64,000 nt of DNA, taken from contig CALWBA010000107.1 of NCBI GenBank assembly GCA_944375815.1, forward strand, positions 1,083 through 65,082, in the 5' to 3' direction. The translations under genes were made by a program, and so were the position numbers. The stretch is from an uncultured Lachnospiraceae bacterium (lineage in GTDB: Bacteria > Bacillota > Clostridia > Lachnospirales > Lachnospiraceae). The notes below the pieces were generated by a model. That model saw nothing but the letters and a program-made list of their open reading frames with translations, had not been told where the DNA came from and searched no databases. How positions within the stretch are numbered: the first letter of the stretch is position 1; each line of letters begins with the position of its first letter. Below are positions 1 through 64,000 of the stretch, in pieces.

Positions 1-703
1 GCTTCAGAACGTCCTCATCCGGGTCAAGAATCAGCTCGCCGGATACACCGTCAATAATCGCCATTTTCCCGTTCATATCCTCGCTCACACTGATTCCAAT
101 CAGCGCAGGAATATTCATTGTCCTTGCGAGAATCGCTGTGTGAGAATTTGAGGAACCAAGTTCTGTAACGAAGCCAAGCAGCTTTGATTTATCCATCTGA
201 ACAGTCTCACTGGGTGCCAGATCCTTTGCCGCAAGAATTACCGGCTCATCGCCCAGATCTCCGCTGCTGTGTCCTCCGTGAAGGATTCTGACAATGCGCT
301 CAGCAATGTCCTTTATATCTGCGGAACGTGCCCTGAAGTAGTCGTCGTCCATCTCAGCGAACATCTTAGCAAAGTTATCTCCCGTAGCTGCCACCGCATA
401 CTCTGCATTGACAGCCTGAGATTCGATCATATTCTTAATGGAATCATTAAAATCTCCATCTTCGACCATCATCGCGTGAACCTCGAAGATCGCAGCGTTG
501 ACTTCTCCGACTTCCTTAAGCGCCTTCTCATACAGCGCGTTTAACTGAACGACCGCTTCATTCTTCGCCTTCTCAAAGCGTTCCAGCTCTGCCTGAACGT
601 CTTCCACGCTTTTGCGCAGAACAACCTGCTCTTCCTTGGAATAGAACAGAACTTTTCCGATTGCGGTTCCCTTTAAGATTGACTTACCTGCATATCTTTC
701 CAT
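1..703 (-). CDS. ptsI: PTS enzyme I (phosphoenolpyruvate-protein phosphotransferase), N-terminal ~234 codons; the gene continues past the left window edge
   Basis: Own minus-strand translation from ATG 701-703 gives MERYAGKSILKGTAIGKVLFYSKEEQ...LGSSNSHTAILARTMNIPALIG (active-site His loop). Lies directly downstream of ptsH. Missing from the ORF track because there is no stop in the window. Confidence 0.85.
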   Translation of the reverse strand, partial: MERYAGKSILKGTAIGKVLFYSKEEQVVLRKSVEDVQAELERFEKAKNEAVVQLNALYEKALKEVGEVNAAIFEVHAMMVEDGDFNDSIKNMIESQAVNAEYAVAATGDNFAKMFAEMDDDYFRARSADIKDIAERIVRILHGGHSSGDLGDEPVILAAKDLAPSETVQMDKSKLLGFVTELGSSNSHTAILARTMNIPALIGISVSEDMNGKMAIIDGVSGELILDPDEDVLK

Positions 704-730
704 GGGACTGCTCTCCTTTCCTGTTCCAAA

Positions 731-988
731 TTATAAGTTCTCTTTGAAGAACTTCTCCATCTCAGCAATCGCAGTATCTTCATCAGCGCCCTCAGCACTT
801 ACAGTGATCTCTGTTCCTTTCTTAATGCCCATTCCCATAACAGCAAGGAGCTTTCCTGCGTCTGCTTTCTTACCATTTCCCTCGATCGTAATCTTGGACT
901 CGAACTTCTTAACCTCTTTAACCAGTACACCTGCCGGTCTTGCATGGATACCCAGTTCGTCCTGAATTGTGTAAGTAAATGATTTCAT
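731..988 (-). CDS. ptsH: Phosphocarrier protein HPr
   Basis: 85 aa with the His15 signature GIHARPAG and the usual ptsH-ptsI gene order. Position 46 is Lys, not the regulatory Ser (see findings). Confidence 0.9.
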   Translation of the reverse strand: MKSFTYTIQDELGIHARPAGVLVKEVKKFESKITIEGNGKKADAGKLLAVMGMGIKKGTEITVSAEGADEDTAIAEMEKFFKENL

Positions 989-1031
989 AAAAATGTTCTC
1001 CTTTCATATCCGTCATGATATAGCCATTGTA

Positions 1032-2690
1032 CTATTTTTTTCTGTAAAATACCAGACTTTCATACGGTTTTAATATAATTTTTTCATTTTCCAGCTTCCA
1101 GAAATCATAATTCCCTAAAATACGATCATATCCATCTATATTTTCCGGTACCTTCCATTCTATCTCTTTACCATAAAAATTATTGACTACAAGAAGCTCT
1201 TCGCCCTGATATGTTCTCTTATACGCGAACACTGCCGGATCATCCTGAGCCAGCGCTTCAAAATCTCCGTATGCGATAACATCATACTCTTTTCTCATCT
1301 TTACAAGCTTCTGATAGTAACGGAAAATAGAATCCTTGTCTGACAGCTCCGCTTCTGCATTAATCTCGGTATGATTTGGATTCACCTCAATCCACGGCTC
1401 TGCTTCCGTAAATCCGCCATTTATCCCATTTGTCCACTGCATCGGCGTGCGGCTGTTGTCCCTGGAATGAATCTGCAGAATCTGGTACGCATTCTCTGCA
1501 GTCAGCCCTTTCTCCTGCAGAATGCGGAAATGATTCAGGCTCTCCACATCCTTATACTGAGAAATGTCTGTAAATCCCGCATTAGTCATTCCCAGCTCCT
1601 CACCCTGATAGATATAAGGAGTGCCTCGCAGACAGTGAACGACTGTTCCGAGCATTTTTGCAGATTCCTTCCAGTACTTCTCTACGTTTCCAAATCTGGA
1701 AACTACGCGGGGCTGATCATGGTTACACCAGAATACCGCATTCCATGCATTATGCTCCGCCATACCTGTCTGCCAGTCGAAAATGATTTTCTTCAGTTTC
1801 TTAAAATCAAAGGGTAGCATCACCCATTTTTCATTTCCCATGAAATCCACTTTCAGATGGTGAAAGCTGAAAACCATAGACAGCTCATGAGAATCTTCTC
1901 CTGCATACTGATAACAGTTTTCCATGGAAGTACTGGACATCTCTCCTACTGTAATAATCTCAGCGTCAGTTCCGAAGGTCATTTCATTCAATTCTTTTAA
2001 ATACTGATGAATATTGGGCCCATCCGTGTAAAAACGGCGTCCGTCGCCTTCATAGTCATCCTCATATACGCTCTTGCTGATCAGATTTACCACATCAAAG
2101 CGGAAACCTTTAACGCCCTTTCCCATCCAGAATTTCACTACGTTCTGAACCTCCCGGCGGACTTCCGGGTTATCCCAGTTCAAATCAGGCTGGCTGACAT
2201 CAAACAGATGCAGATAATATTCATCAAATTTTTCTACATATTCCCAGGCATTTCCGCCAAACTTGCTCTCCCAGTTGGTAGGCGGCACACCCGGCGCTTT
2301 TCCTTTGCGGAAGATGTAGTAATTTTTATATTTTTCATCCCCTGCCAGAGCTTTCTGGAACCATGCATTTCTGCTGGATGTGTGGTTAAATACCATATCG
2401 AGCATCAGACGGATGCCTCTCTTTTCAGCTTCTCTGGAAAGTTCCTCGAAATCATCCATGGTTCCGTATCTCGGATCAATATTATAGTAATCCTCGACAT
2501 CATATCCATTGTCCTTCTGGGGAGACACAAAAAACGGCGTCATCCAGATATAATCAGCTCCCAGTTCTTTAATATAATCCAGTTTCTCAATAATTCCTCT
2601 CAGATCTCCCAGTCCGTCGCCGTTGGTATCATAAAAAGATTTCGGATAAATCTGATAGACTACGCTTTTCTTAAAATCTGCCATTTTCAT
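1032..2690 (-). CDS. treC: GH13 alpha-glucosidase, probably trehalose-6-phosphate hydrolase
   Basis: GH13 motifs (QIYPKSF, DGLGDLRGI, DMVFNHTS, GFRFDV, GEM, FWCNHDQPR). Lies downstream of a trehalose-type PTS EIIBCA and next to a TreR-like GntR regulator. Start moved to MKMADF (ATG at 2688-2690), preceded by GAAAGGAAAG. Confidence 0.8.
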   Translation of the reverse strand: MKMADFKKSVVYQIYPKSFYDTNGDGLGDLRGIIEKLDYIKELGADYIWMTPFFVSPQKDNGYDVEDYYNIDPRYGTMDDFEELSREAEKRGIRLMLDMVFNHTSSRNAWFQKALAGDEKYKNYYIFRKGKAPGVPPTNWESKFGGNAWEYVEKFDEYYLHLFDVSQPDLNWDNPEVRREVQNVVKFWMGKGVKGFRFDVVNLISKSVYEDDYEGDGRRFYTDGPNIHQYLKELNEMTFGTDAEIITVGEMSSTSMENCYQYAGEDSHELSMVFSFHHLKVDFMGNEKWVMLPFDFKKLKKIIFDWQTGMAEHNAWNAVFWCNHDQPRVVSRFGNVEKYWKESAKMLGTVVHCLRGTPYIYQGEELGMTNAGFTDISQYKDVESLNHFRILQEKGLTAENAYQILQIHSRDNSRTPMQWTNGINGGFTEAEPWIEVNPNHTEINAEAELSDKDSIFRYYQKLVKMRKEYDVIAYGDFEALAQDDPAVFAYKRTYQGEELLVVNNFYGKEIEWKVPENIDGYDRILGNYDFWKLENEKIILKPYESLVFYRKK

Positions 2691-2761
2691 CTTTCCTTTC
2701 TGCTCTGCTGTATGCGAATGAGGACGCAGCACTTTGCCGCGCTGACGCCCTCCGTTCTCTG

Positions 2762-4732
2762 TTAAAATTTAATTACTGCTGTCTCTCCTGCTCTGGCATC
2801 CATCCCTGAGAGATACTGAATGTTGGAGGCATTTCCCTCATCCGTCACCAGGAAAATTGTAGTAGTCGGGTGCCCTGCAGATTTAATCTTTTCCGGATCA
2901 AACCGGATCAGAGGATCATTGCATTTTACCTTGTCCCCTTCTTTAACAAAGAGTTCAAATCCATCACCATTCATGTCCACCGTATCAATTCCAACGTGAA
3001 TCAGAAGCTCTGTTCCATTTGCGAGCGTCAGACCGCAGGCATGTCTGGAATCCTCCATTACCGCACTTACCGTAGCGTCAGCGGGCGCAACTACAGTATT
3101 GTCTGTAGGCTCAATCGCTACACCGTCACCCATTATATGCTGTGAAAATACATCATCCGGAACTTCTTCCAGAGGGATTACTCTGCCGCTTAAGACTGCT
3201 TTTAACTCTGAAGGAGCATCCTCTGTCGGCTGTGCTGCCGTTTCCTTTGGCTGCTCTTCTGTATCTGCAGGCTCTTCTTCGTCTTCTTCTCCTACGAGAT
3301 CTGCTTTGGAAAGCTTTGCCTTACCTATAATAAAGGTAAGCACGAACGGTACTACAATCGCTACTGCCATCGCTGCAAGGAAGATCAGGTAGTACTCTGA
3401 ATAGATAGATAAAATTCCCGGAAGTCCGCCGACGCCGATACTCACTGCACGGACGCCGAATCCTACAGAAATCATCGCAGCAATTGCAGAACCAATCATT
3501 CCGCAGACCAGCGGGAATCCATATTTCAAGTTTACACCGAACAGCGCCGGCTCCGTTACTCCCAGATAACAGGAGATACATGCGGGTACATTGACCTGCT
3601 TTGCACGCTCATTCTTTTTCTGAAGAATGGACATCGCAAGAACACTGGAACCCTGAGCGATATTGCTCAGTGCAATCATCGGCCACAGAATCGTACCTGG
3701 TGTGGAGGTATTCTGCATGTTTGCGATTAACTGTGTATCAATAGCATTTGTCATATGATGCAGTCCTGTCATAACAACGGGTGCATACAGCAGACCAAAC
3801 AGTCCCGCAAAAAGGAATCTTACATTAGAAGTAAGACCTGCGTAGACAACATCTGCAATCACGTTTCCGATCTTCCAGCCGATCGGGCCTACAACCATGT
3901 GTGCGATAAAAACTGCCGGAACCAGAGAACAGAATGGTACAACGATCATACTGATCACTGCGGGACAGTGCTTTCGGAAAAATTTCTCAAGATATACCAG
4001 GACAAATCCTGCCATCATCGCAGCAATAACCTGCCCCTGATAGCCGATCATCTGAACCTTTGCAAATCCGAAATCCCATACAGGTATCTGATCTGCCGGG
4101 GTACTTGCCACACTGAATCCGTTCAGAAGCTGGGAGGATACGAGTGTCAGACCAAGGACAATACCAAGCATCTGAGTAGTTCCCATCTTCTTCGTGATGG
4201 ACCAGACAATTCCTACAGGCAGCAGGTGGAATACTGCTTCACCTATCAGCCACAAAAAGCTGTCCACACCTGCCCAGAACTGTGAAATGTCTACAAGTGT
4301 CTTTGTTCCGTTGTCAAAAAATGCGATGCTGTCAATAATATTTCTGAATCCGAGGATCAAACCTCCGCAGATCAGCGCCGGAATGATAGGAGCAAAAATT
4401 TCTCCAAGGTTACTCATCATCCTCTGCAGCCAGTTCTGATTACCCTTGGCAGCCTGCTTCGCTGCCTCCTTGCTCACGCCCTCAATACCGGAGCAGGCAG
4501 TAAACTCATTGTAAAAAGTCGATACATCATTTCCTATGATTACCTGGTACTGTCCTGCCTGTGTAAATGTTCCCTTTACACATTTGATTTTCTCAATTTC
4601 CTTAGTCTGCGCTTTCTTCTCATCGACCAGGACAAAGCGCATCCTCGTCATACAGTGGGAAACTGCCGAGATATTCTCTTTTCCTCCAATGAGTCTTAAG
4701 AGCTCTCGGACTTCGTTATCATACTTTGCCAT
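2762..4732 (-). CDS. treP: PTS trehalose-family transporter, fused EIIB-EIIC-EIIA
   Basis: EIIB Cys motif SHCMTRMRF, a polytopic EIIC core, and a C-terminal EIIA-Glc domain (LIHVGIDTV). Start placed at MAKYDNEV after AAGGAGG. Confidence 0.85.
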   Translation of the reverse strand: MAKYDNEVRELLRLIGGKENISAVSHCMTRMRFVLVDEKKAQTKEIEKIKCVKGTFTQAGQYQVIIGNDVSTFYNEFTACSGIEGVSKEAAKQAAKGNQNWLQRMMSNLGEIFAPIIPALICGGLILGFRNIIDSIAFFDNGTKTLVDISQFWAGVDSFLWLIGEAVFHLLPVGIVWSITKKMGTTQMLGIVLGLTLVSSQLLNGFSVASTPADQIPVWDFGFAKVQMIGYQGQVIAAMMAGFVLVYLEKFFRKHCPAVISMIVVPFCSLVPAVFIAHMVVGPIGWKIGNVIADVVYAGLTSNVRFLFAGLFGLLYAPVVMTGLHHMTNAIDTQLIANMQNTSTPGTILWPMIALSNIAQGSSVLAMSILQKKNERAKQVNVPACISCYLGVTEPALFGVNLKYGFPLVCGMIGSAIAAMISVGFGVRAVSIGVGGLPGILSIYSEYYLIFLAAMAVAIVVPFVLTFIIGKAKLSKADLVGEEDEEEPADTEEQPKETAAQPTEDAPSELKAVLSGRVIPLEEVPDDVFSQHIMGDGVAIEPTDNTVVAPADATVSAVMEDSRHACGLTLANGTELLIHVGIDTVDMNGDGFELFVKEGDKVKCNDPLIRFDPEKIKSAGHPTTTIFLVTDEGNASNIQYLSGMDARAGETAVIKF

Positions 4733-4784
4733 TCCCCATACCTCCTTATCTTTATCTGCACATTGCTCGTCATCGAGTTTCCGT

Positions 4785-4826
4785 ACTTGTTTGAACAAGT
4801 ACAGCTTATCATGCTTGTTTAAACAT
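4785..4826. promoter_or_regulatory. Two palindromic operator-like sites in the treP/treR divergent region (putative TreR operators)
   Basis: ACTTGTT-TG-AACAAGT at 4785-4800 (7-bp arms). TGTTTAAACA at 4816-4825 (perfect 10-bp palindrome). Both share a CTTGTTT core and lie between treP and treR. Confidence 0.5.
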
Positions 4827-4990
4827 GTCAACGGATTTACTAAAAGGTTATGCGTTTTTCGTATTTTTTCTCCAAAAACAATTCCTCAAATTTGTTGGAT
4901 TTTACTCTGCTTTCGATGCTTGACTTTCCGTGGTTCTTCTTTCATAATAAACTTTAATATGTTTAGACAGGACAGAGAGGATGACACAGC

Positions 4991-5734
4991 ATGCCAAAGA
5001 GCAAGTATTATGCGATTTACCGGGATTTAAAGCAGAAGATTGAAGCTGAAGATTTTGCATATCAGGAGCTTCTGCCCTCAGAAAACAATCTGATCCTCAC
5101 ATACGACTGCTCCCGAAATACCATCCGGCGTGCAATCGGCGAACTGGTGCGCGACGGATATGTGCAGACCCTGCAGGGAAAAGGTGTCCGCAATATATTC
5201 CGCCCGGTAGAACAGACCTCTTACACAATCGGAGGGATTGAGTCCTTCCGTGAAGCGTCTGCCCGCACACATCGCCATGGAGACACAAAGGTCATCTATT
5301 TTATGGAGCTGACTGCCGATGCAAAGATTGAACGGCGTACCGGATTTTCTGCCGGTACCGAACTGTATTATCTGCAGAGACTTCATTATATTGACGGCAA
5401 ACCGCTGATTCTGAATCATAACTATTTTCTCAAAAGTGCTGTACCGGGTCTTACGCCTGAGATCGCCGAGGGTTCTATATACGACTATCTGGAGCATACC
5501 CTTCATATGACGATAGTAAACAGCAAACGCGTCGTGACTGTAGAAAAGATCACTCAAATTGATGAGAAATATCTCGAAATGAATGCCGATGACTATAACT
5601 GTCTCGCTGTAATCAGCAGCCAGACTTTTAACAGTGACGGCGTCATGTTCGAGTATACCGAATCCCGCCACCGCCCGGATTACTTTCGTTTTCAGGACAA
5701 CGCGGTGCGCAGACAGCCTGAAGCAAATGCCTGA
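4991..5734 (+). CDS. treR: GntR/HutC-family repressor with UTRA domain, trehalose operon repressor-like
   Basis: N-terminal GntR wHTH (LPSENNLILTYDCSRNTIRRAIGELVRDGYV) and a UTRA-like C-terminus. Divergent from treP-treC. Confidence 0.8.
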   Translation: MPKSKYYAIYRDLKQKIEAEDFAYQELLPSENNLILTYDCSRNTIRRAIGELVRDGYVQTLQGKGVRNIFRPVEQTSYTIGGIESFREASARTHRHGDTKVIYFMELTADAKIERRTGFSAGTELYYLQRLHYIDGKPLILNHNYFLKSAVPGLTPEIAEGSIYDYLEHTLHMTIVNSKRVVTVEKITQIDEKYLEMNADDYNCLAVISSQTFNSDGVMFEYTESRHRPDYFRFQDNAVRRQPEANA

Positions 5735-5911
5735 ATGCCGGGTAAAGGGAAACCGCAGCGTGCGGCTTCCCTTTTTTTGATCACCGTTTTTTCACATTTT
5801 TATCCCAATTTCATCACACTTCCACTATATTTTTTTCACAGACTTTCTTTATACTATAGCCATAAAAACAAAAAGAAATACAAATCAGACATTCCAAAGG
5901 AGGAATCATAT

Positions 5912-7246
5912 ATGTCAGATTTCAAAGATTATACAGATTACACAGAAAATGAAAATAATGGTTTTGAGATTACAGAGATGCCGAAGCAGAAAAAACCGCA
6001 TAGAAAACTTCCGAAGAAAACTTCCGCTCTTATGAAAAAAGCCGGAGCAATTACATTAAGTGCCATGCTCTTCGGCGGTGTTGCGGCAGGTGCCTTCCAG
6101 GGTGTAAATTATCTGTCCGGCTATAGTACGAATACATCGTCAACAACTCAGCAGACCAGCCTGATCAGAACAACTGCAACCGGCGGTTCCTCAGATGCTG
6201 CAGGAAGCCTTGATGTATCAGACATTGCTTCTGCGGCAATGCCTTCCATCGTATCGATTACTAATAAATCTGTACAGGAAGTTCAGTCCATCTTCAATTC
6301 TTTTGGATACAGCTACCAGCAGCCTCAGACTGAGGAAACAGAAAGCTGCGGTTCCGGTATTATCATCGGAAAGAATGATACCGAGCTCCTGATCGTAACA
6401 AACAATCATGTAATCGAGGGCTCGGATACTTTATCCGTAAGCTTTATCGATAATCAGGTCTGCGAGGCCCAAATCAAGGGTACAGACGCAGACAATGATC
6501 TTGCTGTTATTGCAGTTCCTCTGGACAGCATTTCCTCGGACACTATGTCCAGCATTGCAGTTGCTACTCTTGGAAACTCCGATGAACTGCAGGTCGGCGA
6601 GCAGGTTGTTGCGATCGGAAACGCACTCGGTTACGGTCAGTCCGTGACTACCGGCATTGTCAGTGCCACAAACCGCTCTCTCAGTTCTTCCGAAGACGGT
6701 TCCGCTGACACGAATGCCACCTATATTCAGACTGACGCAGCAATCAATCCGGGCAACAGCGGCGGTGCACTGCTGAACATGAACGGCGAGGTCATCGGTA
6801 TCAATTCTGCAAAACTTGCCTCTACGGAAGTGGAAGGTATGGGTTATGCAATCCCTGTATCAAGGGCAAGCGACATCATTGAGCGTCTGATGAATGAAAC
6901 AACACGCACCAAAGTCTCCGAAGATAATCAGGGAACCCTTGACATACAGTGCAGAGATGTATCCAGCGAGCTGAGCAGCGCTTACGGTATCCCTGAAGGT
7001 ATATATGTTGCTGAAGTCAGCAAAGGAGGCGCAGCTGAGCAGGCTGGTATCAATCAGGGCTATGTGATCACCAAATTCGATGGCAATTCCGTAACCACAA
7101 CGCAGCAGTTAAAAGATAGACTGCAGTATTATGCATCCGGCGAGAAGGTAACCATTACCGTACAGGTTCCTGATAACGGATCCTATTCGGAACAGACACT
7201 TGACATTACGCTTGGAAGCTCTAATACAAATCATGCTGCAGCTTAA
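5912..7246 (+). CDS. htrA: Membrane-anchored HtrA/DegP-family serine protease with C-terminal PDZ domain
   Basis: Catalytic triad contexts TNNHVIEG / DNDLAVI / GNSGGAL. PDZ domain (GIYVAEVSKGGAAEQAGI). One N-terminal TM helix (AITLSAMLFGGVAAGAF). Start moved to MSDFKDY after AAGGAGG. Confidence 0.85.
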   Translation: MSDFKDYTDYTENENNGFEITEMPKQKKPHRKLPKKTSALMKKAGAITLSAMLFGGVAAGAFQGVNYLSGYSTNTSSTTQQTSLIRTTATGGSSDAAGSLDVSDIASAAMPSIVSITNKSVQEVQSIFNSFGYSYQQPQTEETESCGSGIIIGKNDTELLIVTNNHVIEGSDTLSVSFIDNQVCEAQIKGTDADNDLAVIAVPLDSISSDTMSSIAVATLGNSDELQVGEQVVAIGNALGYGQSVTTGIVSATNRSLSSSEDGSADTNATYIQTDAAINPGNSGGALLNMNGEVIGINSAKLASTEVEGMGYAIPVSRASDIIERLMNETTRTKVSEDNQGTLDIQCRDVSSELSSAYGIPEGIYVAEVSKGGAAEQAGINQGYVITKFDGNSVTTTQQLKDRLQYYASGEKVTITVQVPDNGSYSEQTLDITLGSSNTNHAAA

Positions 7247-7269
7247 ACATAGATAACCATTTAATGCAG

Positions 7270-7300
7270 GACGGCACATCCGAAAGGTTGTGCCGTCTTT
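7270..7300 (+). terminator. Intrinsic terminator after htrA
   Basis: GACGGCACA-N10-TGTGCCGTC (9-bp perfect stem) followed by TTT. Confidence 0.7.
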
Positions 7301-7333
7301 AAATGTGAAATAATTCCGTATACCGTTTTATCC

Positions 7334-7361
7334 TTGCATTTTTCTCTGCGTATGCTACACT
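7334..7361 (+). promoter_or_regulatory. Putative sigma-A promoter of the retron transcript
   Basis: TTGCAT (7334-7339), 16-nt spacer, TACACT (7356-7361). The predicted start lies a few nt before repeat a1. Confidence 0.4.
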
Positions 7362-7370
7362 GAAGGTAAC

Positions 7371-7385
7371 ACGCGCAAAGGTACA
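7371..7385 (+). repeat. Retron inverted repeat a1
   Basis: Reverse complement of 7556-7570 except one position, which gives a G-U pair in RNA. Confidence 0.75.
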
Positions 7386-7555
7386 GCGTTCACAGTCTTT
7401 TCTGTGGGGGAAGCGAGTCGCTTTCCTGTTTTTTACTCCGGGACGGCTTCGCCCGCCCTGCGTCAGCTCCGATGTACGGCGGGCATGGACATGCCCGTTC
7501 CCAGCCTTCCGGCTGGTTCAGCACACCTGCACTGTCTTTGGTATCATCTTTTTTG

Positions 7556-7570
7556 TGTACCTTTGTGCGT
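7556..7570 (+). repeat. Retron inverted repeat a2
   Basis: Partner of a1 (7371-7385). Confidence 0.75.
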
Positions 7571-7601
7571 CTGATAATTTACTGACAACTGCGGAGGGAT
7601 T

Positions 7602-8570
7602 ATGCAGATGAATGTATGGAAATATTGCAGCAGAGAACAGGAACAGGCGTTTTTGCTGTCTTTGGATCTTGCCGGAGGGCTTACCGCATCCCGCAAAAAG
7701 CAGGCCGCCCTGCTTTATACACTCTCTAATCATGCCGCAGATCACTACCGGCGTGTCCGCATTCCAAAGAAGAATGGCGGTTTCCGCTCTCTTGACGTAC
7801 CGGATCACCTCTTAAAAACGGTTCAGAAGCGTATTCTGACACAGCTTCTTGAGCAGCTTCCCGTTTCCCCCTGCGCGTGTTCTTACAGAAAGGGAATATC
7901 TCTGCTCGAAAATGTATCACCGCACACGGGAAAACGTTGTGTTCTGAAGCTGGATATTCGAGATTTCTTTGGAAGCATTACTTATATGTCCGTCTACAGT
8001 TTCGCCTTCCCCAGCGAGTTCTTCCCGCCTGCTGTGCGCACACTGCTTACGCATTTATGCTGCCTTCATGACACTCTTCCTCAGGGTGCCCCCACCTCTC
8101 CGTATATATCAAATCTGGTAATGGCCCCCTTTGACCGGCATATGATCAACTGGTGCAAATCCCGCGGCATCACATACACCCGTTACTGTGATGATCTGAC
8201 ATTTTCCGGAGATTTCAACCCAAAAGAGGTAAAGTCATACACCGAAAGTTTTCTGCTGCGTTTAGGTTTTGAACTGAACCAAAACAAAACCCGTTTCTTT
8301 TCCTCATCGCACCGCCAGGAAGTCACCGGGATTGTCGTTAACTCCCGCCCTCATCTCCAAAAAACCTATCGGAGAAAACTTCGTCAGGAATGGTATTTTC
8401 TGAAAAAGTTCGGCCCTGAAGAACATTTGAAACATATGGGGTCTTGCCTTTCCCCGGATAAATACCTGCAAAGTCTGGAGGGACGCATCCGTTATGTGCT
8501 CACCATTGATCCGAATGACAGTGAATTTATAAAGATGCTCCATGAATTGCATTCTTTTCGTTCTTCATAA
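7602..8570 (+). CDS. Retron-type reverse transcriptase (322 aa, stand-alone)
   Basis: RT motifs IPKKNGGFRSL, LDIRDFFGSI, LPQGAPTSPYISNLVM, YTRYCDDLTFSG (YxDD), ELNQNKTRF (NxxKT), and the retron-typical VTG (EVTGIVVN). GGAGGG SD upstream. No fused extra domain. Confidence 0.85.
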   Translation: MQMNVWKYCSREQEQAFLLSLDLAGGLTASRKKQAALLYTLSNHAADHYRRVRIPKKNGGFRSLDVPDHLLKTVQKRILTQLLEQLPVSPCACSYRKGISLLENVSPHTGKRCVLKLDIRDFFGSITYMSVYSFAFPSEFFPPAVRTLLTHLCCLHDTLPQGAPTSPYISNLVMAPFDRHMINWCKSRGITYTRYCDDLTFSGDFNPKEVKSYTESFLLRLGFELNQNKTRFFSSSHRQEVTGIVVNSRPHLQKTYRRKLRQEWYFLKKFGPEEHLKHMGSCLSPDKYLQSLEGRIRYVLTIDPNDSEFIKMLHELHSFRSS

Positions 8571-8578
8571 ATTAAAAA

Positions 8579-8616
8579 CTGCCGCACCGACTGAATTATC
8601 GGTGCGGCAGTTTTCT
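8579..8616. terminator. Bidirectional intrinsic terminator between the RT and ohyA
   Basis: CTGCCGCACCGA-N8-TCGGTGCGGCAG (12-bp perfect stem) flanked by AAAAA and TTTT. Confidence 0.8.
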
Positions 8617-8628
8617 GCCTTTTATGTT

Positions 8629-10599
8629 TTACAGCATTCCTTCTTTGATTACATTATGATCCCGAAGTACTTTTTCTATTACTGTCCCTTTCAGCATCTT
8701 AAACAGCGGCTTTTTGAGGACATTTAACGGTCCGGGGAGTTCGATTTCCAGGGGAGATCGGCCGTCCATCAGGCGTACAGAACTTTCCAGAAGTTCTCGT
8801 ATATCGTATACACTGCCCCAGACTTCCGGGACACCGCGGTCTACTCCCAGCAGACCATAGACTGCTTCCATTGCGGTACGAACGGAGTATTCTGTCGTAA
8901 ATACGGTATCTCTTGGAGTTTCGGCAAATTGTCCGAGGAAGGCAAAGTTCACACATCCATCCGGTATTACGTCCGGACGGTCGCCTTTTGTTCTGGGCAT
9001 GAAGAAGGCTGTGATATACGGCATCATGGTAGGTACACAGACTGCACTGTTCTTAGCAAGTTCCGGAATCTGCTCCACCGGAACACCGATATGATACAGC
9101 CACTCTTCTGTAATCTCCATCCCGGTGCACTCTTTCATCGGTTTCTTCACAAAGTCTCCCGGAACATCTGTAAACAGCCCGTATACCCAGACGCATACCT
9201 TCTCCGGCTCCTGCTCCTTAAATTGTCCCTGGCGGTTGATTGTCCAGCTCATCAGCCAGCTCGAATCGCAGCAGCTTACAATTCCTCCGGTCACAACTTT
9301 GCCGCTTCTGGGATCTCTTTTACAGATATTTGTGATATATGGAAGGATCTTATCATCCAGTGTTGTCACGGTTGCCGACTCCCAGTTTGTCTTCGCGATG
9401 TCTGAGCAGAACTTTTCGGGATGTCCGAATGCCGGATCCTGCTTGGCAATATTTTTCCACAGATTCCAGCAGCCGCTTGTGCTCACCTTGGCGTCTCCAT
9501 TCGGCGCATGATTGTGATCGCCGTAAATGGTTCCCTCTGTGCAGCTTCCGTTGGTCACAAATACAAGGTCGTTTTCTGTCAGAAGGATTCCTTTCTCAAT
9601 GCCCTTCACTCTGCACTCAATCGCAGAGGCAATTTTACTGCCGTTTTTGAACTCAAATACTACATTTGTCACTTCGGTATTAAACTGGAAATCCACACCT
9701 GCATTCTCCAGATACTTCTGCATCGGTAAAATCAGTGATTCATACTGATTATATCTTGTGAATTTGAGTGCGCTGAAATCCGGCAGCCCTGCAATATGGT
9801 GGATAAATCTCTGAAAATACAGTTTCATCTCCAGTGCGCTGTGCCAGTTCTCAAATGCGAACATGGTTCTCCAATACAGCCAGAATGTGGACTTGAATAC
9901 CTCGTCGTCAAACACATCCTCTATTGTCTTATCATAAAGGTCCTCATCTTTTGTCATAAACAGCTTCATAATTTCCATGCAGCCTTTCTGACTCAATCCA
10001 AATTTTCCGTCTGTATGTGCGTCCTCGCCGCGGTTTACAGTCGCGCGGCAGAGTGAGTAATTCGGATCATGCTTATTCAGCCAGTAAAACTCATCCAGCA
10101 CAGACGCACCCGGTTTCTCCAGAGACGGAATGCTTCGGAACAGATCCCATAAACACTCAAAATGATCCTCCATCTCTCTGCCGCCGCGCATAATATAACC
10201 GCGGTTCGGGTCAAAAATTCCATCGCAGGCTCCTCCTGCTACATCCATCGCCTCCAGAATATGAATGTGATTGCCCGGCATCTGTCCGTCTCTTACCAGA
10301 AAGCACGCTGCTGCAAGCGCCGCAAGTCCGCTGCCTACTATATAAGCGTTCTTATCTTCCACACCCTCCGGTTTCTCCGGCCTTGCAAACGCCTCATAAT
10401 TACCCTTGGTATAATAGATGCCCTTACTATTTTTCTCGTGCATCCCCAGTTCCGTATTACGGTAGCTGCTGGTATCCTGCTCCATTTTTTTCGTCGCCTC
10501 ACGGCTGCTGTCTTTTGATTTCTTTGCAAGCACCGCTGCTGCTCCGGCTCCTGCGAGCACTGCGGATGCCACAGTAAATTTCACACTTTTCTTAGCCAT
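8629..10599 (-). CDS. ohyA: Oleate hydratase (FAD-dependent fatty-acid double-bond hydratase, MCRA family) with an N-terminal hydrophobic extension
   Basis: NYEAFARPEKPEGV, the FAD fold IVGSGLAALAAACFLVRDG, and MCRA-like sequence over the full length. Start placed at MAKKSV after AGAGGG. Confidence 0.85.
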   Translation of the reverse strand: MAKKSVKFTVASAVLAGAGAAAVLAKKSKDSSREATKKMEQDTSSYRNTELGMHEKNSKGIYYTKGNYEAFARPEKPEGVEDKNAYIVGSGLAALAAACFLVRDGQMPGNHIHILEAMDVAGGACDGIFDPNRGYIMRGGREMEDHFECLWDLFRSIPSLEKPGASVLDEFYWLNKHDPNYSLCRATVNRGEDAHTDGKFGLSQKGCMEIMKLFMTKDEDLYDKTIEDVFDDEVFKSTFWLYWRTMFAFENWHSALEMKLYFQRFIHHIAGLPDFSALKFTRYNQYESLILPMQKYLENAGVDFQFNTEVTNVVFEFKNGSKIASAIECRVKGIEKGILLTENDLVFVTNGSCTEGTIYGDHNHAPNGDAKVSTSGCWNLWKNIAKQDPAFGHPEKFCSDIAKTNWESATVTTLDDKILPYITNICKRDPRSGKVVTGGIVSCCDSSWLMSWTINRQGQFKEQEPEKVCVWVYGLFTDVPGDFVKKPMKECTGMEITEEWLYHIGVPVEQIPELAKNSAVCVPTMMPYITAFFMPRTKGDRPDVIPDGCVNFAFLGQFAETPRDTVFTTEYSVRTAMEAVYGLLGVDRGVPEVWGSVYDIRELLESSVRLMDGRSPLEIELPGPLNVLKKPLFKMLKGTVIEKVLRDHNVIKEGML

Positions 10600-10662
10600 A
10601 AATACTACCCTCTTTCTGTATTTCATGGCCCTATCCTACCGCACTTTCCTCCCTGCGCCAAT

Positions 10663-10713
10663 TTACAAATGCGGGTAAATGATAAGTTTTTTATCATTTA
10701 CCCGCATCTGTAA
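10663..10713. repeat. Long inverted repeat (23-nt arms, one mismatch, 5-nt spacer) between the tetR stop and the ohyA start
   Basis: TTACAAATGCGGGTAAATGATAA-gtttt-TTATCATTTACCCGCATCTGTAA. No strong U-tract on either strand. Confidence 0.7.
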
Positions 10714-10714
10714 A

Positions 10715-11281
10715 TCATACCCTGATACCCCTGGTAAAGTTTTGAATAGAATTGGTAATATTTCCGTGCAGCGTCAGATTCATTTTCTGCGCAATCTCCA
10801 TGTAATCATCCTTCATTCCGCGCCGGATCCAGTCAAGCATAATTCCCACAAAGCTATATTTATAGAAGTCAGCAATAAAAGTCTTATCCTCCTCTCCGAT
10901 CCCGGTGCCTTCTGCCTTTTCCTCCACCACTCCGCGGATTAAATCATACGTAATCTGAAACAAAAACCGCTCAATCTGATCCCTGCTGATACAACGATAA
11001 GCGTTCAGAATAAACGGTTTGTTTTCAAGCACCGCCTCAAAAATCTGCACCAGCCCATCCAACCACGTGTCATATGTCTTTTTCCCCTGGAGTGCCCGCC
11101 TTGCATCTTCCACGCATGCCCACTCCACCAGATCATAAATGTCCTTAAAGTGATAATAAAATGCCATACGGCTGATCCCGCAGTCTGAGGTGAGATCATG
11201 TATTGTAATCTTATCCAGAGGTTTTTTCAGCATCATATTTTTTAAAGACGCTTCCAGTGCCTGCTTGGTTGTATTCGACAT
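10715..11281 (-). CDS. TetR/AcrR-family transcriptional regulator
   Basis: N-terminal TetR HTH (ITIHDLTSDCGISRMAFYYHFKDIYDLV). Start at MSNTTKQ. Co-directional with and upstream of ohyA. Confidence 0.8.
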   Translation of the reverse strand: MSNTTKQALEASLKNMMLKKPLDKITIHDLTSDCGISRMAFYYHFKDIYDLVEWACVEDARRALQGKKTYDTWLDGLVQIFEAVLENKPFILNAYRCISRDQIERFLFQITYDLIRGVVEEKAEGTGIGEEDKTFIADFYKYSFVGIMLDWIRRGMKDDYMEIAQKMNLTLHGNITNSIQNFTRGIRV

Positions 11282-11422
11282 AGAAAATCCCCCTGTCCTG
11301 TAATAGTTATTTCTTTCATAATACTCCGGATCGTTATATAATACAATCAAAATGTGAATGTATCGTAAACAGTAGGTTAACCGTTACAGACTAAGACTAT
11401 ATGTTATAAAGGAGACACCGCT

Positions 11423-11839
11423 ATGAAAAAGTTAAAGGAAGAAGCCGAAAAGATCATGCAGGAACGTTTTGGAAAAGACACTATTATCGCATTGGCAACA
11501 GTAGATGATGGAATACCCTATGTGCGATATGTAAATGCTTACTATGAAAATGGTGCATTCTATATTATTACATATGCGCTTTCAAATAAGATGAAGCATA
11601 TTGAGAATCATTCTCCGATTGCAATAGCCGGCGAATGGTTTACCGCACATGGAAAGGGGATTAATTTAGGCTATTTCGGCAAAAAAGAAAATCACAGGAT
11701 TGCGGAAAGATTAAAAGTTGTGTTTTCTGAATGGATTAACAATGGACACACTAATTTTGACGATGAAAATACTATAATTTTATGTATTGAATTAACAGAC
11801 GGGCTGTTACTTTCCCATGGAACAAGATACGAGTTTTAG
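11423..11839 (+). CDS. Pyridoxamine 5'-phosphate oxidase-like FMN-binding split-barrel protein
   Basis: 138 aa with a general-stress-protein-26-like pattern (IIALATVDDGIPYVRYVNAYYENGAFYIIT). AAGGAGA SD. Confidence 0.6.
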   Translation: MKKLKEEAEKIMQERFGKDTIIALATVDDGIPYVRYVNAYYENGAFYIITYALSNKMKHIENHSPIAIAGEWFTAHGKGINLGYFGKKENHRIAERLKVVFSEWINNGHTNFDDENTIILCIELTDGLLLSHGTRYEF

Positions 11840-11860
11840 ATTTTTATTTGACAATATCGG

Positions 11861-11895
11861 GCAGGAAATCAGAAATGGTTTCCTGCTTATTCTTT
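11861..11895 (+). terminator. Intrinsic terminator after the PNPOx-like gene
   Basis: GCAGGAAA-N10-TTTCCTGC followed by TTATTCTTT. Confidence 0.55.
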
Positions 11896-11941
11896 CCCTG
11901 TACACCGTATAATTCTGATTTCACATTTTTTTCACAAAAAA

Positions 11942-11984
11942 TTAGCACTCAACCCTTGACTTGGCTAATAATTAGTGTTATAGT
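11942..11984 (+). promoter_or_regulatory. hsp20-1 promoter with an upstream CIRCE-like half site
   Basis: TTAGCACTC (11942-11950), TTGACT (11956-11961), 17-nt spacer, TATAGT (11979-11984). The CIRCE left half is perfect. The right half at N9 is degenerate (cttgGCTAA). Confidence 0.6.
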
Positions 11985-12111
11985 ACAACTAGAACAAAGG
12001 AAGGGGAACAAAAAGATCCCCGACCGGATGGTTCTGTCAACAACACCTCGGAGTTCTCCGACAGTGCTAACTATAAATTCTTTATTTGTCATTTGAAAGG
12101 AGACATGACTT

Positions 12112-12564
12112 ATGATGATGCCTAGTATTTTTTTTGTTTTCTTATTCGATGATTTTATGGATTTCCCGTTTGAAAGAGAATTTTGGGGAAGAAGAAATCC
12201 TCTGTACGGAAAGAATGAGAAAAACCTTATGAAGACAGATGTACGCGAGAAATATTCCTGTTACGAGCTGGATATTGATCTTCCGGGCTTTAAGAAAGAC
12301 GAAGTTACCGCTAAGCTGGAGAACGGCTACCTGACCATCAGCGCTGCTAAGGGACTTGATAAGGATGAGAAGGAGAAAGATACCGGCAAGTACATCCGCC
12401 GCGAGCGGTATGCCGGAGCTGTAAGCAGAAGCTTCTACGTTGGAGAGCACATCCAGCAGGAAGACATTCATGCGAAATTTGAAGATGGTATCCTGAAACT
12501 GACCGTTCCGAAAAAGGACGCAAAGCAGGTAGATGAAAAGAAATATATCTCCATTGAAGGATAA
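12112..12564 (+). CDS. Small heat-shock protein, Hsp20/alpha-crystallin family (copy 1)
   Basis: 150 aa with an alpha-crystallin domain (DVREKYSCYELDIDLPGFKKDEV...FEDGILKLTVPK) and C-terminal IxI (ISIEG). AAAGGAGA SD. Confidence 0.9.
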   Translation: MMMPSIFFVFLFDDFMDFPFEREFWGRRNPLYGKNEKNLMKTDVREKYSCYELDIDLPGFKKDEVTAKLENGYLTISAAKGLDKDEKEKDTGKYIRRERYAGAVSRSFYVGEHIQQEDIHAKFEDGILKLTVPKKDAKQVDEKKYISIEG

Positions 12565-12577
12565 TCTCACACTTTAA

Positions 12578-12606
12578 GGGACTGCCGGACGGCAGCCCCT
12601 TTTTAT
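12578..12606. terminator. Terminator shared by hsp20-1 (+) and folBK (-)
   Basis: GGGACTGCCG-ga-CGGCAGCCCC followed by TTTTT. Confidence 0.7.
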
Positions 12607-13434
12607 TTAGTTTAGTTCATCCAACATCTGAGAAACTGTTTTTTTATAGATCGGATGCCTGATATTCGGCGCGATCTGGCTCAACGGTTTTAATACAAAT
12701 TCTCTTTTGTGCATTTCTATATGCGGAATGATCAGGTCATCATTTTCCATAATGATATCGTCATATAATAAGATATCCAGGTCCAGGGTTCTTGGCCCCC
12801 ATCGGATAATCCTTTCCCTATGCGCCTCTTTCTCGATCTCATGCAGTTTATCCAAAAGTTCTTCCGGGGAAAGCTGCGTCTTCAGGATAAGGCAGGCATT
12901 CAGAAAATCATCCTGCTCTACTCCTCCATACGGTTCCGTCACGAGATAGTCAGAAACTTTTTCTACCATGCAGCCTTTATCCTGATTAAGACGCTCAACC
13001 GCAAAATCCAGATATGCTTTCTTGTCTCCCATATTTGATCCCATACTCAGGTATGCTTTATGCCAGAATCTCCTGATCTTCACAGATGCATATTCTACCG
13101 GCAGGCCGATCGGTGCCCACGGCTTTTTCAGCTCGAGCTCTATACCTTCCAGGAGAGGGAATTGCAGAAGCAAGCCTTCGACTAAATTTTCCGCAGCCGC
13201 CTCGATAAGCTGATACGTATTGTTATGCATAAATTCTGTAATAAAATGGCTGACAGCGCCGTAGTCAACAGACTTTGTAAGATCATCGCAGCAGCCTGCT
13301 CTTCGAGTGTTCATGTACATGACAAGAGATACTATAAACTTCTGCCCCAGTTTTGTCTCTTCCGGGAACACGCCATGTCTCGCGAAAAACTCCAGATTTT
13401 CGATATGTATTTCATCGTATTTCATCATTTTCAT
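12607..13434 (-). CDS. folK: Bifunctional dihydroneopterin aldolase / 6-hydroxymethyl-dihydropterin pyrophosphokinase (FolB-FolK fusion)
   Basis: N-terminal FolB (IHIENLEFFARHGVFPEETKLGQKF). C-terminal HPPK (AYLSMGSNMGD...WGPRTLDLDILLYDD). Confidence 0.85.
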   Translation of the reverse strand: MKMMKYDEIHIENLEFFARHGVFPEETKLGQKFIVSLVMYMNTRRAGCCDDLTKSVDYGAVSHFITEFMHNNTYQLIEAAAENLVEGLLLQFPLLEGIELELKKPWAPIGLPVEYASVKIRRFWHKAYLSMGSNMGDKKAYLDFAVERLNQDKGCMVEKVSDYLVTEPYGGVEQDDFLNACLILKTQLSPEELLDKLHEIEKEAHRERIIRWGPRTLDLDILLYDDIIMENDDLIIPHIEMHKREFVLKPLSQIAPNIRHPIYKKTVSQMLDELN

Positions 13435-14240
13435 TACCCTTTCAAAATCGCCTGTGTCATCTTAATAGCCCTCATGTTTTCCTTTACATCATGGACTCTG
13501 ACAAAAGCCGCACCTTTCTCCACTCCCATAACTGTCGTGGTGACTGTTCCCTCAATTCTCTGATCTGACGGAAGATCCAGGGTTATTCCAATGACAGATT
13601 TTCTGGAGGTCGCAAGGAGTACCGGATACCCCAGCTCTTTTAAACACTCCAGATAATGAATAATCCTGAGGTTCTGCTCATAAGTCTTTCCAAATCCCAC
13701 TCCCGGGTCCAGGATAATATTTCCATCGGGTATACCTGCCGCATGTGCGATTTCCACAGACTCTCTGAGATCTTCACATACGTCTCTCAAAAAGTCTTGA
13801 TATTCTGTATTATCCCTGTTATGCATCAGGCAGCACGGTACCTGATATTCAGCTATCAGATCCGCAACTCTTCTGTCATATTTTAATCCCCAGATATCGT
13901 TGACCATATCTGCTCCTGCCTTTAAGGCAGCCTCTACTACGGCGCTTTTATAACTGTCAATAGATACCGGAATATCAAAATTTTCCTTTATCATCCGTAT
14001 GATCGGAACAACTCTGCTGATCTCTTCTTCTATTGATATCTGTGTATGACCGGGACGGGTAGATTCTCCTCCCACATCAATGATCGCAGCTCCCTGTGCA
14101 ATCATATCGGCCACATGCTTCTTTGCCCTGTCATAATCATTCCACTGGCCTCCATCCGAAAAAGAATCCGGTGTTACGTTCAGAATGCCCATAATATAAC
14201 ATTCATTTTCAATATCAAAATTTTGATTACCTATCTTCAT
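13434..14240 (-). CDS. folP: Dihydropteroate synthase
   Basis: GILNVTPDSFSDGG and IIDVGGESTRPG motifs. Confidence 0.9.
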   Translation of the reverse strand: MKIGNQNFDIENECYIMGILNVTPDSFSDGGQWNDYDRAKKHVADMIAQGAAIIDVGGESTRPGHTQISIEEEISRVVPIIRMIKENFDIPVSIDSYKSAVVEAALKAGADMVNDIWGLKYDRRVADLIAEYQVPCCLMHNRDNTEYQDFLRDVCEDLRESVEIAHAAGIPDGNIILDPGVGFGKTYEQNLRIIHYLECLKELGYPVLLATSRKSVIGITLDLPSDQRIEGTVTTTVMGVEKGAAFVRVHDVKENMRAIKMTQAILKG

Positions 14241-14258
14241 GCTGCTCGCTCCTACAAT

Positions 14259-14741
14259 TTATACATATAGTTGATGATTTTTCTTCTCTTCACTCCAGTT
14301 ACATTCGGCTGACGCTTTGCAGAATCCGCACATCCTGGATCGCTTATCTGCCCGGTAGAGCACACCAGCCAATTCCCTGTGATCTCTGCTCTGAATATCC
14401 CTGTGGCATGAAATTGCATCCAGAATCTTCTGCTGTTCTTCGTCATCAAAGCCGCAATCCCCGAGAATTTCTGCCGCCAGATCTGCTCCTGCTTTTTCAT
14501 GCGGGATTCCTTTTGTGTACTGCAGACCTCTTCCGATATCATGCAGCAGAGCAGCTGCATAAATAAGCTCTTTTTTTATTCCCATTTGATTTTCCAGATT
14601 CTCTATGTAGGCAATTCTGGCCACATCCAGCAGATGTTCCACCCCATGTTTACAGAAAATACGCTTCTGCTCCAGTTCTTCCAACTGATCCATATGCCGT
14701 TTCCAGACAGGGTGTTCGCAGATCTTATTTACCCGTTCCAT
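14259..14741 (-). CDS. HD-domain metal-dependent phosphohydrolase embedded in the folate operon
   Basis: H...HD...H pattern (KHGVEHLLDV, LLHDIGR, CHRD) and a Cys-rich tail (MCGFCKASAEC). Start at MERVNK, 1 nt after the folE stop. Confidence 0.7.
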   Translation of the reverse strand: MERVNKICEHPVWKRHMDQLEELEQKRIFCKHGVEHLLDVARIAYIENLENQMGIKKELIYAAALLHDIGRGLQYTKGIPHEKAGADLAAEILGDCGFDDEEQQKILDAISCHRDIQSRDHRELAGVLYRADKRSRMCGFCKASAECNWSEEKKNHQLYV

Positions 14742-14742
14742 C

Positions 14743-15300
14743 TTATCTCCTCTCAAGCATACGATAAAATTGGTTCTGGAGTTTCTCATTCTCGTCAAAA
14801 ACGCCTCTCGTAACAACCGTAACCGTCTTGGTTCCGGGTTTCTTTATTCCGCGCATCGTCATGCACATATGCTCAGCTTCGATCAGCACCATAACTCCGT
14901 GAGGCTTCAATTCTTCCATAAATACATCTGCAATCTGCGCTGTCAGCCGCTCCTGAAGCTGAAAGCGTTTTGCAAACACCTCCACTGTACGTGCAATCTT
15001 GCTGAGTCCTACAACCTCACCGTCAGGGATATAAGCAATCGCAGCCTTTCCATAAAAAGGCAGCATGTGGTGCTCGCAAAACGAATAAAATGGAATATCT
15101 TTTTCCATAACCAGATCATTATTGTCCACATGGAATCGTTTGCTCAAATGTTTGGCCGCGCAGTCTGTATACCCTGCGGCCAGTTCTTCATACATTCTTG
15201 CAATTCTGTCTGGTGTTTCCAAAAGTCCTTCTCTATGTATATCTTCTCCGATTCCTTCTAAAATCAGCCTTACGCCTTCCTGTATCTTTTTCTTATCCAT
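14743..15300 (-). CDS. folE: GTP cyclohydrolase I
   Basis: [12 protein letters not shown] and HMCMTMRG motifs. 185 aa. Confidence 0.9.
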
Positions 15301-16594
15301 GGATCTTTCCTCTCTCTCTTATTATTGCTTTTTCCGCCAATCCCAAAAAAGAAAGAGAACCGAAGATTACCAGGACATCATTCTTTTCCATGAGATTCAG
15401 ACTTTTTTGAACTGCCGATTCAATACTTTCTGCCGATTCTGCGGATGGGTTGACCGCTGCAACTTCCTGCTTTAATATTTCTGCAGGCAATGCCCGCGGA
15501 TTGCCGGGCGTCTCTACCGTAATGATATGCTCTGCCAGCGGAGCAGTGATCTCAATAATTTTGCGATAGTCCTTATCTTTGAACACGCCAAACACATAAT
15601 AAATCTTTTTCCCGCCAAAATAAAACTCCAGAGATTCCTTCAGCGCTTCCGCCGCGTGCGGATTATGCGCTCCGTCCAGGATGATGACCGGATCCCGCGA
15701 GATCACGCTGAATCTGCCCTTCCACTGTGCGTTTTTCAATCCTTTTCGAATCTGCTCTTCTGTAAGAGTAAATCCTTCCTCTCTCAGCTGTTCTGCGGCC
15801 TCTAATGCCAGCGCCGCATTTTCAAGCTGAAATTTTCCTGCCAGAGATATCTGAATATCCTTCCAGTCTTTATAAGAAAAGCTCTGGGTGTCCCATCCAT
15901 AATGTTTTCTTTCAATACAGGAAACATCGACTGTATGCAGAATCGTATTCTTTTCTGTGCATACCTTTTCCAGCACAGACTGAGCTTCCGGTTTCTGTGC
16001 AGCAGTCACTGCTCTGGTATGTTCTTTAATAATCCCGGCTTTCTGCAGTGCAATTTCACCCAATGTGTTTCCCAGCACATCCATATGATCCATTCCTATG
16101 GGCGTAATGATTTCCAGCAGCGTTGTCTGAACCACATTCGTAGCATCTAAGGCTCCGCCTAGTCCGGTCTCAAGAACTACGATATCACACTTTTCTTCCT
16201 TGAAATGCATCATTGCCATTGCAGTTTCAATCTCAAAAACGGTAGGAACTGCTTCGTGATTCCGCCTCATATCTTCTACAATACCGGCAATCACGGTAAC
16301 ATAGCGTGCAAGAGAATCTTTATCAATCATTTCTCCATCGATCTGAATTCTCTCACGGTAAGAAAAAAGCGCGGGAGAACTGTATCTTCCCGTCTTATAT
16401 CCTGCTTCCTGCAGGATTGAGGAAAGATATGCCAGCACTGACCCTTTCCCATTTGTTCCGGAAATGTGAATAAATTTCAATTCGTCCTGGGGATTATCCA
16501 GTCTGTCCAGCAGTGCTTTCATGTTCTCCAAGCCAAGTACACTTCCGTATTTGGATACCTGGTCCAAATATACTCTTGCTTCTTCGTAATTCAT
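15293..16594 (-). CDS. folC: Folylpolyglutamate synthase / dihydrofolate synthase
   Basis: Mur-ligase P-loop ISGTNGKGS. Start at [10 protein letters not shown] after GGAGAA. Overlaps folE by 8 nt. Confidence 0.85.
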
Positions 16595-16796
16595 TTTTGC
16601 ATATTCTCCTATCTGAGATGATATTGTCTGTCTCATTATAGGATTGTTTATCCGGAAACTCAACATATTTCAGCAAAAAATACCAAAAACCATTGGGGCA
16701 GACCGCGCTACCGTTTAGGCAGAACGTCTTGATTTTGCAAAAAAATTTTGTTACGCTTGGAACACGTGAAAAACAGAGGCAAAGGAGAGCGGGGCG

Positions 16797-17498
16797 ATGT
16801 TCAGGGTCGGAATACTATGCGGACAGGATGAAGAGAAAAATACAATTCGGCATGCAATAGAACTTCTGTCCGTCAGGGAGAACTTTGGCTGCCTGATTCA
16901 GGATCTCTCCCCTGCCTCGCCTGAGGCCTGCAGCGATCTGTCCTGCCTTTTGCTGGCATATGAAGACAGAGCTGCCGCTTTCGCGTATGCGGAAACGCTA
17001 TGGCAAAAAGAGCCCTCGCTTTCCATTGTATATATCGCGTATCGGTCCGAGGACATATTTGCAGCTCTGAGAATGCCGTTTTTCCACACAGTAAGATTTT
17101 ATAATCTGGAGCAGGATCTGACCGTCGTTTTTCAAAAGATGCAGCGCAGCAAATCTCCCGCATCAGACAGAGTCAGCTTTATCCACAATGGGAAAATGAT
17201 GCTGATTCCCAAAAGAGAAATCCTTTATCTGGAGAGCTGCCATCACGAGATAAAGCTTCATTTACAGACAGATATTTTCTCCGTTGCCGAAACTCTGACC
17301 CTGTACGAGAAAAGATTAAAGGGTTCCGGATTTATCAGAACAGACCGAAGCTTTCTGGTAAATATGTATCATATCCGCTGCCTGGAGCGGAGCAGCGTTC
17401 TGCTGGATAACGGGGAACACCTGTATATCAGCCGCCGAAGATATCCGGAGGTAAAGCTTTCATTTGAAAATTATATCCGCCATTTAGATTTTATATAG
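16797..17498 (+). CDS. LytTR-family DNA-binding regulator with a degenerate receiver-like N-terminus
   Basis: C-terminal LytTR domain (ILYLESCHHEIKLHL...FIRTDRSFLVNMYHI). The N-terminal ~120 aa lack clear receiver Asp/Lys signatures. Confidence 0.75.
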   Translation: MFRVGILCGQDEEKNTIRHAIELLSVRENFGCLIQDLSPASPEACSDLSCLLLAYEDRAAAFAYAETLWQKEPSLSIVYIAYRSEDIFAALRMPFFHTVRFYNLEQDLTVVFQKMQRSKSPASDRVSFIHNGKMMLIPKREILYLESCHHEIKLHLQTDIFSVAETLTLYEKRLKGSGFIRTDRSFLVNMYHIRCLERSSVLLDNGEHLYISRRRYPEVKLSFENYIRHLDFI

Positions 17499-17518
17499 GC
17501 AGAAAGGATGCAGATATC

Positions 17519-18499
17519 ATGATTACCGTAGAACACCTTACAAAAGAGTTTACATATTACAGGAAGGCGACCGGGCTTAGGGGCTCTCTGCACAATATTT
17601 TCCACCGGGAATCGCTGACCAAGGAGGCAGTCCGCGATATCTCCTTCTCAGTCGAAGAAGGGGAAATGATTGGTTTTCTGGGGCCGAACGGAGCCGGAAA
17701 GACGACAACTTTAAAAATGCTCTCCGGCATTTTATATCCGACTTCCGGAAGCGTATCGGTAAACGGATTTACTCCGTGGGATCGCTCTGCAGAATTTAAG
17801 CGCCAGATTTCCATTGTCATGGGACAGAAAAATCAGCTCTGGTGGGATCTCCCCGCCAGCGACAGTTTTTACCTGAATAAGTGTATCTTCGGAATCAGCG
17901 ACAGCGATTACCGGGATATCGTAACGGAACTTGCAGAATTACTCGACGTGAAGGAGCTGATGAATGTTCAGGTGCGCAGGCTTTCTCTGGGTGAGCGAAT
18001 GAAGATGGAAATTCTGGCAGCGCTGATCCACAGGCCGAAAATTCTGTTTCTGGATGAGCCCACAATCGGACTTGACCTTCTCTCGCAGCAAAAGATCCGT
18101 GAATTTCTGAAAATATATAATGAGCAGCAAAAGACCACGGTTATTATCACAAGTCACTATATGGCTGATATAGAGGCGCTGTGCAGCCGTACTGTAATCA
18201 TTAATCAGGGCTGCCTCGTATATGACGGACCGTTAAAGGAAATCAACCAGCTTCTCGGCAGGAGAAAGCTGCTGTCCGTAAAGACTGCTGCCCCGCTAAA
18301 CGCCAAAGTCTGGGAAACCTTCGGCACTGTCAGGGAAATCAACGCGGCTGAAGTAATTCTCGAGGTGGCACAGGAAAATGTGAAAGATGCAGTCTCCGCT
18401 ATTTTATCGAATCTTGAGATAGAGGATTTTACCGTGACGGAGATTCCCATTGAGGAGAGTATCTCCCGATTTTATCAGAAGGAGGTCCTCGTGCCATGA
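17519..18499 (+). CDS. ABC transporter ATP-binding protein (ABC-2 type system)
   Basis: Walker A GPNGAGKTT, signature LSLGERMK, Walker B ILFLDEP. Confidence 0.9.
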   Translation: MITVEHLTKEFTYYRKATGLRGSLHNIFHRESLTKEAVRDISFSVEEGEMIGFLGPNGAGKTTTLKMLSGILYPTSGSVSVNGFTPWDRSAEFKRQISIVMGQKNQLWWDLPASDSFYLNKCIFGISDSDYRDIVTELAELLDVKELMNVQVRRLSLGERMKMEILAALIHRPKILFLDEPTIGLDLLSQQKIREFLKIYNEQQKTTVIITSHYMADIEALCSRTVIINQGCLVYDGPLKEINQLLGRRKLLSVKTAAPLNAKVWETFGTVREINAAEVILEVAQENVKDAVSAILSNLEIEDFTVTEIPIEESISRFYQKEVLVP

Positions 18500-19293
18500 A
18501 CGCCTATCGCTGTGTGTTTCTTATGGGCATTGAACAGGCTCTGGAATACCGGGTCAGCTTTCTTCTCAGTATGCTCAGCGCACTGTTTCCCATCATCATT
18601 CAGACAACCATGTGGAATTATCTGTACGGCCATTCAGACGCATCGGCAGTCTTTGGATATGAGCACGGAGAGATTCTGATGTACTCTTTGCTGGCTGTCA
18701 TCGTATCCCAGCTTGTAAGCACAGGCTTTGAGTGGGAAATAAATTCGGATATTAAACTGGGCGGCCTGAATAAATATCTCGTCCGCCCCGTGGGATACAA
18801 CCGGTATCGGTTCTTTTGGTTTCTTGGACAGAAGGTTCCCAGAATTATGATCATTCTGCCTGCCATCGTAATCATTACCACGGCAGCCTTCCTACAGGGA
18901 ATGCCGATTACCGTCGGAAGGGCGGCCGCATTTTTCTTAAGCCTCGTACTGGCTATTATTCTGAACTTTACCATTTTCTTCTGTATCGGACTTCTTGCCT
19001 TCTGGCTTACGGATGTGGAAAAACTGTTCGGAACAATCAGCATTGTACTGACTGTCATAAGCGGCGGCGTATTTCCTCTGGATATTTTCGGCAAAACCGC
19101 AGAGATACTGACCACTCTGCTGCCGTTTGGATACACTGCGCAGTTCCCGGTAAATATTATTAACGGACGTTTTGGATGGGAACGTATCGGTATGGGATTT
19201 GCCTTTCAGATTGGATGGATTCTGTTCTTCTTATGTCTTGGAAATCATCTCTGGAAGAGCGGAATACGCCATTATTCGGCAGTCAGCGGATGA
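18496..19293 (+). CDS. ABC-2 family permease
   Basis: 265 aa, polytopic. ATGA overlap with the ATPase gene. Confidence 0.8.
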   Translation: MNAYRCVFLMGIEQALEYRVSFLLSMLSALFPIIIQTTMWNYLYGHSDASAVFGYEHGEILMYSLLAVIVSQLVSTGFEWEINSDIKLGGLNKYLVRPVGYNRYRFFWFLGQKVPRIMIILPAIVIITTAAFLQGMPITVGRAAAFFLSLVLAIILNFTIFFCIGLLAFWLTDVEKLFGTISIVLTVISGGVFPLDIFGKTAEILTTLLPFGYTAQFPVNIINGRFGWERIGMGFAFQIGWILFFLCLGNHLWKSGIRHYSAVSG

Positions 19294-19307
19294 AATTATG
19301 GAGGAAT

Positions 19308-20108
19308 ATGATGAAAAAGATAGTATACTATTTAAAAATTATGGGTGTCTTCGCAAAGTATTCTCTGATGTCCGCGCTGGAATACCGCATAAATTTTATC
19401 ACAGGTATTACGGTAGAAATGGGATGGATGCTGATCAAGCTGCTGTATGTAGCTATCATTTATAAGGCGGGAACGAATATCGGTATACTGACTCCGGATC
19501 ATATTTTGCTGTTCGTAGGAATATATCTGGTGCTGACGGGCGTTTATATGCTGTATTCCGGCAATTTTTCAGCCCTTCCGGGAATGGTGCAGCATGGGGA
19601 GCTAGACCTCTATATCGTAAAACCGCTGTCTCTGCAGTTTCTCATAACGATGCGGCGGCTCGATTTTGCCTATCTTCTGCCGGATCTTGCCGCTGGCATC
19701 ATTATGATTGTAACCGGATGGCGCCTCGCCGAACTTCCTGTGGGATTTCTTCCCATCGCGGGATTTTTATTCTATCTGCTCTGCGGGGCCCTGCTGACCT
19801 ACAGTCTGTTCCTGCTGCCATATCTTCTCAGCTTCTGGACTGTATCGGTGGGAGGCATTGCGGATATCAGCAATGCGCTTTGGGATTTTAACAATATGCC
19901 CTCTCTGATCTATGGAAAATGGTTCCGAAGGATCGGCACCTACATTCTGCCCATTTTCGTGATAACAAACTTCCCGGGACTGTTTCTCATGGGAGAACTC
20001 TCCCCTTTCGCCTGCTTTTGGGGAGCTGCGGCTCCGCTCCTGTTCTTCGCACTGAGCCGGGCGCTTTGGAAGTTTGCATTAAAGCGGTACAGCAGCGCGA
20101 GCTCCTGA
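19308..20108 (+). CDS. ABC-2 family permease (second membrane subunit)
   Basis: Polytopic. Start moved to MMKKIVYYLK after GGAGGA. The track's 5' extension overlaps the previous gene. Confidence 0.8.
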   Translation: MMKKIVYYLKIMGVFAKYSLMSALEYRINFITGITVEMGWMLIKLLYVAIIYKAGTNIGILTPDHILLFVGIYLVLTGVYMLYSGNFSALPGMVQHGELDLYIVKPLSLQFLITMRRLDFAYLLPDLAAGIIMIVTGWRLAELPVGFLPIAGFLFYLLCGALLTYSLFLLPYLLSFWTVSVGGIADISNALWDFNNMPSLIYGKWFRRIGTYILPIFVITNFPGLFLMGELSPFACFWGAAAPLLFFALSRALWKFALKRYSSASS

Positions 20109-20216
20109 CACGTGGAAAATTACTTATCAAACGTTAGTGCCACATATAATTTGGAATTTTTAATTGCTTTTTTTGCGGTGATTATATATAATATATATGA
20201 TCAATGTAATCTGATC

Positions 20217-20324
20217 AAATTAAGTGCTTTGCTGCTTGGAGGGCAAACTTTTAATTTAAGTGCTTCACTACTTTGAATGTGAACCTTTAATTTGAGTGCT
20301 TCGCAGCTTAAAATGCGAATCGTT
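20217..20324 (+). repeat. Three contiguous 36-nt tandem repeats, each with a conserved AATTTRAGTGCTT head and a 5-bp hairpin with covarying stem
   Basis: U1 AAATTAAGTGCTTTGCTGCTTGGAGGGCAAACTTTT. U2 AATTTAAGTGCTTCACTACTTTGAATGTGAACCTTT. U3 AATTTGAGTGCTTCGCAGCTTAAAATGCGAATCGTT. The stems are TTTGC/GCAAA, TTCAC/GTGAA and TTCGC/GCGAA. Confidence 0.8.
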
Positions 20325-20330
20325 AATTGT

Positions 20331-20364
20331 CAGGGAGGTAAGTTTCTTATCTCCCTGTTTTCCT
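20331..20364 (+). terminator. Intrinsic terminator immediately after the tandem repeats
   Basis: CAGGGAGGTAAG-ttt-CTTATCTCCCTG (12 bp, one G-U) followed by TTTTCC. Confidence 0.65.
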
Positions 20365-20466
20365 ATACTGCGGAAGACAAATATGGATTTTTATCGCATA
20401 ACTGAATAGTATATTATTTTATCCAAAAATGGTGAAAAGAAAACTGAAACAAAAAGGGAGCCAATT

Positions 20467-21078
20467 ATGAGAACACTATTTTTAACGTCCGGCGGATTAA
20501 ACGAAAAGACTGCTGAATTATTTTGGAAATGTATTGGAAAAGGCCCCATTAACACAAAAGCAATTTTAGTTCCATCCGCAGCAGCAGGAAATGATGGTGC
20601 AAGGGAAGGATTTATTATGTGCATAGAGCGCCTTATGCATATGGGCATCCCCTTAAATAATATCCTTGTATATAATCTGGAATTTTTATTTTCCGACGGA
20701 TATCAAAGAACATTCTCAAGTTATATCAACGATATACCTGTACAGTTTCGCCTGATGACTGCAGAAGAGCTCAACCAGTATGATATGATTGTTTTTTGCG
20801 GCGGTAATGCCTATACACTTCTGAGCGAAGTAAACCGAACCGGCTTTTCAAAACCATTAAAACAGGCAATCGAGAACGGATTGGTATATTTAGGAATCAG
20901 TGCAGGCAGTATGATCGCTGCTGGAAACTATGCTGATGGATTAGGATATTTAGCGAATCCATTGATACCACATGCGAAAAACGAATGTCCATATGGGGAA
21001 ATACAAGGAAATACGTTAATTGAACTGGCTGACGGACAAACCATATTGATAAACGGAGATGAGCAGAAAATCATTTGA
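20467..21078 (+). CDS. Peptidase S51 (dipeptidase E-like) family protein
   Basis: FCGGNAYTLL and LGISAGSMIA motifs, typical of the S51 nucleophile elbow. GGGAG SD. Confidence 0.7.
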   Translation: MRTLFLTSGGLNEKTAELFWKCIGKGPINTKAILVPSAAAGNDGAREGFIMCIERLMHMGIPLNNILVYNLEFLFSDGYQRTFSSYINDIPVQFRLMTAEELNQYDMIVFCGGNAYTLLSEVNRTGFSKPLKQAIENGLVYLGISAGSMIAAGNYADGLGYLANPLIPHAKNECPYGEIQGNTLIELADGQTILINGDEQKII

Positions 21079-21179
21079 AAGGCGATCTGGCTTATAAAGA
21101 AAACTGAGTGCCAAATCTGGATTTGACAATTAGACTGCAACAATTTCCACTTACCGGGCAAATAAAAGGAGGTGCTCAA

Positions 21180-21614
21180 ATGCACAGAATATTCGGAATA
21201 AAAGAAAATGGTGAGTATATCGACCGAGAAGGTGCATATTTGATTCCGGTTAAAAATAATCAGATCGGTATAGCCAAAACTCCAAAAGGGTATTTCTTTT
21301 TAGGCGGTGGTATGGAAAATGGAGAAAGTCATATTGATTGTATTAAGAGAGAATGTATCGAAGAGGTAGGATATACAGTCTTGGTGAAAGATAAAATATG
21401 TTCTGCAGAAACATATTGTATACATCCTGCAATAGGATATTTTCATCCAATCCAAACCTATTATGCGGGAGAGTTGCTTTTAAAGGTATCGGTTCCCATA
21501 GAAAAAGACCACGACTTCTTATGGATTGAATTCAACGAAATAAAAGGGAAAATGTTTATGGATATGCAAAATTGGGCACTGGAACAATTATTGGGATATA
21601 TATCCAATAAATAG
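21180..21614 (+). CDS. NUDIX hydrolase
   Basis: Nudix box GGGMENGESHIDCIKRECIEEVGY. Start at MHRIFG after AAAGGAGG. Confidence 0.8.
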   Translation: MHRIFGIKENGEYIDREGAYLIPVKNNQIGIAKTPKGYFFLGGGMENGESHIDCIKRECIEEVGYTVLVKDKICSAETYCIHPAIGYFHPIQTYYAGELLLKVSVPIEKDHDFLWIEFNEIKGKMFMDMQNWALEQLLGYISNK

Positions 21615-21762
21615 GCAACTTCCCACTTATCGAACTATGCACTTTCGGACCACCCTGATCCGAACCTTTACAACCAAATAGCAGCCGCCTACCAAAAGAA
21701 AAACCAGCATGAATCCCGTAAAATCAAGGAAAATCAGGGATTCACACTTTTTTCTCATAAAA

Positions 21763-21805
21763 TTAGCACTCTCCTATTGACGTGGCTAACAATTAGTGTT
21801 ATAGT
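21763..21805 (+). promoter_or_regulatory. hsp20-2 promoter with an upstream CIRCE-like half site
   Basis: TTAGCACTC (21763-21771), TTGACG (21777-21782), 17-nt spacer, TATAGT (21800-21805). Confidence 0.6.
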
Positions 21806-21932
21806 ACAACTAGAACAAAGGAAGGGGAACAAAAAAGAACCCGACCGGATCGTTCTGGCAACAACACCTCGGAATTCTCCGACAGTGCTAACTATATATT
21901 CTTTATTTGTCATTTGAAAGGAGACATGACTT

Positions 21933-22385
21933 ATGATGATGCCTAGTATTTTGGGAGAAAACTTATTTGATGATTTTATGAATTTCCCTTTTGAGAGAGA
22001 CTTTTGGGGAAGAAGAAATCCTCTGTACGGAAAGAATGAGAAGAACCTTATGAAGACTGATGTGCGCGAGACAGATTCTTCCTATGAACTGGATATTGAC
22101 CTTCCGGGCTTTAAGAAAGATGAAGTTACCGCTAAGCTGGAGAACGGCTATCTGACCATCAGCGCTTCGAAGGGACTTAACAAAGATGAGAAAGACAAAG
22201 AGAACGGCAAATATATCCGCCGCGAGCGTTACGCCGGCGCTGTAAGCAGAAGCTTCTATGTAGGCGAACACATTCAGCAGGAAGACATTCATGCGAAATT
22301 TGAGGACGGCATCCTGAGACTGACCGTTCCGAAAAAGGACGCAAAACAGGTGGATGAAAAGAAATATATCTCTATTGAAGGATAA
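21933..22385 (+). CDS. Small heat-shock protein, Hsp20/alpha-crystallin family (copy 2)
   Basis: 150 aa and a close paralog of 12112-12564. Differences cluster at residues 7-12. Confidence 0.9.
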   Translation: MMMPSILGENLFDDFMNFPFERDFWGRRNPLYGKNEKNLMKTDVRETDSSYELDIDLPGFKKDEVTAKLENGYLTISASKGLNKDEKDKENGKYIRRERYAGAVSRSFYVGEHIQQEDIHAKFEDGILRLTVPKKDAKQVDEKKYISIEG

Positions 22386-22395
22386 TCTCACACCA

Positions 22396-22427
22396 GAGGG
22401 GCTGCCTTGCGGCAGCCTCTTTTTTTA
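22396..22427. terminator. Terminator after hsp20-2, also facing the convergent membrane-protein gene
   Basis: GGGGCTGCC-ttgc-GGCAGCCTC followed by TTTTTTT. Confidence 0.7.
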
Positions 22428-24395
22428 GACTATATAGACCAGCATCGCAGAAAACGCGCACGCATTTGCTGCCGCCATGGCAAGGCAGCCGTTTTTTATG
22501 CTCATGCGTCTCCTTAATCTGCCGGCCCCGAGGATGAGCAGCAGCATTGCGGGAAGAAAATATCTGCCCTGGACGCCGCGCACTGTACTGCTCTGATATG
22601 GCGTCCACTGAATATACAGGCTGGTAAACGTGAGCAGGACAACGATCCCAAAGACGGCAAGCATCAGGCAGCGCGCCCGGCCCTCAAGCACTTCTTTTTC
22701 GCTCTCATATCCGCATGCCATCAGAAGAACCGTCAGGCAGAACAGCGGCAGAAGTTCACCGAGCGGGATATCGAGCGCTCCCAGATTCTGCCCCGCCGCT
22801 CCCATCAGATAGACGCTAAAGTTGTTGTTGAAGGTACAGAAGAGCGTTTCGAGATACTGCAGCGGATGGCTTAAGACATGCAGGATCTGCTCCCCGGATT
22901 TTACGCCCGGCTGAAATTCAATGAGATAGGATGAGGCGATCAGAAACCATCCCAGCGACGAAATTATACTGGCAGCTCCAAGTCCTACAGCGTGAACCGC
23001 ATATCGCTTCCTGCTTCCGAAGCTTTCCCATGGAAGCAGAAAGAGAAGGAGACAGATCGGCGCGTATACGATCTTGCACAGGCACAGCAGCACGGTCACC
23101 ACATACAGGAGCGCCGCCTGGCGTCTGCTGATCCTTCTCTGCCAGTGCGTCCGAAGCGACAGCACAAAGCTTATAAACACAGCGGTCATCGCAAACGCAA
23201 AACCGTCCGCGGAAAGAGAATTGTACTGCTGAATATTCATTGGCAGAAGCGCCAGAAATGCAAGCGCTGTCTTCCCCACCGGGATACGCCGGATACTCCA
23301 AAAAAGCAGAACTCCTATCGCAGCCCAGTTGGCAATCCTTCCCGCATAGAGGATTGCGATCACCCGATCCGTAAAGCAGCAGGCTGCCCTGATCCCAATC
23401 GCCTGAAAGAGATACGATGTGGGCGCGTAAAGCGCAGTATTGGCATATCCGTAAAATTCAGGGTTTTCGTAATCCAGCCTCTCCTCGCGGCTGTCCAGGA
23501 TATCATACAGTGTGGTGTGACCGGAAAACAGCGCGTCCCGGGCCTCCAGATTTCCCGGAAGCGTTCCTCCGGCCTGCATAATTCCAAATCCTCCGTCCAC
23601 GTTCTTCTCCGATATCAGGTTCCCCTGTGAAATTTCATAACTTCTGCCAAAGTGTGAAAACTCATCCGGGGTTCTTGATTCCGGAAGCGCCGCAAGACAG
23701 TATACGCCTAATACGGCATAGATAAACAAAAACATCCACTCCTGGCCCACGCCCCGCCTCGCGAGCAAAAGCACTCCGGCAAACAGAACGAGCAGCACCG
23801 CTGTCCCCACGATCATCACAGCCGATTTGGATAAATCCCTCTCAATCCCTCGCCAGCAGAGATACTGTCCCTCATTTTCCGCTCCATTGATCATCCATCC
23901 TGAGACTGCGCCCGCATCTTCCGAGGTAAGTCCGAGCGCAAGTTCCATCTGCTTATCCGCGGTGACAGTGATCGTATAAGTTCCCTGCGCATTTCTCTGC
24001 GGTTTATCGAGCAGAAATTTGGTCCATGTATTTCCTGCCCCGTACTTATTCACCCGCCACGTTTTCAGAAGCCTGTCACCCCGAAAGAGCGAAACAGAAA
24101 CCGGATCTTCGATTCCTCCTTCCTCGGGAGCAAGCATCAGGCTGATGCCCGCAAGCGTATCCTTTGTCCACGCAAAGCTCTGCGAGATGACCTCCCCCGG
24201 AGCAATCTCATGCATTCCAATGTCCGGCTCTTCCGTTCCGCTCATCTTTCCGGTCGGCGGCGCTTCGTCTATCTTGCAGAAGATATAAAATACGGCGCAC
24301 AGGAAAAGAAGGATTATAAATTTCCAACTCTTGATTTTTCTAAATATAATATCCTTATTCACGATAATTCTCCTTTTCGATATTGTATCAATCAC
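22425..24395 (-). CDS. Large polytopic membrane protein (656 aa), possibly a DUF2142/GT-C-like glycosyltransferase fold
   Basis: N-terminal TM helix, a ~170-aa extracytoplasmic domain, then >10 TM helices. A loop reads RTPDEFSHFGRSYE (Asp/Glu-His loop, reminiscent of GT-C enzymes). ATGA overlap with the upstream ATPase gene. Confidence 0.45.
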   Translation of the reverse strand: MIDTISKRRIIVNKDIIFRKIKSWKFIILLFLCAVFYIFCKIDEAPPTGKMSGTEEPDIGMHEIAPGEVISQSFAWTKDTLAGISLMLAPEEGGIEDPVSVSLFRGDRLLKTWRVNKYGAGNTWTKFLLDKPQRNAQGTYTITVTADKQMELALGLTSEDAGAVSGWMINGAENEGQYLCWRGIERDLSKSAVMIVGTAVLLVLFAGVLLLARRGVGQEWMFLFIYAVLGVYCLAALPESRTPDEFSHFGRSYEISQGNLISEKNVDGGFGIMQAGGTLPGNLEARDALFSGHTTLYDILDSREERLDYENPEFYGYANTALYAPTSYLFQAIGIRAACCFTDRVIAILYAGRIANWAAIGVLLFWSIRRIPVGKTALAFLALLPMNIQQYNSLSADGFAFAMTAVFISFVLSLRTHWQRRISRRQAALLYVVTVLLCLCKIVYAPICLLLFLLPWESFGSRKRYAVHAVGLGAASIISSLGWFLIASSYLIEFQPGVKSGEQILHVLSHPLQYLETLFCTFNNNFSVYLMGAAGQNLGALDIPLGELLPLFCLTVLLMACGYESEKEVLEGRARCLMLAVFGIVVLLTFTSLYIQWTPYQSSTVRGVQGRYFLPAMLLLILGAGRLRRRMSIKNGCLAMAAANACAFSAMLVYIV

Positions 24396-25033
24396 CTGAT
24401 TTTTGTCAAGATTCCATCCTCCATCTCAAAAACTTCATCGCACAGAATGTCAATATCATCTCTGTTATGACTTGCGAGCAAAATCAACTTGCCTTCTTCT
24501 TTCATACGCAGGAAAAGCTCTCTCATCTCCTCCACGCCTTTTTTATCCAGCCCGTTCATCGGCTCGTCCAAAATCAATATGTCCGGATCTTCCATGATGG
24601 CCTGGGCGATCGCAAGCCTCTGGCGCATCCCGAGAGAATATTTCTCTACCGGACGGCGAATCTTTGGATCTAAACCGACTTTTTCCATTACTGTATACAG
24701 ATATTTTTTATCACTCTTGTTTCGTATGGTGTATAAGAATTCCAGATTATGATAGCCGCTCCATTTTCTCAGAAAGCCCGGTTCCTCGATGATCACTCCT
24801 GCATTTGTAAGCATATCAGTGCCTTTTCCCATCACTTTCCCGTTTACCAGTATTTCTCCCTTATCACATCTTAAGAATCCGCAGATACACTTAAATAATA
24901 CGGTCTTTCCGGAGCCGTTATGACCTACAATGCCATAGATATGACCGCTTTTGCAGGTAATGGATACTGATTTCAGAACATCTGTATTCTCAAACGTCTT
25001 TGTTGCCTGATTGACTTCTATGATATATTCCAT
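24392..25033 (-). CDS. ABC transporter ATP-binding protein (213 aa)
   Basis: Walker A GHNGSGKT, signature YSLGMRQR, Walker B ILILDEP. Confidence 0.9.
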   Translation of the reverse strand: MEYIIEVNQATKTFENTDVLKSVSITCKSGHIYGIVGHNGSGKTVLFKCICGFLRCDKGEILVNGKVMGKGTDMLTNAGVIIEEPGFLRKWSGYHNLEFLYTIRNKSDKKYLYTVMEKVGLDPKIRRPVEKYSLGMRQRLAIAQAIMEDPDILILDEPMNGLDKKGVEEMRELFLRMKEEGKLILLASHNRDDIDILCDEVFEMEDGILTKIR

Positions 25034-25047
25034 TCTTCTACCCCTTC

Positions 25048-25908
25048 TTATATATCCTCATTTTCCCAGTGGAATTCCATATGCCGAACCTTCCATAAAA
25101 TCAGCAGGGATAATACGGTCCCTGAAAGAATCAGAGCGAATAGCACATATTCTATGGATGGATACCAAAAATATCCCAGATTTGGTGTCTTTGCCCTTGC
25201 CACTTCCAGACAGACGCTTGGAGCCAATCTTGCTGCAAGATAGCGAAACTGTGGAAAGCTATTCTCTACAAAAAATATTAAAACTGCTATTCCCACAGAC
25301 AAAGCTACTGCTAAAATACGATTGCTGTACAGGCACCAGAAAAACATCCATAATCCAAAAAAAGTGCATACCAGAACTGTAATAAGAATACTGATTCCCA
25401 GCAATTCCAGCGGTGTGTATGCACTGAAAATTTCATAATAAAAGCTGTACTGAAACCCATATATACTCTCCGCATCTGTCATAGCCGCTGTACGCAGCAA
25501 TTTTCCCCATTCGTTCGTCCATTCAATATCCGTTACAAGCGGCAGCAGGGAAGCAAACACTGTGATAAGCGCAGCACATACTGATCGTAAAAAAATCCCT
25601 CCTATCTGTCCGATCGCCCATCTGGTTTTTCCTGTCCGCATCATCTGATAAAGATTCATATGCTGCAGAAAAGGCACATCCGAATGAATATAAATAATTC
25701 CGAACAAAAATAAAATGGCAAAAATCATATTACTTATGAGAAAAGGAAATACGCACCAATTCACAGGATAATCTACTGCGTCCATAAAGCGCCTTAATGG
25801 CTGTTGATAAGACCAGCAGGTAACTAATATCAGCACTGTAAAAATTCCCATTTTACTGTTACAGATTTTCAAATACGAATTCTTCCAGATATATTGCAGT
25901 AATTTCAT
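25048..25908 (-). CDS. ABC-2-like integral membrane protein
   Basis: Polytopic. Start moved to MKLLQYIW after GAGGTGG, which removes the 94-nt overlap with the upstream ORF. Confidence 0.7.
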   Translation of the reverse strand: MKLLQYIWKNSYLKICNSKMGIFTVLILVTCWSYQQPLRRFMDAVDYPVNWCVFPFLISNMIFAILFLFGIIYIHSDVPFLQHMNLYQMMRTGKTRWAIGQIGGIFLRSVCAALITVFASLLPLVTDIEWTNEWGKLLRTAAMTDAESIYGFQYSFYYEIFSAYTPLELLGISILITVLVCTFFGLWMFFWCLYSNRILAVALSVGIAVLIFFVENSFPQFRYLAARLAPSVCLEVARAKTPNLGYFWYPSIEYVLFALILSGTVLSLLILWKVRHMEFHWENEDI

Positions 25909-25919
25909 ATATCGCCACC

Positions 25920-26675
25920 TCACATTTTTCTCCTGAGTTTTCGGTAAATTCCAACTGCACAAATACACGTCAGCATCAAACTGATTCCCACAAGATACAA
26001 CGTATTCTTCCACTCTTCTCCAAATAGATTATTAATGATCCTAAAAGCAAAAACACCATATCTCGTGCCTGTATCAAACTCCATCAAAATCTGATACAAA
26101 AGAATCGGAAGGATAAACACCATTACCTTATTTTGAATATAAAGAGAAATGAGGGAAGCAAATACAGAAAATACACCCGCCAGCATACCAAGCTGGACAG
26201 ACGATACCATGCAGAAGCTCAGATATTTCTCCTCTTCAATCAAAAAGCCATAGCTTCCCGCCTCAAAGGCTTTCAGGTTCGGTCCCATATCCGTCCACGG
26301 ACCTTTCATTCTCAAAAGCATCAGGAAAAGAAAGGTTCCCAGAATCATTGCCAGAGCTGCTGTTATGTAAATAACAATCGTCTTTTCCAATACATATTTT
26401 CTAAAACTTCCCCGTATCAGTGCGAGGCGTATATATTTATGCTCCAGTTCTTCGCAAAATACTGCCGCAAATGGGAAAGCGCAAAATGCATATGCCACCA
26501 TAATTCCCGATGCACTTATCGCTTTCATGTAAGTGTCCAGTACATTTTGGTTTATAAGTTCCCAACCTTCCATAGAAAAAAACAGAGAGGCCGTAACGCC
26601 CAGAATTGCCAGGTACAACTCATAGCCCTTTATAATTCTCAACAGATCTGGCTTAAAATAATTTACCGTATTCAT
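25920..26675 (-). CDS. ABC-2-like integral membrane protein
   Basis: Polytopic, ~251 aa. Start probably MNTVNYF (an alternative ATG lies at 26690). Overlaps the agrB 3' end. Confidence 0.7.
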   Translation of the reverse strand: MNTVNYFKPDLLRIIKGYELYLAILGVTASLFFSMEGWELINQNVLDTYMKAISASGIMVAYAFCAFPFAAVFCEELEHKYIRLALIRGSFRKYVLEKTIVIYITAALAMILGTFLFLMLLRMKGPWTDMGPNLKAFEAGSYGFLIEEEKYLSFCMVSSVQLGMLAGVFSVFASLISLYIQNKVMVFILPILLYQILMEFDTGTRYGVFAFRIINNLFGEEWKNTLYLVGISLMLTCICAVGIYRKLRRKM

Positions 26676-27245
26676 TTCTTTTCCTGCCATATTTCACCGC
26701 TCCCATAATCTGCAAAATAGCTGTATCTATTAATGAGCAGGTAATACCCCATGCAGCTCCCATACAATTCAGTATAGAAGTGCCTATCAGGCAACCCACT
26801 GAAAAGATTAGTACTGTTCTGGATTGCTTCCTGTATTTTTTTCTTTCTTCCCGCGTTAGAGGATTTCGATCATTTTCAACAGGTGACAAAATCCAGACTA
26901 TAAAGGCACATATCAGAGATATGAAAAAAAAGGGGCATATTCCCACCGAAAATAGGTAGCTAAAAACATATCAATATTCATCATACAGACTGAAAAAATA
27001 TAGCATCTATTCTCCGTATCAGAATGATAACCTCCTGCAAATGGCCGAAGAATCTTGTAATGAAAAAATAATACAAGAATCTCTGCTATCTTTCCCCACA
27101 AAATTCCAATAAAGAAAATCGTAGCAATATTGAATCCTTCCCATATCATTTGATATATCCCGTACTCAATAATTTCAAATTCATCTTTCTGAACATCAAG
27201 TACATTCATTATTCTCTCTGTACAAAACAAAATTATCTTTCGCAT
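26653..27245 (-). pseudogene. agrB: AgrB-family autoinducer-processing membrane peptidase, split by a -1 frameshift in an 8-nt homopolymer
   Basis: The N-terminal ORF carries the AgrB motif LRPFAGGYHSDTENRC. The C-terminal ORF carries the SPVENDRNPLTREERKKYRK region. The frames rejoin if the A8/T8 run at 26924-26931 is read as 9 nt (...EYAPFFFISLICAF...), giving a ~196-aa product. Confidence 0.75.
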
Positions 27246-27248
27246 ATC

Positions 27249-28361
27249 TTACTTGATATATACTTCTTCTCCTGTTAACGCATTTATAACAGTAACAGAT
27301 ACTGTTGGAGGAATATCTGTGTCTGCCGGATGCTCTATAGTTTCAAAGTACCATACAGGAAACGCTTCGTACTCCTGTTGTTCATTATTCCTTACCATTT
27401 CAAAGAGTTTAATCTTTCTTATTTCATAAGTTGCCTCATTTAAAATACTCTCAAATTTCATTTTTACCGTTTCCATGATATCATCAAAATTCTGAAAACT
27501 AACCTTTTCCTGTGAACGTTCCAGAGAATATACTGGAGAAACATACAACCACTCTACACCTCTCGCGGAATATATCATCTGCACTGGCGCGTTCGCAGGA
27601 CTGTCAAATGCCAAAGAACGGGCTATTGCCATCTGTTCGTGAAAGACCGGTAGAGACTGCTCTTCCTGATATGCACTTATATAATACGCGTCATCTTCCT
27701 CACCCCAGCTTTCCTTTTTATCTTCTTCCATCCTGTATCCCTGCGCAATTTGTTCTTCTTCCGTTTTTTCCAAATCCAGATGATTCATGGGATATATTTC
27801 ATAAATGAATTCCTCTTTCGAAAATCCTATTTCTTTCAATCTTTCTTTTATTGCAGAAAGGCATTCCTCCTCGCTCATAAAAGAAACGCCGTTCTGCCCG
27901 AGTGCTTCGCTCGCCTGCGGATCCCGCGGATAATATTTATAAAAGGATGTATAATAACTAAAAAGAAATCCCATATTCAATCCACTATTATCAGTAAACG
28001 TATAGTAAGATCCAGCCCGCAAATCTCCCTGTGCGGGAGACTCTTGCTGTGAAGCGATTTCTTTTCCTTCCATGTAAATTCTTTTCTGTTCTGCTTCGTC
28101 TCCATATTCCTTTTGTACAGATTGTACAGCGAAAAAATTATTTTTATCAAAATTTTCCGGAACAATTATCTCACAATTACATTTTATCTTGTCGCTTTCA
28201 TACTCATAATGATCTGGAAAACCTTCATCAGCTTCGATGTCTGTTACCTCCGTCATGTCTATTTCCTTATGTACGTTTGTATTGCGCTGTCCCGAGCATG
28301 ATGTAAAAATACATACAGAAATCATTGTCACTGCTGCTATGCTTTTTCTTAATTTTTTCAT
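27249..28361 (-). CDS. Lipoprotein of unknown function (~370 aa)
   Basis: Signal peptide plus lipobox MKKLRKSIAAVTMISVCIFTSC. Start moved to this Met after GGGAGAAAAAG. No recognisable catalytic motif. Confidence 0.7.
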   Translation of the reverse strand: MKKLRKSIAAVTMISVCIFTSCSGQRNTNVHKEIDMTEVTDIEADEGFPDHYEYESDKIKCNCEIIVPENFDKNNFFAVQSVQKEYGDEAEQKRIYMEGKEIASQQESPAQGDLRAGSYYTFTDNSGLNMGFLFSYYTSFYKYYPRDPQASEALGQNGVSFMSEEECLSAIKERLKEIGFSKEEFIYEIYPMNHLDLEKTEEEQIAQGYRMEEDKKESWGEEDDAYYISAYQEEQSLPVFHEQMAIARSLAFDSPANAPVQMIYSARGVEWLYVSPVYSLERSQEKVSFQNFDDIMETVKMKFESILNEATYEIRKIKLFEMVRNNEQQEYEAFPVWYFETIEHPADTDIPPTVSVTVINALTGEEVYIK

Positions 28362-28429
28362 TCTTCTTTTTCTCCCTAAAGAACCGGAAAGGATATCGTT
28401 TCCGATATCCTTTCCAGAATAACCTGCAT

Positions 28430-28708
28430 CTACAAATTTACGGTGTATAACGCCCCTGAACTCGAAGACCATTTAAAGCACTGTCCACTTGCATAAAATA
28501 TGGGATTCCTGCCGGCGCAAAATATCTGTACTCTGCGGAACTGCTTGGGGCATCCGGCGTGATAACCGCCTGATAGGAATCCTTTTTGTTTTTTTAAATC
28601 TTTTACTTGCTGCGGGAGGATGGGCTGATATGAAAAATATTGACAGACACTATCCGCATCTCTCTGCGCAAGTTTCTTGGCTCTTTTTATCACAATCTCT
28701 TTAATCAT
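28430..28708 (-). CDS. AgrD-like autoinducing-peptide precursor candidate with an atypically long C-terminal tail
   Basis: Strong SD ACAGGAGGG. Amphipathic leader MIKEIVIKRAKKLAQ, then DSV-CQYFS-YQPILPQQVKDL. This resembles the clostridial AgrD layout (Cys plus 4 residues, then x-Q/E-P-x-x-P). The ORF continues to 92 aa past a T7/A7 run (28589-28595). Confidence 0.4.
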   Translation of the reverse strand: MIKEIVIKRAKKLAQRDADSVCQYFSYQPILPQQVKDLKKQKGFLSGGYHAGCPKQFRRVQIFCAGRNPIFYASGQCFKWSSSSGALYTVNL

Positions 28709-28869
28709 CCCTTTACCCTCCTGTCGTATCTTGTAGGACGATTATATCATACTATCTCCCCTATATTCCGTACATGTCAAAAAAGACCTATGTTTTTGTA
28801 AAAATTGGACTTATACCTTTAAAATCCTAAAAAAATAGTACCTACATTTCTGCAGATACTATCTATCTT

Positions 28870-30102
28870 TTACTTCGTTATATAAAAAAACACAAATACT
28901 TTATACCTTTTCCTTCCCTTTTCTATCTGTATTTCCCCGTTCTTCATTTGTATCATTTTTTTTACGCTCTCCAAACCAATTCCATGTTCAGTATTTCCAA
29001 ATGAACTATGTTTCTCATTCCGATAACTATTTTCAATTTTAAGATAAAATACCCCTCTTTTCATATCCATCTGAAGCGCCAAATATTTTTCTTCAGATTT
29101 TTCCGCTTCCCGTACTGCATTTTCCAGTAAGTTTCCCAAAATTGTGCAGACATAAAAATCCCCTTGAAAATACTGTTCCGGAATACTGATATTCACAGAT
29201 ACATTCTTTAGATTCCCAGCCGCCTTCCCCAGCAGGTAGTTAACCACACCATCGATCTCCTGATTCCCAGATGCCGAAAATTCCCTGGGATTTATCAGAA
29301 ATTTCTCCATTTCCTTTAAGTAGTTATCAATATCTTCTGCCCCCTCTTTTCTTGCCATTGCAGACAATTCTATTAAATGATGCTTTAAGTCATGACGCAG
29401 TTTTTTCAGATTTTCCCTGGATTCCTGTACGATCTGTATCTGCGCTTTATATGCATCTATCATCCGCTCCATTGTGCCCTTCTCTATCTCAGTAGCGTAT
29501 AAATTCGCTAATGCATAATACAGATAAAAACTCAGGCAGTTCAGCAGTAATACTGCTGAAGACAGTAAAATGGCTGCCCGTCCTCCTTCCTCCCAAAAGT
29601 ATCCCAGATAGGTTATCGTTAGAACGCTCAAAACTGGAATGATCAATAGTATGATTTCGTATTTCACTGGAAATACTTTATTTTTTGCCTTATTATATTT
29701 TTGTTCTATTATAATTATAACAATCATTACAACCAGGTCAGTAAGATACCCTGAAAGTGGAGCAGGAGCGTTGCCAAAACGGTAGTTTCCTATCAAATAG
29801 ACGCATAACGAATCCGCCCCCACGACGATTCCATATTTCAAGCTAATGAGGACCAGTTTTTGAGATATCTTACCTTCAAACAACGTAGTTAAAAGTATAA
29901 GTCCAGCCAGATTTGTAATCACATTAATGACAGGCGAATGGAATTGAAGATACAGCCCAAAATTCACCACAAAATATATCATGCACAGCCCGATCTGATA
30001 CCAAATGCTTTTCCTTTTTTTCTCCAAAAAAATATCCAAAAACTTTATGGATAATGGAATAGCTATAAATCCTGCAATCGCTTCTACTACTATATCAATC
30101 AT
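28870..30102 (-). CDS. AgrC-like (HPK10) sensor histidine kinase
   Basis: Six or so N-terminal TM helices, H-box LRHDLKHH, N-box ILGNLLENAVREA, GHKL C-terminus. 8-nt overlap with the response-regulator gene. Confidence 0.85.
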   Translation of the reverse strand: MIDIVVEAIAGFIAIPLSIKFLDIFLEKKRKSIWYQIGLCMIYFVVNFGLYLQFHSPVINVITNLAGLILLTTLFEGKISQKLVLISLKYGIVVGADSLCVYLIGNYRFGNAPAPLSGYLTDLVVMIVIIIIEQKYNKAKNKVFPVKYEIILLIIPVLSVLTITYLGYFWEEGGRAAILLSSAVLLLNCLSFYLYYALANLYATEIEKGTMERMIDAYKAQIQIVQESRENLKKLRHDLKHHLIELSAMARKEGAEDIDNYLKEMEKFLINPREFSASGNQEIDGVVNYLLGKAAGNLKNVSVNISIPEQYFQGDFYVCTILGNLLENAVREAEKSEEKYLALQMDMKRGVFYLKIENSYRNEKHSSFGNTEHGIGLESVKKMIQMKNGEIQIEKGRKRYKVFVFFYITK

Positions 30103-30817
30103 TATCCGCTTCTCTCCTCCTGGATAGAATCTTTCTCCTCACCTCAACCCGATTTACCTTGCTCACTGTCAAATGTTCTCCATTCACCATCTTTATCTCC
30201 TCATAGGCATACTCCGCAACAAAATCAAAATTAATCAGATACGATTTATGTATCCGCAGAAACACATTCTCAGGCACTTGCTTAGCGATAAGATTCAGCT
30301 TCCCATAAAAGCTTTTTATGCCGCTGACTGTCACAATAATGATTTTCCTTCCCTCGCTTCTAAAATACAGAATATTCTTATATGGAATCCTGTAAGTTAT
30401 CTTTTCATTCTGATAAGAAAAACTGTCATTTTGTCTCCCCATAACTTTCAAAACTCTCTCCAGTACCTGTCGGATTTCTGTCTCTCTAACCGGCTTTACC
30501 AGAAAATCAAACGGACGATTCCTAAACAGCGAGAGCGCATACTGTGTATGCGAAGAAATATAGATAATCATAATCTTCTCATTCTCTAACTTCTCACGGA
30601 TGGCTGCTCCTATCTCCACACCGCTTCTGTCTGGAAGCTGAATATCCAGGAAAAGAACATCAATATCCTCATTTTCTTTCATATAACGCCCCAGCTCTTC
30701 TCCGGAAAACAAAATGTCTGTCTCACATTTGATCTTATTCTCTTCCATAAAGCGATTAATTATATTCTCCAGGCTGGTACATATACTCTTCTCATCATCA
30801 CATATTACAATTCTCAT
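30095..30817 (-). CDS. LytTR-family response regulator (AgrA-like)
   Basis: Receiver domain (MRIVICDDE...VLFLDIQLPD...DFLVKP) plus LytTR domain (ILYFRSEGRKIII...FLRIHKSYLINF). Confidence 0.9.
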   Translation of the reverse strand: MRIVICDDEKSICTSLENIINRFMEENKIKCETDILFSGEELGRYMKENEDIDVLFLDIQLPDRSGVEIGAAIREKLENEKIMIIYISSHTQYALSLFRNRPFDFLVKPVRETEIRQVLERVLKVMGRQNDSFSYQNEKITYRIPYKNILYFRSEGRKIIIVTVSGIKSFYGKLNLIAKQVPENVFLRIHKSYLINFDFVAEYAYEEIKMVNGEHLTVSKVNRVEVRRKILSRRREADND

Positions 30818-30847
30818 TCCGCTTCTTTCCTCCCGCCATTATACCAG

Positions 30848-30878
30848 AAAAACCCCGGAAACCTTACGGTTCCGGGGT
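30848..30878 (-). terminator. Intrinsic terminator after tuf
   Basis: Minus strand reads CCCCGGAACC-gtaa-GGTTTCCGGGG followed by TTTTT. Confidence 0.75.
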
Positions 30879-30923
30879 AAATCTTACGCTTGGACACTAT
30901 AATCTATATTCGATTATTTATAA

Positions 30924-32117
30924 TTACTCGATGATGGATGCAACACGACCTGAACCTACAGTTCTACCACCCTCGCGGATAGCGAATGTAAGACCCTGCT
31001 CCATAGCGATCGGGTGGATCAGCTCGATGGTCATCTCTACGTTATCACCAGGCATGCACATCTCTGTACCAGCCGGCAGCTCGATAACGCCTGTTACGTC
31101 TGTTGTTCTGAAGTAGAACTGCGGACGATAGTTGTTGAAGAACGGAGTATGACGTCCACCCTCGTCTTTTGTCAGAACGTAAACCTGAGCGGTGAACTTT
31201 CTGTGGCATGTTACGCTGCCCGGTTTTGCAAGAACCTGTCCTCTTTCGATCTCGTTTCTCTGAACACCACGAAGCAGAGCACCGATGTTATCACCAGCCT
31301 GAGCCTCATCCAGTAACTTACGGAACATCTCAACACCAGTAACAACGACTTTACGTGTCTCCTCTTTGATACCAACGATCTCAACCTCGTCAGATACATG
31401 AAGAACACCACGCTCTACTCTACCAGTAGCAACAGTACCACGACCTGTGATAGAGAATACGTCCTCTACCGGCATCAGGAACGGCTTATCTGTGTCACGC
31501 TGCGGATCCGGGATATACTCGTCTACTGCGTTCATAAGCTCAAGGATCTTGTCGCCCCACTCGCTGCTCGGATCTTCCAGAGCTTTCAGAGCAGAACCCT
31601 GGATGATCGGAGTGTCATCTCCCGGGAACTCGTACTCGTTTAACAGCTCACGGATCTCCATGTCAACCAGCTCTAACAGCTCCTCATCGTCTACCATGTC
31701 GCACTTGTTCATGAATACAACGATGTACGGAACGCCTACCTGACGGGATAACAGGATGTGCTCTTTTGTCTGAGCCATAACACCGTCTGTAGCAGCTACT
31801 ACCAGGATAGCACCATCCATCTGAGCAGCACCAGTGATCATGTTCTTAACGTAGTCGGCATGTCCTGGGCAGTCAACGTGTGCATAGTGACGCTTCTCTG
31901 TCTCGTACTCAACGTGTGCTGTGGAGATTGTGATACCACGCTCTCTCTCTTCCGGAGCTTTATCGATATTCTCGAATGCAACAGCCTCACCTGTACCAAG
32001 TCTCTCATGCAGAGTCTTTGTGATAGCTGCTGTCAGAGTTGTTTTACCATGGTCAACGTGTCCAATGGTACCAATGTTACAATGCGGTTTGGTTCTTTCA
32101 AATTTAGCTTTAGCCAT
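30924..32117 (-). CDS. tuf: Elongation factor Tu
   Basis: 397 aa. [17 protein letters not shown] and NKCD motifs. Confidence 0.98.
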
Positions 32118-32287
32118 TTTAAAATGTCCTCCTTATAAATCTGCGCCCCATTGGGCTTTTTGTTCTAACCTGCTAACTTTGATTATATTGCAAGTCAGTC
32201 ATATTTGCAAGGAATTTTTCTTTGCTTCATATAAAAATTCTCTGCGGAATGGCTGGAAAAACAGCCATTCTCACAGAAGAATATTAT

Positions 32288-34405
32288 TTATTTACCTTTT
32301 GCAGAGAGAACCTTCTCCTGAACAGACTTCGGAACCGGCTCATATCTGTCAAAGAACATGGAGTAGTTACCACGACCCTGTGTTCTGGAACGCAGGTCTG
32401 TTGCGTATCCGAACATCTCAGCCAGCGGAACATATCCGCGGATCATCTTTCCTCCGCCGATATCATCCATACCTTCGATACGTCCACGACGGGAGTTGAT
32501 ATCACCGATAACATCACCCATGTAATCTTCCGGAGTAGTAACCTCTATTCTCATGATCGGCTCAAGTAATACCGGAGCTGCTTTTGCCATAGCATCCTTG
32601 AATGCAAGAGATCCTGCAATGTGGAATGCCATCTCGGAAGAGTCGACCTCATGGTAAGAACCGTCGTATACGTTCGCGTGAACGCCTACTACCGGGAATC
32701 CGCCCAGAAGACCAGCTTTCATAGCTTCCTCAATACCTTCGCCTACAGCCGGGATGTACTCCTTCGGAATAGCACCACCGACAACAGTGGACTCAAACTT
32801 GTAAGTTTCCTCAGCGTTTGCATCCATCGGCTCAAATTTAACTTTACAGTGACCGTACTGTCCACGACCACCGGACTGCTTCGCATACTTGCTGTCAACG
32901 TCAACCGCTTTGGTGATCGTCTCTTTGTAAGCAACCTGCGGAGCACCAACGTTAGCCTCTACTTTGAACTCACGAAGCAGACGGTCAACGATGATCTCAA
33001 GATGCAGCTCACCCATACCAGCGATGATGGTCTGACCTGTCTCCTGATTGGTGTGTGCACGGAAGGTCGGGTCCTCCTCAGCCAGTTTTGCTAAAGATTC
33101 GCCAAGCTTGCCCTGTCCAGCCTTTGTCTTCGGCTCGATAGCGAGCTCGATAACCGGCTCCGGGAACTCCATGGACTCCAGGATTACCGGATGCTGCTCA
33201 TCACAGATGGTATCACCTGTTGTACTGAACTTGAATCCGATCGCTGCTGCGATATCACCGGAGTAAACCTTGTCAAGCTCCTGTCTCTTGTTGGCATGCA
33301 TCTGAAGGATACGTCCAACACGCTCTTTCTTACCTTTTGTAGCATTCAGTACGTAAGAACCGGAGTTCATCATACCGGAATATACTCTGAAGTATGCCAG
33401 CTTACCAACGAATGGGTCTGTCATAATCTTAAATACTAATGCGGAGAACGGCTCATCATCGGAAGAATGTCTTACGATCTCATTGCCGTCCATATCTGTT
33501 CCGTCGATCGGAGGAATGTCGGTCGGAGCCGGCATGTACTCGATGATCGCGTCCAGAAGTTTCTGAACACCTTTGTTTCTGTAAGCAGAACCGCAGCATA
33601 CCGGAATTGCCTGGCACTCGCAGGTTCCTTTTCTTAATGCTGCTTTCATAGCTTCAACAGACGGCTCCTCGCCTTCAAGGTATTCCATCATTAAATCATC
33701 ATCTAACTCACAGATCTTCTCAACCAGCTCTGTATGATACAGCTCTGCATCGTCCTGCATATCTTCCGGAATATCTGTGATAGTGATATCATCGCCCTTA
33801 TCATCGTTGTAGATGTATGCTTTCATCTCAAACAGGTCGATGATACCTTTGAACTCATCCTCTTTACCAATCGGTAACTGAAGACAGATTGCGTTCTTTC
33901 CAAGTCTTGTCTTGATCTGGTCAACTGCGCCGTAGAAATTCGCACCCAGGATATCCATCTTGTTGATGAATGCCATACGCGGAACGTTGTAGGTGTCAGC
34001 CTGACGCCATACGTTCTCGGACTGCGGCTCAACACCGCCCTTAGCACAAAATACACCTACCGCGCCGTCCAGTACACGCAGAGAACGCTCAACCTCAACA
34101 GTGAAGTCTACGTGTCCAGGAGTATCGATGATATTGATACGATGCTCCAGTGCGCCCTGTTTCGGCTTGCAGTTTTCCTCCAGAGTCCAGTGACAAGTAG
34201 TAGCCGCGGAAGTAATTGTGATACCTCTCTCCTGCTCCTGCTCCATCCAGTCCATGGTAGCAGTTCCTTCGTGAGTATCACCAATTTTGTAGTTAACACC
34301 GGTATAGTACAGGATACGCTCGGTAAGAGTAGTCTTACCAGCATCGATATGCGCCATAATACCAATGTTTCTGGTTCTCTCTAACGGATATTCTCTTCCA
34401 GCCAA
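32288..34405 (-). CDS. fusA: Elongation factor G
   Basis: 705 aa. [17 protein letters not shown] and NKMD motifs. Confidence 0.98.
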
Positions 34406-34425
34406 TGGATTTTCCTCCTTTAATA

Positions 34426-35040
<615 letters not shown>

Positions 35041-35161
35041 CTATATGCCCGCAACCGTCAGGGCTATGGAATGACCGTACAAATATAGCCTGTGATCCTT
35101 TATTTTCTTCCCCTGCCTGCTCAGTATTCCCGCTCAGGCAGCTTTTAAAAGCTTAAATGCT

Positions 35162-35575
35162 TTATTTTTTAGGTCTCTTAGCTCCGTATTTGGAACGAGC
35201 CTGCTTTCTGTTAGCAACACCAGCGGTATCCAGTGTACCTCTGATGATGTGATATCTTGTACCTGGTAAGTCCTTAACACGACCTCCACGGATCAGCACA
35301 ACGCTGTGCTCCTGTAAGTTGTGTCCCTCTCCCGGAATGTAGCTTGTTACCTCGATACCATTGGAAAGACGAACTCTGGCAATCTTTCTAAGAGCTGAGT
35401 TAGGCTTTTTCGGGGTAGCTGTCTTAACGGCTGTGCAGACACCTCTCTTCTGGGGTGAAGACATATCTGTAGTCTTCTTCTGCAGAGAGTTGAAGCTCTT
35501 CTGAAGAGCCGGTGCTGTAGATTTCTTTACAGATGTCTGACGTCCTTTTCTTACTAACTGGTTAAATGTTGGCAT
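35162..35575 (-). CDS. rpsL: 30S ribosomal protein S12
   Basis: [12 protein letters not shown]...[10 protein letters not shown]. Confidence 0.98.
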
Positions 35576-35826
35576 TCCAATTCACCTCCTGATTTCTTCT
35601 CCGCGTTGCGCGGGGTCCGGCTGCTATTATTCTCTCATAAGCATGCACATTAGACTGCATCCTCTGTGCACGCTTACCTATTATATCTTTGGGAAAAATA
35701 AAAGTCAAGGAATTTCTTGAAAAAATCCGGGTTTTTTAAACGTTTTGGACACTTTCCCGGGATGTGTCCTCTATGCCGGGTATTTTCTGTCTAAAAATCC
35801 AAAACACAAAGCTTTTATCCTGCTTC

Positions 35827-36648
35827 TCAGGCTTCATCATCCGGCGGCGGAGCATCGTCTCCGTTGTCATCTCCCGGATCAGGTGTCTGTGTGGGCTCCG
35901 GTTCATCCGTCGGTTCAGGATCCGGCTCATCCGTTGGCTCAGGATCCGGCTCGTCGGTTGGATCCGGCGTTCTCGTCGGTGTCGCCGTAGGCCGTTTTGT
36001 CGGTTCCGCTGTCGGTGTCGTTTTTTTGTCGTCATCGTCATTCTTCTGATCGTCATCTGTGCTGTTCTGTGAAGAAGAACTGCTGCTGTCTATCCCATGG
36101 CTTTTAAGGACATCTTCCTTTGTATTGACAGATTCTCCTGTCGCAGCATCTACATAAACCAGATACGGCAGATCCTCTTCCTCAAGCAGATAGACTTTTG
36201 CCTCCTCAATATCAGACGGACTGACCTCTTCCAGGATCTCCACTTTATCTTCAGAGCAGTTCATCTTTATATCATAGGAGGATCCCTCCTCCAGTTCTTC
36301 TATATATATCTTGGCAGTATCGCCGTCTTCAATTACAACGCCGCTGCTCATCAGATTTTCTCCCCAGTCTTTTTCGGAACTTTCTCTGACGTACAGCTCC
36401 TCAATGTCCACTCCCATTTTATTTTCCAGGATAAGAGTTACAGAGTTCTCTGTCTGTTCTCCTACTTCCTTGTATATTACAGTAATAGGCTGCGGCTTTA
36501 ACACTTCCTCTGTCACAGCCGCAGTAGGCGTCGGACTTTCACTTGGCGTCGGTACAGCATCTGTATTATTATTATTTTTCTTGCCGCAGCCGCCCAATAT
36601 AACAGCAGCACACAGCAGTGCAAATATCGCTTTTCTCTTCATATTCAT
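35827..36648 (-). CDS. Lipoprotein with an acidic Pro/Thr/Asp/Glu-rich repetitive C-terminus
   Basis: Lipobox AVILGGC. The C-terminal tract PDPTDEPDPEPTDEPDPEPTDEPEPTQTPDPGDD is encoded by degenerate tandem DNA repeats (~35864-35990). Confidence 0.75.
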   Translation of the reverse strand: MNMKRKAIFALLCAAVILGGCGKKNNNNTDAVPTPSESPTPTAAVTEEVLKPQPITVIYKEVGEQTENSVTLILENKMGVDIEELYVRESSEKDWGENLMSSGVVIEDGDTAKIYIEELEEGSSYDIKMNCSEDKVEILEEVSPSDIEEAKVYLLEEEDLPYLVYVDAATGESVNTKEDVLKSHGIDSSSSSSQNSTDDDQKNDDDDKKTTPTAEPTKRPTATPTRTPDPTDEPDPEPTDEPDPEPTDEPEPTQTPDPGDDNGDDAPPPDDEA

Positions 36649-36890
36649 ACCTCCGGGACGGCGTTTTTCCGCCGTATTCTTAAATCTTTACACGGTACAG
36701 CCTAAGCATACCATTCCTTTTTCAACCATGCAACCCCTACTTGTCCGAGTTTCTGCAGTTTTCATCTCTCTGAAAAACGATTGGCATCACCTTCTTTTTC
36801 TTCCTATATAATTATATTCTTCATATCATCCACATATGGTCTTCCCGTAAACGCGCAGAGAGAGGCATCCATATTGCCTCTCTCCTTTGT

Positions 36891-38138
36891 CTACACATCT
36901 TCTTCATCCAGCTCCATATTTTCAAAGAAATCGAAAATTCCCTCATTCACCTTTAAGTCAGCCTCATTTGTATATACCTTTAATTGCAAGCTGCTCGTTC
37001 CTGAATACGTCTTGGTGCTGCTGTAAAAATACCATGAACGGTATGCCTCCTCTGCACTGAAGGTCATATCTACCTTCACGTCAAAGCCGGCACTTCCTTC
37101 TCCGCTCACATTCAGATCCATCTGGCGGATCGCCAGTTTCGTCACTCCGCGATTGCTGCTCCCGGCGAAATTCTCGACGAACTCCTCATATGCATCCTCT
37201 GCGCGGCTGCTTCCAATAGCGTCACTCGGAAAATACTGGCGGATTGTCTCAAACTCCTCCTGGCCGATTGCCGCTTCATAAACTGCATCAACTGCATCTA
37301 TCACGAAGTCAGAAATCTCTGCCCCTGTCGTCTCACTGAGTCTTAATTCCGGTAAAATCTGAAGAGGCTTTCCCTCCTCCGCCTTGTAGATCTCACGGTA
37401 GGAATCCTTTCCTTCCTGATCAAGCGCAATCGTGTGATATCCACAGAACAGATACGGTACGCGATAAATATCCACATTGTTGTCCGTTGCAACAAAGTAT
37501 TCTGAGGATAACTCGATACCGTCGAGCGTCAGCTTTGCCTGTGCCGGAATCTGGATCTCTACGTTTTCCATATACAGCCCATCCGGTATAATCTCCCACT
37601 GGCGAAAGAAAATTCCGGCAGGTTTTCCGCGCACAGCCTCCACCTGCGTACTCATCATCTCGCTGCTTCCCTTTACCCGGTAGTCAATCTGATAAAACCG
37701 AGAAATCTCATCCTTCTGTGCAAGCTTCACAGAAAATCCTATAATCTCCTGGGGTGCCTCACTATCCATACTCTGATAAGAATGTGCGTTTACAAAGCTC
37801 TGGCGCGACAGAAATTCCGAATCAGGAAATGCACAGGCATCGTAAACCTGGTTCCAGTCTCCGTCGGCATATGCGCCATAATATTCTCTGACCGCAGTCT
37901 TGGGGCTGTATATGTGACTTCCGCACACTGCATACAAAATCCAGAGCGCCGCAAATACCACAGCATTGCCGATGACCACCCAGTAAAACCTCGGCAGTCT
38001 TCCGCGAATCGTAATCCTCTGTTTCTTATCCTCCTCGTCAATGATCAGCTCTCTGTCTTCCAGGTCCTCATAAAATTCCTCTTCCCTGTCGTCTGCGCGG
38101 TTTAATTTTTCCAGGAGTTTTTTCCATTTTTCTTTCAT
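36891..38138 (-). CDS. Single-pass membrane protein of unknown function (415 aa)
   Basis: Acidic N-terminus, one TM helix (FYWVVIGNAVVFAALWILYAV) and a large extracytoplasmic domain. No recognisable motif. Confidence 0.7.
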   Translation of the reverse strand: MKEKWKKLLEKLNRADDREEEFYEDLEDRELIIDEEDKKQRITIRGRLPRFYWVVIGNAVVFAALWILYAVCGSHIYSPKTAVREYYGAYADGDWNQVYDACAFPDSEFLSRQSFVNAHSYQSMDSEAPQEIIGFSVKLAQKDEISRFYQIDYRVKGSSEMMSTQVEAVRGKPAGIFFRQWEIIPDGLYMENVEIQIPAQAKLTLDGIELSSEYFVATDNNVDIYRVPYLFCGYHTIALDQEGKDSYREIYKAEEGKPLQILPELRLSETTGAEISDFVIDAVDAVYEAAIGQEEFETIRQYFPSDAIGSSRAEDAYEEFVENFAGSSNRGVTKLAIRQMDLNVSGEGSAGFDVKVDMTFSAEEAYRSWYFYSSTKTYSGTSSLQLKVYTNEADLKVNEGIFDFFENMELDEEDV

Positions 38139-38144
38139 TCTATC

Positions 38145-38438
38145 TTACTCCTCCTCTTCATCCTCCGCATCCGGCACCACAAAAGAGTGGAGCGTCGTCT
38201 CGCTCTGCTGATAACTGCCATCCTCATCAATATAGTTCTCCATGGCAGCGTTAAAATTCTGTATGGTGGGCTTCACTGCATTCCCGCCTCCCCCGCTTCC
38301 CAGCAAAAGCAAGAAGAGCAATGCGGCGGCAGAAATCCCGTTGCACATAAGAAGGATACAGGTGATAAGAATCTTTCTTCCCCTGCTGCGCTCCTCCATT
38401 TCTTCTAAATTTCTATTTTCTTCCATCTTTACCTCCAA
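38145..38438 (-). CDS. Small single-pass membrane protein with acidic termini
   Basis: 97 aa with TM helix ILITCILLMCNGISAAALLFLLLL. 6-nt gap to the downstream gene. Function unknown. Confidence 0.55.
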   Translation of the reverse strand: MEVKMEENRNLEEMEERSRGRKILITCILLMCNGISAAALLFLLLLGSGGGGNAVKPTIQNFNAAMENYIDEDGSYQQSETTLHSFVVPDAEDEEEE

Positions 38439-38527
38439 ATATCAGAAAACGATGGTCTGACTCACAATATTTTTCTCTATCATACCAACATCCCTGATCT
38501 TTGTAAAGTGGTAAACGATTTCTGAAA

Positions 38528-40336
38528 TTATGCAAACTGACTGTTATAAAGCTCAGCATATGCGCCATCCGCATGTAGCAGTTCCCGGTGACTTCCCTGT
38601 TCGATAATCGTTCCATTCTGCATGACTAAAATCAGGTCTGCATCCACAATTGTTGACAGCCGATGTGCAATCACGAAGCTTGTTCTGCCTTTCATCAGTG
38701 CCTTCATCGCTTTTCCTATCTCCATCTCTGTTCGGGTATCCACAGACGATGTCGCCTCATCCAGAATAAGGATTTCAGGATCACAGAGAAATACGCGCGC
38801 AATTGTAAGAAGCTGACGCTGTCCGATGGAAATATTCTCCGCATCGCTGCCAAGCATTGTGTCATAACCATGGGGAAGCGTGCGAATAAAGAAGTCTGCA
38901 CGTGCTGCTTTTGCGGCCGCAATAATCTGCTCACGAGTGGCATCCGGTTTTCCGTAGGCAATATTTTCTGCAATTGTCCCCTCAAACAGCCATGCATCCT
39001 GCAGCACCATGCCGAAACAGCTGCGCAGCTGTGCACGCGCCATATCAGATGTATTTCTGCCGTCCAGCAATATGCTGCCGCCACTTACTTCATAAAAGCG
39101 CATCAGGAGGTTCACAAGTGTAGTCTTACCGGCACCGGTACTTCCCACGATCGCTATCTTCTGTCCCGGTTTAGCTGTAAAGGATACGTCGCTCATCAGT
39201 ATCTTGTCCGGCACATATCCGAACTGCACATGTGAAAACGTGATGCTTCCCTCAATTTCATCGGGCAGAGACGAGCGCTGTACATCCGGCGTCATCTCTT
39301 CCTCATCCAGAAGGGTATACACTCTTTCCACAGATGCCAGCGCTGACTGCATCGCATTAATCATATAGGACAGTTCCGTGATGGGTTCACCTGCCTGATT
39401 TGCATACTGGAAAAATGCCTGAAATATACCCGGACTGATTTTGCCGCTGATCAGCATACTTCCTCCAAGAACAGCGATGGATACCAGACCGCAGCGATTA
39501 ACCATACGAATACCGGGGTTTACAGCATTGATCAGAAAGTCCGTTTTTTCAGAGGCGCGTGCCAGCTCTTCTGCGGCATGCCAGATACGCTGAGAGCTTT
39601 GCTTTTCATAATTAAATGCCTGAATGACCGTTCTTCCGCTGTATGCCTCCTCTACCAGGCCGTTCAGTTTGCCTAACGCGTTCTGTCTTCTCGATGCGCA
39701 TCGAAGCGTACGCCTTGATACCACCTGCGTCAGAAGAAGTGAAACACCTGCAAATCCAAGGAAAACCACTGTCAGTAAAACACTGAAGCGCAGCATCATG
39801 ATAATAGAACCCGCAACAACTCCTACTGCCACAAACAGCCGGATCATTCCCGTCTGCAGTGCCTCGGACATCTTGTCCAGATCGTTTGTTATACAGCTCA
39901 TAATGATTCCCGGCTGATGGCGGTCATAAAAGGAAAGCGGCAGCCGATGCAGTTTTTCGCTCACCTCACTGCGAAGCTGCAGACTCAGCCGCTCCGCAAA
40001 ACTTGCCATCAGAAAATTCTGGAGTGTATAAAATCCGCTCGCGGCAGCATAGAGCAAAAGCAGGAATACTATCTGCTTTCCTCCATCTTCCCATGTAATC
40101 GCGAAGTTTTGTCCCGTTTCCCGAAGTTTCCGGATTCTGTTCCAGATAAGATCAACTGCGGAAGCGCTGTACAGCGGAGCCAATATGTTGAAAGTCGTAT
40201 ACGCTGCCACAGAAAAGATTACAATCACCAGCCGCACGCGCTGTTTTCCCATCGATCGAAGAAAACGCCGCAGAGTCTTTCCGGCTTCTTTTGCTGCAAT
40301 AACATCTTCCTCAAGATAATCCTGTTCTTTCTCCAT
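38528..40336 (-). CDS. ABC exporter, fused permease-ATPase (type I exporter half-transporter)
   Basis: Six-TM domain plus Walker A GSTGAGKTT, signature ISIGQRQ, Walker B ILILDEA. Start at MEKEQDY after AAAGGAGG. Confidence 0.9.
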   Translation of the reverse strand: MEKEQDYLEEDVIAAKEAGKTLRRFLRSMGKQRVRLVIVIFSVAAYTTFNILAPLYSASAVDLIWNRIRKLRETGQNFAITWEDGGKQIVFLLLLYAAASGFYTLQNFLMASFAERLSLQLRSEVSEKLHRLPLSFYDRHQPGIIMSCITNDLDKMSEALQTGMIRLFVAVGVVAGSIIMMLRFSVLLTVVFLGFAGVSLLLTQVVSRRTLRCASRRQNALGKLNGLVEEAYSGRTVIQAFNYEKQSSQRIWHAAEELARASEKTDFLINAVNPGIRMVNRCGLVSIAVLGGSMLISGKISPGIFQAFFQYANQAGEPITELSYMINAMQSALASVERVYTLLDEEEMTPDVQRSSLPDEIEGSITFSHVQFGYVPDKILMSDVSFTAKPGQKIAIVGSTGAGKTTLVNLLMRFYEVSGGSILLDGRNTSDMARAQLRSCFGMVLQDAWLFEGTIAENIAYGKPDATREQIIAAAKAARADFFIRTLPHGYDTMLGSDAENISIGQRQLLTIARVFLCDPEILILDEATSSVDTRTEMEIGKAMKALMKGRTSFVIAHRLSTIVDADLILVMQNGTIIEQGSHRELLHADGAYAELYNSQFA

Positions 40337-42056
40337 TCTGTCCGCCTCCTTTCGCCTGAGAATCTGCAATATCTCTGTAAACATCGCATGTCCGCATCAG
40401 ATCCTCATGTTTTCCCATGCCCACAATTTTCCCGTCATCCAGCACCAGAATCTGATCAGCATGCAGTATCGTGCTGATTCTCTGTGCTATAATCAGAACT
40501 GCGCAGTCCTTCGTCTCCTCTGCAAGCGCCCGGCGCAGAGCGGCATCCGTTTTAAAATCCAGAGCGGAAAAACTGTCGTCAAATACAAAAAGATCCGCCT
40601 TTCTGGCAAGTGCGCGGGCAATCGAGATTCTCTGCCGCTGACCGCCGGAAAAGTTCGTACCGCCCTGTGCCACGTATGCGCGGATTCCGCCCGGCATTCG
40701 CCGCACAAAATCTGCCTGTGCAATATCAAGTGCATGATAAAGCTCTTCCACCGATGCATCCGGACTTCCATATCTGAGATTTTCCTCAATGGTTCCTGAA
40801 AACAGCCATGCCTTCTGAGGCACATATGCAATATGACTGCGGAGTTCCTGCTGCGAAATCCCGCGGATATCTCTGCCGAACAGCTTTATTTGTCCATCCG
40901 TTACGTCGTGATACCGCATCAGAAGTTTGGCTATTGTGGATTTTCCGCTTCCTGTTCCTCCTATCACAGCAGTGGTCTCTCCTCTTCTGCAGCGGAATGA
41001 CACATCTGACAGCGTATTCTCATCCGCATCTGCAAAACAAAAAGAAACCTTGTCAAATTGTATGACCTCATCGCCGCCTTCATCCTCTGCAGCCCCTGCT
41101 GCGTCCGTAATTTCCGGTTCATGTGTCAGCACCTCTGAGATTCGCCGCACACAAGTCATAGCACGGGGAACCAGCAGAATCACCATCTGCGCCATCATGA
41201 CATAGAACAGAACCCATATGGCATATTCCGTCACTGCTGTAATGTCGCCGATCTCCATCTCGCCTGTACCGACTCTGCTTCCTCCAAAATATAAAACCGC
41301 TACTATGCAGATATTGATGGATGCGGTTGCAATACAGTCCAGCCCCGCAAAAAGCCGGTTTGCACGGATTGCTGATTCCGCATAATCCTCAAAGGTATTT
41401 CTCATCCGCCCCGTCTCATGCCGTTCCTTATGAAATGCGCGGATAACCCGGACACCTGTAAGATTTTCCCGGAGAACTACATTCATTCTGTCCAGAAATC
41501 CCTGCAGTTTTTCAAATACGGGAGCGGCTCTGCGTATGATGACCATAGCTGCAAGCAGTACAAAAAGCGTCCCTCCCAGAAGCAGCCATCCCATATCCCT
41601 GTTAATACGGAACGCAAACAGAATTCCCATCACGCACATGACCGGCACGGGAAGTACCATCTGCACAATGTTTATCATCGACTGCTGAATAATATTGATG
41701 TCATTCAGCGTTCTGGTAATCATGGACGCTGTGCCGAACCTTTCAAAATCAGATGCCGAAAACAGCAGGGATTTATCATAAACCGCCGTACGCAGATCGC
41801 GCCCTATGTCCGCAGAAATCTTCGCGCACAGCCATCCCCCTACCAGCGTCAGGCTTCCGGAAAAAAGTGCAACTGCCAGCATGACCGCCCCCTGCCGTAC
41901 AATCCGGCCCACACTGGATCCGCCGACTGCCAGGTTAATCATATTTGCCGTGATTGTAGGAATAAGCAGAGAACCTCCTACATCGGCAAAGACAATTAAA
42001 ATCACAAGGGCAAACTGCCCCCGGTATGGTTTTAAAAATGGTAGCAATGTTCTCAT
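40311..42056 (-). CDS. ABC exporter, fused permease-ATPase (partner half-transporter)
   Basis: Walker A GGTGSGKST, signature FSGGQRQR, Walker B LFVFDDS. Overlaps its partner gene. Confidence 0.9.
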   Translation of the reverse strand: MRTLLPFLKPYRGQFALVILIVFADVGGSLLIPTITANMINLAVGGSSVGRIVRQGAVMLAVALFSGSLTLVGGWLCAKISADIGRDLRTAVYDKSLLFSASDFERFGTASMITRTLNDINIIQQSMINIVQMVLPVPVMCVMGILFAFRINRDMGWLLLGGTLFVLLAAMVIIRRAAPVFEKLQGFLDRMNVVLRENLTGVRVIRAFHKERHETGRMRNTFEDYAESAIRANRLFAGLDCIATASINICIVAVLYFGGSRVGTGEMEIGDITAVTEYAIWVLFYVMMAQMVILLVPRAMTCVRRISEVLTHEPEITDAAGAAEDEGGDEVIQFDKVSFCFADADENTLSDVSFRCRRGETTAVIGGTGSGKSTIAKLLMRYHDVTDGQIKLFGRDIRGISQQELRSHIAYVPQKAWLFSGTIEENLRYGSPDASVEELYHALDIAQADFVRRMPGGIRAYVAQGGTNFSGGQRQRISIARALARKADLFVFDDSFSALDFKTDAALRRALAEETKDCAVLIIAQRISTILHADQILVLDDGKIVGMGKHEDLMRTCDVYRDIADSQAKGGGQNGERTGLS

Positions 42057-42074
42057 AACCGCACTGTTTCTGTC

Positions 42075-42527
42075 CTACTCCTTTATAAGTCTTTGAATCT
42101 CATCTTTAAAATATGCGCCCTGCTTCTGCTCCAGCTGAACGAGGAGTTCCCGTTCTTCCTCCGTCAGACGCAGCAAAGAATGTTCCTCCGCATCTGTCAG
42201 CGGCGCGATAACTCTCTGACAGAATTCACTGCCTTCATCGGTCAGTCTCACTGCCTTGCTGTTTCGCGCCATCCCCAGCTTTTCCAGTTTAACATACCCT
42301 TTCTTCACCAGACCGGAAATTGCAAAATTGATGGTCTGCTTCGGATAGCACCACATGACAGCGAGTTCATTCTGTGTAACGATTTCGTCTGCATCATACA
42401 GCGTATAGAGAACGCAGAGTGCAGGGTCTGATAAACCGCAGTAGGCAGCATACACGTGATACTGTTCGTTCAGTTTCTTCGCATTCTGAATCAGCATAAT
42501 GTTTTGTTCTTTTACTCTCGTATGCAT
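42075..42527 (-). CDS. MarR-family transcriptional regulator
   Basis: wHTH pattern (VTQNELAVMWCYPKQTINFAISGLVKKGYVKLE). Lies upstream of the ABC exporter pair. Confidence 0.8.
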   Translation of the reverse strand: MHTRVKEQNIMLIQNAKKLNEQYHVYAAYCGLSDPALCVLYTLYDADEIVTQNELAVMWCYPKQTINFAISGLVKKGYVKLEKLGMARNSKAVRLTDEGSEFCQRVIAPLTDAEEHSLLRLTEEERELLVQLEQKQGAYFKDEIQRLIKE

Positions 42528-42693
42528 CTTATCCCTCCATACATTTTTAAATCCAATATTGGATTTTTATAGTATAAGTCCGATATTGGATTTTGTCAAC
42601 CTTAGATTTTCTTCAGAACTGCAAAAAAGCCCTGTGCAAATGGTTTTATTTCCATTTGCACAGGGCTTTGATTCTATAATTATATACGAAAGA

Positions 42694-45600
42694 TTACTCT
42701 TCTGTCAGAGTGAGCTCTTCATCGTCGACATCAATCTCTGTCTCCTCAGGAAGTTCCTCCAGGATTTCCTCATCTGCGATATTCTCCACAGTTTCGGTCT
42801 CCTCTTTCTTCTCTTCCTCAGCTTCACCCTTCTTCTTCATTTCTTCTTCCATTGCAGCCATTACATCCGTATCCAGTTTTACATTGCTGTAGCACTTCAT
42901 ACCTGTACCTGCCGGAATCAGCTTACCGATAATTACGTTCTCCTTCAGACCGATCAGCGGGTCAACCTTGCCCTTGATTGCTGCCTCAGTCAGTACTTTT
43001 GTAGTCTCCTGGAAGGATGCTGCAGAAAGGAAGGAATTGGTGGCAAGGGATGCCTTTGTGATACCAAGCATTACCTGCTTGCCCTCTGCCGGCTCTTTGC
43101 CCTCTGCTTCCATCTTCTCATTTACTTCCTCGAAATCCAGAACATCTACGAGTGTACCCGGAAGGAAATCAGTGTCTCCGTTATTCTCAACACGGATTTT
43201 CTTAAGCATCTGGTGAACAATAACCTCGATATGCTTATCGTTAATATCAACACCCTGCAGACGGTATACACGCTGTACCTCACGGATCATGTAATCCTGT
43301 ACTGCACGCAGACCTTTGATCTTCAGGATATCATGCGGGTTCACGCTACCTTCTGTCAGCTCATCTCCTGCCTCCAGATATGTGCCGTCCGTAATCTTGA
43401 TTCTGGAACCGTAAGGAATCAGGTATGTCTTGGATACACCTTCCTCGTTGTCTGTCACGATGATCTCGCGCTTCTTCTTGGTATCCTTGATTGTAGCAAC
43501 ACCCTTAATTTCTGTGATGATTGCAAGTCCCTTCGGCTTTCTTGCCTCAAAAAGCTCCTCGACACGCGGAAGACCCTGTGTGATATCGCCGCCGGCAACA
43601 CCTCCGGTATGGAAAGTACGCATGGTAAGCTGTGTACCAGGCTCACCGATAGACTGTGCTGCAATAATACCGATAGCCTCACCAACCTGTACGCTCTCGC
43701 CTGTTGCCATGTTAGCTCCATAACATTTCGCACAGATACCAATCTTGGACTTACATGTCAGAATCGTACGGATCTTGATCTTATCAAACGGCTTTCCGTT
43801 CTCGTCCACGCCCTCGCTCATAATACGCGCTGCGCGCTTCGGAGTAATCATATGGTTTGCTTTTACAATAACGTTTCCATCTTTGTCCTTGATGGTATAG
43901 CAGGAGAAACGGCCTGTGATACGCTCCTGAAGGCTCTCGATCTCCTCTTTTCCTTCCATGAATGCTTTGACCCACATTCCCGGAATTTCGTCTCTTCCCT
44001 CAGAACAATCTGTCTCGCGTACGATCAGATCCTGAGATACGTCTACAAGACGTCTGGTAAGGTAACCGGAGTCCGCTGTACGAAGCGCCGTATCGGACAG
44101 ACCCTTGCGGGCTCCGTGTGCGGACATGAAGTATTCCAGTACGTCCAGACCCTCACGGAAGTTGGACTTGATCGGGAGCTCGATCGTGTGTCCCGTCGTA
44201 TCCGCCATCAATCCACGCATACCGGCAAGCTGTTTGATCTGCTTATCGGAACCGCGGGCTCCGGAGTCTGCCATCATGAAGATGTTATTATATTTATCCA
44301 GACCGGTCAGCAGCGCTTTTGTCAGAGCATCGTCAGTCTGCTTCCAGGTCTCAACAACCTCTTTATATCTCTCTTCCTCAGTGATAAGACCGCGCTTAAA
44401 GTTCTTGGTGATTCTGTCAACAGTATCCTGTGCTTCCTGAATCATCTGCGGTTTCTGAGGCGGCACAGTCATATCAGAAATAGATACGGTCATAGCCGCT
44501 CTGGTAGAGTACTTATATCCTGTGGACTTGATATCATCCAGTACTTCTGCTGTTTTAGTAGCTCCCTGAGTATTGATAACTTTCTCCAGGATCTGCTTTA
44601 ACTGCTTCTTGCCGACATGGAAATCCACCTCCAGCAGCAGTTCATTGCCCGGAACAGAACGATCTACAAAGCCCAGATCCTGCGGCAGAATCTCATTAAA
44701 CAGGTATCGTCCCAGAGTAGAGCTTACATTTCCGGTAATCTCACTTCCATCCGGCATGGTCTTTGTGCAGCGCACGATTATTTTGGTCTGCAGCTTGATA
44801 TAACCGTTCTCATATGCCAGAATGGCCTCGTTTACGCTCTTGAAGAAGCTTCCTTCGCCCTTCTCTCCCGGTCTTTCCTGAGTCAGATAGTAGATACCCA
44901 GGACCATATCCTGTGACGGAACCGCCACCGGACCGCCGTCAGACGGCTTTAACAGGTTGTTCGGAGAAAGCAGCAGGAAACGGCACTCTGCCTGCGCTTC
45001 TACAGACAGCGGCAGATGGACAGCCATCTGGTCTCCGTCGAAGTCGGCGTTGAACGCGGTACAAACGAGCGGATGCAGTTTGATAGCTTTACCCTCTACG
45101 AGGATCGGCTCCAATGCCTGGATACCAAGTCTGTGCAGTGTAGGAGCACGGTTAAGCATAACCGGATGCTCTTTAATTACATCCTCAAGTACGTCCCAGA
45201 CCTCAGTCTGCAGCTTTTCTACCATCTTTTTGGCATTCTTGATGTTGTGAGCGGTTCCGTTGGATACCAGCTCTTTCATAACGAATGGCTTGAAGAGCTC
45301 AATCGCCATCTCCTTCGGAAGACCGCACTGATAAATCTTCAGTTCCGGTCCAACGACGATAACGGAACGTCCGGAGTAGTCAACACGCTTACCTAAGAGG
45401 TTCTGACGGAAACGTCCGGATTTACCTTTTAACATATCAGACAGAGACTTAAGTGCTCTGTTGCCCGGTCCTGTAACCGGTCTGCCGCGGCGGCCGTTGT
45501 CAATCAGGGCATCCACAGCCTCCTGAAGCATACGTTTCTCGTTGCGCACAATGATATCCGGTGCGCCCAGCTCCAGCAGTCTTCTCAGACGATTGTTTCT

Positions 45601-46416
45601 GTTGATGATTCTTCTGTACAGATCGTTAAGGTCAGACGTAGCAAAACGTCCTCCGTCGAGCTGTACCATCGGACGCAGATCCGGCGGAATTACCGGAATC
45701 ACGTCCATGATCATCCACTCCGGACGGTTGCCGGATTCACGGAATGCTTCCACAACCTCCAGACGTTTGATGATTCTGGCCCGCTTCTGACCGGTGGAAT
45801 CCTTGAGCCCTGCTTTGAGCTCTTTGGCTTCCTTCTCCAGGTCAATTGCCTGCAGAAGCTCTTTAATGGCCTCTGCACCCATGCCCACGCGGAAATCGTG
45901 TGCCGGGTTATTTTCCATAGCCTCCTGGAACTCCCTCTCGGTCAGCACCTGCTTGTACTGTAAGTTAGAGGTTCCCGCATCCAGAACGATATAGTTTGCA
46001 AAATATAACACTTTCTCCAGAGTTCTCGGAGACAGATCGAGAATCAGTCCCATACGGGACGGAATTCCCTTGAAATACCAGATATGGGATACCGGAGCAG
46101 CAAGCTCGATGTGTCCCATGCGCTCTCTTCTGACGCTGGACTTGGTGACTTCTACGCCGCATCGGTCGCAGACAACACCTTTATAGCGGATTTTCTTATA
46201 TTTACCGCAATGACATTCCCAGTCTTTGCTGGGTCCGAAGATACGCTCGCAGAACAGGCCGTCTTTCTCAGGCTTAAGTGTTCTGTAGTTGATGGTCTCG
46301 GGTTTTTTAACCTCACCGCGGGACCACTCACGGATCTTCTCCGGAGATGCCAGACCAATTTTGATCGCATCAAAAGTCATTGGCTGATATACTTCTTTAT
46401 TAGTTGTTTCCGGCAT
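42694..46416 (-). CDS. rpoC: DNA-directed RNA polymerase subunit beta'
   Basis: Catalytic NADFDGDQM and Zn motifs CHCGKYK...CDRCGVEV. Start at [12 protein letters not shown] after AAAGGGG. Acidic C-terminal tail. Confidence 0.98.
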
Positions 46417-46467
46417 TTGATTACCCCTTTCTTTACTTACGCCCGGCAACACGGGCTTGTACAAGGA

Positions 46468-49400
46468 TTACTCTTCCTCAAGAATTTCTTCTGCCAAAGC
46501 CGAGAAATCGTCAGGCTCTGCTTCTTCCTCTACGTCCACAAGCTCTTCTCCCTCAAACTCCTGTTTGGAGAAGCCGTAATCACCGTAGGACTCTTCATCG
46601 CGGTTATAATTTCTGTCACCTTCGATGATAGCATGCAGATCTGTCTCGCCGTAATCAATAGTCTCCATAATTTCAACTTCTGTCTGATCCTCACGCAGAA
46701 CCTTGACATCCAGTCCAAGGGACTGCAGCTCCTTTAAGAGTACCTTAAAGGACTCCGGAATACCAGACTCAGGGATGTTGTCTCCCTTGATAATTGCCTC
46801 GTAGGTCTTCACACGTCCGATAACGTCGTCAGACTTCACGGTCATGATCTCCTGCAGAGTGTAGGATGCGCCGTAAGCCTCGAGTGCCCAAACCTCCATC
46901 TCTCCGAAACGCTGTCCGCCGAACTGAGCTTTACCGCCCAGAGGCTGCTGTGTTACAAGAGAGTAAGGTCCGGTAGAACGCGCATGAATCTTATCGTCTA
47001 CCAGGTGATGCAGCTTCAGATAATGCATGTGACCGATGGTTACCGGGCTGTCGAAAAACTCTCCGGTACGTCCGTCACGCAGTCTTACCTTACCGTCTCT
47101 GGAAATCGGAACGCCTTTCCACAGTTCTCTGTGATCTTTGTTCTTCTCCAGATAGTCAAATACGCGTGCATCCAGAATATCTTCATATTTTGCTGCGAAA
47201 TCTTCCCAGCTTAAATTTACATAATCATTTGCCAGCTCCAGGGTATCCTGAATATCATTCTCGTTTGCTCCGTCGAATACCGGAGTAGCGATATTAAATC
47301 CAAGTGCTTTTGCCGCAAGACTTAAGTGAATCTCCAGGACCTGACCGATATTCATACGTGACGGCACGCCCAGAGGATTCAGTACGATATCCAGCGGACG
47401 TCCGTTCGGCAGGAACGGCATATCCTCTACCGGAAGTACACGGGAAACAACACCCTTGTTTCCGTGACGGCCGGCCATCTTATCGCCCACGGAAATCTTT
47501 CTCTTCTGTGCGATATAGATTCTTACCGCCTGGTTTACACCCGGAGACAGCTCATCGCCGTTCTCTCTGGTAAATACTTTCGCATCTACTACGATACCAT
47601 ATTCACCATGCGGTACTTTCAGAGATGTATCACGCACCTCTCTGGCCTTCTCGCCAAAGATTGCACGCAGCAGTCTCTCCTCTGCGGTCAGCTCTGTCTC
47701 TCCCTTCGGAGTTACCTTGCCGACCAGAATATCCCCGGCACGTACCTCAGCGCCGATGCGGATAATTCCGCGCTCGTCCAGATCCTTTAATGCATCGTCA
47801 CCTACACCCGGAACATCCTTTGTGATCTCTTCCGGTCCAAGCTTTGTATCTCTGGACTCTACCTCATACTCCTCAATATGAACAGAGGTATAAACATCAT
47901 CCATAACCAGGCGCTCGCTTAACAGAACAGCATCCTCGTAGTTGTATCCCTCCCAGGTCATGAATCCGATCAGCGGGTTCTTTCCGAGAGCCAGCTCACC
48001 ATTATAGGTGGAAGGACCATCTGCAATTACCTGTCCGGCCTCTACATGCTCTCCCTTGAACACGATCGGTCTCTGATTGTAGCAGTTGCTCTGGTTACTT
48101 CTCATAAATTTTGTCAGATGATATACATCTTTTGTGCCGTCATCATTCGTCATCGCGATCTCTTTTGAAGTAGACCGTGTGATCGTACCTGATTTCTTAG
48201 CAACAACGCAGACACCGGAGTCCACGGCTGCTTTTACTTCCATACCTGTACCAACGACAGGAGCCTCTGTTGTCAGAAGCGGCACTGCCTGACGCTGCAT
48301 GTTGGATCCCATCAGCGCACGGTTCGCGTCGTCGTTCTGAAGGAACGGAATCAGCGCGGTAGCGACAGAGAATACCATCTTCGGGGATACGTCCATATAG
48401 TCAAACATATGGCGCTCGTATTCCTGTGTCTCCTCACGGTAACGACCGGATACATTCTTGTGAATGAAATGTCCCTCTTCATCCAGCGGCTCGTTCGCCT
48501 GTGCTACATGGTAATTATCCTCTTCATCCGCTGTCATGTATACTACCTCATCTGTGACACGCGGGTTCTTCGGATCTGAATGGTCGATCTTACGGTACGG
48601 AGCCTCTACAAAACCGTACTGATTAATTCTTGCATACGATGCGAGGGAGTTGATCAGTCCGATGTTAGGACCCTCAGGGGTCTCAATCGGGCACATTCTT
48701 CCGTAGTGGGAATAATGTACGTCTCGTACCTCAAATCCGGCTCTGTCTCGGGACAGACCGCCCGGACCCAGGGCGGAAAGACGTCTCTTATGTGTCAGCT
48801 CGCCCAGCGGGTTATTCTGATCCATAAACTGGGACAGCTGGGAAGAACCGAAGAACTCCTTCACAGCAGCCGTCACCGGCTTAATGTTGATTAAGGACTG
48901 CGGTGAGATACCGTCAATGTCCTGTGTGGTCATGCGCTCACGCACAACTCTCTCCAGTCTGGATAAACCAATGCGGTACTGGTTCTGCAGAAGTTCTCCG
49001 ACTGCACGGATACGACGATTGCCCAGATGGTCAATATCATCATCATTGCCCAGTCCGTATTCCAGATGAATGTTATAGTTAATAGAAGCTAAAATATCTT
49101 CCTTTGTAATGTGCTTCGGAATCAGCTCGTGGATATCGCGTTTCACTGCGGCCTTGATGTCTTCGATATCCTGATTCTCCTCAAGGATTTTTGCCAGAGC
49201 CGGATAGTAAACCTCTTCGGTCACGCCCAGCGCTTTCTTCTCTTCCTCATCTATGTCAATAAAGCTTGCCAGATCTACCATGAGGTTAGACAGCACCTTT
49301 ACGTTGCGTTCCTCTGTCTGGATCCAGACAAACGGTACGGCAGCGTACTGGATCTGCTGCGCCATTTCCTTGGTAAGCTTTGTGCCTGCTTCTGCCAGAA

Positions 49401-50316
49401 TCTCCCCGGTCGTTGTATCAATGACGTCTTCCGCCAGAACCTGGCCTGCAATTCGATTCTTTAATGCCAGTTTCTTATTGAATTTATAGCGTCCAACCTT
49501 TGCCAGATCGTATCTTCTCGGATCGAAGAACATACTCATGATCAGGCTTTCTGCGCTTTCCACCGCAAGCGGTTCGCCCGGGCGGATCTTCTTATATAAT
49601 TCCAGAAGACCTTCCTGATAGCTCTCTGCAGTATCCTTTGTGAAGCTTGCCAGAATCTTCGGCTCCTCACCGAACAGATCTATAATCTCCGGATTTGTTC
49701 CGTAGCCAAGCGCACGGATCAGAACCGTAATCGGAACCTTACGGGTACGGTCCACGCGCACATAGAACACATCATTTGAGTCAGTCTCGTACTCCAGCCA
49801 GGCACCTCTGTTAGGGATGACCGTGGCGGAATATAACTTCTTACCTACTTTATCATGCGCAATCGCATAATAAATACCAGGAGAACGTACCAACTGGCTT
49901 ACAATAACACGCTCTGCACCATTGATAACAAAAGTTCCGGTAGCCGTCATCAGCGGAAGATCACCCATGAAGATTTCTGTTTCCTTAATCTCATCGGTCT
50001 CCCTGTTATATAATCTGACCTTTACTTTCAGCGGCGCTGCATATGTGGCATCCCTTTCCTTACACTGTTCGATTGTATATTTCTTCTCATCCTCACATAA
50101 TGTAAAGTCAACGAATTCCAAACTCAGCTTTCCGCTGTAATCTGTGATTGGAGAGATATCATCAAAGACCTCTTTCATTCCTTCTTTCAGGAACCAGTCA
50201 TATGAATCCTTCTGAACTTCAATCAAGTTGGGCATTTCCAAAACTTCTTTTTGTCTCTGGTAACTCATCCGCATACTTTTGCCGCTGACAACCGGACGTA
50301 TTCTGTTTTTTTCCAT
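46468..50316 (-). CDS. rpoB: DNA-directed RNA polymerase subunit beta
   Basis: Conserved blocks ([44 protein letters not shown]). Start at MEKNRIRPV after AAGGGGTG. Confidence 0.98.
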
Positions 50317-50444
50317 TGACGTTTCACCCCTTGTATTATGATTTTTTCTTGTCGGAATCTCTGAAAACATCGGTGTTTTCAGGCTGCTTGACTGCCTTTT
50401 GATATTAGCTTTTAGGCATATATTTCCATAATAGTGCATCTTCC

Positions 50445-50473
50445 ACTATACCACAGCTTGTCAAGGGTGTCAA
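50445..50473 (-). promoter_or_regulatory. Strong sigma-A promoter for rpoBC
   Basis: Minus strand reads TTGACA (50468-50473), 17-nt spacer ending in TG, TATAGT (50445-50450). About 120-nt leader to the rpoB ATG. Confidence 0.6.
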
Positions 50474-50627
50474 CAATGATTATCCCTGTTTTTACAGAAA
50501 TTTTACTGTTTTTATCACCGTCAAAAGAGGTATGTATTATAATAGAAGGAAAATCTTTCTGACATCACCAAATTATTAAAGGATTATATCAACATCCGAG
50601 ATAATTATATGAATATTTATGACATTT

Positions 50628-50669
50628 CAAAAAAATCCGGATACAGCCGAAACTTCCAGCGTATCCGGA
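50628..50669 (-). terminator. Intrinsic terminator after spoVT
   Basis: Minus strand reads TCCGGATAC-N16-GTATCCGGA followed by TTTTTTT. Confidence 0.75.
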
Positions 50670-50697
50670 ATCATATAATACGATATACCGAGCTACT

Positions 50698-51246
50698 TCA
50701 TTGCTCCATTTGTCTCCCCAGAAATCCTGCTGCCACTGCCGCAAGCCGCAGTTCTCCGTCTGCAAGGGAGAGATTTTCTTTCCGCCTGATCAGAATCACA
50801 GCTCCGATCGCATCGCCCGCACTTAAAATAGGCTGGACGATCTGGGAGAAGCCCTTCTTTTCTTCTTCCGCAGTCACAGGAATATAGCTTCGTTCCTGAG
50901 CGGAAGCACAGATAACCGTCCGTTCCCGGATGGCTTCCTCAAGCTGAACACTGATCGTCTTCCCGAGGTAATCTCTCTGATCCGGACCGCTGGCTGCAAT
51001 AATGGCGTCATGGTCCGAGACGCACACCAGATGTCCCGTTACCTGCGCCATGACCTGAGCAAAATCCTTTGCAAAATTTCCGAGTTCCCCAATGGGAGAA
51101 TACTTTTTCAGTATAATTTCCCCTTCTCTTCCCGTAAAAATCTCCATCGGCTCTCCATCCCGAAGCCGCAGTGTCCTGCGAATCTCTTTGGGCACCACAA
51201 CCCTGCCCAGGTCATCTATTCTCCTTACAATTCCCGTAGCTTTCAT
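50698..51246 (-). CDS. spoVT: Stage V sporulation protein T (AbrB-type N-terminal domain plus GAF-like C-terminal domain)
   Basis: MKATGIVRRIDDLGRVVVPKEIRRTLRLRDGEPMEIF. 182 aa, the typical SpoVT size. Confidence 0.85.
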   Translation of the reverse strand: MKATGIVRRIDDLGRVVVPKEIRRTLRLRDGEPMEIFTGREGEIILKKYSPIGELGNFAKDFAQVMAQVTGHLVCVSDHDAIIAASGPDQRDYLGKTISVQLEEAIRERTVICASAQERSYIPVTAEEEKKGFSQIVQPILSAGDAIGAVILIRRKENLSLADGELRLAAVAAGFLGRQMEQ

Positions 51247-51390
51247 ATATTGGTTCCTCCATCTTTACATTCACGCATTTATCTGTGTTGTTGGCGATAA
51301 ATGTAGTATTTGTAAAAAGGAGGAAATTATGCATTTAACATGATCTATTCCAGAATTACAGAAAATCTGATGTCTTTTATATTTCGCTTC

Positions 51391-51891
51391 TTATACAGTC
51401 TGATCCTTGGCTTCCCGCACTGTCAGATCTCCATATTCTGCGCGGGCCGCTTTTCTAAGATCTTCCGGCGCCAGTTTCAGCGTTGTTCCGATTCTTCCGC
51501 CGCTTACATAGATCTCTTCAAATTTCTGCGCACTCGAGTCAATTACAGTACGAAACTGCTTTTTCATTCCAATCGGGCTGCAGCCGCCGCGGACATAACC
51601 TGTGATGGATGTGATATCCTTGACATGAATCATTTCCACAGACTTCTCACCCACAAGTTTTGCAGCGTTCTTTAAATGCACTTCCTCTGCAATCGGAATG
51701 ACAAATACATAGTACTGACCGCTTTTTCCCTGCGCCACCAGCGTTTTAAACGACTGCTCCACAGGAGCACCCGTCTTTTCAGCAGTATGCAGCCCGTCAA
51801 TAAACTCATCACACTCGTACTGTATTGTTTCATATTTTATTTTATTCCTGTCCAAGATCCTCATGGCATTTGTCTTAACTTCCTTTGCCAT
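51391..51891 (-). CDS. ybaK: Cys-tRNA(Pro)/Cys-tRNA(Cys) deacylase, YbaK/EbsC family
   Basis: 166 aa. TNAMRILD...KTLV...GYVRGGCSPIG pattern. Confidence 0.8.
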   Translation of the reverse strand: MAKEVKTNAMRILDRNKIKYETIQYECDEFIDGLHTAEKTGAPVEQSFKTLVAQGKSGQYYVFVIPIAEEVHLKNAAKLVGEKSVEMIHVKDITSITGYVRGGCSPIGMKKQFRTVIDSSAQKFEEIYVSGGRIGTTLKLAPEDLRKAARAEYGDLTVREAKDQTV

Positions 51892-51903
51892 TGTTCTTAC
51901 CTC

Positions 51904-53061
51904 CTACTCCTGTACCTTTTCTGCAGCCGCCCGGAATAACCGCTCCAGTTCCTCACGTTCTCCTTTTATTACACCCTGCACCATCTGTTCCGAGCCTCCG
52001 CCCTGAATGGAAAAATTCTCCTTCAGAGCATTAAGCAAAATACGGGCCCGGTTCTGAGCACTCTTTATCACATAAGAGTCATTCTCTCCCGTTACCATCA
52101 CATTCTTTGCACGCTCTCCCAGAGCATTTGCAATCTCTCTCAGATCCCGTGCAGGAACTGACGGCTCATCCAGAAAGCAGACTTTTGTCCCTTCCGGAAT
52201 TGCCTGCGCCTGCAGACGTGCGATTCGTCTTCTGAGTTCCGCCATCTCATACCGCAGTCTGCCATTTTCATCAAGAACTCTCTCTACGGCAGCCGGTGTC
52301 TCTTCCGGCTTCGCCGAAAGCAGACGTGCTGCAGCGGTAATATACTCATGTTTTCTTCCGTAATCCTCAATCGCTCTTTTTCCGCTGACCATCGAAATGC
52401 GCACGCCCGATTTATAATTCTGCACGCTGAGAATCTTTACCATTCGTATCTCACCCGTATTTTTCACATGCGTTCCGCAGCAGGCGCATATATCACATCC
52501 ATCAATCGAAAGAATGCGCACTCTGCCCGACAGTTCCTTCTTGCTGCGATATGTAAGGTCTTCCAGCTCCTTCGGCGACGGATACGAAGCAACAATCGGA
52601 ATCTGTCTGCCTATTGCCTCATTTGCGCGATGTTCAATTTCCATGGCCTGTTCCCATGTAAGCGGTGTGTTGAAATCCATGGTTATCACATCACTTCCCA
52701 TATGAAAGCCCACATTGCTGCAGCCGAATGTACTGCAGATAATGCCGGATACAACATGCTCTCCACTGTGGTTCTGCATAAAGTCATATCTGCGCACCCA
52801 GTCAATCTCTCCATCCACAACAGCTCCTTTCGGAAGCGGCTCAGATACTGTATGCCAGATTACTCCCTCTTTCTCGTGAACGTCCAGGACCTTCACACCT
52901 CCCAGCACTCCCTGATCCGCAGGCTGTCCTCCTCCCTCCGGATAAAATGCCGTCTCTCTCAGAGCAATCTTGAAAATACCCTTCTCACTGATACTGTCTT
53001 CTATCACGGACGAAAATGTTGTCCGGTATGCATCCTGTTCATATAATTTCACTGTTTCCAT
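51904..53061 (-). CDS. alaX: AlaX-L type alanyl-tRNA editing protein (Ala-RS second additional domain plus C-terminal DHHA1-like region)
   Basis: Zn motifs HSGEHVVSG and CACCGTHV. 385 aa. Confidence 0.75.
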   Translation of the reverse strand: METVKLYEQDAYRTTFSSVIEDSISEKGIFKIALRETAFYPEGGGQPADQGVLGGVKVLDVHEKEGVIWHTVSEPLPKGAVVDGEIDWVRRYDFMQNHSGEHVVSGIICSTFGCSNVGFHMGSDVITMDFNTPLTWEQAMEIEHRANEAIGRQIPIVASYPSPKELEDLTYRSKKELSGRVRILSIDGCDICACCGTHVKNTGEIRMVKILSVQNYKSGVRISMVSGKRAIEDYGRKHEYITAAARLLSAKPEETPAAVERVLDENGRLRYEMAELRRRIARLQAQAIPEGTKVCFLDEPSVPARDLREIANALGERAKNVMVTGENDSYVIKSAQNRARILLNALKENFSIQGGGSEQMVQGVIKGEREELERLFRAAAEKVQE

Positions 53062-53089
53062 CTATTCAACTTCCTTTCTTTTCTGCCTT

Positions 53090-53773
53090 TTACTCAGCAC
53101 AGCGCTTCGCAAGAGACTCCCTATCCACAATTTCCACCGCTCCGCGCGAAAGCTTCACCAATCCCTCGCGCTCAAAATACTTGAGCATCCGCGACACAAC
53201 TTCTCTCGCACTTCCCAGATGATTCGCAATCTCCTCATGTGTAATTGCAACCTTATCCGTCTCCTCCAGTTCCGTCTGTTCCAGAAGAAACGCTGCAAGC
53301 CTGCGGTCAAAGCTCTTAAACACAATCTGTTCCAATACCCACATCACATCTGACATCCTTGAAACGACCAGATCATTCATATAATTTGCCGCTGCAATCT
53401 CCTCCCGCGTCACCTTCTGATATGCACGCGAGCGGATCAGAAGCCCTTCCATATCTGTCTCTGCAGCAATGTACACATCAAAGTCTATATCATTCATAAT
53501 ACAGGATGCCGAAAAAATACAGATATCATAATCCAGCAGCCGAAAAAGTGTTATTTCCTTCCCCTCTGTGTCTACAATATATGCTCTCAACCGCCCCTTT
53601 TTAATCAGCAAAACCCCCGTGCACTGCTCTCTTGAGCTCTGGATTACATCTCCTTTGCGATACGACACCTCCCGCGAGTGCATCGCAAGGTTCTCCTGGC
53701 TGTCCTTCGAAATTTTCCCCCAGAACGGAAGCAGTTTTGCCAGCATTTTCTTTTTTTCTTCCATTTCTTCCAT
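53090..53773 (-). CDS. Crp/Fnr-family transcriptional regulator
   Basis: cNMP-binding fold plus C-terminal HTH (THEEIANHLGSAREVVSRMLKYFEREGLV). Start at MEEMEEKKK after GGGAGGA. Confidence 0.8.
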   Translation of the reverse strand: MEEMEEKKKMLAKLLPFWGKISKDSQENLAMHSREVSYRKGDVIQSSREQCTGVLLIKKGRLRAYIVDTEGKEITLFRLLDYDICIFSASCIMNDIDFDVYIAAETDMEGLLIRSRAYQKVTREEIAAANYMNDLVVSRMSDVMWVLEQIVFKSFDRRLAAFLLEQTELEETDKVAITHEEIANHLGSAREVVSRMLKYFEREGLVKLSRGAVEIVDRESLAKRCAE

Positions 53774-53907
53774 AATAATCCTCCCGCGCAAAAGATAAAA
53801 AGCCTATAGAATCTCTTCTACAGGCTTTTCACTGTGCGTAATACCAATCGATTAAAAATTAAGCACCGTCCCCACAGCTCCATGGTCTGCAAAAACAGTG
53901 CTTCTAG

Positions 53908-53980
53908 TGCGCCTTCAGGGACTCGAACCCTGGACAAATAGATTAAGAGTCTACTGCTCTACCAACTGAGCTAAAGGCGC
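53908..53980 (-). tRNA. tRNA-Lys (anticodon CTT)
   Basis: Minus strand reads GCGCCTTTAGCTCAGTTGGTAGAGCAGTAGACTCTTAATCTATTTGTCCAGGGTTCGAGTCCCTGAAGGCGCA. This gives a cloverleaf with a 7-bp acceptor stem, GTTCGAGTC T-loop and anticodon loop CT-CTT-AA. CCA is not encoded. Confidence 0.9.
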
Positions 53981-54027
53981 TTACCACTTTTTTCTTTGTT
54001 TTTTTGTCTTTCCTTAAGACAAGAGTT

Positions 54028-54056
54028 ATTATATGCGATAACTCGAAAAAAGTCAA
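54028..54056 (-). promoter_or_regulatory. Sigma-A promoter for tRNA-Lys
   Basis: Minus strand reads TTGACT (54051-54056), 17-nt spacer, TATAAT (54028-54033). Confidence 0.6.
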
Positions 54057-54105
54057 CACCTATTTTCAAATTTTTTTAAAAGTTTTTTTTGTATGATTTT
54101 TCGCT

Positions 54106-54258
54106 TTATTTCTGTTTTTTCCCCTGGAGTTTCTTGTCTTTTAAAATGTGCTCTAATTCTCTGACTGATTTCTGCAGCCTGTTCACCCTGCTGCCCGCGC
54201 TGCCATTCTCGTAGCTCCACTGTACAAGTCTGTTCTCAAGCTTCGACTTCTTGTTCAC
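54106..54258 (-). CDS. Candidate small basic coiled-coil protein (50 aa), below the ORF-track length cutoff
   Basis: GTG start 5 nt after GGGAGGAAG. Translation is VNKKSKLENRLVQWSYENGSAGSRVNRLQKSVRELEHILKDKKLQGKKQK. Lies directly downstream of trmB. Confidence 0.35.
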   Translation of the reverse strand: MNKKSKLENRLVQWSYENGSAGSRVNRLQKSVRELEHILKDKKLQGKKQK

Positions 54259-54334
54259 GGCCGCTTCCTCCCGGCAATATATGTTATTTCTATCATGCTC
54301 TTATCTTATGCGCGGGCGCTTCCGGGTGTTACTT

Positions 54335-54991
54335 TTATATTCTTTTCTCGTAGTGCGCTGTCAGCTTGTGGATTGGATTTCCTGCCGATGAAAACTTTTC
54401 CTCATACTCGGTCATTACATTTCCCTTCACCATTTCCGGTTCATGATGGAGATCATATGTATATGCGTCTAAAATCCATCCCGCTTCACGAATCTCTTCT
54501 AATGAAAAGTCAAACAGCGGACGATTGTCTGTCTTGAATTCTACTCTGGCGCCGGGCAGGAGGATCTGCTCATACCGCCGCAGGAACTCTCTTGACGTCA
54601 GACGGCGCTTGGCGTGGCGTTCCTTGGGCCATGGATCAGAAAAGTTCAGATAGATCCGGTCTACCTCTCCCTGCGCAAAGACATCCGGAAGCTCCCTTGC
54701 GTCCATGCGAATAAAAAAGAGATTGGGCATATCCTCTTCAAGCCGTTCTCTCTTCTGAATGGCCCTTAAGAGCACGCTGTCGTACATTTCTATTCCTATA
54801 TAATTGATTCCGGGATTTTTCTCTGCCATTTCCATAAGAAACTGCCCCTTGCCCATTCCAACCTCAATATGGATAGGATTCTCATTTCCAAAGATTTTAT
54901 TCCAGTGTTCTTTTTTATCCTGTGGATTCTGGATGACATACGGACTTGCCGCTATCGCCTCTTTTGAACCGCTGATATTGCGAAGTCGCAT
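54335..54991 (-). CDS. trmB: tRNA (guanine-N7)-methyltransferase
   Basis: IHIEVGMGKGQF (SAM motif) and LNFSDPWPKERH. Start at MRLRNISG after AAAGGAGAG. Confidence 0.85.
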   Translation of the reverse strand: MRLRNISGSKEAIAASPYVIQNPQDKKEHWNKIFGNENPIHIEVGMGKGQFLMEMAEKNPGINYIGIEMYDSVLLRAIQKRERLEEDMPNLFFIRMDARELPDVFAQGEVDRIYLNFSDPWPKERHAKRRLTSREFLRRYEQILLPGARVEFKTDNRPLFDFSLEEIREAGWILDAYTYDLHHEPEMVKGNVMTEYEEKFSSAGNPIHKLTAHYEKRI

Positions 54992-55193
54992 CTTATACTC
55001 TCCTTTTTCTTTAGATTCCAGGCTAATCTTACTATAATATCCGGCTGTTTTCCAGTCCCTATTTCCTGATTTTCGAGCAGTCATGTTTTATTTTTTAATT
55101 TTGCAGCATACTATAGGGAACCCTATCAATTTTTATCAGACAATTTTTCCTGACTTTTTTTATATTTCATATTTTTAGCGGCATAACATTTAC

Positions 55194-55222
55194 TTGTGAT
55201 TACAATATGCTTGTGATAAAAT
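55194..55222 (+). promoter_or_regulatory. Sigma-A promoter of the V-ATPase operon
   Basis: TTGTGA (55194-55199), 17-nt spacer, TAAAAT (55217-55222). Confidence 0.5.
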
Positions 55223-55294
55223 AAGTTACGTCAGAATTATGGCCGCTATAGGCAGATGCGGCCATCTTAATTTTTACAGAACGGAGGTTCTATT

Positions 55295-55606
55295 ATGCAG
55301 ACAGTCATTCAGAAATTATCTGAAATCGAAACCGCTGCAACCAGAATCATGGATGACGCGGCGGCTAAGAAAAAGCAGATGGACCAAAAATATCAGGACG
55401 ACTGCAACGACTTTGATAAGAGTCTCGATGAAGAGACTGCAAAGAGACTCGATCAGCTCCGGAAAGATCTTGGTGCTGCTGCAGAGCACGATCTGGAGGA
55501 CATCAATGCAAAGACTGCAAAATCTCTGGAAAATCTGGACCGCGAATACGAGCGACAGCATGAAATCTGGGCGGAACAAATTTTCAACCATCTGATAAGG
55601 AAGTGA
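55295..55606 (+). CDS. V-type ATPase small coiled-coil stalk subunit (G/H-like)
   Basis: 103 aa, charged helical protein. First gene of the V-ATPase operon. Confidence 0.6.
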   Translation: MQTVIQKLSEIETAATRIMDDAAAKKKQMDQKYQDDCNDFDKSLDEETAKRLDQLRKDLGAAAEHDLEDINAKTAKSLENLDREYERQHEIWAEQIFNHLIRK

Positions 55607-55612
55607 TAAATT

Positions 55613-56653
55613 ATGGGCGGTTTGATGTCCTACAGCGGACTCACTACGAAGATCCGCGCCATGGAGGGACGCTTCCTGAACGACAGGCAGTATCGGGAAA
55701 TCACAGAACTCCCCGATGTTCCCTCTGCAGTTACCTATTTAAAACAAAAGCCATCTTACCAGGATATTTTTGCAGACCGTGACGAGAGTACACTGCACAG
55801 AGGCGAGATAGAGCAGATGCTCCGTCTTTCTATCTACCGGGATTTTACAAAGCTGTACCGGTTTTCCAACGAAGAGCAGCGCAGATTTCTGAAGCTTTAC
55901 TTCCGGCGATATGAGGTATTTATCATTAAAAAATGCCTGAACACCATCTTTGATCACCGCGAAGTCTCCTTAAATCTGTCGCGTTTTTATGAATTCTTCA
56001 ACCGGCACTCACAGCTTGATATCGCTCTTTTGTCCTCCAGCTCTTCCGTTGAGGAGTTTGTAAATAACCTAAAGGGCTCTGAGTATTACGCCCCGCTCAA
56101 AGGTCTTTTAGGAGCAGATTCCCCGACGCTGTTTGACTACGAGATGGCGCTGGATTTATATTATTTTCGGCTGATCTGGAAAAACAAGGACAAGATCATG
56201 AAGAAGAAAGATCTCGAGGAAATCACAGAAGCTTACGGTCAGAAATTTGATCTTCTGAATCTGCAGTGGATCTACAGGTGCAAAGCATATTACCATATGG
56301 AAGACACCGATATTTATGCACTTTTAGTACCCATACACTATAAGCTCAAGGCCCCGCAGATCAAAGCTCTTGTGGAGTCCGAAAGCACACAGGCATTTGA
56401 GGCGCTTCTCGCGGATACGTATTATGCCAAGCATTACGAAGAGTTCAATACCGAAACTCTCGAGGCGATGTATGCACATATCCTGAAGCATGTCCTTTCC
56501 ACAGAGTCAAGAAAGCACCCGTATTCTGTGGCAACGCTGTATTCCTATCTATATCACAAGGAACATGAAGTAAACCGGCTTGTGATTGCATTGGAATGTG
56601 TGCGTTATAATGTTGCGCCGGATGAGGCGATGAAATATATATTTAAAACTTAA
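55613..56653 (+). CDS. ntpC: V-type ATPase subunit C (d-like)
   Basis: 346 aa. Position and size are typical of the bacterial V-ATPase C subunit. Confidence 0.75.
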   Translation: MGGLMSYSGLTTKIRAMEGRFLNDRQYREITELPDVPSAVTYLKQKPSYQDIFADRDESTLHRGEIEQMLRLSIYRDFTKLYRFSNEEQRRFLKLYFRRYEVFIIKKCLNTIFDHREVSLNLSRFYEFFNRHSQLDIALLSSSSSVEEFVNNLKGSEYYAPLKGLLGADSPTLFDYEMALDLYYFRLIWKNKDKIMKKKDLEEITEAYGQKFDLLNLQWIYRCKAYYHMEDTDIYALLVPIHYKLKAPQIKALVESESTQAFEALLADTYYAKHYEEFNTETLEAMYAHILKHVLSTESRKHPYSVATLYSYLYHKEHEVNRLVIALECVRYNVAPDEAMKYIFKT

Positions 56654-56671
56654 AGCCGGAGGTGTATTTTT

Positions 56672-58630
56672 GTGATTGAAAAGATGAAATTTCTTAGTAT
56701 CACAGGCCCGAAAGCTGATATTGACCGTGTAACCAATACCTACTTATCCAAGTATGAGATTCACCTGGAAAATGCACTGGCTCAGCTTCAGTCCGTGCAG
56801 GACTTAAGCCCCTATATCCAGATCAACCCCTACAAGGAGATCCTGACAAAAGCGAATGATTTTGCAGGACTTCTGGATAAGGATGCACAGCCGCCCAAAG
56901 ACGGTATCTCTCTGGAGGATTCGATCACACTGATTGAAGATCTCGACCAGAAGCTGACACGAATCAATCAAAAGCGTTCCGACCTGGAAACTCAGAAAAA
57001 GGAAACTGCCGAGCTTATCAGCAAGGTAGAACCGTTTCTTGGTTTAAGCGACAATCTCTCTGAGATCCTGAACTATAAGTATATCAAGTTCCGGTTCGGA
57101 AGGATTGCTCTTGAGTATTACTCTAATTTTGAGGAATATGTGTACGAAAAGTTTGACACTGTATTCTACCCGTGCAACAGAGATGACCGATACATCTGGG
57201 GTGTTTACTTCTGTCCCAGAGACGGGGTGCAGAAAATAGACGCTGTTTACTCTTCCATGCACTTCGAGCGTTTTTTTATTCCCGAGGCGTATCATGAGGC
57301 GCCGGCTCCGACTCATCAGGCGCTTAAGGATAAACTGCAGTCTATAGAAAAGCAGATCGCAGACTGTGAGGATGAGCTGCGATTGTATCTGCATGACCAG
57401 GCAGGAAAAATTATTGCCGCAAGAGACAAGCTCAGTACTCTCTCCCGCAATTTCGATGTAAGAAAGCTCGCAGCGTGTACGAAGGAAGATCTGGATACAT
57501 TTTACATTCTCTGCGGATGGATGACAAAAACAGATGCCGATGCTTTCCTTCATGAAGTCTCAAATGATACCAAGCTGTACTGCTTTGTGGAAGATGATAC
57601 CTCGAATCTGACATGCACGCCGCCAACAAAGCTGAAGAACCCGCGGCTGTTCCGTCCGTTTGAGATGTTTGTAAAAATGTACGGACTTCCTTCTTATAAT
57701 GAAATCGACCCGACAATTTTCGTGGCGCTCACATATACGTTTATCTTCGGCGCCATGTTCGGAGATGCGGGACAGGGACTGTGTCTGACAATCGGAGGTT
57801 TTCTGCTGTATCATTTCAGAAAGATTACGCTTGCCGCGATTATTGGACTTGCCGGTATTTTCTCTACAATCTTCGGATTCCTCTTCGGAAGCTTCTTTGG
57901 TTTCGAAGATCTGCTTCCCGCCCTGTGGATACGCCCCACGGAAGCTATGACTTTTATACCGGGTCTCGGAAGCATAAACACCGTGTTTGTAGTTGCCATA
58001 GCATTCGGTATGTTCCTGATTCTGTTGACAATGATTTTTCATATTATTAACGGCATCCGTTCAAGGGAGACAGAAAATATCTGGTTTGATCAGAACGCTG
58101 TCTGCGGACTGGTCTTCTACGGAGCACTGACTGCTGTCATCGCACTGATCGTGACCGGTCATCATGCCCCTGCGATCACCGTACTCGTCATTATGTTCGG
58201 TGTACCGCTGATTTTAATTATGCTGAAAGAACCGCTGACCCGCCTCGCCGACAGGCACTCACCTGCCATAGAGGGCAGCAAGCCTATGTTCTTTGTACAA
58301 AGTTTCTTTGAACTGTTTGAGGTATGCTTAAGCTATCTCTCCAATACGCTTTCCTTTATCCGTATCGGAGCATTTGCAGTCAGCCATGCAGCTATGATGG
58401 AAGTCGTGCTGATGCTCGCAGGCGCGGCGGAAGGCGGATCCCCAAACTGGGTAGTCATTGTGCTTGGAAATATCTTTGTGTGCGCAATGGAGGGTCTGAT
58501 CGTAGGGATTCAGGTTCTGCGTCTGGAATATTATGAAATGTTCAGCCGCTTCTACAAAGGCACCGGGCGGGACTTTTCCCCGTTTATCCGGCATGGTCAT
58601 GCGCCTGCCGCAACAAAACCGCAAAATTAA
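56672..58630 (+). CDS. ntpI: V-type ATPase subunit I (a-subunit, proton/sodium channel)
   Basis: 652 aa. Soluble N-terminal half plus a polytopic C-terminal half with the conserved Arg region (LSFIRIGAFAVSHA). Confidence 0.85.
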   Translation: MIEKMKFLSITGPKADIDRVTNTYLSKYEIHLENALAQLQSVQDLSPYIQINPYKEILTKANDFAGLLDKDAQPPKDGISLEDSITLIEDLDQKLTRINQKRSDLETQKKETAELISKVEPFLGLSDNLSEILNYKYIKFRFGRIALEYYSNFEEYVYEKFDTVFYPCNRDDRYIWGVYFCPRDGVQKIDAVYSSMHFERFFIPEAYHEAPAPTHQALKDKLQSIEKQIADCEDELRLYLHDQAGKIIAARDKLSTLSRNFDVRKLAACTKEDLDTFYILCGWMTKTDADAFLHEVSNDTKLYCFVEDDTSNLTCTPPTKLKNPRLFRPFEMFVKMYGLPSYNEIDPTIFVALTYTFIFGAMFGDAGQGLCLTIGGFLLYHFRKITLAAIIGLAGIFSTIFGFLFGSFFGFEDLLPALWIRPTEAMTFIPGLGSINTVFVVAIAFGMFLILLTMIFHIINGIRSRETENIWFDQNAVCGLVFYGALTAVIALIVTGHHAPAITVLVIMFGVPLILIMLKEPLTRLADRHSPAIEGSKPMFFVQSFFELFEVCLSYLSNTLSFIRIGAFAVSHAAMMEVVLMLAGAAEGGSPNWVVIVLGNIFVCAMEGLIVGIQVLRLEYYEMFSRFYKGTGRDFSPFIRHGHAPAATKPQN

Positions 58631-58659
58631 AAATATGTTTCTTTAGGAGGATGAATTTT

Positions 58660-59091
58660 ATGACAACATTAATCCAGGTTACAACAGCAGCTGCACTGAT
58701 TTTAAGCATTATTATCCCGTTCGGATACTATTTCCTCGGGGAAAAGAACAAAAAGCGCTACAAAAAGTCTCTTGCCGCAAACTGCTTCTTTTTTTTTGTC
58801 ACTCTGCTTGTGGGCACTATTATGACGTTCGCAGGCTCTACCAGCGTACAGGCTGCCGCAGGCTCTTCTGACGGACTTGCTTCCGGATTGGGTTACCTGG
58901 GAGCGGCTCTTGTTACCGGTCTGTCCGGTATAGGTTCCGGTATCGGCGTAGCGAGCTCTGCCAGCGCAGCTTTAGGTGCAATCAGCGAGGATGGTTCCCT
59001 CTTCGGTAAATCCATGATCTTCGTAGCCATGGCAGAAGGTATTGCGCTGTACGGACTGATCATTTCCTTTATGATCCTGAGCAAAATCTGA
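58660..59091 (+). CDS. ntpK: V-type ATPase proteolipid subunit K
   Basis: Gly-rich helices (GLSGIGSGIGVASSA) and the ion-binding Glu (AMAEGIALYGLI). Start placed at MTTLIQV after GGAGGA. Confidence 0.8.
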   Translation: MTTLIQVTTAAALILSIIIPFGYYFLGEKNKKRYKKSLAANCFFFFVTLLVGTIMTFAGSTSVQAAAGSSDGLASGLGYLGAALVTGLSGIGSGIGVASSASAALGAISEDGSLFGKSMIFVAMAEGIALYGLIISFMILSKI

Positions 59092-59103
59092 GGTGAAAGC
59101 TCT

Positions 59104-59412
59104 ATGAAAATGTACTTAATCAGCGACAACATCGACACGCAGACGGGCATGCGGCTCGCAGGCGTCGACGGTGTCGTGGTTCACGAACTGGACGAATTGC
59201 GCACAGCCCTGGAGCAGGCGCTTTCGGACAGGGAGATCGGCATCATACTCCTGACCGAAAAATTCGGTCGGGAGTTTCCCGATCTTATAGAGGAGACAAA
59301 ACTTCATCACCGTCTCCCCCTGATTATCGAGATCCCCGACCGCCACGGTACGGGGCGCAAACCGGATTTCATTACTTCATTTGTAAACGAATCCATCGGG
59401 TTAAAACTATGA
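59104..59412 (+). CDS. V-type ATPase subunit F
   Basis: 102 aa. MKMYLISDNIDTQTGMRLAGV pattern, typical of F subunits. Confidence 0.75.
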   Translation: MKMYLISDNIDTQTGMRLAGVDGVVVHELDELRTALEQALSDREIGIILLTEKFGREFPDLIEETKLHHRLPLIIEIPDRHGTGRKPDFITSFVNESIGLKL

Positions 59413-59428
59413 TAAAGGAGGTGAACAG

Positions 59429-60016
59429 ATGACTACCGAGGAAAAATTACAGCATTTCTTTGATTATTCCATAAGCCGCGCCGAACAGGAGGCTGCCGAG
59501 ACAATCTCAGAGCATCAAAAGGCGCTGGACACCATGTTCGAGGAGCACTGCTCTACCAGACGCCGGCAGGCAGAAGCATATCTGACAGCTGAGACAGAAC
59601 GCATCAAGCGCGAGATCAACAAGACTCTCTCCTCCCGTCAGCTTCATATCCGCCAGGAGCTTTCCGCCAAACAGCAGGAACTCCGAGAAAAACTTTTTTC
59701 AGAGGTTCAGATGCTTATGACAGCATATAAATCCGATCCCGGATACCTCGATTTTCTCTGCCGCAAGGTGCAGGAGGCAGAGCGCTATGCCGACGGTACA
59801 AAACTGACCGTCTATCTCGACCGTTCAGATGAAGCGCTTGCAGATGAACTGACGCGCCGCACCGGGCATCCGGTGCAGATCGCACCGAAACCTTTTGGCG
59901 GCGGCATCCGCGCAGTTCTCTCCGACAAGAACATACTGATCGACAATTCCTACCTCACTCTTCTGAACGAGGAGAAAGAAAATTATCATTTCCATGGAGG
60001 TGCCCAGCATGAGTAA
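59429..60016 (+). CDS. V-type ATPase subunit E
   Basis: 195 aa. Long N-terminal helix plus a globular C-terminus. AAGGAGG SD. Confidence 0.75.
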   Translation: MTTEEKLQHFFDYSISRAEQEAAETISEHQKALDTMFEEHCSTRRRQAEAYLTAETERIKREINKTLSSRQLHIRQELSAKQQELREKLFSEVQMLMTAYKSDPGYLDFLCRKVQEAERYADGTKLTVYLDRSDEALADELTRRTGHPVQIAPKPFGGGIRAVLSDKNILIDNSYLTLLNEEKENYHFHGGAQHE

Positions 60017-61775
60017 AACCGGAATTATATACGGAATCAACGGACCTGTCGTATACTTAAAAGGCGACTCCGGTTTTCAGATGTCAGAAATGGTATACGT
60101 CGGGGAGCAGAAACTGGTAGGTGAGGTGATTGCCCTGCGCAAAGACACCACGACAGTGCAGGTATTTGAGGAGACCACAGGATTAAAGCCCGGAGCAGCG
60201 GTTACGTCTGCAGGCGGTCCCATCTCCGTAACACTTGGCCCGGGAATCCTCAACAATATTTTTGACGGCATCCAGCGCCCCTTAAGTGAGATTGCAAGGC
60301 AGTCCGGCAAATATATCTCCCGCGGCGTCAGTGTTTCCTCCCTGGATACAGAGCATCTCTGGGACGTGAAAGTCACGGTAAGCGAAGGGCAGCAGGTGAG
60401 CGGCGGAACAGTCATTGCCGAGACACAGGAAACGCATTCCATTGTCCATAAATCCATGGTTCCTCCAAATATAAAGGGAACCGTAAAGCGGGTTGTTCCG
60501 GATGGAAAGTATACAATCCTTGATCCGATCGTGACGCTTGAACTTGAAGACGGAACGGAGAAAGAACTGACATTATGCCAGAAATGGCCTATCCGGGTAC
60601 CGCGTCCGACACTGCACCGCTATCCCGCTTCCGTTCCTCTTATTACAGGGCAGCGAATTCTGGATACCATGTTCCCGATTGCCAAGGGCGGTACGGCAGC
60701 TGTCCCCGGAGGATTCGGTACCGGAAAAACCATGACGCAGCATCAGATCGCCAAGTGGTCAGATGCTGATATCATCGTATACATCGGCTGCGGCGAGCGA
60801 GGCAATGAGATGACGCAGGTTCTCGAGGAATTCGGAGAACTGAAAGATCCGAGAACAGGAAACCCGCTGATGGATCGTACCGCTCTGATTGCCAATACCT
60901 CAAACATGCCTGTTGCCGCGCGTGAGGCATCCATTTATACGGGTCTTACTCTGGCAGAGTATTACCGGGATATGGGCTACGATGTCGCTATCATGGCCGA
61001 TTCCACTTCCAGATGGGCAGAGGCGCTGCGTGAATTATCCGGACGCCTTGAGGAAATGCCCGCCGAGGAGGGATTTCCTGCCTATCTTGCCTCACGTCTC
61101 TCAGCATTTTATGAGCGCGCAGGCATGATGCAGAACTTAAACGGCAGCGAGGGCAGTGTATCCATTATCGGAGCTGTATCTCCTCAGGGCGGCGACTTCT
61201 CGGAGCCTGTCACACAGAATACAAAACGTTTCGTGCGCTGCTTCTGGGGACTTGACAAATCACTCGCATATGCCCGCCATTTCCCGGCAATTCACTGGCT
61301 GACAAGCTACAGTGAATACCTGACGGATCTGGCACCCTGGTATACCGAACATGTAAATAAAAACTTTATTGATCTTCGCAATCAGATCATGGCACTGCTG
61401 AATCAGGAGAGCAGTCTGATGGAAATCGTCAAGCTGATCGGAAGCGATGTACTACCGGATGATCAGAAGCTCGTGCTTGAGATTGCAAGAGTCATCCGCC
61501 TGGGCTTTCTGCAGCAGAATGCCTTCCATCCGGATGATACATGTGTACCGATGGAAAAGCAGTACAAGATGATGGAGACCATCCTTTATCTGTACCGGAA
61601 GTGCCGGGCACTTGTACTGATGGGAATGCCAATGTCCGTACTCAAAGAGGACAATATTTTTGAGAAAGTTATCGCAATCAAATATGACGTTCCGAACAGT
61701 AAGCCGGAACTGTTTGATACTTATATCCAGGCAATTGATACATTCTACGACAAGGTTCTGGAAAAGAACGGATAA
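60009..61775 (+). CDS. ntpA: V-type ATPase catalytic subunit A
   Basis: Walker A GGFGTGKT. Start at [14 protein letters not shown] after GGAGGTG. Confidence 0.95.
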
Positions 61776-61787
61776 GGAGGGAAAGAA

Positions 61788-63218
61788 ATGGCTATTTCAT
61801 ATCTTGGCTTAAGCGAAATCAATGGTCCTCTGGTCGTTCTGGAGGGCGTAAAGGACGCTGCCTTCGAGGAAATCGTAGAATTTACTGTAGACGGCTCTGA
61901 GAAAAAGCTGGGACGTATTATAGAAGTTTACGAGGATAAAGCAGTGATTCAGGTATTCGAGGGCACGGAGAGTATGGCTCTCACCAATACCCGCACCCAT
62001 CTGACCGGTCATCCGATGGAACTGGCTCTCTCCGGCGAAATCCTCGGCAGAACTTTTGACGGTATCGGAAAGCCCATTGACGGGCTGGGTCCGATCGATC
62101 CGGAGGCTATGGTCAATATCAACGGACTGCCTCTGAATCCTGTTAAAAGAGAGTATCCGAGAAACTATATCCGCACAGGAATCTCTGCTATCGACGGACT
62201 GACAACTCTGATCCGCGGGCAGAAGCTTCCCATTTTCTCCGGAAACGGTCTGCCGCATGACCGCCTTGCCGCACAGATTGTACAGCAGGCTTCTCTGGGA
62301 GGAGATACGGATGAAAAGTTCGCAATCGTCTTTGCGGCAATGGGTGTCAAATATGACGTAGCGGAGTTTTTCCGCCGTACATTCGAGGAGAGCGGTGTTT
62401 CAGATCATGTTGTCATGTTTCTGAATCTGGCCAACGATCCGGTCGTGGAACGTCTGATCACTCCGAAAGTAGCACTTACCGCAGCGGAGTATCTCGCATT
62501 TGAAAAAGGCATGCATATCCTGGTAATTCTGACCGATATCACCTCTTTCTGCGAGGCTATGCGTGAGGTGTCCTCCTCTAAGGGTGAAATTCCTTCCAGA
62601 AAAGGTTACCCCGGTTATCTCTACAGTGAACTCGCGACTCTGTATGAGCGCGCAGGTATCGTACGGGGCGGCTCCGGTTCGGTGACTCAGATCCCGATTC
62701 TGACCATGCCGAATGATGATATCACACATCCTATTCCGGACCTTACCGGATACATCACAGAGGGACAGATTGTACTCGACCGCCAGCTTCACGGGCAGGC
62801 AATCTATCCCCCGATCAACGTACTTCCCTCCCTCTCCCGTCTGATGAAAGACGGTATAGGAAAGGGATATACGCGAGAGGATCATCAGGATGTCGCAAAC
62901 CAGCTGTTCTCCTGCTATGCAAAAGTCGGAGATGCCCGGGCGCTCGCATCCGTCATAGGCGAAGATGAGCTCTCCCCGATCGACAAGAAATACCTTGTAT
63001 TCGGAAATGCCTTTGAGCATGAATTTGTCGGTCAGGGTGAGGCAGAAAACCGTACCATTGAAGATACACTGAAAATCGGCTGGGAGCTTCTGGGCATTCT
63101 GCCAAAAGAAGAACTCGACCGTATCGACACGAAAATCCTGAACCAGTATTATAAGCCCTCAGAGCGCGACTGGGCGGCAGACGCAAGAGCCCAGGCAGAC
63201 GCGCTGCGGCAGTCATAA
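61788..63218 (+). CDS. ntpB: V-type ATPase subunit B
   Basis: 476 aa. [13 protein letters not shown]...[16 protein letters not shown]. Confidence 0.95.
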
Positions 63219-63230
63219 AGGGGGGATTTC

Positions 63231-63857
63231 ATGGATCCGAATACCTTTCCTACCAAGGGAAATCTGATCCTCGCCAAAAACTCCCTGACACTCTCCCGGC
63301 AGGGCTTCGACCTTATGGACAAGAAGCGGAATATATTAATCCGGGAACTCATGGGACTGATCGAACAGGCGAAGGATATTCAGTCCAAGATCGATATCAC
63401 TTTCCGCGAGGCATATGCGGCGCTGCAAAAAGCAAATATGGAGATGGGTATTACAAACGTACAGACCATCTCCTACACTGTGCCCATTGAGGATTCCATC
63501 CGCATCAAAACGCGCAGTATCATGGGAACCGAAATCCCTCTGGTGGAATCTGAACCGTCAGACACAATACCGACCTATGCTTTCTACAGCACAAAAGAAT
63601 CTCTGGATCAGGCGCGGGCTGCATTTGAAAAAGTCAAAGAACTGACAATCCATCTGTCCATGGTGGAAAATTCTGCATACCGCCTCGCTGCCAGTATTAA
63701 AAAGACGCAGAAACGTGCCAATGCGCTGAAAAACATTACCATTCCGCATTACGAAATGCTTGTGAAAGATATTTCCAATGCGCTTGAGGAAAAGGAACGT
63801 GAAGAGTTCACAAGACTGAAGGTTATCAAGAGGCGGAAGCAAAAAGGTGCTTCCTGA
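63231..63857 (+). CDS. ntpD: V-type ATPase subunit D
   Basis: 208 aa. PTKGNLILAKNSLTLSRQGFDLMDKKRNILIRE. Confidence 0.9.
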   Translation: MDPNTFPTKGNLILAKNSLTLSRQGFDLMDKKRNILIRELMGLIEQAKDIQSKIDITFREAYAALQKANMEMGITNVQTISYTVPIEDSIRIKTRSIMGTEIPLVESEPSDTIPTYAFYSTKESLDQARAAFEKVKELTIHLSMVENSAYRLAASIKKTQKRANALKNITIPHYEMLVKDISNALEEKEREEFTRLKVIKRRKQKGAS

Positions 63858-63925
63858 GCAAAAAGAGGAAATCCGTATGATACGCAATGTCATTAAGTTA
63901 AGGCATTGAAAGGGAATGGCTCTTT

Positions 63926-63966
63926 AGAGAAGATTATGTATAAAAGCATAGTCTTCTCTTTTTTTG
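63926..63966 (+). terminator. Intrinsic terminator after the V-ATPase operon
   Basis: AGAGAAGA-N18-TCTTCTCT followed by TTTTTTT. Confidence 0.65.
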
Positions 63967-64000
63967 GTTTATTTTTCTAAAAACTGTTGACATATCTAAA

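Follow-up and report, generated by a model that had tools for sequence, protein, structure and literature searches.

A two-part retron between htrA and an oleate hydratase gene in a Lachnospiraceae bacterium is a further member of the Ec107-like orphan lineage

We report that a reverse transcriptase (RT) and non-coding RNA (ncRNA) unit, placed between htrA and a convergent oleate hydratase gene in a Lachnospiraceae bacterium, is a further member of an already described lineage of orphan retrons, that of Retron-Ec107. It is highly probable, in our view, that we are dealing with an Ec107-like ('clade 2 orphan') retron that is intact, has been inherited vertically and consists of two parts only, apparently as its ancestral state. 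Neither the 64-kb window (the whole stretch of DNA that was analysed) nor the related genomes encode an effector in cis, and since a missing effector is a known hallmark of the lineage, its absence represents no new anomaly. The preliminary description had set the locus against surveys in which retrons are tripartite, a reading of the literature that does not hold for this branch: within clade 2, Mestre et al. 2020 set the effector-less Ec107 branch apart as 'orphan retrons', and the SPIRE survey of 2026 counts 192 'clade2_Ec107like' loci without a recurrent accessory module.

The retron unit occupies positions 7334-8614 of the window and comprises a promoter-like site, a 200-nt ncRNA, the 322-aa RT and a strong bidirectional terminator. 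Together with the hairpin on its left, the features are as follows:

7270-7297, + strand: hairpin 3' of htrA, after its stop codon (inverted repeat 7270-7281/7286-7297)
7334-7361, + strand: promoter-like site, read from the sequence, a putative promoter
7371-7385, + strand: a1 arm, ACGCGCAAAGGTACA, a 15-nt inverted repeat that pairs with a2
7386, + strand: predicted branching (priming) G, directly 3' of a1 in an invariant A-x-A-G motif
7391-7406 (variable) and 7407-7427, + strand: msr hairpins, from alignment, covariation and fold
7438-7555, + strand: msd, the predicted msDNA template, from alignment A2 columns and helix 3, its exact ends being predictions
7556-7570, + strand: a2 arm, TGTACCTTTGTGCGT, the 15-nt partner repeat, supported by covariation
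7602-8570, + strand: retron RT, 322 aa, from ORF, Pfam and PADLOC, with a GGAGGG ribosome-binding site in front
8575-8614, both strands: bidirectional intrinsic terminator, from terminator scan and sequence

The unit has recognizable boundaries on both sides. On the left, the hairpin behind htrA has a 12-nt stem (92% complementary) and a 4-nt loop followed by TTT only, and it is missing from the terminator scan because this T-run is short; it is probably a weak htrA terminator and the left boundary of the retron unit. An htrA terminator had been placed earlier at 7270-7300. On the right, a hairpin of 16 pairs (9 G-C) with an 8-nt loop and T-rich tails on each strand is common to the RT gene and the convergent oleate hydratase gene, and the 12-bp bidirectional terminator previously located at 8579-8616 agrees with its 12-bp G+C core. 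The promoter-like site is composed of TTGCAT (7334-7339), a 16-nt spacer and an extended -10 element, TGcTACACT (hexamer 7356-7361), and ends about 10 nt upstream of a1. It fails a consensus scan because its -35 agrees at only three of six positions; its TATGCTACACT block is also present at two other loci, L096 and that of Ca. Egerieimonas faecigallinarum (L009). The surrounding window belongs to the core chromosome, with rpoBC, EF-Tu/EF-G and a folate operon, and the G+C content of the retron equals that of its flanks. A search for the htrA-hydratase site without a retron recovered 80 metagenome loci with the hydratase (80-89% identity). In none of these was HtrA or an RT located in the vicinity, and the insertion boundaries are therefore not definable by way of an empty site.

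Within the RT, Pfam recognizes RVT_1 alone (residues 54-245), while the PADLOC profile RT_Ec107-like matches at full length over residues 13-317 of 322 (2.9e-132, 438.7 bits), which leaves no room for a fused domain. The nearly end-to-end match and the single Pfam domain bear out the preliminary description of a 322-aa RT with nothing fused to it. In total, 73 retron RT profiles in PADLOC match the protein, the next after RT_Ec107-like being RT_III-A at 324.2 bits, and the nearest solved structure is that of the retron Ec86 RT (8.7e-35). The catalytic and retron-specific motifs are all intact, with a YCDD box at 195-198, VTG at 241-243 and NVSPH in region X at 104-108. Motifs, profiles and the Ec86 structure match concur in assigning the protein to the retron RTs. 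The best 120 RT homologues are all 266-381 aa in length, with PF00078 as their sole domain.

The ncRNA likewise displays what is expected of a retron: it lies upstream of the RT gene and contains a1/a2 arms, a priming G, and msr and msd stem-loops. In alignment A2, whose 30 sequences include E. coli Ec107, G7386 falls in the invariant column G19 and, by retron biology, would act as the priming G. A 206-nt stretch holding the ncRNA folds at -90.1 kcal/mol (z = -6.2), a value equalled by none of 200 shuffles, and the DNA fold of the msd complement reaches -25 kcal/mol (z = -2.6). The msd is depleted in stop trinucleotides on its RNA-sense strand, and an excess of stop-free frames was a side observation. 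Covariation across 30 loci is pronounced: 95.3% of cells are paired, a level that none of 500 shuffles reaches (72.6%) and that drops to 33-52% once the partners are slid, and 24 of the 28 pairs show double changes. In helix 1, formed by a1 and a2, compensatory changes occur at 10 of 12 pairs, a covariation that is partly built in because the sequences were selected for having the a1/a2 repeat; helix 2, in the msr, has double changes at 9 of 10 pairs, independent of this selection. The apical GCGAGUCGC of the 7407-7427 hairpin (closing pairs and loop) is kept from Lachnospiraceae to E. coli Ec107. The msd itself is multi-branched, with blocks of sequence conserved across phyla as invariant or near-invariant columns of alignment A2, and its msDNA product has a predicted length of about 105-118 nt. 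RNAalifold on a MAFFT alignment found no msd helices beyond the three reported, and Rfam scans (by E-value over 6800-9200, at the gathering threshold over the 64-kb window) returned one tRNA and no retron ncRNA family; the present ncRNA has no model in Rfam.

An RT with an upstream ncRNA and no third part also describes DRT2 (a UG2 RT and ncRNA, whose rolling-circle cDNA encodes Neo), which the preliminary description had offered as a precedent. The resemblance does not extend further. The enzyme here is a retron RT, whose match to solved Drt2 structures is weak (5.6e-07 over 75 residues) next to that with Ec86, and its ncRNA, in contrast to that of DRT2, is flanked by retron a1/a2 arms and has an invariant priming G. 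A DRT2-like concatemeric ORF was rejected as a candidate: across 30 loci, the msd template region shows no conserved reading frame or repeat length, and no length class, its length not being kept to a multiple of 3.

Placement in the Ec107-like lineage is supported by the profile score and identity of the RT, by the homology of the ncRNA and by the absence of a recurrent accessory gene. The RT is 48% identical over 300 aa (E = 1e-98) to that of E. coli Retron-Ec107 (Retron-Eco5; pyrE-RT-slmA site), is of similar length (322 aa here, 319 there), finds its best full-length profile in RT_Ec107-like and shares the YCDD box, an Ec107 peculiarity according to a review. The ncRNA can be aligned to the msr-msd of Ec107 (L089) and to 28 other loci, with invariant columns in common, and the priming-G context and the GCGAGUCGC element recur in both. 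Either retron is a compact insert amid housekeeping genes, with no recurrent accessory gene. According to its long-standing description, Retron-Ec107 replaces a 34-bp intergenic sequence and has no mobile element nearby; in the E. coli genome that we examined, the annotation places the RT alone between pyrE and slmA, with neither an extra ORF nor mobile-element hallmarks. Complete E. coli genomes divide into 382 with Ec107 and about 5,000 without it. The two differ in host and site, a Lachnospiraceae gut bacterium and htrA/oleate hydratase here as opposed to pyrE/slmA in E. coli, and in region X, where NVSPH stands against the family consensus NAxPH (A to V at the second position). Only for the E. 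coli element have msDNA production and induction by starvation been documented; the present locus is known from its sequence. An experimental census lists clade 2 RT and ncRNA pairs without accessory genes among the best producers of RT-DNA. Millman et al. left Ec107 out of their phage assays, and our literature search yielded no study in which the function of Ec107 or of orphan retrons had been put to the test.

The neighbourhoods of related RTs in 80 genomes uphold the earlier statement that no effector is adjacent or fused. The tabulation that the preliminary description had called for yields no conserved partner in 89 loci and no recurring neighbour other than ubiquitous paralogue families, the largest non-RT clusters being ABC ATPases (25), response regulators (23) and ABC permeases (17), all at variable distances. 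Immediate neighbours of the RT among related loci include DHDPS, YchF, MazG, MarR, a formate transporter and beta-galactosidase. Hosts of the lineage range over Lachnospiraceae, Bacilli, Enterobacterales, Neisseria and Saezia, at unrelated sites and with no co-travelling gene. A PADLOC scan of the 59 remaining ORFs of the window revealed neither a known retron effector nor a defence gene of another kind; its matches beyond the RT are ordinary ABC-transporter ATPases, the protease domain of HtrA and a weak, glycosidase-like match to the GlgB model. The recurrent adjacent or fused effector that marks a tripartite defence retron is accordingly absent from the protein, from the 89 loci and from the window.

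Both flanking genes named in the preliminary description were recovered by domain annotation. The upstream one encodes an HtrA/DegP-type protease (Trypsin_2 and PDZ) on the same strand as the RT and 356 bp upstream of it; the downstream one, on the opposite strand, encodes an MCRA-family oleate hydratase. These genes flank the RT only in the lineage of the window and Egerieimonas, and comparison shows them to be unrelated housekeeping neighbours, not conserved partners. HtrA calls for closer attention, in that type XI retrons have an RT fused to a trypsin-like protease, and a split version of such a system, with HtrA as effector, would account for a trypsin-fold protease gene directly upstream on the same strand, whose domain indeed matches the protease part of the PADLOC model RT-Protease_XI (6e-13). 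A match of this kind is, however, expected of any Trypsin_2 domain. The present RT ends at residue 322 with no C-terminal protease, HtrA being a separate protein, and it belongs to another clade, scoring 438.7 bits on RT_Ec107-like versus 227 bits on RT-Protease_XI. Furthermore, HtrA is a full HtrA/DegP-type protein with PDZ, followed by its own hairpin and then by the putative retron promoter, and it adjoins the RT in just 4 of 89 clustered loci (the window and the Egerieimonas lineage) and in contigs of the P0002 lineage, all at the same site. On the grounds of this lineage-specific adjacency and the generic domain match we rejected HtrA as a split type XI protease, and consider such a role extremely improbable.

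A second candidate came from the sister lineage. In Ca. Egerieimonas faecigallinarum, whose RT is 79% identical and occupies the same chromosomal site, the RT stop codon is overlapped, within an ATGA, by the start of an intact 562-aa gene with PF09820 and PF08011 (PDDEXK_9). At L001 and L002 the same gene is interrupted by an in-frame TGA and has lost its nuclease domain through a deletion of about 446 bp. In the P0002 lineage, whose RT is 87% identical to the L009-type RT (each being 79% identical to that of the window), the order is RT, 26 bp, hydratase, and the PF09820 gene is absent. One could read this series of intact, decayed and absent as progressive loss, and the ATGA overlap, which looks operonic, as a sign that the window has lost a partner; the ancestor at the HtrA/MCRA site would then have possessed an RT and a PF09820 (AAA-ATPase-like)/PDDEXK_9 effector, since deleted here. 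We judge this improbable. Given the tree (window,(P0002,P0003)), and with the gene missing from the P0002 lineage, a single gain of PF09820 requires fewer steps than two losses. The nearest relatives of this gene (74-77% identity) number in the thousands and are scattered over unrelated contexts without an RT; no homologue occurs within 10 kb at the other loci, no PADLOC model matched the protein, and the RT of the window is under purifying selection without the gene. These observations suggest that the gene was inserted recently and has begun to decay, and speak against a lost ancestral effector; on the strength of the same-site relatives and the homologue contexts it was rejected as such an effector. 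The counter-case that the preliminary description had itself named, homologous RTs beside an effector lost here, is matched in one sister lineage only, by a gene that is no known effector and looks recently inserted.

Selection and inheritance bear on whether the unit is functional at all. Compared with its L009 orthologue, the RT has a dN/dS of 0.077, a value that is approximate because dS (about 1.7) is near saturation, and the chromosomal site stays constant within a host clade while RT identity drops to 54-79%. Purifying selection on the RT and covariation of the ncRNA contradict the degenerate remnant that was among the explanations first put forward. One version of that idea would make the locus a non-functional or purely selfish relic of a type III-A retron (RT, PRTase-like and winged-helix protein; Retron-Eco11) that has lost its effector. 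Type III-A is indeed the sister RT group within the same clade of Mestre et al., who place the Ec107 branch beside PRTase-linked RTs and suggest partner loss, and RT_III-A profiles are next-best to RT_Ec107-like (2.1e-97 to 5.3e-81). Their score nevertheless falls about 115 bits below the Ec107-like one, and a PRTase-like/wHTH gene is absent beside the RT and throughout the 64-kb window. With its low dN/dS and intact motifs the unit is not decaying, its ncRNA helices covary across 30 genomes, and its site has been retained while the RT diverged, all of which renders a present-day III-A relic very improbable. Partner loss may well be the origin of the Ec107 lineage.

By homology with known retrons, the promoter at about 7334-7361 would drive a single transcript that carries msr-msd (7371-7570) and ret (7602-8570) and would end at the 8575-8614 hairpin. 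The RT, positioned on this transcript by the a1/a2 stem together with both msr hairpins, would prime from the 2'-OH of G7386 and, with the msd as template, synthesize a branched msDNA about 105-118 nt long. As to what follows, we tentatively propose, at something short of even probability, that the functional entity is the RT-msDNA complex, which would act on or through some host or phage component of wide conservation in place of a dedicated effector. The proposal builds on the fixed housekeeping sites, on the occurrence in Bacillota and Pseudomonadota without a co-travelling gene, and on parts of the msd being conserved in sequence as well as in structure; the step from the lack of a cis partner and a conserved msd to a conserved host or phage factor is one that we infer.

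The competing explanation is a dedicated effector encoded elsewhere in the genome, unlinked to the retron, in which case the system would be an ordinary toxin/antitoxin-type defence. Mestre et al. raise precisely this question for orphan retrons, trans effector versus different mechanism, and leave the former option open; every retron defence system so far characterised needs an effector protein or domain, and our inspection of the genome covered 64 kb. On the other hand, the same authors found most orphan-retron genomes to be without homologues of known retron-associated proteins, the window contains no defence-type gene, and broad hosts, unrelated sites and the want of a co-travelling gene are hard to reconcile with a dedicated unlinked partner. 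We consider an unlinked effector less likely than not. A wider extension of the RT-msDNA proposal, that Ec107-like retrons at large form an effector-independent class with RT-msDNA as output and with direct action on a universally conserved host or phage component, being vertically inherited chromosomal modules and not mobile abortive-infection systems, appears to us about as probable as an unlinked effector. It draws on the partial sequence conservation of the msd from Lachnospiraceae to E. coli and on its depletion in stop trinucleotides.

The 2020 classification flags the function of Ec107-type retrons, a question that dates back to the description of Retron-Ec107, as unresolved, and the present locus leaves the general picture unchanged. 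What the comparison does is narrow the options: purifying selection, a covarying ncRNA with an msd partly conserved in sequence, sites among housekeeping genes that stay fixed over long periods and no co-travelling gene over two phyla argue both against a remnant and against an adjacent effector that was simply lost. A partner in trans and an effector-independent mechanism are the options that remain.

The preliminary description of the retron unit, in which a reverse transcriptase (RT) and its ncRNA lie between two hairpins and are flanked by an HtrA protease and an oleate hydratase, was borne out by ORF, Pfam, inverted-repeat and terminator searches. The features, in window coordinates, are the following.

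5735-7246: longest ORF (503 aa) of the flanking HtrA-type protease (Trypsin_2 plus PDZ)
7270-7297: hairpin after htrA, real, trailed by three T's only
7334-7361: promoter-like TTGCAT-16 nt-TGcTACACT, kept in the two closest lineages
7371-7385 and 7556-7570: 15-nt a1/a2 inverted repeat enclosing a 200-nt structured segment upstream of the RT
7602-8570, + strand: RT ORF, 322 aa, with a GGAGGG ribosome-binding site ahead
8575-8614: hairpin of 16 pairs with T-rich tails on both strands, closing the unit
8632-10626: flanking, convergent oleate hydratase of the MCRA family

The predicted fold of the 200-nt segment (-90.1 kcal/mol, z = -6.2) is the classic retron layout, with an a1/a2 stem, two msr hairpins and a branched msd. 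As to the flanks, the longest htrA ORF begins right behind the stop of a GntR/UTRA regulator gene; because orthologues are called at 444-447 aa, the true start probably lies ~55 codons downstream, near MSDFKDY. The hydratase is unusually conserved, with 94.5% identity to its counterpart in Candidatus Egerieimonas faecigallinarum (L009) against 76-80% for the adjacent RT and HtrA, and many gut metagenome contigs (L105-L184), in which the neighbours differ, carry it at 80-89% identity.

The locus adds one more member to the Ec107-like retrons, an already recognised lineage of orphan retrons. Its RT matches the PADLOC profile RT_Ec107-like at 2.9e-132 (438.7 bits, profile positions 2-305 of 307), the runner-up being RT_III-A at 324 bits, with others lower. 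RVT_1 (residues 54-245) is the sole Pfam domain and the Ec107-like profile spans residues 13-317, leaving no space for a fused domain, as had been proposed; the best 120 database homologues (266-381 aa) likewise carry PF00078 alone. Escherichia coli Retron-Ec107 was recovered by the search at 163482-164441 of NZ_CP043414.1 (L089), where its 319-aa RT lies between pyrE and slmA; the two RTs are 48% identical over 300 residues (E = 1e-98) and both read YCDD where YADD is usual, a substitution described in a review as an Ec107 peculiarity.

That an effector is missing is typical of this lineage and already on record. Neither the Ec107 branch of clade 2 (59 RTs) nor clade 11 has an associated protein cluster, and most genomes hosting these orphan RTs lack homologues of known retron partners; for such 'orphan retrons' both trans effectors and a different mechanism were left possible (Mestre et al. 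2020). A 2026 SPIRE survey scored recurrent accessory architecture as 'absent' for 192 'clade2_Ec107like' loci. Ec107 itself has for many years been reported as a compact insert in place of a 34-bp palindrome, with no prophage link and with starvation-induced expression; it was excluded from the phage assays of Millman et al. Clade 2 RT-ncRNA pairs, assayed without accessory genes, ranked among the top RT-DNA producers in a census. The earlier observation that the unit lacks an effector was therefore correct and its reading is borne out in part, but the absence was already known for the Ec107 lineage.

Homologue neighbourhoods agree with the claim that no effector is adjacent or fused. The comparison drew on 80 genome loci whose RTs share 42-79% identity with that of the window. 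Lachnospiraceae supply most of them, and the remainder are from Bacilli, Budvicia, Pragia, Leminorella, Neisseria and Saezia. With eight metagenomic loci and the window added, every ORF lying up to 9 kb from an RT was assigned to a cluster. No partner is kept across these 89 loci: every non-RT cluster occurs in at most 25, and the biggest (ABC-transporter ATPases, AraC-type response regulators, ABC permeases, PfkB kinases and similar) lie at varying distances from the RT. Genes next to the RT have mixed housekeeping functions (among them DHDPS, YchF, MazG, MarR, formate/nitrite transporter, beta-galactosidase, TatD, alpha-amylase). HtrA was considered as a type XI-like protease partner and rejected; its profile match (6e-13) is a generic trypsin-fold hit, because no lineage other than that of the window has HtrA, or the hydratase, beside the RT. 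Elsewhere the 64-kb window consists of core chromosome (trehalose PTS, folate operon, rpoBC, EF-Tu/EF-G, V-ATPase), and its PADLOC hits were confined to ABC ATPases, the HtrA protease domain and a weak glycosidase-like match to the GlgB model. In a separate observation, one metagenomic bin, DWUW01 (Candidatus Eisenbergiella stercorigallinarum), holds two Ec107-like RT loci, L036 and L053; ORF calling gave no intact RT ORF across the L053 match, which may be a disrupted second copy.

One sister lineage does carry a gene that might be taken for an effector lost from the window. In L009, whose RT (79% identity) occupies the same htrA/hydratase site, an intact 562-aa gene with PF09820 (AAA-ATPase-like) and PF08011 (PDDEXK_9) domains (L009:7510-9198) overlaps the RT stop codon with its ATGA start. 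The same gene is decayed in two related contigs (L001 and L002:2739-4037), where it has an in-frame TGA as well as a ~446-bp deletion that takes out the nuclease domain, and it is absent from window 8570-8629, so that the series could be read as stepwise loss of a partner. We consider this improbable. A third lineage at the site, P0002, lacks the gene and has only 26 bp between RT and hydratase, and its RT is 87% identical to the L009 type, both being 79% identical to that of the window; a single gain thus explains the distribution more parsimoniously than a double loss would. Within 10 kb, PF09820 homologues are lacking at all other loci. The nearest relatives of the gene (74-77% identity, numbering thousands in Lachnospiraceae) have unrelated surroundings that include no RT, and the gene matches no PADLOC model. 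Lachnospiraceae carry members of its family in great numbers (at least 8,000 homologues at E <= 1e-30). We treat the gene as an insertion specific to one lineage.

Nor does the unit resemble a degenerate remnant, as had been suggested: measured against its L009 orthologue, the RT has a dN/dS of 0.077 (HtrA 0.041, hydratase 0.027; approximate values, dS being close to saturation), its catalytic motifs and those specific to retrons are undamaged, and the ncRNA covaries. Among 30 aligned ncRNAs (window, Ec107 and 28 other loci; alignment A2), A-x-A-G at the a1 end is invariant, giving G7386 as the predicted priming residue, and an msr hairpin with the conserved apical element GCGAGUCGC is common to all. 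Three helices are paired in 95.3% of cells, against 72.6% in shuffles (0/500 as high) and 33-52% when partners are slid, and compensatory double changes occur at 24 of the 28 pairs; helix 1 is in part a product of the selection, the sequences having been chosen for the a1/a2 repeat, while helices 2 and 3 are unaffected. Several host clades hold one chromosomal site (Blautia amylase/TatD, Mediterraneibacter DHDPS, Lacrimispora two-component, Budviciaceae, htrA/hydratase) while RT identity drops to 54-79%. Together with a G+C content equal to that of the flanks and the low dN/dS, these stable sites are what characterises a module that is long resident, inherited vertically and under selection.

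Parts of the msd (window 7438-7555; A2 columns ~141-262) keep their sequence, and not their structure alone, between Lachnospiraceae and E. coli, Neisseria and Saezia; the several blocks shared by the 30 ncRNAs include CTCCGATGTAC, GCACA..TGTGC, GCCTxCGGC and GTACAxCTxCGCA. This conservation hints that the msd may be read by a conserved partner or by the RT itself. Stop trinucleotides (TAA/TAG/TGA) are rarer on its RNA-sense strand (window 7463-7582, A2 columns 96-262, 30 loci), at 52 against 92.7 +/- 6.7 in dinucleotide-preserving shuffles, with 53 of 90 frames stop-free (33 expected), a significance overstated by relatedness and shared blocks. The analogy with DRT2 found no support: the RT resembles Drt2 only weakly, and no conserved frame or multiple-of-3 length class was found in the template across the 30 loci.

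By homology, a single transcript would start from the promoter at ~7334-7361, the RT would bind the msr hairpins and prime from the 2'-OH of G7386, and the msd would be copied into branched msDNA of ~105-118 nt. The unit combines purifying selection and a covarying ncRNA with the lack of a cis partner. Because the lineage crosses phyla and sites without a co-travelling gene and the msd is partly conserved in sequence, we tentatively suggest that the RT-msDNA complex might target a host or phage factor that is widely conserved, or work by way of it, with no dedicated effector. A dedicated effector encoded elsewhere, unlinked to the retron, is an alternative of similar, rather low probability, the search in this genome having covered 64 kb. 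The locus is one more clean example of the recognised, unsolved orphan-retron problem, for which the 382 E. coli genomes, out of 5,426 complete ones, that have an Ec107-matching RT, always chromosomal and single-copy, form a ready data set for co-occurrence with unlinked genes.

Follow-up and report, generated by a model that had tools for sequence, protein, structure and literature searches.

A probable stand-alone retron of the Ec107-like branch in a Lachnospiraceae-type chromosome

We describe a locus in a Lachnospiraceae-type chromosome that is very likely a stand-alone retron belonging to clade 2 and, within it, to the Ec107-like branch, its placement in the clade being judged by the ranking of HMM matches. 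A retron consists of a small reverse transcriptase (RT) and a folded RNA that the RT copies into single-stranded DNA; here, both are encoded in a unit of ~1.28 kb that runs from promoter to terminator within the 64-kb stretch of DNA that we analyzed (henceforth, the window). The element adds a member to a branch that is devoid of a toxin gene, is common in gut Firmicutes and has been catalogued before. A preliminary description had presented it as a complete retron: the RT and the msr-msd RNA proved to be real, and all the coordinates and sequences given for them were recovered in the window, but the tripartite set is not complete, as an effector gene is absent. It is this absence that leads us to assign the element to a branch of clade 2 already known to be stand-alone, the Ec107-like one (PMC7736814).

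The reverse transcriptase and its transcription unit

The protein-coding part of the unit comprises the following features:

7334..7361, + strand: putative promoter read from the sequence, with -35 TTGCAT (7334-7339), a 16-nt spacer and an extended -10 TGcTACACT (7353-7361)
7593..7598, + strand: ribosome-binding site GGAGGG, from the sequence
7602..8570, + strand: Ec107-like retron RT of 322 aa with a YCDD box, from HMM, PDB and motif evidence
8575..8614, no strand assigned: terminator hairpin of 16 bp, between the stop of the RT and that of the oleate hydratase gene

Among the defense HMMs of PADLOC, the RT recovered RT_Ec107-like as its best match (E 2.9e-132, 439 bits, 305 of 307 profile positions), followed by RT_III-A (2e-97), with all further listed matches also being retron RT models. 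Its top matches in the PDB were the retron RTs Ec86, Ec67, Ec78 and Ec83, of which Ec86 was the nearest (8.7e-35), and the NCBIfam model retron_St85_RT scored 229.3 bits, slightly below its cutoff of 235. With retron models ranking first in both PADLOC and the PDB, the retron identity originally proposed for this RT stands. The six RT motifs quoted in support of that proposal were all found in the translation, which displays the YCDD and VTG motifs and has NVSPH in region X, where the usual form is NAxxH. RVT_1 is the only domain detected in the protein, with no extra domain fused to it, and a check of domains and motifs revealed neither a maturase or endonuclease part nor an accessory region of the DGR type, in agreement with the earlier description. 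The catalytic residues Y195, D197 and D198 show no variation across 20 homologs.

The promoter had been described as TTGCAT-N16-TACACT, and this arrangement is present, with TACACT at 7356-7361 and, additionally, an extended -10; it went unlisted in a generic scan because its -35 fits the consensus at just three of six positions. L015, the closest relative, has the -10 block TATGCTACACT without any change. As described previously, the ATG of the RT at 7602 lies 32 nt downstream of a2, the 3' half of the stem that closes the upstream RNA. On the far side of the terminator is a convergent oleate hydratase gene with its stop at 8629, and upstream of the unit, on the same strand as the RT, is a gene for an HtrA-like serine protease (5735-7246), which has a terminator hairpin of its own at its end (7270-7297). 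Contigs with close homologs of the oleate hydratase were searched for an empty htrA-ohyA site, and none was usable; the neighbors differ in those genomes, and the boundaries of the insertion are therefore not definable by that route.

The msr-msd RNA and its conservation

Folding and covariation indicate that the 200 nt upstream of the RT (7371-7570) are a real msr-msd RNA, with these parts:

7371..7385, + strand: a1, 5' arm of the terminal ncRNA stem, ACGCGCAAAGGTACA, an inverted repeat with 7556-7570
7386..7386, + strand: predicted branching guanosine, with its 2'-OH as primer, invariant in alignments A3 and A4
7391..7406, + strand: msr hairpin 1, CACAG/CTGTG, from sequence and folding
7408..7426, + strand: msr hairpin 2, GGAAGCG/CGCTTTCC, paired in 97% of alignment cells, with compensatory changes in 5 of 8 pairs
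7427..7436, + strand: U-rich linker UGUUUUUUAC, from the sequence, the candidate stop zone of reverse transcription
7437..7555, + strand: msd, predicted to template an msDNA of ~115-120 nt, with putative boundaries between the msr hairpins and a2
7464..7477, + strand: 5' strand of the basal msd stem that is conserved in the family, pairing with 7521-7534 (RNAalifold, with compensatory changes)
7480..7497, + strand: msd apical hairpin A, GGGCAUG/CAUGCCC, from folding, at a position shared with relatives
7501..7516, + strand: msd apical hairpin B, CCAGCC/GGCUGG, from folding, at a position shared with relatives
7521..7534, + strand: 3' strand of the basal msd stem (RNAalifold consensus)
7540..7546, + strand: conserved GGUAUCA block near the template start, in invariant or nearly invariant columns of A3
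7555..7555, + strand: G opposing the branching G, predicted first templating base, invariant in A3
7556..7570, + strand: a2, 3' arm of the terminal stem, TGTACCTTTGTGCGT, pairing with a1

The 216-nt RNA from 7365 to 7580 folds at -90.1 kcal/mol versus -66.0 +/- 4.6 for its shuffles (z = -5.25), none of the 200 shuffles being as good. A search of 6500-9500 against Rfam with permissive thresholds retrieved no known RNA family for the ncRNA; the lone match in this region was a chance-level one to Ocean-V, lying inside the RT ORF.

The terminal stem is a 15-nt inverted repeat with one G-U pair and arms 170 nt apart, just as had been reported, and the covariation that was suggested as its test is borne out by full compensation in L015 and by retention of the pairing in homologs. 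In the RNAalifold consensus, the 10 aligned pairs all persist in each of the 13 relatives, and 8 of these pairs are changed on both sides. When we scanned 75 distinct RT-upstream regions for an uninterrupted inverted repeat with a score of at least 10.5, the right spacing, the right distance to the RT start and a G following it, 60% had a qualifying repeat as against 2.1% of shuffled regions, which excludes a chance origin of a1/a2 at the level of the family. The branching-G geometry proposed for G7386, directly 3' of a1, also recurs: in a scan run without requiring any G, 39 of the 45 loci of the family have a G directly 3' of a1, and 40 of the 45 have one directly 5' of a2. Two such opposing Gs are the canonical geometry of retrons (PMC7736814), in which G is also the commonest first copied base (PMC10849725). 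By analogy with the chemistry of known retrons, priming would occur via the 2'-OH of G7386.

Both small msr hairpins of the preliminary description were likewise recovered, with the second, given there as 7409-7426, extending by one position at its 5' end. For hairpin 1, all four aligned pairs are changed on both sides in relatives; it is paired in just 61% of the cells because its variable loop length misaligns some sequences. At the apex of hairpin 2, the closing pairs and an AGU triloop bear the family signature GCGAGUCG (7413-7420), a motif that can be traced to RTs of as low as 38% identity and whose GCGA-UCG core is invariant in 23 sequences. A covariance model of the msr region built in the present analysis (R1) has a single match in the window (7380-7431, E 1.3e-11) and, across 83 loci, finds 52 RT-upstream sites on the strand of the RT; this msr RNA is common to many RTs with RT_Ec107-like as their best match. 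We consider hairpin 2, with its invariant GCGAGUCG, to be probably the recognition site of the RT.

The msd stems listed previously were in part specific to this lineage. GGGCATG/CATGCCC and CCAGCC/GGCTGG match the sites of hairpins in relatives, which have GCACA(U)/(A)UGUGC at the position of hairpin A and AAGCC/GGCUU, GUGCC/GGCAC, ACGCC/GGCGU or GGACC/GGUCC at that of hairpin B, but GCCCGCC/GGCGGGC and GGGACGG/CCGTTCCC are confined to its own lineage, and the list omitted the basal stem that is conserved in the family. In the window, this basal stem contains three C.A mismatches at the RNA level (7467/7531, 7472/7526 and 7476/7522), which the cDNA would carry as G.T wobbles, and two of the three are back to Watson-Crick pairs in L015; folding the window msd as a single sequence, whether as RNA or as DNA, did not recover the stem. 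MAFFT set the two apical hairpins out of register, and we therefore relied on the sequences listed above and on an alignment-free strand test. In 32 relatives, the reverse complement of the msd half is the more stable strand in 24 (+3.8 kcal/mol versus +0.5 expected from composition, p = 1.1e-4), and the sense strand of the msr half is the more stable one in 29, again beyond the composition control (p ~1e-4). The asymmetry of the msd fits selection acting on the DNA product. The window msd taken alone has equal sense and antisense energies, and its single-sequence DNA folding displays no strand preference. Beyond structure alone, the msd sequence is conserved among RTs that are 50-60% identical. 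The likely stop zone of reverse transcription is the U-rich linker, as RT-DNA termination in retrons typically precedes an AT-rich stretch (PMC10849725).

Gene neighborhoods and possible role

The linked or fused effector that defines tripartite retron defense systems is absent beside the RT, as is any extra domain within it. A defense search of 10 neighbors of the RT gave nothing beyond a match of the HtrA-like protein to the protease part of a model, and no PRTase, WH, WYL or AAA homolog is encoded in the 64-kb window. No neighbor gene recurs among relatives with at least 47% RT identity; the retrons of the relatives occupy many unrelated housekeeping neighborhoods without a recurrent partner. 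A WYL-domain protein was considered as an accessory gene product but did not qualify as a defining partner: its gene occurs with four RT groups, being adjacent in L002 only and elsewhere 2-4 kb away on either side. In the closest lineage, an accessory gene coding for an ATPase-nuclease coupled to the RT is intact in L193, where the product is an AAA-ATPase_like/PDDEXK_9 protein of 562 aa, broken in L015 and L016, and absent in the window, and sister RTs of 38-42% identity (L086, L094, L095 and L099) are of type III-A, with PRTase and WH genes. A search of genome contigs with the single RT protein gave 14 loci, mostly distant, and a search of metagenomes with an alignment, combined with contig look-ups, was richer. 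Close relatives are essentially absent from the viral contigs of IMG/VR, where the best match has 47% identity and the rest at most 40%; hence, a phage-borne origin lacks support.

Four other readings of the locus bear on this picture. An assignment of the RT to a different class, be it group II introns, DGR, Abi or DRT/UG, with the upstream hairpins being incidental, scarcely deserves credence and is already refuted as far as sequence analysis goes. The RVT_1 core of the RT is common to all these classes, and weak group II, Drt2 and Drt3a matches do occur, but they score 72 against a cutoff of 300 bits, 54 against 390 and 46 against 200, respectively, as opposed to 439 bits with the PADLOC retron model; the RT thus lies outside the group II and DRT classes, in line with the earlier assessment, it lacks their accessory regions, and the upstream RNA has a conserved, covarying retron architecture. 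We also regard it as very improbable that the HtrA-like protease is the effector, in a split version of a type XI retron, in which an RT is fused to a trypsin-like protease. The protein does match the protease part of the PADLOC model RT-Protease_XI (E 6e-13) and adjoins the RT on the same strand both in the window and in L015; nevertheless, its Trypsin_2 and PDZ domains are the ordinary composition of HtrA/DegP, its own terminator precedes the retron promoter, no other locus of the family has a protease beside the RT, and any trypsin-fold domain would presumably match this model in the same way.

An inactive, decaying remnant of a tripartite retron, descended from a type III-A system or from an L193-like RT with an ATPase-nuclease, might be suspected from the type III-A sister RTs, from the graded loss of the accessory gene in the closest lineage and from the suggestion of Mestre et al. 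that partners were lost in the Ec107 branch (PMC7736814). We consider this unlikely: against L015, the RT has a dN/dS of 0.079 at a dS of 1.7, with all its catalytic residues intact, and the ncRNA is 84% identical, with compensatory changes, versus 35-42% for the adjacent non-coding DNA, from which the conserved -10 of the promoter also stands out. Moreover, the effector-less form is kept in dozens of RT lineages, in some at syntenic sites across 52-66% RT identity. Such strong purifying selection on the RT and the ncRNA at a syntenic site argues that the element is no remnant. A canonical abortive-infection retron, in which an unlinked toxin is kept in check by the RT-msDNA complex until a phage disturbs the msDNA, is a possibility that we view with some doubt. 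Every well-studied retron operates with an effector, Mestre et al. raised the possibility of unlinked ones for orphan branches (PMC7736814), and the visible portion of the genome is 64 kb, which leaves room for an effector encoded elsewhere. Yet PRTase, WH, WYL and AAA homologs are missing from the window, the relatives reside in unrelated housekeeping contexts with no recurring partner, and toxin-antitoxin-like pairs would probably be evolutionarily unstable if unlinked.

As there is no linked toxin, a syntenic housekeeping site is kept and the msd sequence is conserved, the stand-alone retron proposed here is, in our view, more likely to owe its effect to its own RT-msDNA complex, or to a partner not linked to it, than to be a self-contained abortive-infection module of the classic type. 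Tentatively, the Ec107-like retrons of gut Lachnospiraceae might be domesticated, vertically inherited and toxin-free elements, whose RT-msDNA complex is itself functional, for instance, as a regulator, decoy or sensor; this would explain the conservation of the msd sequence, the apparent selection on the msd stems at the DNA level and the syntenic housekeeping sites under strong purifying selection. Going by known retrons, from which the start and stop points, the priming chemistry and msDNA production itself are predicted, the promoter would drive one transcript ending at the terminator, the first 200 nt of which would fold through pairing of a1 with a2. Translated from this transcript as well, the RT would bind the msr hairpins, probably hairpin 2 with GCGAGUCG, prime on the 2'-OH of G7386 and copy the msd from G7555 in the direction of the U-rich linker, to near 7437. 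This would yield a branched molecule of RNA and structured single-stranded DNA, the latter ~115-120 nt long.

Little is gained from the locus as a catalogue entry, given that catalogues already contain hundreds of Ec107-like retrons of gut Firmicutes and that expression in E. coli has been achieved for a few. It is a clean, minimal and well-delimited example of the effector-less branch, offering as handles the invariant GCGAGUCG hairpin, the bases predicted to prime synthesis and to be copied first, and the strand-asymmetry signature. Its close relatives form a natural series in which the RT-coupled ATPase-nuclease gene is intact, broken or absent.

Comparison with known systems

The locus has the general layout of retrons, with two msr hairpins and an msd comprising a basal stem, weakened in the window, and two apical hairpins. 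Like DRT2 and similar defense systems, it combines a single RT gene and an adjacent structured ncRNA with no separate toxin gene; however, the Drt2 model falls far below its cutoff, the RNA has the a1/a2 and branching-G geometry of retrons, and there is no sign of rolling-circle or concatemeric cDNA synthesis. It differs from type XI retrons in that the RT has RVT_1 as its only domain within 322 aa, with the HtrA-like protease being encoded by a separate, terminated gene that is not kept beside the RTs of relatives. Retron-Eco1 (Ec86), a type II-A system with a nucleoside deoxyribosyltransferase-like effector, is structurally the best-understood retron. It provides the closest solved RT structure and, like our locus, has an a1/a2 stem with a branching G and an msd stem-loop, but its effector is absent here and the ncRNA sequences are unrelated. 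Type III-A1 retrons, consisting of an RT with PRTase-like and winged-helix proteins, form a sister group within clade 2. RT_III-A is the second-best model for our RT, and L086, L094, L095 and L099 share its ncRNA layout and GCGAGUCG hairpin; in contrast, PRTase and winged-helix genes are found neither beside the RT nor elsewhere in the window, and the RT identity is 38-42%.

The closest correspondence is with the stand-alone msr-msd-RT branch known within clade 2 (PMC7736814), whose hallmarks, namely RT_Ec107-like as the best RT model, the YCDD box and no recurrent accessory gene, are all found here. In the 2026 SPIRE survey, clade2_Ec107like is 93% Bacillota, mostly host-associated and without accessory modules (10.64898/2026.05.14.725207), and clade 2 is among the top producers of RT-DNA, with members from Clostridia that have no accessory subtype, Clostridium sp. 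KLE 1755 and Ruminococcus flavefaciens, having already been synthesized for testing (PMC10849725, supplement 1). On these grounds, the novelty that the preliminary description saw in a retron from Clostridia is weak. Retron-Eco5 (Ec107) itself, with which the locus was compared via HMMs, comes from E. coli and not from a Lachnospiraceae-type Clostridium, and region X is NVSPH here in place of NAxxH. The YCDD box is regarded as a peculiarity of RT-Eco5/Ec107 (PMC6868368), and the likeness extends to the full-length match with RT_Ec107-like, an RT of ~320 aa with no fused domain, an msr-msd directly upstream on the same strand, the lack of an accessory gene and an intergenic location among housekeeping genes with no hallmarks of mobile elements. 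The predicted msDNA of ~115-120 nt likewise compares with the 107 nt of Ec107, and both the host phylum and the gut habitat are those of the bulk of the branch.

The retron locus and its reverse transcriptase

The preliminary description called 7334-8570 a complete retron, and every element that it listed is present in the sequence where it was placed, with all six RT motifs, YCDD and VTG among them, recovered in the translation of 7602-8570.

Features of the retron locus in the window
TTGCAT-N16-TACACT: promoter with an extended -10 (TGc)
7371-7385 and 7556-7570: a1 and a2, the terminal-stem arms of the msr-msd ncRNA, a 15-nt inverted repeat with one G-U and arms 170 nt apart
7386: G immediately 3' of a1, the predicted branching guanosine
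7391-7406 and 7408-7426: two small hairpins (msr hairpins 1 and 2)
3 nt 5' of the RT ATG: GGAGGG
7602-8570: RT ORF, 322 aa on translation
8575-8614: 16-bp terminator hairpin, between the RT stop and the stop of the convergent gene

The promoter was not listed by a generic promoter scan because its -35 element is weak. The RNA of 7365-7580 (216 nt) has a folding energy of -90.1 kcal/mol, whereas dinucleotide shuffles give -66.0 +/- 4.6 (z = -5.25).

Searches of the RT against PADLOC recovered RT_Ec107-like as the top match (E 2.9e-132, with 305 of 307 profile positions matched), followed by RT_III-A models at 2e-97 and weaker, and all other matches listed were likewise retron RT models. RVT_1 is the only Pfam domain detected. 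The nearest solved structures are all retron RTs, namely Ec86 (8.7e-35) and then Ec67, Ec78 and Ec83, whereas Drt2 and group II intron RTs reach only about 1e-7 to 1e-6. The top NCBIfam model is retron_St85_RT, at 229 bits slightly below its cutoff of 235. The non-retron identities were rejected on their NCBIfam scores: 72 bits against a cutoff of 300 for group II intron RT/maturase, 54 against 390 for Drt2, and 46 against 200 for Drt3a. Thus, the PADLOC, structural and NCBIfam rankings all place the protein with retron RTs rather than with non-retron clades. The YCDD box has been noted as peculiar to RT-Eco5 (Ec107) (PMC6868368). On the minus strand of the RT ORF, Rfam matches 8247-8294 to Ocean-V RNA; at 29.9 bits, where the gathering score is 75 (E 0.0014), this match is weak and most likely due to chance.

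Conservation and strand asymmetry of the ncRNA

For comparisons of the ncRNA, we gathered from genomes and metagenomes 109 loci coding for relatives of the RT. In the closest relative, L015, which has an RT 79% identical to that of the window in the same htrA-to-oleate-hydratase locus, a1 and a2 are GCGCGCAGAAGGACA and TGTCCTTCTGCGCGC; several positions differ from the window, with perfect compensation. An uninterrupted inverted repeat scoring at least 10.5, with arms 110-260 nt apart, its end at most 130 nt from the RT start and a G following, was found in 60% of 75 distinct RT-upstream regions as opposed to 2.1% of shuffled regions, and the arms are complementary in every case though their sequences are unrelated from locus to locus. 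When 13 relatives were aligned, all 10 aligned a1/a2 pairs were kept in all 13 sequences, eight having changed on both sides; RNAalifold additionally recovered msr hairpin 2 and the basal msd stem, with 19 of 31 pairs compensatory. Hence, the terminal stem is both conserved and compensated in homologs. A scan run without the G requirement found a G after a1 in 39 of 45 loci and a G before a2 in 40 of 45, a 'two opposing G' arrangement as in canonical retrons (PMC7736814); G is also the most frequent first copied base in a retron census (PMC10849725).

The core of hairpin 2, GCGA-UCG, is invariant and is kept as far as 38% RT identity, its stem having 97% of cells paired and five of eight pairs compensatory. 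A covariance model built from the a1 end, the G and hairpins 1 and 2 has a single match in the 64-kb window (7380-7431, plus strand, E 1.3e-11). Against 83 loci it gave 53 matches, of which 52 are on the RT strand and nearly all just 5' of the RT; many fall in loci outside its building set. At one locus, L043, the msr motif (3840-3895) lies about 1.1 kb from the RT start (4986) as against the usual 150-300 nt, which suggests that something may have been inserted between ncRNA and RT.

G-U pairs stabilize RNA, whereas the complementary C-A does not, so that selection for an RNA stem should favour the fold of the sense strand, and selection for a cDNA stem that of the reverse complement. With one energy model for both strands, we examined 32 non-redundant family ncRNAs. 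For the msr half, 29 of the 32 are more stable as the sense strand, the mean difference being -4.4 kcal/mol where composition predicts -2.2 (p = 9e-5). For the msd half, 24 of the 32 are more stable as the reverse complement, with a mean of +3.8 kcal/mol where composition predicts +0.5 (p = 1.1e-4). The window msd taken alone shows no preference, both strands being equally stable, and its basal stem (7464-7477 with 7521-7534) was not recovered by single-sequence folding. This stem contains three mismatches, all C.A in RNA (7467/7531, 7472/7526 and 7476/7522), which would become G.T wobbles in cDNA; L015 is Watson-Crick at two of the three. Across relatives, the asymmetry is consistent with selection for a folded single-stranded DNA product but does not prove it.

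Neighbouring genes and persistence of the locus

The ten nearest proteins gave no defence match other than that of the HtrA-like protease directly 5' of the retron (5735-7246), whose similarity is to the protease part of PADLOC's RT-Protease_XI models (E 6e-13). This protein has the usual domains of its kind, Trypsin_2 and PDZ, and its gene ends in a separate terminator hairpin; no protease was found beside other family RTs in a flanking-ORF comparison. Because of these features we judged the match to be generic trypsin-fold similarity and rejected it as an effector. When every ORF flanking the RT at 93 loci (64 RT groups) was clustered, RTs at least 47% identical to that of the window had no recurrent neighbour. 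Recurrence is limited to PRTase-like and winged-helix genes beside the most distant RTs (38-42% identity), marking those loci as type III-A retrons. Searching the whole 64-kb window by tblastn for the recurrent accessory proteins returned no match. Thus, the retron itself stands, while its description as complete does not, as no effector turned up in these searches. An effector encoded elsewhere could conceivably act with it.

Two further genes occur near family RTs.

Genes near RTs in related loci
L002:2335-3384: HTH-WYL-WCX protein; also near the RTs of L057, L073, L075, L077, L079, L082 and L084
L193:1202-3858 and L015:1771-4037: AAA-ATPase_like/PDDEXK_9 locus (window equivalent 8570-8629)

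The WYL protein recurs in four RT groups at variable distance, near RTs that have RT_Ec107-like as top match and are 43-46% identical to that of the window. It lies directly 3' of the RT in L002 (5-nt gap) and 2-4 kb off on either side elsewhere, and may be a regulator for this sub-branch. In the closest lineage, the htrA-to-oleate-hydratase locus carries a 562-aa AAA-ATPase_like plus PDDEXK_9 gene with a 4-nt overlap (ATGA) with the RT stop. It is intact in L193 and broken in L015/L016 by a TGA in frame together with a 3' deletion, and the window has neither the gene nor any remnant of it. Homologs at 73-76% identity occur in other places, none adjoining an RT. The gene may represent an ATPase-nuclease partner that a retron captured recently and is now losing, or else an unrelated insertion.

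We also weighed whether the window retron is a dead remnant. Comparison of the RTs of the window and L015 gives a dN/dS of 0.079 at a dS of 1.7; dS is 1.1-2.2 for the htrA, oleate hydratase and TetR genes around them, indicating that the retron is as old as its locus and under purifying selection. Their ncRNAs are 84% identical, against 35% and 42% for the adjoining non-coding DNA on the two sides, the -10 block TATGCTACACT is unchanged, and 20 RT homologs show no change in the catalytic Y, D and D. Chromosomal neighbourhoods are also kept among other family members at 52-66% RT identity, as in L017 and L021, which share an amylase cluster. Strong purifying selection, syntenic persistence, a conserved msd sequence and apparent selection on the stem at the DNA level argue against a remnant, and on the same grounds we lean towards a role that would be carried by the RT-msDNA complex itself. 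That the window retron is a domesticated, toxin-free one is a possible reading, of which we are rather doubtful.

Viral contigs of IMG/VR contain essentially no close RT relatives, one being at 47% identity and the rest at 40% or less. The former (L113:5001-5897) lies within about 1 kb of its contig end, possibly in the host flank of a prophage call. Elsewhere in the window, 42694-50439 on the minus strand holds two very long ORFs side by side (1256 and 1323 aa) with short ORFs after them, by layout alone a candidate rpoC-rpoB ribosomal-protein cluster; if so, this would fit a core chromosomal region.

Relationship to known retron groups

The preliminary description was right in identifying a retron, both of its sequence-based tests favouring this identity. 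Its claim of novelty fails, since the branch, Firmicutes-dominated and effector-less, is already catalogued. Mestre et al. (2020) described, within RT clade 2, a branch containing Retron-Eco5 (Ec107), and left undecided whether this has unknown trans effectors or another function (PMC7736814). A 2026 survey lists 192 'clade2_Ec107like' retrons (93% Bacillota, 91% host-associated) without an accessory module, with the Ec107_like ncRNA model detected most often, and grades them as low novelty (10.64898/2026.05.14.725207). Among the elements synthesized for the retron census are clade 2 retrons that have no accessory subtype, their sources being Clostridium sp. KLE 1755, Ruminococcus flavefaciens, Budvicia and E. 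coli (text and supplement 1); the census found the clade among the best RT-DNA producers (PMC10849725). Proteins named from Lachnospira, Blautia, Eisenbergiella and similar genera share 79-87% identity with the window oleate hydratase, and the host is Lachnospiraceae-like. The point of interest left by the locus is the biology of the effector-less branch.

The locus displays all the sequence-testable features of the Ec107-like branch, to which it is assigned by profile rank. Having no effector, it falls outside the definition of a tripartite defence retron, and it fits neither type III-A nor type XI, lacking the partner genes of the one and the fused domain of the other. L086, L094, L095 and L099 are type III-A retrons with PRTase and winged-helix genes upstream, an RT_III-A best match being established for L086, the one RT of the four that was scanned. 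The ncRNA layout and the GCGAGUCG hairpin are common to these loci and to the stand-alone Ec107-like retrons; hence, the RNA family spans both groups.
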